From assembly GCA_964016885.1 (NCBI GenBank), contig OZ024743.1, forward strand, positions 215,946,001 through 216,010,000: a DNA stretch of 64,000 nt, given 5' to 3'. The notes under the pieces are model-generated. The model was not told the origin of the DNA, did no database searches, and saw only the letters and a list, made by a program, of their open reading frames with translations. The translations under genes were made by a program, and so were the position numbers. This DNA comes from Eledone cirrhosa (Eukaryota). Positions 1-64,000 of this stretch are shown here, piece by piece (position 1 is the stretch's first letter; each line of letters opens with the position of its first letter).

Positions 1-88
1 ATTAAAAGGAAAAGCAGATGTGAGACTAAGGACAAAGAGAATAACCAAGACGAACACACAGACACACAAAATAGGGTAGATAACAACA

Positions 89-2595
89 TTGAGCCAGTGG
101 AAAGAGACAGGAGTAATTATGAGAGACATAGAAACAACCATGAGGCTGTTGGTGGAAATAGAAATAGAAACAACACAACTAACAATAACAATAGCACATA
201 ATGCAGCAGCCTGGAACACTCCGTTTTATAATCCCTCCAATAAATCATTCGACCTGCGACGAGTCCACGCCACGACTTTACCATTTAACAAACGCACGCA
301 GTTGCCGTCGCAGGTCGATGAACAAACAGAAGCACAATTTAGTATAGCTAAATCCGAACTTAGAAATATTATAGAACAGTATAGCAAGAAGCATAATAGA
401 ATAGAGGCCCAGCAACTGGGAGAAAAATCTGCAAATAGCTTGCGTAAGCTCATGCAGCGCTCACGTAATGGAGAGATAGCATGCTTTCCAACAGACAAGT
501 CTGGCAGAATGTCGGTTGACAGCCTGCCAAACTACATCCAGGCAATGCAACCCCACATCACTAACACAAGAGAGGTAACACCACAGGAGCATGAGGATAG
601 AGAAAAAGCCCTCAATGCCCATATGGTGATGTGGACGAATATAATGCAGCCCAACAAAAGGACTGCCAACAACTTCCATGCCTGGAACAATGACGTGCCG
701 GCGTTGTATGGGCTTCGAAAAGACCATAAAACGGGCTGTGACCCTGTCGCGGGACCACCAACACGGCCAGTCTGTGGAGCTAACATTGCTAGTAACTACA
801 GACTGTCCTACTTCCTCTCCCTGATCATACGCCCCATCATTGAGATGTCCCCAGATGTATGTGACAGCACGGAGGACCTCCTCAGCAGAATCGGCGCGAG
901 TAACCGATCTGGGGACCTAACAAACTGCATAATAGGCAGTATGGATGTTGTGTCCCTGTATCCATCTATTGACGTGGATTTTGCTGTGGAGAAATGCGTA
1001 GAAATGATCAGCCAGAGCAAGGTTGAGTTCCGTGGGATTGATACCAGTGAGCTGGAACTTCTACTTAAGCTTACCCATAGTAATAGTTACCTAGACATTT
1101 ATGACCTTAGCAACCTGTGCCCTACAAGACCAGCAAGAGGCAGACCACCTACCATTACCTCAATGGCCAAGAAAACCCACACAGATAGATGGAACGGGTG
1201 GACCAGAGCCATACGGACACCCGAAAACCACGATGAACTGAAGAAAATGATTGCACATGCGGTAGGGGCCAGCATAAAATTAACCCTTAAGGAACATATG
1301 TTCAAATTTAATGGTAAAACATATGCCCAAGAGGAAGGAGCAGCCATTGGTGTTAGCATTGCAGGCGACATAGCTAACTTATTCATGGTATGGTGGGACA
1401 GTAGACTTAAACAAAAACTTAAAGAACAATTAGAAGACAGCTTAACCCTGATAATGTACTCCCGCTACGTAGATGATATAAACATCGTAGTTAAGACACC
1501 CCCACTAAAGAACAGTCAGGAACTAGAGAAAAACACAATGGAAAGCATCCAGCAAATAGCAAACTCCATCCACCAGAGCATTAGAGTTACTATAGACTAC
1601 CCAAGTAGACACCCCAACCATCGATTACCTGTACTAGACACAGAGCTCTAGTTAGATACCATTAACAACCAAAAACAAATCCTCCATTCCCATTATGCCA
1701 AACCTATGACTTCCAAACATCTGATGCACCGAAACTCGGCCTTTTCGGACCATACCAAAATCAACATACTGATTGCGGATTTGGTACGGGTGATGAGAAA
1801 TGTGTCCTGCATATGCAACCCCGAAGAACTAGAGAGACACATACAACACTTCTTCCACCGTATGCAGTTCTCTGGCTACAATCAGAGAGATAGAATCAGA
1901 GTGTATAGAGGAGCCAGAACCAAATGGGAAAAAATGGTAAATAATTACATAAATGGGACCTACCCCTTGTATAGGAGCAAATTTTGGAATAGAATAGAAA
2001 GAACTAGGAACAAGGCCAATAGAATAAACTCATGGTATGATAGCAATAAATACCAGAGTGTAATGTTCATCAATACAACCCCTAGAGGTGAACTAGCCTA
2101 CACATTTAGAAGGGCCCTAAATAAACATAAACTCAATATTAAGATAGTAGAAAGACCAGGTACCTCCGTAAAAACACTTATTAGTAAGACATACCCGTTC
2201 CAAAGACACTCATGTATAGATAAGAAATGTATAACCTGTAAAATAAGCCCCCATATTAACTGTAAAACTAGAAATGTAGTGTATAGCATAAGATGTACTG
2301 AAGGACAATGTAGAAACAAAAATATAGTGTACATAGTGAGACAGCTCGTAGTATAGGGGAACGAATAAATGAACACTGGCGAGACCTTCAAGATAATAAA
2401 GAATCATCTGTGCTCTACCAACATGCTAAGATAGAATACAGGGGTAGGTTAGAGAACATAGAAATAAAAATAGAATCCACAGACAGAAAAGATGCAATGT
2501 TTAGGCAAATTACAGCGGCAGTAAGCATAAAAGAATTACAACCAAAATTAAATAGAAAATATGAGTGGAACAGCAACATCACAACTTACAATTAA
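89..2595 (+). pseudogene. PLE reverse transcriptase-GIY-YIG ORF, disrupted
   Basis: ORF 89-1651 ends at an in-frame TAG (likely TGG>TAG) and continues in frame into 1706-2356; 1-nt deletion near 2336 (copy at 24.68 kb reads YIGERSRSVGERINEH); ends ...QPKLNRKYEW. Confidence 0.88.
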
Positions 2596-2799
2596 GGACA
2601 AAATGAAAACACACACACACATAGAACAAACAACCAACCAACAACATGTAAATAAATAAACAAATAGATAAATGAACACAAACACACACAGACACCCGGA
2701 TGTGGCGCATGCGCAAACTGAGCACACAACACACACACAGAAACAAAATGGCGTAGGACAGAAGAAAGGAAAGGCACAGAAACAAAGAAAGGAATCCCC

Positions 2800-2844
2800 A
2801 GTCACTGATGAGGTTACAGAGTGTGTGACGAAAGGACTACGACT
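2800..2844 (+). ncRNA. Minimal Type I hammerhead ribozyme motif in PLE pLTR
   Basis: agtca-CTGATGA-g-gttaca/gagtg/tgtgac-GAAA-ggac-TA-cgact; homologue at 23858-23902(-) has perfect stem II gtcaca/tgtgac. Confidence 0.7.
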
Positions 2845-3007
2845 ATATATAAACAACTATCTGGATGTGGAACCATCCAACCAACCAGAAATGTATAAGT
2901 TTGTAGATTTGTAAATTATATATTTATAAATATATAATAAATTGAAGTGAAACCAACTGGTGCGTGTGTTCCTTATTGGCAACTTGACCCTCCCAAAGTA
3001 TAACAAT

Positions 3008-3056
3008 ATGCATATGTATATATATATGTATATATATATATGTATATATATATATG

Positions 3057-3089
<33 letters not shown>

Positions 3090-3104
3090 GTATTTATATA
3101 TATA

Positions 3105-3137
<33 letters not shown>

Positions 3138-3150
3138 ATATGTATATATG

Positions 3151-3205
<55 letters not shown>

Positions 3206-3266
3206 GTATATATATATATATATGTATTTATATATATATATATATATGTATTTATATATATATGTA

Positions 3267-3297
<31 letters not shown>

Positions 3298-3302
3298 ATA
3301 TG

Positions 3303-3355
<53 letters not shown>

Positions 3356-3380
3356 GTATATATATATGTATGTATGTATG

Positions 3381-3443
<63 letters not shown>

Positions 3444-3532
3444 GTATATATATATATATGTATGTATGTATATATATATATATGTATATATATATGTATA
3501 TATATATACGTATATATATATATGTATGTATG

Positions 3533-3584
<52 letters not shown>

Positions 3585-3585
3585 A
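3008..3585. repeat. (TA)n/(TATG)n microsatellite
   Basis: Direct inspection. Confidence 0.98.
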
Positions 3586-6500
3586 GCAGACAACAAACAG
3601 GATAATTTTGGATTTAAAACCTATAATAACCCTCCGTGGAACCCAGAAATGCTACCCTTCGAAAATAATGTCTTGGAACTCATTCGGAGTATCAAATTTC
3701 GGAATAGGAGCAATTCCTTCCAGCAAGACCTGAAGAATAGAATTTGTTCTATTAAGGATTCTAACGCTGTGCACGTCAATTCCGACAAAACTGGCAACCT
3801 ATATCAAGGGGAGCGCAGTACTACCATCAACTACTACATAATGCTGTAACTAGGGATTACCGTAAAACTAATCGGAGCGTCATCAATGAAATCAACGATG
3901 CTGGGTTTAAAATCACATCTGATCTCAACATCATGGACCGGACCGAACCTCTGGACCCTATGTCTCCCCACTTTACCCTGAAGGATCACAAATCCAATTT
4001 TCCGAACAACCCCTCTATTCGGCTTATTAACCCTACGAAGTCCGATTTAGGTAGACTTAGTAAAACGATTCTTCATAGAATTATACCTGAAATTAGAAGT
4101 TTGGCCACTCTGGCACTGTGGAACAATTCCTTCGCGGTGATTGATTGGTTCAACGGCATATGTAACAAGGAACATTGCCCATTTATCCAATTCGACATCA
4201 ACAATTACTACTCCTCCATCACTTTACCACTTCTCCTTAGAGCTATCAATTTCGCTAAAACACTCACAGTGGTTAAGGATTTCGAAGTTGATGTCATCCT
4301 TAATGTCCGAAAGTCGGTTTTTAATTTCGACGACTCTATTTGGATTAAAAAATCCAATAGCACCCCATTCGATGTGAGTATGGACGCCAGTGACTCTGTG
4401 GAGGTTACTGATCTTATTGGCCTTTTCCTTCTTTTCTCTATCAAGGACGAAGTGCCCAACGCGGGCGGTGGTTTTTACCGTGAAGATGGTCTTTTGACTA
4501 TGACTAAGTGCGGACCTCGTGCTTGCGACAGGTTCAGAAAAGAACTCACACCATTCTTTAAAGGCTTCAACCTCTCTATACAGGTCGAGGCCAATCTCTC
4601 GGTTATTAATTACCTCGACGTTACCCTCAATTTATTGAATGGGTTGTATTACCCGTATAGAAAGCCGAATGATACGCTTAATTACATAAGTAAGGATTCC
4701 AACCATCCTGCCAGCATAACCAAGAACCTGGTAAAAAAACGTTTCATTGAGGCTTTCCCGTCTTTCCACGAACGTGCGCATTTTCACCGATCATTCCAAT
4801 TATTACAATGAAGCTCTTGCTCGAAGTGGATTTGTCGATAAGGTAGCTTATACAGATTACGAAAATAGACCTAGAAGAAACAGATCCCGTCTCAACTTGT
4901 TGGTTTAAACCACTATATAATATCGAGGTGGCCACACCATTAGCTAAGATATTTCTTTCCCTTATTACGAAGCATTTTCCCCCTACACATAAATATAGTA
5001 AAATTTTTAATAGAAATACTATTAACATTTCTTACTCTATGACTCCTAACCTTGCACATAACATCACAGCTTCAAATTTAGCTAAACTACCTAGCCGTAG
5101 GAGCACGTGCAACCCTGTAGTTAGTACTAACTGTAATTGTAGGAATCGGGATGATTGCCCCCTATCCAGGTAATGCCTCTCTAGTAACATTGTCTACAAA
5201 TGTAAGGTTGTAACACCCACGTCCCGTAGGGCCTACATAGGGTTAACCGCCAATAGTTTCAAGCAGCGTCTTTACATGCATACCCATTCTTTTCGTTACC
5301 CTCTAAGAAGGAATATGACGTCACTTTCAGCTTATATCTGGAGTCAATATAAGTTACACTGGGAGATCCTAGCTGGGGCTAGATCGTATAACGGAAATAA
5401 AAGACCATGTGACCTCTGCGCCGCTGAGGCCCTGGAAATACTCTACGCCACAGACCACATCTTAAACAAATAATCTGAGGCAATTTAGGCTTGTAAACAT
5501 AAATTGCACAAAACTTTCCTGTATTACAGCCCCACGATATACCCTAACGGATAGCACGATCTATACGTGGATATTTTACGTCTTGATGCGGGTGCTAAGT
5601 ATATGTTTTGTTTATTCCTTTACTTATTTGCATAGGTAAGTATATATTACCCGTATGTTTTGTGAAGGTATGTATACCTTCTCGTACGTATATTTGACTG
5701 TTATGGCGTATAATTTTTACATATTCTGGTATTTAGGGTTTGGCTATGTGTATACGGGAGTTTTGCGTCTGCGTGAGAATGGAGGCTCGTACGTATGGTG
5801 GGTGTGTGTATATGTGTACGTCTTGTTTTAGTTGACTTACGTCTCCGAACATTCTCTTTTACTCTTTTACCTGTTTCAGCCATCCGGCTGAGGCCATGCT
5901 GCGGCACCGCCTCATTGCTGGGGCACCGCCTCATTCATGTATGTATTTGTAGGTATGTGTGTGCGCTTGTTATATACGTATTTATTTACTTATATACGTT
6001 TATATAATTATTTATTTATTTGTACACAAGCATACACACACACACATATTTATATGTGCGTGATTTTGTATACCTATGGTAAGGTTTTGCGGATGCTTGT
6101 GTATGTACGTATCAGTTTGCGTGTATGTATTGATTTGTTTCTATTGCTTCTGTATTGTATCTATTTACTTTGTTCTTAACTCTGTAGCGTAGATTCATTT
6201 GGTCTCCTAGTTAGAATGCTATACCATTTACGTGGTTTTGTATTTGCGTGCTATTGTTCTCCACGCTCCACATATGACTTATTATCTTCGTTTTTTCGTC
6301 ACATTGCCAGAGAACGTCTCTATGCACCACCTAAGAAAATATTAGTCTACGACCTCTTTTATACCATAAACGTGGTTCTGTCTTTGCGCGTAATTGTTTT
6401 TCATCGCTCCTCTTAATGACGTATTATTCTTTTTTACCCGTTCTTTGCCAGCGAACGTTTCCACGAACCAAAGTATCGTTTTCCTGTCTTCCTCCGGTTG

Positions 6501-6615
6501 CAACGTTTTTTGAAATATCCAGTTCTGCTTTTACAGATTGACTTTGTGAGTTTCAGAAGATCCCGTTAAGGGTGAAAGCAGCGATTCTTTGCTTAAACTT
6601 TAATCTGTTATTTTA

Positions 6616-6620
<5 letters not shown>
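3586..6620 (+). mobile_element. Penelope-like retroelement (Naiad-like), decayed, flanked by (TA)n
   Basis: SDKTGNLY, TLKDHK, RLINPTKSDLG, FIQFDINNYYSSI, GFYREDGL (YRDD degraded), NYLDVT; linker CNCRNRDDCPL (CxCx5C); IVYKC..YIGLT..FKQRLYMH; CDLCAAE; several stops/frameshifts; long 3' UTR. Confidence 0.88.
6548..6587 (+). ncRNA. Degenerate HHR-like motif at PLE 3' end
   Basis: CAGAAGA (U4>A)-t-ccc/gttaa/ggg-t-GAAA; gagtt/gattc stem I with GU pairs; position fits a pLTR HHR. Confidence 0.35.
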
Positions 6621-6651
<31 letters not shown>

Positions 6652-6919
6652 ACATATATGTATATATATATATATTTATGTATATATATATATATATGTA
6701 TGTATATATATATATATATATATGTATGTATATATGTATATATATATAATTATACATGTATGTATATATATATATGTATATATATGTATGTATATATATA
6801 TATGTATGTATATATATATATATATGTATATATGTATATATATGTATGTATATATATATATATATATACATATATACACACATATTATATATATGTATGT
6901 ATATATGTATATATATGTA

Positions 6920-6972
<53 letters not shown>

Positions 6973-7075
6973 GTATGTATATATATATATATGTATGTAT
7001 ATATATATATGTATGTATATATATATATATGTATGTATATATATATATATGTATGTATATATATATATATGTATG

Positions 7076-7109
<34 letters not shown>

Positions 7110-7112
7110 TGT
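6620..7112. repeat. (TA)n/(TATG)n microsatellite
   Basis: Direct inspection. Confidence 0.98.
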
Positions 7113-7221
7113 ATTTTTTTTTTCAATCGATCGACTTTCGTCAAATCGGACCGAGGAAACAATGTTTCCGTTGGTCTTTCAGTTGCTAGTACTATCTATC
7201 GGTCGCAACTCCAGGTAGAAG

Positions 7222-7336
7222 GAGCAACCTGAAATAAAGTGTCTTGCTCAAGGACATAACGCATCGCCTGGTCCAGGAATCGAACTCACAACCTCAAGAT
7301 TGTGAATCCAATTCTCTAACCACTCAGCCACACGCT
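7222..7336 (-). mobile_element. tRNA-derived SINE 5' part
   Basis: Minus strand TGGCTGAGTGG (A box), GTTCGATTCC (B box), then tgtccttgagcaagacacttta conserved SINE core-like segment. Confidence 0.75.
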
Positions 7337-7342
7337 GAAAAA

Positions 7343-7358
7343 TATATGTATGTATGTA

Positions 7359-7452
<94 letters not shown>

Positions 7453-7506
7453 TATGTATGTATATATATATATGTATATATATATATGTATGTATGTATA
7501 TTTGAA

Positions 7507-7545
<39 letters not shown>

Positions 7546-7566
7546 GTATGTATATATATATATATG

Positions 7567-7615
<49 letters not shown>

Positions 7616-7714
7616 GTATATATATATGTATTTATATATATATATATGTATGTATATATATATATATATATATGTATATGTATATATATGTATGTATATA
7701 TATATATATATATG

Positions 7715-7753
<39 letters not shown>

Positions 7754-7764
7754 ATAGATATATG

Positions 7765-7821
<57 letters not shown>

Positions 7822-7912
7822 GTAGATATATATGTATATATGTATATATATATATGTATATATGTATATGTATATATGTATATATATATATATGTATATA
7901 TGTATGTATATG

Positions 7913-7947
<35 letters not shown>

Positions 7948-8104
7948 GTTTGTATATATATGTATATATATGTATATATATATATATATGTATATGTAAT
8001 TCTATATGTATATATATGTATATATATATATATGTATATGTAAATATATATATATGTATATATATATGTATATATATATGTATATATATATATGTATATA
8101 TATA
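7343..8104. repeat. (TA)n/(TATG)n microsatellite
   Basis: Direct inspection. Confidence 0.98.
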
Positions 8105-8290
8105 TTGTTATATTTGGGGAGGGTCATATTTGCGTAATATTGCCAGAATTAATAACAGAACACACTCACTGTTTGGTTGGTTTTCGCTTCTCGCTGTCTT
8201 TTATATATATATATCTGCGATCTAACTTACTCCCCAGATATAACAATATCTGTTTCGACACACGATTTCATATAAAAAACCTCGCAAAAC
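8105..8290. mobile_element. Internally deleted copy of the pLTR foldback family seen at 41.9, 45.5 and 52.7 kb
   Basis: Left end ttgttatatttggggagggtcatatttgcgtaatattgccagaattaataacagaacac; right end tataacaatatctgtttcgacacacgatttcat matches ~42670-42705. Confidence 0.75.
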
Positions 8291-8295
8291 TAATG

Positions 8296-8340
<45 letters not shown>

Positions 8341-8374
8341 GTATATATATATGTATATATATATCTATCTATCT

Positions 8375-8522
8375 AAGGCGGGTAAAATTGCCGAGATCCA
8401 TGGACGAGTTCTCTCCAGCGGTCTCTGTCCCTCATTATCGCTGCCATATCCTGCATCTCCAACAGACCAGTGTCTGTCCTTAGGGCATCAACATATGTTA
8501 ACCTTGGTCTTCCACTTCTAGT
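8375..8522 (-). mobile_element. RTE-clade LINE 3' fragment
   Basis: Minus translation [19 protein letters not shown]...[11 protein letters not shown] (GRP...DR..WR C-terminal signature); related copy at 36.5 kb. Confidence 0.75.
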
Positions 8523-9729
<1,207 letters not shown>

Positions 9730-9730
<1 letters not shown>

Positions 9731-10434
9731 CAGCCGAATGACCCGCGCCTTGGTGCATTTCATACACTTTTTTTTTGTAAGAAAGTGATGATTTGTTTTA
9801 AGTCAGTGATATAATTTATGGAGACAAAGTCTGCATTTCAATATTACTGTATGTAAAATGTAATGCATGAAAAAGTGGAAATCATTATTTTTTGCAATAT
9901 ATCAAATCAAAATTACATTATTGAATCTTATTCTTATTTTGTTTCTTGTAAATCATTTTTTTGAACATATCAATTCAAAACGTGATCATTTAATTGTTTT
10001 GTAAAGCATTATTTTCAAATTAGAAATTCAAAGGGCAAATAACACAAAAGAGAGGTGCTTTTTTGTTGATTTACGTTTAATAGAAAAACCCTGTGATAAT
10101 AGAGGTTCCAATATTCGAGTTATGGGCTTCCAAAATTTTAGCTATAGGGGGTTTAACCCCTATTTGTGTGTCTTAATATTATTGAAATTTGCCGAGACTT
10201 TGTGAATAGGTTTCATATCTTGTCATTTTTCTATGGTTTAAATTTCATATAAATCAAAGGGAAAAGATTTTCACCAGGGATATGTTCCCCCGTGGAACGC
10301 ATTGATTAAAAGGAAATATACTTATCCAAGTATTCTGGGCAATGTAGTTTGTAGTTTCAGAATATATATGGTTATCTCCAAAACCATAGGAGGAATTTGT
10401 GAACAAACAAACAGAGAGAAACTTCATATATAGA
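9730..10434 (-). mobile_element. Probable non-autonomous Helitron-like element
   Basis: Minus strand starts A|TC (tctatatatgaag...tgtttgtttgtt) and ends with a GC-rich subterminal segment then CTGG|T (CTRR); no TSD; hairpin weak. Confidence 0.5.
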
Positions 10435-10439
10435 TATAT

Positions 10440-11620
10440 AGCTTGTTGCTGCAGCTCTTATTGCGCATAGCCTTCTGCTGTGGGTTTATCAGGAATCTTG
10501 GTTAGCAGAATGTCGAGATATTTCTTGAATACGTTTATATGCACATCATGTAGATCTTTCGCAGCTTATTAATGAGTTGGATTACACAGGCTATTGCAGT
10601 ATGAGCTCCTAGTTCTTAATGCGATCGATGGCACATTTGGCATTACACTATGATGTTCGAAGGCTCTTCCTGACATCTACGCCGAAGTTCGATGCTAGGC
10701 ATTCTGCGATCTTCCATACGTATATCACTGCGAAAATGTCCAGTCATCACGTGAATTCTTTCTGCCACTCCAAGCAACTCATCTGTATCATTGCCGCAAT
10801 CCTCTTGCTATAGCTTCATTGCATAATTCCAAATGCTGCGATAAGGTTGACTCTGTCACGTAACTACATTCAGCTGAGGATGAATATCCTCTAGAAGTCA
10901 AATCGGGCTTTCATGTCTATTGCCTCGAACGCTTTCAGAATTCAACCCAACAGTCGTCTACAGACTGCAAACATGTTGGTGATGTAGGCATGAAATGATG
11001 CAACATTACTCCTGTCAATACCCAGGGCGCGTATTGACTTTTTCCCCCGTGATTTTAATTTTTCCTGGTCCAGTTTGTTTGCTGTGGTGTTACTATGAGT
11101 GTGAGTTGATAGTAGAGGGTTTGTAACATACCTGCATTGAATTGCATATTGCTTCCTTCAACCCATTCGTATTACAGAGGGTATGTCTGAAAAGCCATCG
11201 CAAACAGTAGTGGTCCCAATACAATACTCTGGTGCATCCTGCTTTTTATTGACGTCGCATTTGATGGCGCATCATTTGTTGCAAACGTCTTGCTTCAGTA
11301 TTTTAAGAGGTCATGAATCCATTAAGCTAGATTTTCAGCTAAAGCAAAAGTCCGTATTTTGTGAAATATCCTTCCACCATATAGCTTGTCGAAGGCCTTT
11401 GCAAAGTCAAGATGTATCACTTCGAGATTCATACCGTGTCACAGCTGTTTGTGTATCTAGACATAATGCTGCCATAGCTACGTAAAGTAAATTCAAACTG
11501 GACGCCAACCAAACTGGGTTTTACTTAGAAGGCCATTGCTTCTAGGAAAGTAATCAGTTATCTTCCTATGATTAGTTCCATGACTTTGCTGATATATGTT
11601 GTCAGCGAGACTGTTCTTAC
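10440..11620 (-). mobile_element. Old CR1/L2-group LINE RT remnant
   Basis: Minus-strand patches ...SIVLGPLLF (cf. PQGSVLGPLLF), KSIRALGI, FKKYLDILLTKIPDKP; many indels. Confidence 0.6.
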
Positions 11621-12019
11621 ATTTTTAGCAACTGCTTTAATCCCTCCCTTATGGATAGGCTATATTATGCATATTCTTTAGTTTGTCGGGTATTTTAACA
11701 CTTGCAAAATATATTAGTATATGCTGTGGTTTTTCTAATGTTCGGTTGTATGTTTTTTATGAGTATTGCTGGGAAACCATCCGTGCCAGCAGTTGAATAT
11801 TGTCTTATTTAATCCATAGCTGTATATTATATATTTCTCATTTATGTCTATAAAGATAATGGCTGCTATTCCTCTGTGTAATGCAGTGGTGTAAAAATAA
11901 CACATACGGAAACACACACGCACACATACTCATATATATACACACAGACACAAACACAGACACACGCACACACATACACACACATACACACATACACACA
12001 AACACACACACACATATAT

Positions 12020-12076
<57 letters not shown>

Positions 12077-12356
12077 AATATCATTAAACAAAATCTTCAA
12101 TTTATTGGAGTTCCTTTCATATGCAAATGCAGTCAAAATATATTTCGCCGTAGGACTATCAATTTAAATATTCACTTGCTTTCCTTAATATAAATTAAAT
12201 GTATATACACATATATGTATGCTTGTATCTATGTATTATGTATGTGTGTATTTTGTATGTATTATGCATGTATGTATATATGTATGGAAAACTATATGTA
12301 TATATATATATATATATATACACGCATTTCTGTTTGTGTGTATATATATATGTGTG

Positions 12357-12415
<59 letters not shown>

Positions 12416-14099
12416 CGCATTTGCGTTTGTGTGTGTATATATATGTGTGTATTTATATGTATATATATACACAGACTCAATTATATGCGTTTGAAGATAT
12501 ATTTCAAGAGCACACGTATAATTTTAAGTCGACTTAGTTCTGGCGCCGTACTTTCCACCTGCCCTCCAATTCACGTATTATTGAAGCATTCATTAGAATA
12601 AACCTCGGGGCTAATTATTATGTTACCGCTGTCTCTACTTAAATTTTAAATACTTACTATAATGTAAATTTTAAAATAGTTTTTTTTTCTTAATCACATT
12701 GAATTATATTTCAAAGAAACGTGTGTTATGATCAAATGTATTTATTCTTTTCATATAACATTTCATTTCAAATTTTTTACTTTTGTAGCGAAAATTGTTC
12801 CATATTTTATGTGTTTTCTGATATTAGTGGGCAATTTTCTTCCTAGGTTGCATTTTATGTATTTATCAATCGCATTCTTAGTGACTATCCTATTCATGAT
12901 AATCTAATGCATTAACTTATAAGGGAATGTATACTGTCTCTCGTTATGTAGAAATACGCCTGCTAATTTCCATCACCTTAAGCACCCCCTTTTTGTTGCT
13001 GTTGCTTTGTTGTCGGTAGTAGGTGAGACATGATGTCTTATTTACACCATCACCCAGCCTACTTGCTCATGATTCTAGTCTCAACACTCAACCCACCCAC
13101 AGATGAGGTGAGTGCTCTGATTTGAGAGAAGCCTCCACACACCCATGTTGCCGCACATTGTTCCAGTCCCCGGCTCCAAGTACCATCCTCCATACTCACC
13201 ACGTGACACCTGCAGCACATGTACAATGAACAGGTGGAAGAAAGCCCGGAACGTTTACCACACCTTTCTTGTGTTTGCCTGACACGGCGTACCTCCAGTG
13301 CCCTGACAGCGTCGAAATGCAGCATCTGTCTCTTCCGTCCACTACAACAAGAGATGACACAGCGAGCGTGTCTGATACTCAGGCCTCGTTGGTCAACTTC
13401 GTTCTGCTCAGGCGGCTCCGGAAGATCTCTCACAAGCTCCCGAATTAACCTAATCTCTTCTGCAGTAGATACTACCCGTCTTAAAATGCCATTACATTTT
13501 ACGTTTGAAATGTATGAATAATCACATATTGTTCGTTTATTTGTCAACACGTATAGCTGATCGCTCTCGTGTGTTTGATCTTATTCCAGCTCTACCCAAC
13601 CTATTTGGTGAAGAGTTCATATTCTTTTATACTTAAACTAAGTAGTATTTATATATGCTGTTTATGTATTTACTCTCTATATAAAAACGCTTTCGGGACT
13701 TACACCTGTTTATAAGTAAAACGTGGAGATAAACATACTTATTAAATTCCAAGTGATTATTTAATGAATTTAACATATAATCCGTTCAAGTTCAAATTGT
13801 GTACATATCTCTAGATCTCTATTTTTTCTTCTTTTTGGAAATATTTTATCCACATAATTATATCCAGCAGTAATGTTAAGGTATCTCGAAATCTCGAAAA
13901 TAATCTAATAGCTTCTCATAGGTACAGGATAAATTTCCTTCAAACATCAATGTGATTTTGAATTTCATAAATGAATATTCTATGCGTATCGACATTTTAA
14001 TTAAACGCACCCTATGTCTACTCAAGATTTAGTGTGTTCCTAGTTATAATCTTAACGTTGAATTCTTAGTCATTTACCAACAGATTAGATGACATTATT

Positions 14100-14500
14100 G
14101 AGTTGGTGATATCGGTAGAGGGTCGGACGCCATGCTTTCCAGCATAGTTACGTCCCTTTACCATCTGAGTTCAAATCCCGCCGAGGTTGACTTTGCCTTT
14201 CATCCTTACGGGGTCGATAAAATAAAGTACCAGTAATGCACTGGTAATTGCTGGCCTTGTGCCTAAAGTAGAAACAATTATTGAGTTGGTGATAGGATGG
14301 CAGACTGTGACGATCGGTAGAGCGTCAGACATGGAACTTTGTGGCTTCGAGTTACGTACTGAGTTCAAATCCTGCCGAGGTTAGCTCTGCCTTACATACG
14401 GGCTCGAGAAAATAAAGTACCAGTAAGCAACCGGTGAGGATTTAATCGGAATCTCTTCCCCAAATACTGTTGGCCTTGCGTCTAAATCAGAAATCCATTA
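14100..14500 (+). mobile_element. Two tandem copies of an abundant tRNA-derived SINE (octopus-type)
   Basis: gagttcaaatcc B box, then gttgactttgcctttcatccttacggggtcgataaaataaagtaccag, tail ggccttgtgcctaaa...attatt. Confidence 0.8.
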
Positions 14501-14639
14501 TTCAGCTGGTGATATTTAATTTGGTATATAGGTATATACATTTATATTCTAATCCTCGTAGAATTTTAGAGGGGGTAATATGAATTAACCACTCACAACA
14601 CACATCATGATATCGATATATATATTAATATATATATAA

Positions 14640-15045
14640 TAATTGTTTCTCCTTTAGGCACAAGGCCAGCAATTACTCAGTGCATTACTGGTACTTTATT
14701 TTATCGACCCCGTAAGGATGAAAGGCAAAGTCAACCTCGGCTGGATTTGAACTCAGATCGTAAAGGGACGTAAGTCAATGCTTCAAAGCATGGCGTCCCA
14801 CCCTCTACCGATACTGCCAATCCACCGCCCTTATATATATATAATAATAATGGTTTCTTATATATGCAAAGAACCAGCAATTTTGGGGCAGTAAAAAGGT
14901 GACTAAATCGACCCCAGTGCGTGTCTGTTACTTTATTGTATCGACCCTGGTGGGATTTGAACTCTGATCATACAGGGCCGTAACACTATGCTACATAGTA
15001 TGGCGTCCGACACTCTACGGATACTGCCAACCCACCGCCCTTATA
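14640..15045 (-). mobile_element. Two copies of the same SINE, minus strand
   Basis: ctggtactttattttatcgaccccgtaaggatgaaaggcaaagtcaacctcggc...ggatttgaactc. Confidence 0.8.
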
Positions 15046-15930
15046 TATGGTTTCTTATATATATAACAACAATAATAACAAGGACGATATTTTATGTCTT
15101 CATTATCACTTCATTACGTTTATTGGTTAGTGACGGGGGCTTCGCTTTTGATCAGCTGAAGGTTCGATCTGTATCGATCTAGACCAATTCTGGAATCAAA
15201 TGCTCGTCGGACCTCTGCTGTGGTAATGACAGAACGAACCTATATATGGGATTGTCTGTTAAAATATACTGTAAAACTACGTGGAATAAATTATATTACG
15301 TTTGTACGAAATTTAATCTAAATCGAACCACATTCATCTCACGTCTCCATGTCTTTCGGGAAACATAAAACAGACTTATTCCAACACAGACATATTATAA
15401 GAGTGTGCGTAATGGTATGTCAATATTTCTAAACATAAAAATATCAAAATTAGTCAAATAAATTTAAATATGTTTTAGAATAATGGTATTTTCCAATATA
15501 TTTAAATTTTCCTATATTCCAAATAAGAGTATGAATTTTGAAATAAATCGCTATAGTTGTGTGTGTAGCCTTGTTATATTGAGTATAATTAATTATTAAT
15601 ATATAATGTGAGAATTCTTTATATTACGCCGACACAAAATTTACAGTATTGTAGATTGCAAGTTTAATTATTTTGGAAATATGTCAGCAAGAATTGTATA
15701 GCAAGCTCTCATTTGTTTTAATGTATATATGAGACATTCAGATGTAGTATGCGATAGTTACATATTAAAGATTACGATTCGCATACATTCATCGTCTATG
15801 ATAATTTTAGTCAGATGGTGTCGGTGCATTCAGATAGAGTCAGTAGTTGATTCGAGGCTTCCACTCTGACTCATAACACATTCGTGTGCTGGTTGACAAT
15901 GATGGGTATATGTGTATATATATATATATA

Positions 15931-18900
15931 AAATTTCAGGTTATCAATAATGTAGTGATATTATATCGTCACGTTAGAGATGAACAGCGTACGTGTAGGT
16001 TTGCTCAACCAGTATAAATTATATTCCGGAGAAAATGTAGAAAAGATGAATATAAAATGAAAGTGATTTTTTTAAAAAGGAATTTATTAGGTATTGACAT
16101 ATGTTTCTGTAACAGACGGAAAACCTGTGTATCGCTGCTTGCGTAATCATATAATGTTAGCAAGTATTCGATAGCAAATGTATAATCAGTTGTCACTTCT
16201 TCAGAGATTTTGGATAAATTGGATAAAATCAGAAAAATTGAAGTATTTATATTAGTAATAGAGGAAGAAGAGATGGGATAGTATATGACAGATGGTAATT
16301 CAATTTACTGCTAAACAAGTATATAAAGGGTTTCTAATGAAAATACCACGAGTAAATGGTTCATTTTATCTAAATAAGAATGTTTGGGAGTGCCAATTTT
16401 AATCTCTACTTGACCAATTAGACAGTGGACAGGGCTGGTCATTTGGTGTAGTAGTATTAATTATAAAGTGTCAATTGAGGAAGGGGGAGATTTCGATTGC
16501 TACTGAATAACATCAATGCTAGTAGCCAGCTGGTATGTGCATTAGGGAATTGAATTAAGAAATCATAAATCTCATTTTATCTATAGCAGTTTATATTAAA
16601 TGGTAAATAATAGAAGAGTTGATAGGATTAAGACTAATAGAGAATGTTAATATCAATTTTGACAACCAAACGGAGATAGAGACGGGCGTTCAATCCTGGT
16701 GGTATTTATAATATGAAAATGTAGATTTTAAGCGATGGTTACAGTATAACGATCGCTCTATTCTGTTATTTAATAAAATGTTTTTGGATTTCATAATACA
16801 AAATAATTCTACATTACATAATTTACAAAATTCCTGTCCGTGGGAATATGGGGGGGGGGGGCAGCCCCTATTTTATCCCATTTAAGGTGAAATTGTTGGT
16901 TATTTTCACGCAGCTGCCAAGCCTTGTCTGCGAGTGTTGTTACATAACGCTGGTTTTCATGTTTTATCGAGTAACGATGTCTATAAAGGCGTGATTTGAA
17001 GGAGGTGGCTGTAGATCCCACATAGTACCAATTCTGTCTATCCGATTCGATAGTACATTTGTATACAATGTTGCGTTCAAGACACTGATTGTTCAACGGA
17101 CACATTCCTGGTTGGACACAGTTGCAATTATAATTTTGCGTTGTTGTATTGTCATGGATGGGTTGATGAGGTTGCTTAGGTAGGACCGGATGTTGTTTGT
17201 TGTTTTGTGATGTTATAGCTAATGTTTTACGTGTATTGTTATGTGTTGGAAGGCGTTTATACAGCCGTTTTGCTTTAAGCTTTTTTATATGTTGTTCAAT
17301 ATTAGGGGCGGTTGAATATGAAAGTCGAATAGTGTTAGGGTTTAAGATTTTATTATATTTATATGATGTTGGAAAGTGTTTTTTAACTAATCGAAAGAAT
17401 TGTGAGGATAGATTGGCCTTAATAGAGTTGTTATAGACCGGGTTGTACCATATATACTCTTTACATTGCCTTCTGTTTGGTGGTGTGCGACTATTATTGT
17501 GTCTATTGCGGTAGTGTATTTATGGTGGTGATTCTGTGCTATTTCTACTCCTATGGGATTTATTTTGAGTGTTTTGGTGATTTTCTACTATATACTCTAT
17601 ATTATCTAGGTGTCCGGCTTTTCTAAGTGCATCATCATAATATTCGGCATGTTCTTTGAAGGTTTGTTGGTTGGACGACAGGCGGGAGATTCTAAGAGAA
17701 ACATTTCTAGGGATGGATTTAATTATAGAGAGTGGATGGTTATAACTTGTATTTACATATTTAAGGTTCTCATTTAGTTTATGGAACGGTTTAATCGTAT
17801 CTGTATTGAGATCAAAGTAACATCAAGGAAATTGACCTCTTTGAGGTTATACTGAAATGTAATATTTAATCCTAGTTCCTTAAAAAGCTTTCTGATATTT
17901 TTACGCATCCTTTCTAAATTCTGGTTATTCATATGCTTAAGTAATAGGAGCGCATCATTACGGTAGATTCCACCGTGGAGATCCTTGAATTTTCCTTGTA
18001 GTCTGTGGGTGATATAAATTCCCACAAAATCTGTTACTTCCGCCGAGTCATTAGAACCCATAGTAATATCATAATTAGAAGGTCTATCTTTGCGAACCCA
18101 GTAGCTATTATGGAATTTAACTATAGTTTTCCTCGCTTCCATAATAATTTAAATTTCAGCATCCGTAAGGTCGGAATTAGCCTTAGCGAACGAAAGAGCT
18201 TCATGTAGAGTATTAGCTGAAATTGAGGAATAATATTCATCAATATCAAACTGAATAAATTTTGATTTTGTCTTATCAGTAATGTTATTAAACCATCTTA
18301 TTGCTTCATGAGTGTTACCCCATAGTTTAATTTCTACTTTAACCTTAATTTGCGGGATAATTCTGTCTAGTATATATTTGCTAATTTTGCCTATATCATA
18401 TTTAGAGGGGCATATAAGTCTAATCTTAGGGTTAGTATCGAAGTTTACCTTGTGGTCCTTCAGGTTGAAGGATGGTATAGCTGGTGTTAAGGGTTGCGTT
18501 CTATCGTCAATACAAAGTGTTTTAACAATTTCACATGCCGAGTTGTTGATGTTTTTAAGTGTAGCTTCATTAGTTTTCTTGTATTTTTTATGCAATTCCT
18601 TAAGGATGAAGTTATTGTAAGTGTCCACATCCATGGTATATACGTTTGACGTTTTGTCTGCTCTAACAATAATTCCATTGGCGTATTTAGATTATTATTA
18701 ATCAGTGTCTTGAACGCAACATCGTATACAAATGTACTATCGAATCGGATAGACAGAAGTGGTACTATGTGGGATCTACAGCCAACTCCTTCAAATCACG
18801 CCTTTATAGACATCGTTACTCGATAAAACATGAAAACCAGCGTTATGTAACAACACTCGCAGACAAGGCTTGGCAGCTGCATGAAAATAACCAACAATTT

Positions 18901-19745
18901 CACCTTAAATGGGATATAATAGCGCCCCCCCCCCCCCCCCCAACCCACGGACAGGAATTTTGTAAATTATGTAATGTAGAATTATTTTGTATTATGAAAT
19001 CCAAAAACATTTTTATTAAATAACAGAATAGAGCGATCGTTATACTGTAACCATCGCTTAAAATCTACATTTTCATATTATAAATACCACCACAGGATTG
19101 AACGCCCGTCTCTATCTCCGTTTGGTTGTCAAAATAGATATTAACATTCTCTATTAGTCTTAATTCTATCAACTCTTCTATTATTTACCATTTAATATAA
19201 ACTGCTATAGATAAAATGAGATTTATGAATTCTTAATTCAATTCCCTAATGCACATACCAGCTGGCTACTAGCATTGATGTTATTCAGTAGCAATCGAAA
19301 TCTCCCCCTTCCCCAATTGACACTTTATAATTAATACTACTACACCAAATGACCAGCCCTGTCCACTGTCCAATTGGTCAAGTAGAGATTAAAATTGGCA
19401 CTCCCAAAAATTCTTATTTAGATAAAATGAACCATTTACTCATGGTATTCTCATTAGAAACCCTTTATATACTTGTTTAGCAGTAAATTGAATTACCATC
19501 TGTCATATACTATCCCATCTCTTCTTCCTCTATTACTAATATAAATACTTCAATTTTTCTGATTTTATCCAATTTATCCAAAATCTCTGAAGTGACAACT
19601 GATTATACATTTGCTATCGAATACTTGCTAACATTATATGATTACGCAAGCAGCGATACATAGGTATTCCGTCTGTTACAGAAACATATGTCAATACCTA
19701 ATAAATTCCTTTTTAAAAAAAGCACTTTCATTTTATATTCATCTT

Positions 19746-19750
<5 letters not shown>
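15931..19750 (-). mobile_element. Naiad-like PLE, 5'-truncated, with ~1.05-kb inverted pLTR (18700-19748 + mirrors ~16040-17090 -), flanked by (TA)n
   Basis: Minus ORFs: NLKDHK, RLICPSK, FIQFDIDEYYSSI, ITMGSNDS, GIYRNDAL, NFLDVT, CNCVQPGMCPL, IVYKC..YYVGST..FKSRLYRH; the plus-strand arm repeats EN + 3' UTR. Confidence 0.9.
16090..16210 (-). ncRNA. HHR-like motif with ~90-nt stem II (mirror copy ~19585-19696 +)
   Basis: CTGAAGA-a-gtgaca...tgttac-a-GAAA-catatg-TC; palindromic stem III ACATATGT; stem I poorly paired; better homologue at 29266. Confidence 0.5.
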
Positions 19751-19807
<57 letters not shown>

Positions 19808-19809
<2 letters not shown>

Positions 19810-20215
19810 GATCTTAACAAATGGAAACTATATTTATAAAACCATATCTATTTTAATATACATATTTCAAGGATACCATGTTAAATTATGGTATGCTTTC
19901 ATCAGACAAAATACAATATATACCAGTTTTATATGTCTTCCAATGTCTTCGATGTCTTCCAAAAGTAACGGTTGCATTTTGAAAGGGTATGTCAATATTT
20001 ATTTATAAAACTGGTATATATTGTATTTTGTTTGAGGAAAGCATACCATCATTTAACATGGTATCCTTGAAATATGTATAATGAAATAGATATGGTTTTA
20101 TAAATGTAGTTTTCATTTGTTAATGTCGTATATTTACTCCAAATACTTGTCGTGTGCTTTATATCAGTTATAAAAATATTTGCTTGTTGTATCCCAACAA
20201 TTTAAATAGAACTTT

Positions 20216-20220
<5 letters not shown>
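19808..20220. mobile_element. Non-coding inverted-pLTR element with an HHR in each arm, in (TA)n
   Basis: Arms ~19808-19933 and ~20004-20131 are reverse complements; right arm extends into a tail to 20220. Confidence 0.8.
19849..19913 (-). ncRNA. Type I HHR (mirror copy 20024-20088 +, core TTGAGGA)
   Basis: tattttgt-CTGATGA-aagcataccat/aatttaac/atggtatcctt-GAAA-tatgta-TA; stem I pairs atgaaata in the right arm. Confidence 0.7.
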
Positions 20221-20271
<51 letters not shown>

Positions 20272-20275
<4 letters not shown>

Positions 20276-21068
20276 GAGAGTAAAACAAAGAAGCCTTTAA
20301 TACATCAAAAGTTTTTATTAGCCGACAATGTTTCGTCCTATTAAGGAGTCATCAGGGCAATTAAAACAATAAGAAGTAATATCGGCAGATACAAGCCGGA
20401 AGCTCCGAAGAATATGGAGTGTACATACACTAATGTCTTGCAAAAATATATAATAAAAATAATAAAAATATATAATAAGAATAACTAAGGATGTATATAA
20501 CATTAAGAACCACATTACAAATATAGTCCAAAGCAAATAACCTAGAGCTAAACAAAGGTGGTTATATAGAGCAGGAATTATATATAACACAATGTAATAT
20601 GATATAATACATTATAATAATATACCTTTACCAACATTAAAATTACAATAACAATCAAAAGGTACAATATACACATGTATATATGTGCGCACACGCACAC
20701 ATACACACACACACATACAACAATACGCACATCTATCTTCAACTACACAAATTAAACCTTATTAGGAGTTTGAATATAAAAATAAGCATGATAAGAGTGA
20801 AAATAATAATAATACCAATACATCTACCCAATATACATGAGGTAATAATATGATATAATTACAAGAAACACATATAATAAATAATAAACAATACAATTAT
20901 ATAATTCAATATAATAGATAATCCCCGGTTAATTTACACAAACAATATAGATGTCACAATAATAATATAATTTTTCGGCTCTGTTTAACTGCATTGAGCT
21001 ATACCTTTTACTGACATTTCTATAATACGAAGAGCGTGTTTAACTCCAACACGCTCCAGTATTTTAAT

Positions 21069-21071
<3 letters not shown>
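20272..21071 (-). mobile_element. Heavily 5'-truncated PLE 3' end (EN tail + UTR + HHR) between (TA)n tracts
   Basis: Minus translation KILERVGVKHALRIIE...QLNRAEKLYY resembles a GIY-YIG C-terminus; canonical HHR near the 3' end. Confidence 0.65.
20318..20362 (-). ncRNA. Minimal Type I hammerhead ribozyme
   Basis: gcc-CTGATGA-c-tcct/taat/agga-c-GAAA-catt-GTC-ggc; canonical core and GUC site. Confidence 0.8.
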
Positions 21072-21104
<33 letters not shown>

Positions 21105-21113
21105 ACAAGTAGG

Positions 21114-21214
21114 ACCCCGACGGCTGAGCTCAAGCCGTCTCGACGGCTAATTCTGGACTAAATTCAGTCCAGGAATAGCCGGCGTCGAAACGGCTTGAGC
21201 TCTGCCGTCGGGGT
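21114..21214. repeat. ~100-bp foldback made of two head-to-head 3' halves of the 44055-type HHR
   Basis: accccgacggctgagctcaagccgtctcgacggcta...tagccggcgtcgaaacggcttgagctctgccgtcggggt; both arms match 44103-44149. Confidence 0.85.
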
Positions 21215-21252
21215 TAAAGTGTGTCATATATATATATATATATATATATATG

Positions 21253-21303
<51 letters not shown>

Positions 21304-21438
21304 TATATATATATATATAATATATATATATATATATAATATATATATATATATATAATATATATATATAATGTATATATATATATAATGTATATATATA
21401 TATAATGTATATATATATATAATGTATATATATATATA

Positions 21439-21473
<35 letters not shown>

Positions 21474-21520
21474 GTATATATATAATGTATATATATAATG
21501 TATATATATATATATATATA

Positions 21521-21899
21521 AGTATGTACACGTACATACATATATGTATACAGGCGTACAGTAGTATGTATATATATATAAACATAGATACACAAATATA
21601 TATATGTACGTATGGATTCACCGAACATTAATTATAATGCTCGGTGTGTTTGTAAACAAACATCCCGTATTAAGCCGTAGTGTCCAGCAACCATCGTTGC
21701 TCGTTTGTTCAACACCGACACAGGAACGCTGTACTACTTTCAAGCTTAATAGCTTTCGTCAGCAACGTATACCTTCCTGCCAGATTGTTGAACGTATTTA
21801 CTTACCTTATGCATATTAACGGCTCAGTAGCCCCATCTGCATATCGGGTGGCTTAATCGGCCGGGTGCACCGAAAATGAAATTTCGTTCCATTTTTTCC

Positions 21900-21903
<4 letters not shown>
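21521..21903 (-). mobile_element. Diverged monomer of the 478-bp retrozyme-like family
   Basis: Aligns by eye to the 49.4-kb unit (cgtacagtag, tttgtaaacaaa, ttcaacac..cacaggaac, attaacggct); carries an HHR. Confidence 0.8.
21726..21768 (-). ncRNA. Minimal Type I HHR
   Basis: acgttg-CTGACGA-aagct/atta/agctt-GAAA-gtag-TA-cagcgt. Confidence 0.8.
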
Positions 21904-22965
<1,062 letters not shown>

Positions 22966-23673
22966 CCTGTGTGTGTGTATGCGATGCGAGTGTGAGTGTG
23001 GTTAGTAATACGTTGGCAGCCAAGTGTATCCTAAAATTATAATTGTACATATACAGATTGTGTAACCGAGATTGCAGGAACGTGTAAAATATATAGTATA
23101 TGGGCATACCTTCCTAATTAGAGAATAATTGGGAAGCAATAAATCTATACGTCACGTTTAAGACAACCATTACAGCGGGGCCTTCTACTTGCTGAGTTAC
23201 CGAGCATCTCATATGTTTATTATACTCATACATATTGTATAGGTTACTGTATACGAACACAGGACTATATTGGTGCTACCACCAATTAACTATATCTAGC
23301 CAAGTCAGCAGCATGTGGAAAGGATCAATTCCAGCCGATATTTTATTATTTGCTATATACAAATGACTATTTCCAAAAAAGGTTCAATACGTTAAATGTA
23401 CATTGGCTTTAACTAAACTTTATCTCAGTAACCTGGGAGTGTAATTCAAAGAGAAAGGAGTAATGGATCTTCATAGAGCTATCTGACATTCTCACACGCA
23501 ACTGAAATAGCTGTGACGTCTGCACGGCACGGAAAGAGGCAGATACCTTCATAACAAAATGTTTCTTTTTTCAAGGCGATTCTCTCGTGTGTGTATTATA
23601 CATATTATACATAATCATACCGTATATGTCTCCATATAGATGATATGTGCTGCTACTACTACTACTACTACTA

Positions 23674-23703
<30 letters not shown>

Positions 23704-23704
<1 letters not shown>

Positions 23705-24910
23705 TTGTTATACTTTGGGAGGGTCATGTTGCCAATAAGAAACACACGCACCAGTTGCTTTCACTTCAATTTATTATAATAAATTTATAATAAATTTATA
23801 AATATATAAATTTCTGGTTGGTTGGTTGGTTCCACAACCAGATAGTTGTTTATATATAGTTATAGTTCTTTCGTCACACACTCTGTGACCTCTTCAGTGA
23901 CTGGGGATTCCTTTCTTTGTTTCTGTGCCTCTCCTTTGTTCTGTCCTACGCCATTTTGTTTCTGTGTGTGTGTTGTGTGCTCAGTAAGCGCATGCGCCAC
24001 ATCCGGGTGTCTGTGTGTGTTAATGTTCATTTATTTATTTGTTTATTTACATGTTACTGGTTGGTTGTTTGTTCTATGTGTGTGTGTGTTTTCATTTTGT
24101 CCTTAATTGTAAGTTGTGATGTTGCTGTTCCACTCATATTTTTTATTTAATTTTGTTTGTAATTCTTTTATGTTTATTGCCTCTGTAATTTGTCTAAACA
24201 TTGCGTCTTTTCTGTGTGTAGATTCTATTTTTATTTGTATGTTCTCTAATTTACTCTTGTGTTCTATTTTAGCATGTTGGTAGAGTACAGATGATTCTTT
24301 ATTAACTTGAAGGTCTCGCCAGTGTTCATGTATCTATATTTTTGTCTCTACATTGTCCTTCAGTACATCTTATGCTATACACTACATTTCTAGTTTTACA
24401 GTTAATATGGGCGCTTATTTTACAGGTTATACATTTCTTATCTATACATGAGGGTCTTTGAAAAGGGTATGTCTTGCTAATAAGTGTTTTTACGGAGAAA
24501 GACCAGGTACCTCCGTAAAAACATTTATTAGCAAGACATACCCTTTTCAAAGACCCTCATGTATAGATAAGAAATGTATAACCTGTAAAACAAGCCCCCA
24601 TATTAACTGTAAAACTAGAAATGTTGTGTATAGCATAAGATGTACTGCAGGACAATGTAGAGACAAATATATAGTGTACATAGGTGAGAGATCTCGTAGT
24701 GTAGGGGAACGGATAAATGAACACTGGCGAGACCTTCAAGATAATAAAGAATCATCTGTACTCTACCAACATGCTAAAATAGAACACAAGAGTAAATTAG
24801 AGAACATAGAAATAAAAATAGAATCTAGACACAGAAAAGACGCAATGTTTAGACAAATTACAGAGGCAATAAACATAAAAGAATTACAACCAAAATTAAA
24901 TAGAAAATCT
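23704..24910. mobile_element. Second copy of the Neptune-like PLE: minus-strand 3' part (23704-24497) joined head-to-head to an inverted plus-strand EN segment (24498-24910)
   Basis: High identity to 2150-3007; plus arm encodes an uninterrupted GIY-YIG segment VVYSIRC...YIGERSRS..ERINEH...PKLNRK; HHR at 23858-23902(-). Confidence 0.9.
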
Positions 24911-24949
24911 GAGAAAAACTTTATAAACAGAAAATCCTATACTTAAATA

Positions 24950-25385
24950 ATTGTTTCTACATTAGGTACAAGGCCAGCAAATATCCAGTGCATTACTGGT
25001 ACTTTATTTTATCGACCCCGTAAGGATGAAAGGTAAAGTCAACCTCGGCAGGATTTGAACTCAGATCGTAAAGGGACGTAACTATGCTGGAAAAAATGGC
25101 GTCCGACCCTCTACCGATACTGAATATATAAATATATATATATATGAGTTATTCATCGGCAATTAAATGCAAAATATATAATTTACCACTGAACTAAATT
25201 ATCGGCAGTATCGGTAGAGGGTCGGACGCCATGCTTTGGAGCATAGGTGCGGCCATTTATGATCCGATTTCAAAACCTGACGATTTTAACTTTGCCTTTC
25301 ATCCTTACGGGGTCGATGAAATAAAGTACCAGTAATATACTGTCATAATTGCTGGCCTTCTGCCAAACGTAGAAGCAATTATATA
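24950..25385. mobile_element. Two SINE copies (24950-25125 minus, 25200-25385 plus)
   Basis: Same family as 14.1 kb. Confidence 0.8.
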
Positions 25386-27719
25386 ATAATTCAATAGTGG
25401 GTCTAACTTACGCGAACATATATAGTAGGAAAATATTTTGAAAGTTTTCAATCTCAAATACAAAGTAATTAAATGATCCTCTATATAGTCACTTACTGTA
25501 CTACAATATGTAAGCTTTTCGATTCATATTTTACCTTCTTACCAAATAGTTGACACAATGCATAATGCTCTCATATACAAGTACACAATGTCTTGGTTTT
25601 TTTTGGCAAATGCCTTTTTGCAGCAGACAAATCAGAATCAATTTAAAGTGTGATAACTTATGTAAGTTTGCTCAAGTTTGACCTGACAATAACGAACAGG
25701 AAAGACAATCATAATATATAACATTGCCTTAACTAATTCAGTCAACAAAAATATGTATAATTGTGCGCTGATTCACAAGAACAGGGAAGCACATTCGCTA
25801 GAAGGTAGCTAGGACTAGGAAAATAAAATATTTTGTTTATTAACCTCAACATAAATAAAACTAAATTTAACCTCGGTAGGATTTGAACTGGGAATGCAGT
25901 GAGCAGAAAAAGGTAACGTGTTATTTGTAATACGGCGCCTTTCTAACGATACTGACAAGTAGTCGCCTATATTTCTGGTAATTATACCAATTTGAACATT
26001 TAAAATTTCCAGCGAAAGCATTAGTATAGATGTAAAGATAAAAGAGGGAAAGCCTATTCTGCCCAACATGCATTGAATAATAGTGATTTGAAGCAATTTC
26101 TCGTTTATACATCATCAGCCACTCAGCTCAAACTCCCAGATCATAAAATATAATGCCTTAAACAAAATCGATTCATTGAATAATGTTATCCATATCTGAT
26201 ACAATCATGTATTTGAAACTATTGAAATGCTTCAATATAATTTTAATCTAAATGTTTATTCTTATCTGCCTATTTGATCAGAAGCTAAACAACAACATAA
26301 TTAGAATTGTTCGCATGAAATTTGCAAATATTTCATACTAATATACACATGTTTGAATCTATTCTGCTATTTATCGATTAATGAAATATTCCTCATAGCA
26401 CTCCAATAACGTATATCTTCGAAAGATGAAGTCTAAGAGGCTAAAGTTGAAGGCGCGTGGTCTTTGTACTAAAGACAAGATTTTTTTAGGTAACAAACTA
26501 AATATGTTTGGTTGATAAGTATATGAAATAACTGACTCAGAAGCGCATAGTATTCAACAAAATCAAGAGCAAGTTTTCTTTGTAATATCGTTCACTACTC
26601 TGAGACGTCTGATATCATCAAGCAACATACTCATGCCATCATTCTAGTGTAGTCCTATGAATTGTGTTATTCGTCCCGATGAAGGACAATGAGAGTATAC
26701 ATCTCAATAAAATAAAATCCTTTTTCTATACGTTTTCAAAACAAAACAAGTTTTTCTATTAAATCATCAAAACACATGCATATTTGAACGGTGCTGGGAA
26801 ATTCTGCAATGCCTAATTAAATATTTAATTTCTTCTTCTGATATAGGTGTATATTTATACAAGTGTTTATCTACCTTCAAACTTAATTGAAAAAGAAAAT
26901 CAAAACTATTTAACACAATTCGTATTTCTCTAATTTAATTAATATTGTTTATATTATTATTAATTTTCTCTCATTTTCTTTTCTGGAACAGATTTAAAAA
27001 GGGCCTTCAATTTTTTTAGTTTTTTCTTTATTGTTTCATTACTTGAATGTTATGTGATTTCAACACCAAATTCGATGGGTATAATTTTCTTGGTGTTATT
27101 TACGTGATTATATAATATTGTTAATTGCATGATTATTCCTACTTCCACTAGATTCTAGTAAATCAAGAAACGTTCACCTCTTGAGTTCTGAAGGGATACA
27201 GAAGCAATTGAGCATCACATCACTGATTCCCATGTATTATATTGCCCTTCGTGATAAAGACATTGGATTGCAAACACAATAATGATATTCGCTGACAAAA
27301 GAATAATAAACTTTTAAGAATTATGATGAAGCCTATACAATGAGTTACCGTATTAGAAGCAACATGTGTACTAGTAACTGGTTTGTTTGCCTGTACCGCG
27401 AAAGAGAGCTACACAGTCATGATATCACATGATCATTTCTATACAATCATAGTTGCAACTGAATATGACATTGCTTTCAGAAATTATTATAATTCGTTGA
27501 CCTAACCGAAGTAAATTATACCCTTTACTATCTAAACATATCTTTGTCATATTTAAAATTGAGAAATCATAGTCTTGCAAGACGGATTAATGGAGTATTA
27601 GGGAACTATTGGAAATAGGTGTCCAAATGTAATCGCACATTAATTTTCAGAAAATGTATAACAAAAGAAATCATATAGAGTATTGTTCAGGTCGACGTTC
27701 TCTTACCTTTGCCAATTCG

Positions 27720-27771
<52 letters not shown>

Positions 27772-29164
27772 GTTAGGGCTATGTGCACTCTGAGATCAAA
27801 AGGCGATGAGGTGAACTTTATCTCTCAAACATTCCAGGTCAGTAAATGTGTACTGGGGTAGTTTTTCCTTTATGTTTCTTTCTCATTTTCGTATTTGCAC
27901 TTCATCATTCTCTCTCCTTTTCTGGAAGAAATTTGCTGTAACCCACCTCTAGATGAGATGAGTACCACTAGATTTAAAATCCTCAATAAAAGGTGTATAC
28001 AATGCGGAGCCCCAAAGAATCAGTCTGGAGGCACGGGATCATGCATGCATTCATATATATATATATAAATATATATATGTATTATGTATATGTAAATATG
28101 GGGGGGGGGGGTATCGGTAAGGATGGGTGGTTGTGTGTGAGTGTGTGTGAAATGAGTTGGAAAAAGACGAGAAATTTAATTCATGCAAGCGTCAGTCGGC
28201 GCATATAAATACAGAAGGCAACTGCAATACTAATATGATTTTTCTACTTTTTTTATGAATGCTGCAGTCTATTATTAAGTATAAAAGTCTTTCGCTTCAC
28301 TTCATTTGAAAAAAAGTTAAAAACAGTTTTGAAAGGTAAAGATATTTGAAAAGATATGTCATGTTTCAGTAATCATTTACACAACTTTGTGTTAGTTCTT
28401 ATATTTATTTTATTTATTTGTATTTAGAGTAGATTTATAAATATTAGATTAAAACTGGTATTTTATTCAAATTGAACATGAACCAGAAACTGAGATGAGA
28501 CAAAACAAAATGAAAAACAAATATTAAATTTATGAAAATAAGTCAAATGAAATAGACACTACATAAAGAGTGAAAATCGATTAAATGATTTCAAAAGTGC
28601 AGCTGACATTTTTCTGATTGAAAAAAAAAGTCACTATATCTATATTAAAAGTAAGTTTCAATATTGTTACATGCAACGTGTACTTATGAATAGGTTATCC
28701 AATATTTATTTTTTTTGTGAAAGACAGTATGATATGAATTGTTTGAATTCACTCCTATTTCTAGGGGATCGATAGATCACGTAGATTTTTCTCTTCTCTC
28801 GAGGTGTTTAGAGGAACAAATCTGGATATATAATATTGTCTCTCAATTTTTGTTCTTTTGGATCTGAAACGGTTTAGAATTGTCACACTTAGGGACATAT
28901 ATACATAGTCATACATTCATACCTTCCGACCGTCATATATATATATTTCTCTCTCTCCCTCTCCCTATATCTCTCTCTTTCACTCTCTCTCTAGATATCT
29001 CCCCCCTCTCTCTATTTATATATATATAATGTGGGGATTAGTGTGGTATGGGTAAAAAAGTGGTCCACTATGGAAGTAGGAGCTAAAGAACAAAGAAAGA
29101 ATGGTAAGGGACCAGGTGGCCCATAAAGCACCAGAGAACTCGTTACTTAGCGTAGTAGAGTAGG

Positions 29165-29230
<66 letters not shown>

Positions 29231-29265
29231 TACCTACTCTACTACGCTAAGTAACGAGTTCTCTG

Positions 29266-29381
29266 ATTCTGATGAAATGACAGTAAATAATAACATTGAA
29301 ATATTGAATGTCTGCATAACTAAAAATGTGTAGATAGCAGCTGTTTTAGGTTATGTAACTGTTATAGAAACACGTGTCAAT
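29266..29381 (+). ncRNA. Type I HHR with 91-nt expanded stem II
   Basis: att-CTGATGA-a-atgacagt...actgttat-a-GAAA-cacgtg-TC-aat; palindromic stem III ACACGTGT; inner hairpin tctgcata/tgtgtaga; AATAAA then (TA)n about 40 nt later. Confidence 0.75.
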
Positions 29382-29421
29382 AAATTCCTTTCAACTAAAC
29401 TGTATCCATTCAAATCTTTCT

Positions 29422-29497
<76 letters not shown>

Positions 29498-29827
29498 ATG
29501 TATTTCTTGCCTCAGTGAATTAAAACATATATAACAAGAAGGCTGGTGGGAGATGGTTTTGTTTGTTTGAAAGTGGAATAGTTGTAGGAGTAACTGAATG
29601 ATGGGTTGCGAATAATTTGCACGTCGTGAGGTGGGTTCAAAGCATAATGCCTCTCCACTCAACTTAGAAATTCATATATATTTAGTTTCGAAAATAATCC
29701 TCAATTATACAACAGTGCCACACATAAATCTATAATCGCAAATAAATAATGAATATATACACGCACATACACACATACCCCCTCCCCCTCACACACACAT
29801 ATGTATATATATATATATATACATACA

Positions 29828-30110
29828 TACGAGGGCTGTCGTATCACTGTGAACTATGAGTTGGGTAGTGATTAAAGGGTTGTATCGGCCTGTCACGTAA
29901 TATCCGTAGAATATGTAGCTGCAATCTCGGCGCTCACACCTATTGTATTTTATTTGGCGTGCTTTTGTTAACAGCTACTCAATTTTAGGCCGTCGTTTGA
30001 TGGCCACTGAGCAACAAACTAATCTAATATTTCTGGTCTGGATGAGAAAATCTTCATCGGAAGCACTCGGAATACTGCATTAAATATGTAGAAATGAGAC
30101 AGTATCCACC
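29828..30110 (+). mobile_element. Mariner transposon 5' remnant
   Basis: TA|CGAGGG mariner-type terminus; MATEQQTNLIFLVWMRKSSSEALGIL resembles a mariner transposase N-terminus. Confidence 0.65.
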
Positions 30111-31399
30111 ATTTTAACATTCATCATCATATTACATGGAATGTACAGAATAAACTATACAACATACTGTTGCATCCTCCATCTCTGAGACTGAACGTGA
30201 TGCAACCTTCTCATGTGTTGGAAGAGCGTATCTCTGTACCGTTCGCTATGTGAGCCGAAAATGGAAGGATAACTAAGGAAATATCACAGAAGCTTGCTCC
30301 TTATTTATTTAGTTTTTGGAACCTTCTGTGTAAAACGATATTAGATGACGTTTGCTGCCAAATATCTACCTGGTTATTATTTCTGACTTTTCTATCATTA
30401 CAGGAAACAATTTCGTTTTGTTTTTTATGGGCTTTATGCGAAGATGGAAGTTCATATTTATCATAAATGGCCATGTATATTTTTCCGTATGAATTATTCG
30501 CTCATATTGCTTTTAATTTCGACTATTATCAAGGATTAATGTCGCATGTTAAATTTTATAAATCTGAAAGTTACCGTTGTTTTTCGCCGCCCCATACATT
30601 GGAGTCAATCGCATGAGCGTCACATTCAATTATATCCCCGCTAGAATCCTCTGATCATCCTCACTTTAGGATATGATGCAAATGGTTTCATTGCTTTTGC
30701 TTTTTTTCATACGTCCAAATATTTGCGCAGACGTCAGCGTGAGCTTCCTTAAATTCAACTTCTGAAAAGATAAATAATCCTCCCTCCGTGTTTGAGACAA
30801 AGTTAGATTATATTCGTGCCAGCATAGATGCAGACATTTCATAATCCCCACCCCAAAGGAAATGTTAGTGGATTCGGTATAGCCACTGATTCGTATCGGA
30901 CTGTTCTTTTATCGTTTTTATGATTATTCATCATTGGAGATTGCATGTGTCATCATTATTGTAGTTGATGCCAATCAAGGAATCACTAGAGAAATACGTC
31001 GAAGATACAGTTTAGCCAAGAATATCAATATGTGCAAAGGAAACACGGTCTTCCTTTTTGCTAATTACTGATATTTTATGTCAAGCGTGTGTAGATGTGA
31101 GAACTTTTTATGCCATAATTTATAATTATGCCAAAAGAATTTCAGCGTTGTACATTAAATTGTAGAAATGTGTATATACATTTCCTTGTGTATCTGTTAC
31201 AATATCATTTTTGGTGAAAGGTTAACACATCTTGAAACAACGTGGTCTGACACTTTGAGATTATACTGGCAACTCTATAAAAGTTTCACAGAGGGAAAGA
31301 GAAAAAGATATTGAAACATGTTCGTTTCGTTGCAGAAAAATAATTTTCTTCGGCAGCAAACCTACCATTAAACATATTAAAGAATTGTCTATGTTTATA

Positions 31400-31473
<74 letters not shown>

Positions 31474-31480
<7 letters not shown>

Positions 31481-32497
31481 TTAGAAACACACAGATACAT
31501 GCGGACACACACATATATACATGAATGCATCCGCACCCAACTGTGAGTTAAGGGTGCCAACTTCACCGGTGTTGCTCAATGAATGACTGGGACAGACTAA
31601 TTCAGTTTGAACCAGACTGAACCAGTATCAGAGTTAAAAATACATTATGAAGAGAGAAGAAACATTTAGATATAATTAGTAATAAAATGTATCATACCTA
31701 AACTGTTCCTAAATTCCTCGACTACGTAGTTTCGTGGCATAAACAAAAACAATATATCAAAGATATAGAGTCCTTGCAAGGTCTGCCGACTTATCAAGAG
31801 GATACCTCATTTTACTAGTCTCAAGAACGCGTCTACACGACGTGAGAAAGAATCCCAAAAGGCGGAGGGGGAGACAGTCACGCGATATAACGGTCGAGAA
31901 ACAGAGCTAAGCCTCTTATAACCACGAAGAAAATACCACGGAGGCGGAGGGGGTATTCATATCGAGGCCGTAGAAGAGGTAGTGAAGAAGGCGAGAAGTA
32001 TGAGTAATGGAAGCTTTCCAGTTGTCCCCACACTTCAAAGATTGCTCGACCAGAGGGAGTTATTAATATATTTAGAAACACATAGATACATGCGGACACA
32101 CACATATATACATGAATGCATCCGCACCCAACTGTGAGTTAAGGGTGCCAACTTCACCGATGTTGCTCAATGAATGACTGGGACAGACTAATTCAGTTTG
32201 AACCAGGCTGAACCAGTATCAGAGTTAAAAATACATTATGAAGAGAGAAGAAACATTTAGATATAATTAGTAATAAAATGTATCATACCTAAACTGTTCC
32301 TAAATTCCTCGACTACGTAGTTTCGTGGCATAAACAAAAACAATATATCAAAGATATAGAGTCCTTGCGAGGTCTGCCGACTTATCAAGAGGATACCTCA
32401 TTTTACTAGTCTCAAGAACGCGTCTACACGACGTGAGAAAGAATCCCAAAAGGCGGAGGGGGAGACAGTCACGCGATATAACGGTCGAGAAACAGAA
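31474..32497 (-). mobile_element. Non-coding partial-tandem element (591-bp unit x ~1.7), one HHR per unit, flanked by (TA)n; retrozyme-like
   Basis: ttagaaacac.. at 31481 and 32072, near-identical; no coding signal. Confidence 0.85.
31715..31802 (-). ncRNA. Type I HHR, U3-A8 core variant, 57-nt stem II (second copy 32306-32393)
   Basis: tcctc-TTGATAA-gtcggca...tgccac-GAAA-ctacgtag-TC-gagga; perfect stem I; palindromic stem III. Confidence 0.75.
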
Positions 32498-32780
32498 TAT
32501 ATATATATATATATATAAAAACTTTGAAGAGCAGTCAGACAAAATATATCCAATTTTTCTTCTCCTTACTCCGTTGAAATTAACTAGATAAATAATAATT
32601 TAAACGGAGCTAAGTTTAAAATGTAACTTTGAAGAAATAACAGATAAATGTCACACAATATCCTCTGTGTGATAACATTGACCTAGTCTTTCCTGTTAGC
32701 CCGTAGAAATTAACTAGACATATATATTAGACTGTAAATAAATCCCCTTTTTGTACTGTTGACCATGTTATTCTCCACTT

Positions 32781-32859
<79 letters not shown>

Positions 32860-33595
32860 GGAGTCTGCCGCCGTGTTGAGAAAGGCAAGTCTACTAATCA
32901 TGTAAGTACTCTTAAAAATATGTAACATCCCGACCAGTAATACAACGATGACATAACACGCATTTCATTGAGTGGAGCAACTTTGCAATCTGTACAATTT
33001 TTCGCAAAGTCAGCGAACAAAGATATCTGGGCTATCAGCAAAATTGATTTTTTTTTAATTTTTATTTCAGCGGAATTAATACAATATTACAATTCTCTGA
33101 ATGGAACATCTGTAGACGCACGATTGACGGTGGTTTCGAAATCATTCTCCCTTATAAAGTTGTAACTCAATCAATTCCCTGCAATCATGAAAAGTGCAAG
33201 TTTCAAATTCCCTTAATTATGTTAGGTATCATTCTGTTAACTTGGTCCTATTTAGTATCGGTTATTAACTTACATGTGCCATTGTGCTGTGTTTCCCCCT
33301 GCTATCGGTATGCTTTCTTCTTTTTTGTTTCTTTTTGCTCTCCTTTTTTTCTTTTTTCTTTCTTTCTCTCTGTACGCTATCGCTTCTTTCCCTCATGGCT
33401 TTTTGATAGATAAAAGGCTATTGGTACGTTCCGGATAGATGTATTATCTATAATGCGCTGAAACATCTGCAACGCGTGGTAGACAACTGATAAAGGGAAA
33501 CAGTCTATCTCCTTCTCTTTTGTTTGTGTCGCCTTACTCTCTAACACTCGTTATCAGTAACAACACAACTCAGTCTCTCTCAATCCACACACATA

Positions 33596-33760
<165 letters not shown>

Positions 33761-35007
33761 CGAGTGAGACAGAGACGAATGCATTACATAATTCTATATG
33801 TTTATATTTATGTTGCTGACATCCATATAAATCTCTTGACGGAGTCAATGTGTCTGGTTATTATATATGTGGCTTACAGCGGTATATCGAAATGAACCAT
33901 TTATCAAAATCTGAAGAATTCTCAATATGTTTACAATTCTGTTTACATGTGTTGTTTTGTGGGTTTTTTTGTTATGTATGAATTATATATGTTTATAACT
34001 AAAGGCAAGAAAATATGGTAAATATATGGGTATATATTCTTCAGACATGAATAATTACATATTCAATTGGAGTATAATACATAATGCACCGAATAAAAAT
34101 ATGCGCTTTCTTTAAACATATCAAGTGAACTGTTACCCGTTAATTATATTTGTGTATAGGTGTATATATGATGTTGAATTTTAATTTTATATTGTTCATG
34201 TATTATATTTTATCTTTGCTTCCATATCATTTTACATTCTCTTTATAATATGAGCATACTATCTCTTCAATACTGCTCTTCTTGATGCCAATATTCTAGG
34301 AGAGAAATATAATTCATCAGTGCGTCAGATAGAATGGCACTTATGGTTAAAGGTGTTCCGGGTCTCTGCGTTCTAATTTCAAATCGCAGTGAGGTAGGTT
34401 TTCATTCTTCAGAGATTTATTATAGATATCAATTCATGGCCTAAGATATGCGAAATTGATAAAACTCCAAATATGATAGATAACTTTATCAGTTTGGTTC
34501 ATTGCAGTCCGACAACAAATCTAAGGTGTCTATGATGTTAATCTGTATCTAACTTTGCATTTCAATAGAACAGCATTCTTGCGGTTAAGAATGGAGACAT
34601 GAATAAACAAGATTTCAATTGGGCTTTCGGTTTGGAAAGAGTATTGCCAGATGGAAATCCATATTCGTACGACATACGGAGGAGAAGGAAACTTGGAGTT
34701 ATATCATGATCATTCAGACTACTACAAAATTGAATGGAAGCTATTCGTTGTTGACATGAAAAAGAATTATGATTAAAATTCAACCTTCTAGCTTTATCAA
34801 CCCACGATACTTTAGATTTGAGTTTAACGTAGAGGTATTATTTTTCACCACAAACGACAATGTAACGTAACCAGTCGGTTGTGACATGGATGTAGAGCAC
34901 ATCATTCACCATAACAGTTAGTCAGATGGTGCGGGCAATTATTGTTTCAATTTGAACAATTTCCGTATTGTATGCCTGTCAATAACCTAAGGAATTTGGG
35001 ACAATTG

Positions 35008-35146
<139 letters not shown>

Positions 35147-35709
35147 GTGTATATATATATATATAAACAATTTGTAATACAGATTTGTTCAGGATTTCTA
35201 TTCTTTTAAAATTGTTTCTCATTTAGTAGTTCCGCTCAATTTATATTCAATATTAAATTTCTCAAATTCATCATCAATACTTTTAGAACTTCACAGTTTT
35301 ATCTTTTGATGTACATAATGTTGAATACATATAAAGCTGTATATTTATAGTAATTGAGTTTCCGTTGACATTACCGTCAGAATTTATGTTTATATATCAA
35401 CAGAAATGGGCGTTGTTTAGTTCCTGACTGTGGTATGATATATTTAATTTAGGATAGTAATGTGATGACTATTACTTCGATTATGAATCGTTGAATTTGT
35501 ATTGAATTATGTAGATGGAAGGTGTATTTTGGCTAATTACTTCTTATCCAGTTTTGTTGTGTGTTACGTGCTGTAATGTAGAATTATTCGATCTTTGCAA
35601 GTACATGAAAACAGTTTTGCAGGCCAAATATCGGGCGAATTCGTGACAGTTTCAACGATTAGCATCGGGTTCATGAAGTATATTTATTTTTAATATTTTG
35701 TAGTGCAAT

Positions 35710-36165
35710 GGATTGGCAATATCGGCAGACCCACAGACATCCTGCTTTAGGCGTAGAGTTACGCCCTTTTACGTTCTGAATTCAAATCCCGCCGAGTTTA
35801 GCTTTACCTATCTTACATACAGGTTCAATAAAATTAAGTACCTGTCAGGCGCTTGTGTCAAGTTTATCGACTTTCCGTTTCCCCAAACGTTACTGGACTT
35901 TTGCGTAAATCAGATACCCTTATTAATATCTAGTGTATGGATGGAATATTGACAGTATCTATATAGCGTTGGACATGACAGCATGCTTTGCAAAATAGTA
36001 TTCCAATACTCCATCAAGGTCAGTTTTTATTTTCATCCTAACGGGAGTGAAACAAATATAGTACCAGTAATATACTATGGTCGATTTAATCGACGCCCCT
36101 CCCCCTCGCAAACTACGTTCCCCTCCCGAAAGAATGTTAATCTTTTGCCTGAATCAGAAACCAAG
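35710..36165 (+). mobile_element. Two old SINE copies
   Basis: gaattcaaatcccgccgag..., tttcatcctaacgggag..gtaccag. Confidence 0.65.
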
Positions 36166-36529
36166 ATTTATTTTTCTTTTGTATGATGTATCTTTTATAT
36201 GGATGTGGTTTTCGTTTTAAGTGTCTGCTTTTTTTTATTCTATTGAATTCTTAATATTTTCTGTCTTTAAGGAGGAGCATCCAAATAATCATTCAATAAA
36301 ATAATTTACAAACGGCCATTCTATATCTGTGGACATTCATTGAGTCCTGAAACATTCATGTATGTATCTATATCTATTGAAAGAGAAGTATGTGTTAATT
36401 TCTATATTGCAATATCTACGTCACGAAATTAATCTGTTACAGAGTGTTGCATTTTATCAATGAGCTGTACCTTTTCTTTAATTTCTGGAATTCTTCCCGT
36501 GTATCCTATGCGACAAATATAACTCCCAT

Positions 36530-36985
36530 ATCTAGGGCGGTTTAAATACCTGAGAACCATGGACGATTTCTCTTCAGTGGTCTCTGTCCTTCATCATTGC
36601 CACTATGTTACGCGTCTCCTGAAGACAAGTGTCTGTCCTGAGATCATCTTTATATATCATTATCTACTTCTATCTTCCTGTGTGTTCCTGTAGGGTCTCC
36701 TACAGGACCACTGAATGCTGTATCACTTCTGAATGTTATTGAGCTTGTACAACTAAACTCAGTCTCTTCTGCATCACTTTCGAGCTGGTTTTTGGGAGGC
36801 TCCCATACATTTTTGTGTTCTTCATCCTTAATGCGTATCGGGTAATGTTCTTCAACATCATCGTGTTTCACTTGGTAAGTGTCGGATTCTCAAACCCGTA
36901 GAGCAGTAAATACATACTCAAGTGATGAAATGACGGATCTTCAGTCCTACGTTCACACAGACTTCAAGCTCTGACAGGCGGTCCA
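36530..36985 (-). mobile_element. RTE-clade LINE 3' fragment
   Basis: Similar to 8375-8522 (ccatggacga...ggtctctgtcc...gtgtctgtcct), extends further 5'. Confidence 0.65.
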
Positions 36986-39900
36986 GGCTTTGTTCCTCCT
37001 TACTAATATACATGATACAGAAGAGCAAAAAGAGAGCCCGCTACAATATTTTATTTACATTTCTAGACACATATATTCAGTAATAAATCAAGTTTCATCA
37101 TATTCGTTTACCTCATGGATAAAAATATATATCGATATGTACATGGAAACAACAGATACATATTTCACTGGCAAAATCCCTAACGATATGTGCCTTTAAT
37201 CATTCTTCATCAAACGAATCATTAGATAACTAGGTCCATATATAAATGTCTATACTTGATATGAATAGCAAATATCAAGACAGTAGCAAAATGCCAATGA
37301 TGAACTAACTGCATAGAACAGCAATTAAATTCACACTAAAAAAAGTAGTCTAACTAAAAATAGAATGGAAAGAAAGAACGAGAAAGAGGACACAATCAGA
37401 ATGGTGAGAAACAAAATGATGCGGATGATGTGCATGGTTTTTATCGGGAATGAAATATTCTGATTAGCCGATTTCAGATCTCAAGTGATTTATATTAAAC
37501 AGGTATTATCCGCTGTGTTTAAACATATGCAAGGAAGATTCTATTCATTGATAAACAATAACATTTTATATGCAGGATTTTAAGTAAATACGAAAACGTA
37601 GAATGTAATAATGCGTCTAGTTGTTTCATTGTGCATGAAGGTTTATTGAATCATTTATGGACGGACGTAAATAGTAATGTTGCCGAGTTATGTAATGCCG
37701 TGTATGATTATTGCTCTGTGAATGTTTCTATTACTTACTCATTGCCCAATATTTATCTTGTTTATCGAATCAGATATACTTGTTTCTGAGAATACCAAAG
37801 TATCGGAAAATGAATATATTTCCTATGACATTGGCATTTGCCATGCGTTCAATGTGAAAGCAAATAGAAAATCCTTCAATCATTGTTATAATATTTGAAA
37901 TGTTATCACGATTTTGTCTTTTACATAAAAAAACGTAAACATTTCGTTAAGAGTTGCGTTTATGCATACATGTGTGCTTAAACGTGATATGTTGAATGTC
38001 TTTTGTATTTATTGTTTAGGCTATATTTACTTAACTCTTGATGAAAACCGCATACATAACTATATATGTACCTAATGAAATTATATCACACATAATTATA
38101 AAATTGTTCTATTGGTTTGTCGGTCTAAATGACGCAAGAGTGAATAGCTAATATATTTGATTAATATGTTGCAACATTTATGTTTGATAATCCGTGTATT
38201 AGATGTAGCAATTTCCAAGTTTTCCATGTTTTCGAGTATGGCTACTGGACACGTATTCTACTTACTTTTATTGTTCAGATATAAAATTACTTCTGCAACA
38301 AATAAAATAAAGTTTCTAATTTGTCACTACAGATTCAACTTGAATTATATCACTAAATATCTTCCTATATTATATTCTTCCATACGTGTCGGTAGAAATC
38401 CATATTTATATTTATCGAATGAATGCATATTGCTATCATTCTTTACATTTCTTATTTTCCTATTCGAAAACAAATCTTTTGTTTTGTTATGTGTGCCTCA
38501 CTGATAAAATGAATTTCCATTCACGCAAATATGTTTTAACCATCACAACTGAAGTTAATATAATTAATGGGAAGACTGCACCGTATCGACGTAATGTTTT
38601 CTAGGAAAACTGAAAATTTGTACCGGAATGACAGCAGTTTTTAACATATTATCTGATGTGACAATAAATGAGACTTTTTCTATTCATTGACTTAAAAAAG
38701 GGTGCTATATGAGAAATGAGTATTTTATTAACTGCTAAACTAATGGTTTCAATTATAGTTTTGATTTTATGTCATCACCTGCTTCTATGGTTTCTGTGAA
38801 GGGATTTGTTATATGAGAGGGCAATAAACAGTGATTTAATTAAACAATAGAAGAGATATGTAAGAACCGTATTGTTTTTTTACAGATTTATTAAACTACA
38901 TGAGAATTAAAGACATATTCTGATAAGGTGATCAAATACATAAGTGTATAGCCACAAGGAAAGCATCGAAGCAATTTCCGATATCGATTGATAATTTCAG
39001 ACTCTCTATTTTTCTCCAACAGGCCATTTTCAAAGCACGGCATAGATATTTCTCGTTCAGCTCATTATATTATTTTCTTTTGATTTGATCGATCTTCAAT
39101 ATTATCATGTTTGTCGACAATATAACAAACAAGATATCGTTTATGTATTTGTTTATATTAAATGCAGCTGAAATTTAGACGCATAGATCAATGTAAACAT
39201 ATCTTATACGCATACTAAAATACGTAAAACCTCCAGCTGCATTAACATCAGTAACAAAACAATACCGACAAAAGAAATCATCAAATATACAGGCAACTCT
39301 CATTATGAGGTCAAATATAGATAAACAAGGATATCTTATTAAATTCCATATCGATCAATGAACAGCACAGCAACATTCAATTTTTATGTCCACTCTTATA
39401 TACACAGACACGCAACTACACAACGACACAAACACACACTTACAAACATATTTATCTACGTATATATGCGTGCAGATTTATATTATATATACGGATTTGT
39501 ATAGGAGGAGAATTGGCAAATCCTTAAGAGAGAGATTGAAATAAACGTTACAATAATTACTTTCGATCTATCTCTTCTGCGATCAAAGCCTGCTGAGATC
39601 TACTTCAACTTATGTCCTCTCAAAGTCTATAACATACAGCACCCTTTCATGGCAGTGTATTCGTAGAATTTTCAGTTCGTCCGATGAGGAGCTTTGTGTT
39701 TTCATTTAGTTCTTTTGGTCTAAGTACACATCTCGCTGCGCCCTACTTGAGTGACAGAATTGATCCGTCGCCCCGTTTACCACCACTATGATTTTAATGG
39801 AGTTCAACCTGCTGCAATCATCTGGCAAGGTTTCTGGTTAGACGATGTCATGTGAATGTGCATGTCTGTATACTTCTGTGCATGTTGGTAGATATAACTT

Positions 39901-40019
39901 GGAGAACAAGCCAATTGTTTACTATGTGAAATATTCTTTAGTGTATACTCATTCGTATTCAAGGTTTCATCGGTGGTCATGCACCACCACGAAAACACTT
40001 TAACATAGGTATAGGATAA

Positions 40020-40225
40020 AAGTGGCGGTGGATTGGCCGTATCAGTAGAGCGTCGATTAAAATGATTTGCGGTATACGGTTACCTCCCTTAACGTCGAGT
40101 TTAGCTTCGCCTTTCATGCTTACGGGTTCGAAAATATAAATTACCAGTAGGGTACTGAAGTGGATTTCACCAAATTCATTTTCCCTCAAAATTGTTGGCG
40201 TTGTGCCTAAATGAGAAACCATTAT
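40020..40225 (+). mobile_element. SINE copy
   Basis: ggcggtggattggc..cagtagagcgtc..gcctttcatgcttacggg..taccag..gtgcctaaa. Confidence 0.7.
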
Positions 40226-41801
40226 CATCATTATTGTTATTAATCGCAACGTATTTGCTCTGGGAGATTTTATACCGGCTCGATACTAAATTAGCGATCC
40301 ATAGCCAATGCCTCTAAGGTACTTTCGGTTATTCCTTCTCTTTAAAATTGTCAACACTCTCCTTAGAATGTCTCTTCAAACTGTACATACTTTATCGTAT
40401 ATGGGTGTGTATTGCTAACACGGTCATGCTTCACCAGCTACAGTTCGAGCAGAAAACGGACCACGTCGAAGCATCTGCTCATGACAACCTTCAAGTTATC
40501 GGAACTGTGGAAACAATTTTCACAGCGATGAAATAATAGTGAGTATTGTCAAAATATCCTACATTGTCTCCACTACAGCATTTTTGTAGGTGACGCCCGC
40601 AGAAGCCACAGGGAACGGCTATTGCAATGCGTGTGCACTCACCAAGAAGTTGACTGCTTGATGAAGTGCCCATTGATTAGAGCTACACGCCGCTGTGTGA
40701 TTGTGAAGAAACCGGAGGCAGGCAATATCCTGGTGCAAGTTGAATGACATTTGATTTCATTACTTTTCTGATAGTAGCTTCCATAGAGCTAAAGCAACGA
40801 GTGATGAAGCAAAAGTGGAAAAAAAGGTTTTCAGAGTTAATGTTAAATACAGACTAAACTCAATATAGAAATTAAGATAAAAGGCAACGTTAATCGCAGA
40901 GGGATGTGAATTTGGAACACTAATAGCTGGAACCATTAACACAAGGCATTTTCATATGCTCTAACGATTCTGGCAACCTATCGAGCCAGCCACCATCAAT
41001 AAAATACAGGCCACATATCATCCATGTGGAAGTTGTAAAATGACAGGAATAAATGTTGAAAGGGTTTCAGCTAGTACTTCAATGCTTTTAATATTTCTCC
41101 ATATATAAATCAATAATCATATCAATCGCTCTAATAGTGGGTTTTAATAATTACTCTTCATTTTAAGTTGTTTTAAATGTACCTTACACCGAATTGAAAA
41201 TAAAATTTAAGTGTTAAAATATAGCTGAATCAAAAATCTATTACAGAAAGCTTTTTAAAACTTATATCTTTCGTTTGGGATAATTTGTAAATGGAAAGTT
41301 TTAGTTGGTCTCTGAATTATTTTTAGTGTTTTGCAATTAGCATATCGATCAAATATTTTATTTTACCCACGCATTAAACACGATTATTATTTTGCATATT
41401 TATCGGTTGACATCTTGTGATAGTGAGCCGAAACACTCTCACTTGTAACACCCAAAGACAAATCTCACTGCAAAGTGCGTTGGTTTCGTAAACAGGTTAT
41501 CGTTGCTCCTGTCAACACCAGTCAAACTTTCATCCATTGTGCCGAGCCGCACCCTCATAATCAATGGTCGTTACATGACGTCGGAACCCAATGCGAGTCA
41601 GAAATGAGTTAGCACAGCCTTCCAGACTGATGCATGCCTAATTGCCCCAGAGCATGTCAGACACCAACGAAACTAGAATAGCATCGAATGCTATTCAGCC
41701 TACAGAGAATGAAGTATTCCCTTGATCCTCACCAATTCAACTTCCTACAGTCTGCATCACACAAAGTCACCAGCACAATTAAGGACACTTGCAATCAATC
41801 G

Positions 41802-41872
<71 letters not shown>

Positions 41873-41878
<6 letters not shown>

Positions 41879-42705
41879 TACTTGGGGAGGGTCATATTTG
41901 TGTAATAGTATTGCCCGAATTAATAACAGAACACTGTTTGGTTGGTTTTCGCTTCTGTGTCTTTTGTATCGGTTAATTTAATTTATTCGGTCCTCAATGT
42001 TGCCATTGACTGACCAACGGTCAAAAATACAGATAAAATATACACACACACACATATTTATAGTCTATCAAATTCTTTCGTTTCACATCTGCAACATCGT
42101 CAGTGGTGCTATTATGTTCTATAGAACTTAGTAGGCCAAGGCTAAACAGAACAAAATGAATGGAATAACAACACCCAAACAAACAACGCTGACCTAAGAG
42201 AAGTATAAATAAAAGAATAAATAAATAAATAAATAAATACATACACGAGCACAATAACAACAAACACATATAAACACACACGAGTAAACTAAGATATAAT
42301 ACATTAGACAATACACAGTCACCCAAACAAGAACACTATAGACACACGCAAACGCATGCGCAGGGAAGACAACAAAATAAAAAAATAAATAAATAAATAA
42401 ACAGACTAAATAAAGATGGCGTAAGCATATAATAGCACCACTGACGATGTTGCAGATGTGCAACGAAAGAACTTTGATACACTATATATATATGTGTTTG
42501 TGTCTATATTGTATCTGTATTTATGACCGTTGGTCAGTCAATTGCAACATTGAGGACCGAATAAATTAAATTAACCGATATAAAAGACACAGAAGCGAAA
42601 ACCACCAAACAGTGAGTGTGTTCTGTTATTAATTCTGGCAATACTATTACACAAATATTGCCCTCCACAAGTATAACAATATTTGTTTCGACACACGATT
42701 TCATT
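41873..42705. mobile_element. Non-coding inverted-pLTR element related to the Neptune-like PLE; HHR-like motif in both arms (42067-42107 -, 42437-42478 +)
   Basis: Arms ~41873-42113 / ~42430-42680; terminus shared with the PLE at ~3000; CTGACGA-t-gttgca/gatg/tgcaac-GAAA-gaac-TT. Confidence 0.8.
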
Positions 42706-42829
42706 ACAAAATTTGATGAATTATTTCACGTTTCCCCTTCTATCTGGAGTTGCGACAGATAGACAGTATTAGAAAGACCAATGGATGCATCACTTTTCTC
42801 GGTCCGATTTGACAAAGTCGACCGACTGT

Positions 42830-42954
<125 letters not shown>

Positions 42955-42959
42955 TTATA

Positions 42960-43000
<41 letters not shown>

Positions 43001-43004
<4 letters not shown>

Positions 43005-43543
43005 TAAAACATGTCTATAGAATCACCAGATAAAATATATACCATTTCCTCTCCCAATTAGCATAATTAACTATATCAAAAATCGAATAGACCAGGCTAT
43101 AAGAATATGGCTTCTATGAAGAAATCTCCAACAAATAACCGAAACAAGCCCTTCGCGTCGGCTACGACGGAATATTTATCGAATATTTCGACAGCATAAT
43201 CGCCCAGATAGTCAATTAAACAGAATTAGGTGTAAAATAAACTAGGAGAAAAGAGAATACATTTATTTACCTCTACCATGGTTTCGTCCGCATTTTGAGA
43301 TTTCCAATATCTTCGGAAATTCGAGCATCGGACTCTTCAGGAGTTTGCTCTAATCTAGACAATAAATTTTCCAAAGTGATCGCGCCAAGAATACATTCAA
43401 AAATGGCTAAGAATCGTGAAGTAGCAGCGGTCAGGTTGGAAGGAGTGTGGTAGTTACTTATGGCTGGTGGCTTTTTGCTAGAAAGCACAGCACAATACAG
43501 CCAAATTTGTATCTCAACCTAATGGGAGATTATTACATATAAA

Positions 43544-43597
<54 letters not shown>

Positions 43598-43969
43598 CAT
43601 ATATACATATACGTGTTTTGCAACGGGTCACTTTGTGGCTCAATGAAAAGTTTATAAATTAAATGATCAGAGCTATATATCATAAAACATGTCTATAGAA
43701 TCACCAGATAAAATATATACCATTTCTTCTCCCAATTAGCATAATTAACTATATAAAAAATCGAATAGACCAGGCTATAAGAATAAGGCTTCTATGAAGA
43801 AATCTCCAACAAATAACCGAAATAAGCCCTTCGCGTCGGCTACGACGGAATATTTATCGAATATTTCGACAGCATAATCGCCCAGATAGTCAATTAAACA
43901 GAATTAGGTGTAAAATAAACTAGGAGAAAAGAGAATACATTTATTACCTTTACCATGGTTTCGTCCGCA
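43001..43969 (-). mobile_element. Non-coding partial-tandem element (678-bp unit) with HHR; retrozyme-like
   Basis: cataaaacatgtc.. at 43003 and 43681; second copy truncated inside HHR stem II and followed by a short inverted piece gggcttgtttcggtt. Confidence 0.8.
43271..43343 (-). ncRNA. Type I HHR with 48-nt stem II
   Basis: ctc-CTGAAGA-gtccg...atttccga/ttggaaat...cggac-GAAA-ccatgg-TA-gag; palindromic ACCATGGT. Confidence 0.8.
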
Positions 43970-44054
43970 GGGCTTGTTTCGGTTGCAAATTAGTAATTTG
44001 CAAACACAGAATTACTACTGATTTTTGACAATCACTTTGACCATATATGGAATT

Positions 44055-44148
44055 ACCCCTTGAGAAGATCGGCTATTTAAATACCAGGATAAATTTTCAT
44101 TTAGTCCAGAATTAGCCGTCGAAACGGCTTGAGCTCAGCTGTCGGGGT
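44055..44148 (+). ncRNA. Type I HHR, U3-A8 core variant, 54-nt stem II
   Basis: acccc-TTGAGAA-gatcggcta...tagccgtc-GAAA-cggct/tgagctc/agctg-TC-ggggt. Confidence 0.75.
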
Positions 44149-44321
44149 CTTACTGGGTCCTATTACCCACTCTACTACCTCAAGTATTGAGTACTTTGGT
44201 GCGTTATGGTCCACCTGGTTCCTTACCACATTTCCTTCGTTTATTTAGATATATAATTATTTATATATATATATATATATTTATTTATATATATATACAT
44301 ATTCATTTATATATATATATG

Positions 44322-44388
<67 letters not shown>

Positions 44389-44467
44389 TTATAAATATGT
44401 ATATATATATTTATTTATAAATATGTATATATATATTTATTTATAAATATGTATATATATATTTATT

Positions 44468-44574
<107 letters not shown>

Positions 44575-45198
44575 ATATATATATATAAGCCTTCGATAAC
44601 GAATGACCATGGGTTTTGAATCAAACTTATTCTCTGAGGCACAAGCCTAGGCAATCTGATTTATTTCTGAAGAATAGCCGTTTCCCATGTATACTAGACT
44701 TCTCTATCCACGGCAAATATGTTGTCCAAAGAAAGATTAAATGCTGAATCAGCTTGGCATCAATGACGTAATGTACTCATTTCTACAGCTTAGTGAGCTT
44801 AAACAGCGTGGAATATAATGACATGCTCCACGATTAAATGCATTACACTACGCGCAACCACACCTATGTATATCGAGTGGGTTAATCGGGCGGGTGCTCT
44901 ATGGATTAATACTGGATGTTGGTTTACAAACACACCGAACATTATAATAAATGTTCGGTGAAACCATACGTACATATATATATGTGTGCATGTATGTATA
45001 TATATATACATACTACTGTACGTCTGTCTACATATATGTATGTACGTGTGCATACTTATATATATGTATATACATATATATGTATATATATATATATATA
45101 TATATAAAGTAATTCCGTCGGAAAAGTCCAGGAAAAAAGAGTGCTCTGTGTATGTAAACAGAGCTTAATAGTTATGTAATAAATATTTATTACATAAC

Positions 45199-45248
<50 letters not shown>

Positions 45249-45417
45249 TATATATGTAGATATATATGTATACGAGTGCATGTGATTGATTTGTGCACGT
45301 ATCTATTTAGATGTGGAAGTATCTATATACACGTAATAGCAGACCCCCGCGTACAGGCAATAGCGCATGCATACATAAACTTACTCACAAAACACAAACA
45401 AACACTCATACGTGCGT

Positions 45418-45483
<66 letters not shown>

Positions 45484-45485
<2 letters not shown>

Positions 45486-45902
45486 TTGGGGGTGGTCATA
45501 TTTGTGTAATATTGCCAGAATTAATAACAGAACACACTCACTGTTTGGATGGGTTTCGCTTTTCGCTTCTGTGTCTTTTATATCGGTAATCTAATTTATT
45601 CGGTCCTGAATGTTGCCATTGACTGATTAACGGTCAAAAATAATACAGATACAATATAGACACAAACACATATATATAGTTTGTCAAAGTTCTTTTGTTG
45701 CACATCTGCAACATCGTCAGTGGTGCTATTGTTTCCTCCCGTTGCATTGTATTTTCTACGCCAATAGCACCACTGACGATGTTGCAGATCTGCAACGAAA
45801 TAACTTTGATAAACTATATATATGTGTTTGTGTCTATATTGTATATGTATTATTTTTGACCGTTAGTCAGTCAATGGCATCATTCAGGACCGAATAGCTT
45901 AG

Positions 45903-45905
<3 letters not shown>
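45484..45905. mobile_element. Inverted-pLTR element of the 41.9-kb family (duplicate at ~52735-53155)
   Basis: Head-to-head arms with CTGACGA...GAAA motifs at 45683-45724(-, GAAA>AAAA), 45769-45810(+), 53020-53061(+). Confidence 0.8.
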
Positions 45906-45959
<54 letters not shown>

Positions 45960-45965
<6 letters not shown>

Positions 45966-46925
45966 AATGAATAATAACAGGTAGACATCATAAAAAAGGT
46001 AATTTATTCCGTTTCCACCGTGGTTATACAGCCTAGTTATGCTATGTGCAAATTTATAACTATTTCCAAAACTCAATTATCATATGCTGTTACCACTGTA
46101 TCCTCAGAGCAGAATGGTTAAAATGTAAAATGTAAATCGCCTTAAGGGAATTATTGGGGAAGATAGAGTAGAAAAGGAAGAGAGAAGGAAAGGGACAGGG
46201 AGAGAGAGAGATATGCAGAGGTTGGAGAAGTGGTTTGTAGAATACAGATATCTTAATCAAAATGTTGTGGTAGGGGTTTCATTATACTGCTTACTCTCGA
46301 AGCGACAGCCTTAAGCGATGCGTTGATAGTTAAGGTTGGAATTATGTATTGCCACAGAGGGTAGGTTCTTAGAGGTGGAGAGGGAGAGAGGTGGACTGAG
46401 GGCGAACGATAGATAGAGAGAGAGAGGGGGGGTGGAGAGAGAGGAAGAGATAGAGAGAGGACAGACAAAGTTATGGGATGGGTGTACATTGAGTTCATAG
46501 TTGTAGGCTACAATTTGCAGTTAAGTATCGATTTATAGTGACAAGCAGGGTATTGTCTTGTAGTGTGGGGGATATAGTTAAGAATTTGTTATTGAGAGAA
46601 GGTAGTTAGCGAGAAAGCAATGTTATAGTTACGGGTTCGAATGTTAAGTTATTTTATAGTGAGAGAATTTAGCCTTCAGTTTGTGGTTGCATTATAATGA
46701 TCGCTCGATTCTGTCATTTAGTAATTTATTTTGGGATTTTAGGATGTAAAGAGTTACAGGTTACATGAGGATACATTGGTAACAGCATAAGATAATTGAG
46801 TTTTGCAAATAGTTATAAATTTGCACATATCATAACTAGGCAGTATAACCACCGTGGAAACATTTGTAAGCAGACGGAATAAATTACCTTTTTATGATGT
46901 CTACCTGTTATTATTCATTCTTTAT
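45960..46925 (-). mobile_element. Naiad-like PLE 3' remnant with inverted pLTR (duplicate ~53190-54150)
   Basis: Minus translation LYILKSQNKLLNDRIERSL*CNHKLK resembles the C-terminus of the 16-kb element; 45960-46107 mirrored by 46766-46925. Confidence 0.75.
46766..46874 (+). ncRNA. HHR with 85-nt stem II (complete only as a composite with 46011-46113 -)
   Basis: tctgct-CTGAGGA (from left arm) ... nested helices gtggt/accac, acagc/gctgt, tatgata/tatcata, tgcaaat/atttgca ... GAAA-catttg-TA-agcaga. Confidence 0.65.
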
Positions 46926-47064
46926 CTCCATTCCGGAATACAGAAGGATCAGGAACTGAGTTTCTTCAACTATTCTTCCATAACTCGTTGAGTAACCCCT
47001 CACCGTACGTCAACTCTATCTAGTGTAGTAATTAACCATTACTGCATCCAGGATAATCCTATAC

Positions 47065-47133
<69 letters not shown>

Positions 47134-47242
47134 ATGTGTTTATGTATGTATGTATATGTGTTTATGTATGTATATATATATATATATGTATGTATGTATA
47201 TATATATGTATGTATATATATATATATATATATATGTGTATA

Positions 47243-47287
<45 letters not shown>

Positions 47288-47376
47288 TTATATCTATATG
47301 TGTATGTATATATATATATATGTGTGTATGTATATATATATATGTATATGTATCTATATATATATATAAATATATG

Positions 47377-47451
<75 letters not shown>

Positions 47452-47464
47452 GTATGTATATATA

Positions 47465-48371
47465 TAGTCTTTTAAGACTATACAGAGCATTTGATGTTAT
47501 TCCAAATTGAAGGATAAGTGTTTCAAATTTTATTTTCTCATAAGTTAAAGGTCTATGGATTTTTCCCTGGATTTTACTAAATTCTGTGGATGAATTTATA
47601 TCCTGATTCGCTTTTGAGATGAGTTTGAGTTATTTTTCCTAAATCTTTCGTTAACTACTTTTCCCATCTGGAGGTTATAGTCGCATATATGTTATAGAAT
47701 GCCGTTAGCTTCTTGCTAAAACAATCTCTATACCTCTCATTTATATTTATACTCGGATTCTTTTCCTAGAGTGCGTAAACTATCTGTGACTAATCCTGTT
47801 TTTTTTCATAAAAACTGTGATAATTATTGCTATGTTGCTGAACTCCTTTGTAGAGTTTTTTTCAGAATGTATTTGACTGCTATTTCTTGAAATAAACATT
47901 CACTTCCATCCTGACGTCACTAGCCCCGTATTTTCCTCATGTGCTTTTTCATAAATACACATGAAGGCGAACTAGCCAGTTTTAGAATTCCCTTTTTCGG
48001 ATTATATTACTGTGAGAGCCCTGGTTTCTGTTGAGCTCTGCTGATGAATTAAATTCCAACCGTGACCATCTCCACTGAAAGTTTTCATGAAATATTCTTT
48101 TAAGACTATACAGAGCATTTGATGTTATTCCAAATTGAAGGATAAGTGTTTCAAACTTTATTTTATCATGAGTTAAAGGTCTATAGATTTTTCCCTGGAT
48201 TTTACTAAATTCTGTGGATGAATTTATATCCTGATTCTCTTTTGAGATGAGTTTGAGTTATTTTTCCTAAATCTTTCGTTAACTACTTTTCCCATCTTGA
48301 CGTTATAGTCGCATATATGTTATAGAATGCTGTTAGCTTCTTGCTAAAACAATCTCTATACCTCTCATTTA

Positions 48372-48372
<1 letters not shown>
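47465..48372 (+). mobile_element. Non-coding partial-tandem element (628-bp unit) with HHR, flanked by (TA)n; retrozyme-like
   Basis: taagactatacagagc at 47473 and 48101; first unit starts inside HHR stem III. Confidence 0.82.
48035..48116 (+). ncRNA. Type I HHR with 41-nt stem II and full-length stem III
   Basis: gctctg-CTGATGA-at...cat-GAAA-tattcttttaagacta-TA-cagagc; first unit has perfect atagtct/agactat. Confidence 0.75.
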
Positions 48373-49409
<1,037 letters not shown>

Positions 49410-49413
<4 letters not shown>

Positions 49414-51460
49414 TAAAACAAAATGAAAACGAAATTTCATTTCTCACTCTTAGTATGGCACTTACTTAAATGTAAGTATGCATGTATACGTACATACATA
49501 TATGTATACAGACGTACAGTAGCATGCACATATATACATATATATATATATATATATACACATATATATACATATGCATACAGGTACACATACATATATG
49601 CACGTATCAGTTTAGCGGCGCTAACGTCGCTTTGTTCGTTTGTAAACAAACTGAACAGCCTGAATTTATGCCATACGGTGTTAAGGCAACCACGTCACCT
49701 TTTTGTTCAACACTGACACAGGAACGATGTACTAGTTTCAAGCTTGTTAGCTATCATCAGCACCGTTTACCCATCTGCCAGATAGTTGAACGTTCGAAAG
49801 TATATACTTTCCTTATGAAAATTAACGGCTGAGCAGCCTAATTTGCATATTGAGTGAGTTAAATCGGTTAGGCATACCGAAAACGATAAATTAAAACAAA
49901 ATGAAAACGAAATTTCATTTCTCACTCTTAGTATGGCACTTACTTAAATGTAAGTATGCATGTATACGTACATACATATATGTATACAGACGTACAGTAG
50001 CATGCACATATATACATATATATATATATATATATACACATATATATACATATGCATACAGGTACACATACATATATGCACGTATCAGTTTAGCGGCGCT
50101 AACGTCGCTTTGTTCGTTTGTAAACAAACTGAACAGCCTGAATTTATGCCATACGGTGTTAAGGCAACCACGTCACCTTTTTGTTCAACACTGACACAGG
50201 AACGATGTACTAGTTTCAAGCTTGTTAGCTATCATCAGCACCGTTTACCCATCTGCCAGATAGTTGAACGTTCGAAAGTATATACTTTCCTTATGAAAAT
50301 TAACGGCTGAGCAGCCTAATTTGCATATTGAGTGAGTTAAATCGGTTAGGCATACCGAAAACGATAAATTAAAACAAAATGAAAACGAAATTTCATTTCT
50401 CACTCTTAGTATGGCACTTACTTAAATGTAAGTATGCATGTATACGTACATACATATATGTATACAGACGTACAGTAGCATGCACATATATACATATATA
50501 TATATATATATATACACATATATATACATATGCATACAGGTACACATACATATATGCACGTATCAGTTTAGCGGCGCTAACGTCGCTTTGTTCGTTTGTA
50601 AACAAACTGAACAGCCTGAATTTATGCCATACGGTGTTAAGGCAACCACGTCACCTTTTTGTTCAACACTGACACAGGAATGATGTACTAGTTTCAAGCT
50701 TGTTAGCTATCATCAGCACCGTTTACCCATCTGCCAGATAGTTGAACGTTCGAAAGTATATACTTTCCTTATGAAAATTAACGGCTGAGCAGCCTAATTT
50801 GCATATTGAGTGAGTTAAATCGGTTAGGCATACCGAAAACGATAAATTAAAACAAAATGAAAACGAAATTTCATTTCTCACTCTTAGTATGGCACTTACT
50901 TAAATGTAAGTATGCATGTATACGTACATACATATATGTATACAGACGTACAGTAGCATGCACATATATACATATATATATATATATATATACACATATA
51001 TATACATATGCATACAGGTACACATACATATATGCACGTATCGTTTTCGGTATGCCTAACCGATTTAACTCACTCAATATGCAAATTAGGCTGCTCAGCC
51101 GTTAATTTTCATAAGGAAAGTATATACTTTCGAACGTTCAACTATCTGGCAGATGGGTAAACGGTGCTGATGATAGCTAACAAGCTTGAAACTAGTACAT
51201 CGTTCCTGTGTCAGTGTTGAACAAAAAGGTGACGTGGTTGCCTTAACACCGTATGGCATAAATTCAGGCTGTTCAGTTTGTTTACAAACGAACAAAGCGA
51301 CGTTAGCGCCGCTAAACTGATACGTGCATATATGTATGTGTACCTGTATGCATATGTATATATATGTGTATATATATATATATATATATGTATATATGTG
51401 CATGCTACTGTACGTCTGTATACATATATGTATGTACGTATACATGCATACTTACATTTA
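49410..51460 (-). mobile_element. Retrozyme-like array: ~3.4 direct 478-bp units (49410-51041) plus an inverted unit (~51040-51460), flanked by (TA)n
   Basis: Identical ORF-track entries at 49423/49901/50379/50857; one HHR per unit; no coding capacity. Confidence 0.9.
49723..49767 (-). ncRNA. Minimal Type I HHR (copies 50201-50245 -, 50679-50723 -, 51160-51204 +)
   Basis: aacggtg-CTGATGA-t-agct/aaca/agct-t-GAAA-ctag-TA-catcgtt; 7-bp stem I, palindromic ACTAGT stem III, GUA site. Confidence 0.85.
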
Positions 51461-51480
51461 TATATATATATATATATATA

Positions 51481-51511
<31 letters not shown>

Positions 51512-51596
51512 TTATTTATATATATATATATATATGTATTTATATATATATATATATTTATTTATATATATATATATATTTATTTATATATATGTA

Positions 51597-51663
<67 letters not shown>

Positions 51664-51714
51664 TTATTTATATATTTATATATTTATTTATAAATATATA
51701 TATATATATTTATT

Positions 51715-51749
<35 letters not shown>

Positions 51750-51763
51750 ATATTTATTTATAT

Positions 51764-54448
<2,685 letters not shown>

Positions 54449-54466
54449 GTATGTATATATATATAT

Positions 54467-55423
54467 ACTAGACATGAAAAATGCGCAAGCTCAAAAGTGC
54501 CACAGAATGTTATAATAAACCTTCAAAAGTGTGGGACTAGAGTTGTTGCTAAAAAATATTGTAATCATTATATATCGTACATTCTGTGGCATCCTTTATA
54601 AAAATAGCTTAAACCAACGAAGCCTTTATTTTTACGCTATTTCACTTAGTTAATTCTTAGAGTGTAACATATAAAAATATGATTTACAACTATAAAATAA
54701 ATTAATTAATATAATAACAGAGCTGCGGAGCTGAAATTTAGGAAATAATGGAGTATCGGATCCTGAGTTGGAGCCAGTCAATTTTTGGCCGACTCTGCAG
54801 CCCTGTATAATACATTTCATATTAAAGTTATTAATAAACCTATTTTACACTTCATGCAAATTACCATGAGATATTGATATTAGATATAAGATACAGCGCA
54901 ATATCTACAGCTGTAAAAGTACGAAAGCGAAGTAATAATAAGTGGCTTAAGGTAATTCCAATATGAAAGTTTGTAGTGATAAAAATTTGATAATGCAATA
55001 CGATTGTTAAAATTATAGTTCTATGAAAATGTAACAATAGATAACTAAATTATTTTACTATTAGTATATTTAAGAAATTATCATTATAGATTTGATCGTT
55101 CATATAAGCATCATATTAAGTTTCAACACAATTATTTTGTTACTATGAGTATATGATAATAATATTACGTAATTATTTATAGCTGTTATTACATTAAACA
55201 TAGATGTATTTATTTTTATATGTTACACTCTAAGAATTAACTAAGTGAAATAGCGTAAAAATAAAGGCTTCGTTGGTTTAAGCTATTTTTATAAAGGATG
55301 CCACAGAATGTACGATATATAATGATTACAATATTTTTTAGCAACAACTCTAGTCCCACACTTTTGAAGGTTTATTATAACATTCTGTGGCACTTTTGAG
55401 CTTGCGCATTTTTCATGTCTAGT
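54467..55423. repeat. 213-bp inverted repeat pair (54467-54679 / 55211-55423) with ~530-bp spacer
   Basis: actagacatgaaaaatgcgcaagctc... vs ...gagcttgcgcatttttcatgtctagt; no mismatch seen by eye. Confidence 0.9.
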
Positions 55424-55979
55424 TTAATATTTTTTTAAGGCAACGCTTGTAATAACTCTAGTTAAACAGGATATATATTAATAATAAATTATCGTTGTAA
55501 TGTAATTAGATTATGTAATTGTTATTCTAAATTATCTTATAAATATTAGTGTAAGATGTATAAAAATATTTTCAGACTTTTAATATAAACAACTACAAAA
55601 AACAATCAATATTAAATCAATATATTATACATAATAGAAAACATAAAATAAACAATACAAAAACAAAATATTTACATACAATTGCAATTATCAGTGTATA
55701 TACATTTTCTTTATATTCCCTGAGCAAATTAATAAGATTTGTTTTTATTGTACATAATTTGATGACTTGTTGGAGTGTATTAAAAGATAGCAACAATTTG
55801 TGATTAAATTGTTATCTTAAGCAACTCACTTTTTAATAGTTGTTGGCTGAGCGAAATTGTAAAAGCCTATGAGCAAATATAAAAAAAAATACACAAACAA
55901 CATTTCCTTGTGTTATTACAACATTAGATAAAATAATTGAGCAATGTCGTTATATTTTGCTCTTATTGCACATTAATAG

Positions 55980-56145
55980 TGTTTCTATTTTTCGGCACAA
56001 ATCCATTACGGCAGTCCATTACTGGTACTTTATTTTATCGAATTAGTAAGTATGAAAGTCGAAGTTAACCTCGGCAGGATTTGAACTTAGAATGCAAAGG
56101 ACCATAACAATACTGCAAAGCATGGTGTATGACGCTCTACCAAAA
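55980..56145 (-). mobile_element. SINE copy
   Basis: ctggtactttattttatcga..aacctcggcaggatttgaac..gacgctctacc. Confidence 0.75.
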
Positions 56146-56614
56146 CTTGTGTTGAGCTGGTCATTAATTTATGGTGGTCGTGCGTGGAGTAGAGCAATCG
56201 CTAGTTGACATATTATGAACAAAACATTTTTATTTGCCGAAGAACATATTTTCAATACTGTTTGTGAATGTGACGAAGGAAATACATTCTGATATGGAAC
56301 AGTGTACAAAGTGTGTCTGTGAATAACATAATGTTACCTCATGTTGTTGTCAAGACATAATGGATTTCGTATATCCAGTTAGAAGATGAAACCTAGCCAT
56401 CTCGGATTAGTTATATTTCATGCCATGTGTAAACGTGTTTGAGGATAGCAAAATATGCGTGTTTCTTGTCTGGAAACTTTCTGCTAAACTGATTGGTTTC
56501 GTTTTTGGCACTATACAATACTCATCCAACAGATAGCTGTATTGGATCCTTGATTGGTTAATATTTAGGTGAGGGTGCTTGATGCAGAGTTAGTGCAAAA
56601 TGGATCAATGAGTG

Positions 56615-57270
56615 TAATAATAATAATGATAATAATAATGAAAATATTGTGTACAATGCTGAGGTGCACTACAACTCATCAAAAGTGCATATATAATACA
56701 TAGGGTAATATAAAAACGTCAGGAAAAAAGAACAGTGCATGAGTCATGATATACACATATGTGCATGTGTATGGAAGGGGGACATCAGGTGTAGTTTTGG
56801 TGTATTTCGGAATGTATGATGGTTTTAAAGGATGCAGTGTGTCATCAGCTAACAACTGATGCAGGAAGTTTGTTCCATCCTTCAGCAACTCTGAGCATGA
56901 AGAAATATTTCCTAAAGTCATGGGAGCTGTGTTGTTTTCTGACTTTGTAGGCATGTCCACGTGTTAGACACATGGAGATCAAAAAGGTGTTCGGGGTTGT
57001 TGTTGGTCGGATGGTTAATAACTTTGTGGGTGTTTACCAAGTCCATTGCCAGAGGGAAGCAAAATATTCAGGGTATGGTAGGTGTCTGATGGAGGGTATG
57101 CGCTTGGTTGCATGTCTCTGAACAGTTTCCAGGAGGTCAATGTTCTGAGCAAGATAGGGGTTCCAGACTGATGACGCGAACTCCAAGTGTATTCGTACCA
57201 TAGATGTATACAGCTTTAAATAGATGGCTGGAGAGCAGCTAATGAAGGTCTTGCTGATTGATGCCAAGTC
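56615..57270 (-). mobile_element. CR1-clade LINE 3' fragment
   Basis: LKLYTSMVRIHLEFASSVWNPY..NIDLLETVQRHATKRIP; (TTA)n-type tail at 56615-56640. Confidence 0.85.
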
Positions 57271-58762
57271 AATCTTAATAAATTGACTGATTTATCTGTT
57301 CACTACTGCTAATCCACCGCTGTTTGTACAATTTTTTAGATAATGTCAATTTGAGCTTGAATCATTGGCGTAATGAAATTTGAAAAGATTATAAGCAAAT
57401 CTTTTTTAAAATACACAGACAACATTTAACTGCATCGTTGCAACATTAGATCTAATAATGGAGCAAAATTTGTGCAGAATTATTGTTTGTGCAATAAGAT
57501 ATTTTTTTTTCTCCTATTGTTGATTTAAATTTCATATGTCGATTATTATAGTTGAATTAATAAAAAAATTAAATATTACATACAAATAGTTTAACATAAT
57601 AATAAAAAAAATAATCCAACATAATAATAATAAAATAATTTAACACAAAACAAACAATATAGACAAATATACAAGTAAATATGATACAACCAATATTATA
57701 AGCATGTTATATAAATAAATCTTGTAATTTAATATATAATAGTTAATAATTACTTTTACAAAAGCATATTATATTGGCAAATGGACAAGTAACTATTAAC
57801 TAGATCATTCATATAAAAGTAAATAAAGGTTACAATCAATATTGGAAGGTGCATTATAAAGATATGTAAATAAAAAACGTTATAATTTATTTTAATATAT
57901 TTTTAAAATATAAGACTAAAAAAAAATTTTTTAAAGAAAGCATAAAATACAAAACAAAATATAGTTGACACCACACAATGTGCAGATATATAATTTTAGT
58001 CAGCCATATTAATCCAAAGTATTAGAGGATTTTTGTGTTGCTAAAAAAGGCACAAAAATAGTGTATGTATTTTCACATAAAAGGCTTTACCTTATATAAT
58101 TATCTCATATAATATTGAATCTACGAGAGTTTTATGTTATTTGTTTTGAGAAAAATACCTTACTATCAGTATGAGTGGCTAATTATGGCCAGTTTGAATA
58201 GAAAGAGGCGAGAGAATTATGGTCGGATATGGTCTCTTTAAATGCTAAAGCGCTAGAGAGTTTCTGGTACAAAAATTAATACATTGGAATTTAAAATATA
58301 ATACAACATTGAAAGTAGTTGATATAATGGATAAAAAATAAAAGATTTATAAAATTAGATAATAATAGATAAAAATATGCTTAATTTAAGATAAAATATT
58401 GATAAAATTATAATACATAAAAATTGATATCATACGGAGAGTATAGTTCAGTGACAAAATGGTCACACGAATATGGTTGAGTGACATGTGTTTTCAATAT
58501 TATATCTCAAAAGGCCATAGTAGCTGCAAACCAATTTCACAATTTCCCGAGGGTAAAAAAAACAGCAGACATTCACCATGAAGATAATATATCTCAATGG
58601 TGGGACTGGATTCATATTCTAATAAATTCAGAAATGCCCTAAAGAAATAGAAACAAAGCAATAGTTAGAGATAACAAGACATCTCTCAACCTCTGTTACT
58701 TTTTCTTAGGATCAAGCAAATTTTTCAAAAAATGCTTGCTGCTGTACATTGGCGGTGAAAGT

Positions 58763-61700
58763 TCAATTCAACTTTTCTAAAAACAACAGGTAGTTGTTAA
58801 GCAGTTTCGACGGGAAACCTATATACTGCTTGGAAAAAACGGCATCGTTAATAATGTCCCATCTGTCCTGATTGCGGACGATGCTGGTGTAGTGCCCGGA
58901 GTCTGCACTAGCCAGTGAATGCAAGACGGAGCCGATTAGTCGGAATTTTTGGCCGTAAATGCTCTGCTTGTTCGGAGAGAAATTCATCAACTCAGAATCA
59001 ATTCTGATCATCTGATTGTTTGTATATTCGAATCTATTCAAATAAACAACCAAGTAACGCATTGTGTTTGGAAATACATGGTTAACTGTACCAAAGTGCT
59101 CGGTGTCAATGCCACACAGATCGCATCTCTTAATGAGCGAAACATCAGTTTTGAGCAAGCTTTTGAATTGCTGCCGACCATTAACAGGCTGCAACGTCAG
59201 ATCAGACTTGACATCAGTTATATGTGTGCAAGTGCCACAGCCGTTGATCGATGCACAATAACATTCATCATTGTGCAATCTGGGGCAATTGTGCTCGTGT
59301 TTTCTAGTGCAGCTGAGCCAAGTATTTTCCTCAAAGGTGAATAGTTGTTTAATTTTTTTAGAGAACAACTGATAAATGTGCTTCCAAAAATCGTGCGCAC
59401 ACTGTTGGGTACCATTATTAAACCTGCCACCGAGAATATTTCTCAAATTTGCGACCGATTTAGTTCCAGATGACGATATAATATCGCTAATTTCACGAAT
59501 AGCAACATCATCAGTGGACTGAATGTGTTCAACCAACAACACCAGCTGGCGTATAACTTGCATGGTGCTGTTTACAAAGCAAGCATTTCTCTCATTGATC
59601 AGCGAAATGTACGGCTTTGCAACCGTTTTCTCAGTTCTGGCCTTTTTTGGATTCGCCAAGTTGACCATTCCACTGTCAATATTAATAGCAAATTTACTTT
59701 TTTTAGTTGCTTTTTTGGCCTGTCCAATACTGTTGGGCCTCACGTTACACAATGGAAGCGGTCCCATATTAATGGTCTCTCTCAAATAATTGTATTCTCT
59801 CCAAGCACTAGAGTCGCACATGATCAAACTCGTTGGATCAAGATCAATCAAGTAAACATTGCACAGTTTGCGGGCTCTAGACAAGGCTACATAGGCCATA
59901 CCGTCTGCAAAAACGCCAGTGCCCAAATCAACAACGACTCCATCGACACTTATTCCCTGTGATTTGTGGATGGAAATTGCATATGCAATGCACAAGGGAT
60001 ATTGTTCTCTAGTGATAAAAACACTAGGAGACAATTCGTAATCGGCTTTGACACGTTTGATGGCAACAATTTGGTTTGTACTCTCAAAGAGAACGTCAAT
60101 GGAAGTAATTTTTCCAAACTCATAATTGAGTTGCTTTACAGTTCCCATTGCACCATTGCACAAGCCTTTCTCAAGATCGATGTTGCGTTTAAGCATAACT
60201 CGAGCATTAACGCCAACTTTAAGAACAGTTTCAAGGCCAGCAGTATCAGAAGTCTTTTTAGTGGTCAGCTTTTTTCTTATTGTTTTCTTTTGACATTTGG
60301 TTTGCCTCATATTCGAATCAATAGCCAGAAGTTCAACGGTATTAATGCCAAGTTTATTGAGCATTGCAGCGTTAAACTTTTCTACTGACTCGTTTAGAGG
60401 CATGATACAGACGATACTCAAATTAGAAGTCTGTATCAGCTCACACATTTTGTAAGCAACCTGATCAATGGAAGCTTTGCCGTTGAGATCAATTCTATGC
60501 TTATTTAGAATTTCAATATCTGAATCAAGTGGTGAACCCAGCCTTATTCGGCCGAGCATGTCAACATAATTATCCAAGTCTTCTTTCTGACGCATGTTGA
60601 CTGTCAACTCGTCGTACTTGAAGTACCTCCACAAATGGTGGCTGCTGACGCCTATGCATGATCTTTGTGCATCTTGGTGAGTAACTTTGTTAAACACCGG
60701 CTTTTCTCTAACAGGCGGTAATTGAAGCAAATCTCCAAAAACAACAATGTTCATTCGCCCGAAAGGAGAAATGCCTTGGGCAAAGTCACAAAACAATTGG
60801 CACAATCTCAAGTGAATGAATGCCAACTGCAAATGACTGACCATGCTAATCTCATCGATTATGATCAGTCGGACATATTGAAGCCCCATCCTCAGCATTT
60901 TCAAAAAGTCCTTTGGTAGATCATCGTACACGGGAGTTTTACCGTGCTGCACTTTGAGCTTTAGCATTCGATGAACAGTCATGCCGTTGAGTTGGAAAGC
61001 AGCCATTCCTGTGGGTGCCGATATCACTACGCTCGGGCCATTGTCATTTGGATACATGTACTGAATTTTATCAGCCAGTACATTTATCAAAAAACTCTTG
61101 CCCGTGCCACCAACACCTGAAACAAATTTCAAGACTTGTGGACAATCATCGCAACTACATCTCGGATAAGGTTTGCTGTTGTCCCAATGTTTGTCTTGTT
61201 TGTCAATACCGGCAACGATATCGTCATAAATTTTTCTTTGCACTTCATTCAGTTTATTTTCTTTATGCCTCAGTGCATCCTCATTGACATCTCTCATGCA
61301 AGGCAAATCGACATTAGCATCATCAACTGCCAACGCCTCCATATGATCACCGCAAGAATGGTCATCATTATCATGAGACTGAGGTTCGTTTTGAATATGT
61401 TTGGCTTGTTCCAGCGCATTCTCCAAACGTTTGCGCACATTCTGGAACCTGACCATTTCAGATAAATGGTTTGCACACTGTTCAAAAGACTCTTTATAAG
61501 TCTCACAACCTCCCAGCAAGTCTTTTTCCTCGTCTCGCCAAGGTTTAAAGAGTATAAGCAGGTTGTGGTGATAGCGCTCACGGGTATCTTCAGTCAATCT
61601 AATGTTTGGCGACTTCACAATCCGCTCTTTCACAGATTTGAAATAGCCAAGATTATTTCTCAACCTGAAGTCGTCATCAAAATTGCTGTTACCAATTGGA

Positions 61701-64000
61701 TTCACATGTTCGTATTTACTCGCAAGTTCATACAAACACATGTGCTCCATCGAATCAGGCCTGTTTGGATACCAATTTTCGACCATATTCTCGTAATAAA
61801 GATCGGTAGAATACGGTTTCAATTTATCCAGTTCATACTGAGGCCTGAACCTGTGGGATCGGTAACTAGGCAAATCGGCCCCAATCCAAATGAGGCTTTC
61901 AGAGCATCCATAAAAATGGTGGCCAAGCAATTTGTCTGCAGCCTCATAGGCACCTGTATCACGCTTGCCCATCAGCTTAAGTCCGACACTCTTGTATCTG
62001 GAGTAAATGGACTTGGACTTGTCAATCTCAGCCCAAATACCTTCAGTTTCAGTCTTTTCGGACTTTGTCTGATAACTAGTAACATATCGGTTTAGAATCA
62101 TGCTATCTTCACCGATGTATTGGATATCGACATTAGCTTTCCAGACATACAGAACAACAGGATTGTAGTCATTGATGCACTCTTCCCCTTGTCGTCTGTC
62201 AAGCTTGTACAACTTTTTGACAGCTCTACCTTTGTGTCGAGATTTTATGCACTCGTTGACGCTAAGCAAATTGAAATTCCCGATAGGACGAGGAAATCCA
62301 AACCTGCATCGAGTGTAAAAACGACCACTCGAAAATATTTGCCTTTTGCAGGATCCACTACACACATGTCGTTGAAAACGCAACACCAAGTCTGACAAAA
62401 CGGGGCTTTCTACATTGGACGGCATGCGACATGTGATCATGGACTGTATAAACGTCTGAATAGCATACTTGTCGTCTCTGTCCATAATAGGGCCATCTTT
62501 AATCCATAATTTCATATGAACATGCGGAGCACCTCTCATTTGGTATTCCAACCTCCAAAAAAAGTGCTCGACAATACCAAACGGAGAATTGGTATGTTTA
62601 ACAACTTCTTTCATAAAGGTGGTGAACCGATGGTGAAAATGTTCGCTAACAGCCACCACGTCATCCGCGCACAACTCATTGGTGCGTTTTCTAGAAATGT
62701 CTGGTATGTCAGCATTCAACTTTTCCAGGAACTCTCTCAGATCAGGCCAAAAGTACTCTGCACAAGACAAAGTTAAGAACAAGTGGGCCGGGCCAAATTT
62801 CTCGTCCATAGCCATCAAGTCTGAACATTTTCTAGACCAAAACTGCTTGGAACCACGGACATTGGCCATCATCATATTTAAATTGCCCTCTAGGTGCCTG
62901 TCATTTTCATGAAGCCGCCTTCTAAACTCGCTTATAGTCATGCGGCTGTTTTTGGTGGTCTTCATGATGGCATATATACCAGAATCAATGCCTCTCTTGT
63001 CGGCTTTATCAAGACAAAACATGAGATATTGTATATCTCGCCGAAATCTAGAGTCGCTATGATTCAGTCTGTTTCTTATGAACATGTATGGCTTTACAGC
63101 GCCAAACGGTCTATTGTCCACGAAAATGCCAACTGACCAGTTGGATAAAGACAAGGAAAGCACAACAACTCAAGTTTTTTTATCATTGTCTGCAATGAAA
63201 TCGCCTTCCACTCTTTTCATTTTGTACAAAGCCAAGTCAGTGTCTGCAGGGAGACACGGATTCATGTCTTTAACAGTGTGATGCTCATAGGTAATGCCAG
63301 CATTCGATTTAAGTAAAAGATTATCGAATTTGGCATTATTAACTCCCGAGCACTCGACAATGTTTTCATTTTCCGTATCGGCGTAGCGATTGATCTTAAC
63401 ATCGGCATACATTACATTGTTTGCTGCAAGCCAATCAAGTGCCTTCAATACTTTACTCATGTCTACCATTGAACGCCAGATAATTTGTTTCCGCGAAGGC
63501 AAGCTATCAACGACTATTTTAAGCATGTCGTCTTGAAGCGCAGGTAACGTATCCATGGTGCGGTTAATAGTTCCGTCCATAGGCAAAGGCAAGTGAATTG
63601 CAATTCCTTTAATAGCGGAAATGCATGCTGAAATATTGCCTTTGAATGAGTATGGCACCAGTTTTATTACATTGACGAAACATTTGGCCCGTTGTACAAG
63701 TATTCGCTCATATGTATTAAGATCAGCAAGTTCTTTGGGAACGGCAGCAACGCCCAAGCCATTTATTGAGGCCATTGAAGGCACCCCACTGTTTCGCAAA
63801 TGTGTAGTGCATGTTGTGCAGACTGTGCAAGGCAAAGAGTAGTTGGCAGTTATTGCATCCTTTGCAACGGCCGTTTTAAAATATCTAGAGTTCCAATTAT
63901 CCCAAACTTTTAGTTCCTTGCTATATTTGCGCAGTTTGCAGATATGACAATGTTGGATTTTATAGTTGGTAATTTCAGATTGAAATCTTTGAACTTGATT
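58763..64000 (-). CDS. Helentron/Helitron2-type RepHel transposase: Zn finger, N-terminal conserved region, HUH Rep, PIF1-like SF1 helicase, C-terminal USP (peptidase C19); 5' end outside window; local frame disruption at ~63130-63180
   Basis: FLTLSCAEYFWPDL, RLEYQMRGAPHVH, YVTSYQTK; GVGGTGKS, APTGMAA, IIIDEISM, FGDLLQLPPV, NMRQ, AISIHKSQG, YVALSRA; NACFVNSTMQ, GHYTS, WDIIND; frame is open from 63835 to the window edge (CHIC...CTTC). Confidence 0.93.

Follow-up and report, generated by a model that had tools for sequence, protein, structure and literature searches.

A predicted type I hammerhead ribozyme in a putative Hydra-clade Penelope-like element of Eledone cirrhosa and the changing state of its 3-8 core pair

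Near 44 kb in a 64,000-nucleotide stretch of the Eledone cirrhosa genome (the window) lies a motif that an earlier note read as a hammerhead with a U3-A8 core and with the same stem II base as a second motif at 31.7 kb, and the note proposed from the two that they form a distinct hammerhead subclass. The locus raises the question of whether this is a hammerhead at all, what carries it, and whether its core marks a subclass. Every element named in the note (stem I, the UUGAGAA core, helix II and stem III) was found in place, and the pieces are collected in Table 1, with core positions numbered by the standard hammerhead scheme. The loop of stem III had been called palindromic; a palindrome is present (GAGCUC or UGAGCUCA), but the 7-nt loop UGAGCUC itself is not palindromic. 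The minimum-energy fold is a three-way junction, with three helices around the core and helix I open as in type I. The core reads U4 G5 A6 N7, A9 and G12 A13 A14, with A15.1-U16.1 and H17, and both a bulge in stem I and a conserved stretch in loop 2 are present. A Watson-Crick 3-8 pair exists in the window copy and is absent from the C3.A8 and U3.G8 subfamilies discussed below. An accidental fold in AT-rich repetitive DNA would account for the ordinary folding energy (z -0.96) and for the missing Rfam hammerhead match (44000-44235 gave one weak, unrelated match and no hammerhead call, and none was among the matches listed for the window, 150 of 335), but a strict descriptor that finds only the 44-kb motif and two 31.7-kb copies in the window gave 0 matches in 200 dinucleotide shuffles of it (a loose descriptor gave 16 in 200), thousands of genomic copies stand against controls at 0, and the motif has a fixed place in an element. 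The shuffle test and the fixed position refute a chance fold, whose probability we regard as negligible. Two-sided change within the 44-kb family affects 1 of 28 pairs, below the shuffles, so that conservation and the known consensus are what support the fold. As modeled, the motif is a genuine type I hammerhead fold of a known kind in a known retroelement clade, with self-cleavage predicted.

Table 1. Positions of the predicted hammerhead, its carrier and related features in the window.
Feature	Position	Strand	Basis
Retrozyme-like tandem repeat of 591-nt units; U3-A8 hammerhead motifs 31715-31802, 32306-32393	31480..32497	-	
5'-truncated copy of the putative Hydra-clade Penelope-like element: end portion of the pseudo-LTR and 80-nt tail, then (TA)n	43991..44241	+	248/251 identity to intact L098
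Predicted stem I extension: GGAAUU 44049-44054 with 44155-44160, separated from stem I by a 6-nt bulge	44049..44160	+	90% of cells paired, no two-sided change
Type I hammerhead motif, U3-A8 core	44055..44148	+	sequence, fold, descriptor scan
Stem I, ACCCC / GGGGU	44055-44059 / 44144-44148	+	sequence
5' core UUGAGAA (U3 44060, G7 44064, A8 44065)	44060..44066	+	sequence, subfamily states
Helix II, GA-U-CGGCUA / UAGCCG-UC	44067-44075 / 44113-44120	+	sequence
Helix II overall: G10.1-C11.1, variable 10.2, bulge, CGGCUA/UAGCCG helix	44067..44120	+	alignment, fold prediction
Helix II loop, 37 nt with predicted inner hairpin	within 44067..44120	+	fold prediction
Predicted competing hairpin AGCCGU-CGAA-ACGGCU, which would bury G12-A14	44114..44129	+	fold prediction
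GAAA, then stem III ACGGCU / AGCUGU with loop UGAGCUC	44121-44124 (GAAA), 44130-44136 (loop)	+	sequence
Segment of GAAA, stem III with palindromic GAGCUC in its loop, and GUC	44121..44143	+	sequence, dimer energy
GUC triplet; predicted cut after 44143	44141-44143	+	sequence, hammerhead numbering
80-nt tail between the two preferred element ends; equals start of element body	44161..44241	+	copy ends, L098 layout, X1 loose ends
(TA)n tract after the truncated copy	44249-44587		

The other copies of the motif point to its carrier. A search of the same genome gave at least 70 matches (40 of 229 candidates scored), many of them an inverted piece plus a direct piece within (TA)n, and at one locus RT-thumb-like and GIY-YIG-like reading frames lie upstream of the motif. 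An ORF-region search with the RT/GIY-YIG-like stretch returned 3,698 candidates, and in all 30 of the loci examined, which were chosen by ORF similarity, the motif follows the ORF on the same strand. The intact element L098 runs motif, 716-aa ORF, motif, with a 3,542-nt unit between the motifs and the predicted cut 190 nt before the ATG; there, as in the 30 loci, a terminal repeat that carries the hammerhead flanks the RT-endonuclease ORF, and the insertions sit in (TA)n. Craig et al. (2021, PMC8557442) give as marks of the Hydra clade DKT, RW(K/R), CxCX5C, an endonuclease with CxxC and CxH, and (TA)n. The protein P0001 has DKT (HSDKTG), RWR where the Hydra clade has RWK (a conservative change), the linker CNCPDRSIC, a C-terminal GIY-YIG-like VIY..AYIG, and CNLC..E..N..CKH for CxxC..E..N..CxH. 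The likeness to the clade as described in those passages of PMC8557442 thus covers DKT, the CxCX5C linker, the C-terminal endonuclease, (TA)n and the inverted truncated copy plus tail, and P0001 clearly resembles Hydra-1_Obim by eye over the part displayed there. The element departs from the same description in its 3.5-kb unit, against "generally <3 kb," and in its 80-nt tail, against 30-40 bp. Pfam assigned 0 families to the 716-aa ORF, so the assignment to a Hydra-clade Penelope-like element is based on these motifs and the by-eye comparison and is best called putative. Translation from the cut end through a frame open upstream of the ATG was considered and set aside: the frame is open in L073, L077, L095 and L098, stops interrupt it in L197 and in one of the two L217 copies, and it is not a conserved feature.

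The window holds only the end of such an element. Its 251 bp match intact L098 at 248 positions, which makes it a young truncated copy; we take it for a passive insertion that belongs to the youngest subfamily. Copies of the element end preferentially 17 nt after the predicted cut (46 of 125) or 97 nt after it (39 of 125), and in the public run X1 loose (TA)n ends occur at 44163 and 44241. In that run the depth is also about 20-fold higher 3' of 44100. Short inverted pairs of the family's end are common, and one of them, at 21099-21227, breaks off within loop 2 and has no 5' core; a stretch at 29043-29169 on the minus strand matches the family's tail and 5' region at 80% and is probably an old relative. 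Just upstream of the insertion, at 42996-43292 and 43674-43969, a stretch of about 296 bp that is unrelated to the element is directly repeated with 98% identity.

These observations fit a scheme in which transcripts through a tandem copy, or read-through transcripts, would be cut after GUC at both motifs to give unit-length RNA, which the element's own reverse transcriptase would then copy into (TA)n sites. Such a unit-length RNA model for Penelope-like hammerheads was proposed by Cervera and De la Pena (2014, PMC4209133). Self-cleavage, which we infer, is probably aided by two copies pairing through the palindromic stem III. The predicted probability of the active fold for single copies is 0.45 in the youngest subfamily, 0.04-0.07 in the old U3 and U7 forms, 0.006 in U3-G7-C10.2 and 0.001 in C3; all subfamilies but the youngest are predicted to misfold as monomers, with the competing hairpin or a core-loop pairing winning. 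The stem III segment has a predicted self-dimer energy of -26 to -31 kcal/mol versus -5 to -7 for each hairpin, which makes cleavage in dimers the likely route for the older forms. A pseudoknot between ACCAG in loop 2 and a 3' CUGGU was rejected, being present (by eye) only in the youngest subfamily and absent in older ones. Taken as a whole, we have good confidence that the 3' pseudo-LTR of a high-copy Hydra-clade element carries a type I hammerhead fold here, one that likely cuts transcripts to unit-length RNA, and that its core pair likely went through the series described next.

The genome holds thousands of further members of the family. Each pattern was controlled with its reversed pattern, and all controls stayed at 0. 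For the 44-kb family there are 4,094 matches to the G7 pattern, 2,141 to the non-G7 pattern with A8, 1,484 with C3 (A8 in 100 of the 100 matches listed) and 78 without A8. Among these last, U3-A7-G8 occurs in 17, and 13 of the 17 have a diagnostic loop in common. Because the patterns are not quite identical, the counts cannot simply be added up; the patterns also fix several core and helix II positions, so that subfamilies changed there escaped sampling. All four bases occur at N7 across subfamilies, and every multi-copy subfamily seen has a pyrimidine at position 3 and a purine at position 8. Run X1 has T>C at 44060 in 24% of the depth and no listed variant at 44065, although X1 may be the source sample and the C3 allele there is not surely independent.

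How the pair changed can be read from trees of two parts of the element. For the 3' region, a tree built after masking of positions 3 and 8 retained 111 of the 143 copies and supersedes an earlier one that had dropped 26 of 92, divergent copies included. It places the C3.A8 copies as a grade between old and young U3-A8 groups, and a single U3 clade is rejected in a 64-row subsample (AU test, p 7e-42). The ORF tree (19 rows) likewise puts C3 between two U3 groups and rejects a single U3 clade (AU p 2e-50). Median terminal branches are 0.054 in the old U3 group, 0.041 and 0.029 in the C3 groups, and 0.017-0.019 and 0.007 in the young U3 groups, the youngest having been chosen as best hits and being biased young. 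Shared ORF alleles lie mostly at third codon positions (185:45:34 versus 168:152:137 for singletons). When a sister family serves as outgroup, the rooted ORF tree (32 rows) has a basal U3.G8 grade followed by U3-A8 (100/98), C3.A8 (100/99) and U3-A8 again (100/99), with the root resting on one distant sister family and the U3.G8 copy L268 falling inside the A8 clade. An AU test for a single clade of A8 lineages was uninformative (p 0.49); a shorter endonuclease alignment joins C3 and young U3 at 96/96 and gives no firm position for U3.G8. The likely course is therefore one master lineage that passed from C3-G8 through U3.G8, U3-A8 and C3.A8 back to U3-A8 while the element kept spreading; the C3-G8 start is taken from the sister family and published Hydra elements, and the U3.G8 root is less sure than the later steps.

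A ladder of this kind could also be a product of recombination, with the C3.A8 copies being passengers with a dead ribozyme that U3-A8 elements mobilized in trans. In favor of this, rearrangement is seen in Penelope-like insertions, template switching is plausible, only 5 C3 copies with an ORF entered the main ORF trees, and only 8 C3-specific shared ORF alleles are present. Yet the 3'-region and ORF trees agree, the C3 copies branch successively along the trunk with support of 97-100, and third codon positions account for 7 of the 8 alleles, and we consider passenger copies highly improbable. With an autonomous C3.A8 lineage preferred, the fuller reading is of a dated, stepwise record in which C-G gave way to U.G, then to U-A, then to a long autonomous C.A phase (well over a thousand copies) and again to U-A, with the C.A hammerhead still cleaving through palindromic stem III dimers. 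We offer this last version tentatively, and would not be surprised to see it fail. A protonated C.A mismatch can mimic a wobble pair.

The constraint on the motif during these steps was assessed on stem I, stem III and UC, the positions outside the genome search patterns. Majority changes there number 0 of 28 at the step into the C3 phase versus 18 of 187 in flank and loop (p 0.07), 0 of 28 versus 29 of 256 at the step within it (p 0.04), and 0 of 29 versus 51 of 314 at the step out of it (p 0.008); between the old and the youngest subfamily, the changes are 2 of 29 versus 77 of 214 elsewhere. The structure remained under selection, with stems I and III unchanged through the mismatch phase. 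What was selected might be a noncatalytic role, such as RNA dimerization or helping the reverse transcriptase to recognize the end of the element, with cleavage dispensable. A C3.A8 lineage with a predicted monomer misfold did leave at least 1,484 matching copies and all the younger subfamilies sampled, metazoan Penelope hammerheads are described as cleaving poorly in vitro (PMC4209133), and Naiad elements thrive without canonical hammerheads, whose role Craig et al. call unclear, allowing for mere parasitism of the elements (PMC8557442). Such a role is nevertheless rather unlikely in our judgment, as N7 is free while the GUC triplet and the stems are kept, position 3 returned to U, and the pyrimidine at 3 and purine at 8 in every multi-copy subfamily seen are what is expected if catalytic geometry matters. 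The selected function would instead be cleavage: strict Watson-Crick pairing at 3-8 was relaxed twice with pyrimidine and purine kept throughout, which suggests that slow cleavage sufficed.

The proposal of a subclass can now be weighed. That the 44-kb and 31.7-kb motifs represent separate multicopy families, both U3-A8, holds up, with thousands of matches each. A 591-nt tandem repeat makes up the 31.7-kb family; many of its copies are 100% identical, and its motif has 6,202 matches, against which 17 exceptions lack A8 and 18 lack U3. Its arrays meet (TA)n at unit positions of about 270 and 435-437 (17 and 12 of 34 ends, 60 loci), which places these preferred ends 80 and about 246 nt downstream of the predicted cut. 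A common ancestor with U3-A8 and a helix II base of 2 bp and a bulge would explain why a covariance model (R1) built from 39 copies of the 44-kb family, balanced across subfamilies, weakly finds the 31.7-kb motifs at 16-21.6 bits (E about 1e-3 at 21.4-21.6 bits) while listing no match at the places of the other hammerhead-like motifs mapped in the 19 loci it was run on. Because of this cross-match we take the resemblance of the two small modules as real, and the small module itself may be of common descent. U3-A8 is also nearly fixed in the 591-nt repeat (35 exceptions versus 6,202), A10.2 recurs in 5 basal copies of the 44-kb family so that the 2-bp base may be a favored state, and a preprint by Li et al. 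(2026, 10.64898/2026.07.22.740005) argues that such repeats derive from Penelope-like ends.

The shared base is where the proposal gives way. The 2-bp-and-bulge form does occur in the window copy, but its GGC helix is out of register with that of the 31.7-kb motif, lying farther from the core by one pair, and the second pair, A10.2-U11.2, forms in 4 of the 39 aligned copies of that balanced sample, being rare because position 10.2 is A, C or U depending on the subfamily. Between the 591-nt repeat and the element there is no homology beyond chance (best E 1.7), and the 44-kb motif ends a 3.5-kb coding element rather than a short noncoding tandem unit, the latter being what the 31.7-kb family has in common with retrozymes. 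A third U3-A8 family (L033:1700-1810 and L224-L243) is of the minimal type, with a plain 4-bp helix II, a CCGG stem III and no bulge. It has 12,651 genome matches, often as inverted pairs, and among the loci examined no parent ORF could be convincingly linked either to it or to the 591-nt repeat. C3.A8 on the same scaffold (1,484 matches) means that U3-A8 is not tied to the bulged helix II, and by the trees U3-A8 likely arose inside the 44-kb family from U3.G8. U3-A8 cores are published as well, including in Schistosoma Cercyon elements of another build (PMC4209133). The subclass reading is weak, and common ancestry of the two motifs as one subclass is quite unlikely: U3-A8 is a family-level state and not a subclass marker.

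Placing the motif among known systems shows what is familiar in it. Cervera and De la Pena (2014, PMC4209133) describe U3-A8 in the Cercyon elements of Schistosoma mansoni (about 1,300 hits), whose hammerheads have a long helix II and a short helix I, and a bulge in mid-helix II in the Drosophila virilis hammerhead. The 44-kb motif is like the pseudo-LTR hammerheads of those passages in being type I with a 5-bp helix I, a long helix II, G10.1-C11.1, a palindromic loop 3 and U3-A8, and unlike them in its full 6-bp stem III (versus minimal), its 37-nt loop 2, the lack of an extra base between 9 and 10.1, and its U3.G8 and C3.A8 subfamilies. Natural U3-A8 hammerheads, with in vitro activity cited from an earlier study, appear in Perreault et al. 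(2011, PMC3088659); the core covariation to U3-A8 is common to those hammerheads and the 44-kb motif, and the passages concerned name no natural C3.A8 or U3.G8 core. In File S2 of Craig et al. (PMC8557442), every Hydra row is C3-G8, and U3-A8 is missing for the clade from this table, which lists canonical motifs only. Non-LTR retrozymes, as characterized by Cervera and de la Pena (2020, PMC7229834), are tandem noncoding units with one type I hammerhead each. The 31.7-kb family fits the metazoan ones in these respects, with a 591-nt unit that exceeds the 150-450 bp given there and a U3-A8 core, while the carrier of the 44-kb motif is an autonomous element with coding capacity.

A U3-A8 core is therefore not new by itself; new is the series of subfamilies at the 3-8 pair. 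Among the titles and abstract beginnings listed for open-licence papers, U3-A8 came up only for the 2014 paper and no C3.A8 or U3.G8 series in a retroelement came up, and passages of PMC7151607, PMC6155905 and PMC3884650 add nothing on a 3-8 mismatch. Subfamilies of one element that differ at this pair on a nearly unchanged scaffold, each of them amplified, would allow a test of whether cutting is required for jumping, and from the cleavage rates of the subfamilies one could derive a minimum activity that still permits retrotransposition. If the series is true, this set of natural alleles, all built on one scaffold, would reveal the amount of cleavage on which a Penelope-like element depends, and also whether ribozyme cores in nature covary by way of wobble-type mismatches. 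Canonical descriptors and Rfam miss many such motifs, as the three U3-A8-type families have more than 20,000 pattern matches in this genome.

Other hammerhead-like motifs and elements share the window. A second Hydra-like element of the sister family (3598-5551 and 6549-6599, plus strand; 46-60% protein identity to P0001) has a terminal hammerhead-like motif that combines C3 and G8 with an A in place of U4. L252 carries the same variant, so that both copies seen have it and C3..G8 with U4A may be fixed in that family. On the minus strand at 16693-18682 is a more distant Penelope-like ORF (34-47% to P0001), followed at about 16090-16205 by a C3-G8 core with a long helix II and GAAA-CAUAUG-UC, where stem I is not evident. 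The 478-bp units of a tandem array at 49408-51046 (3.4 copies, 99% identical) gave no hammerhead in a motif scan. A weak C3-G8 hammerhead-like candidate, seen as a single copy, starts at about 48035 on the plus strand, and another motif at 20024-20088 (plus strand) has U3.G8 and is probably a mutated copy, since its sister copies in L072, L143 and L166 have C3-G8.
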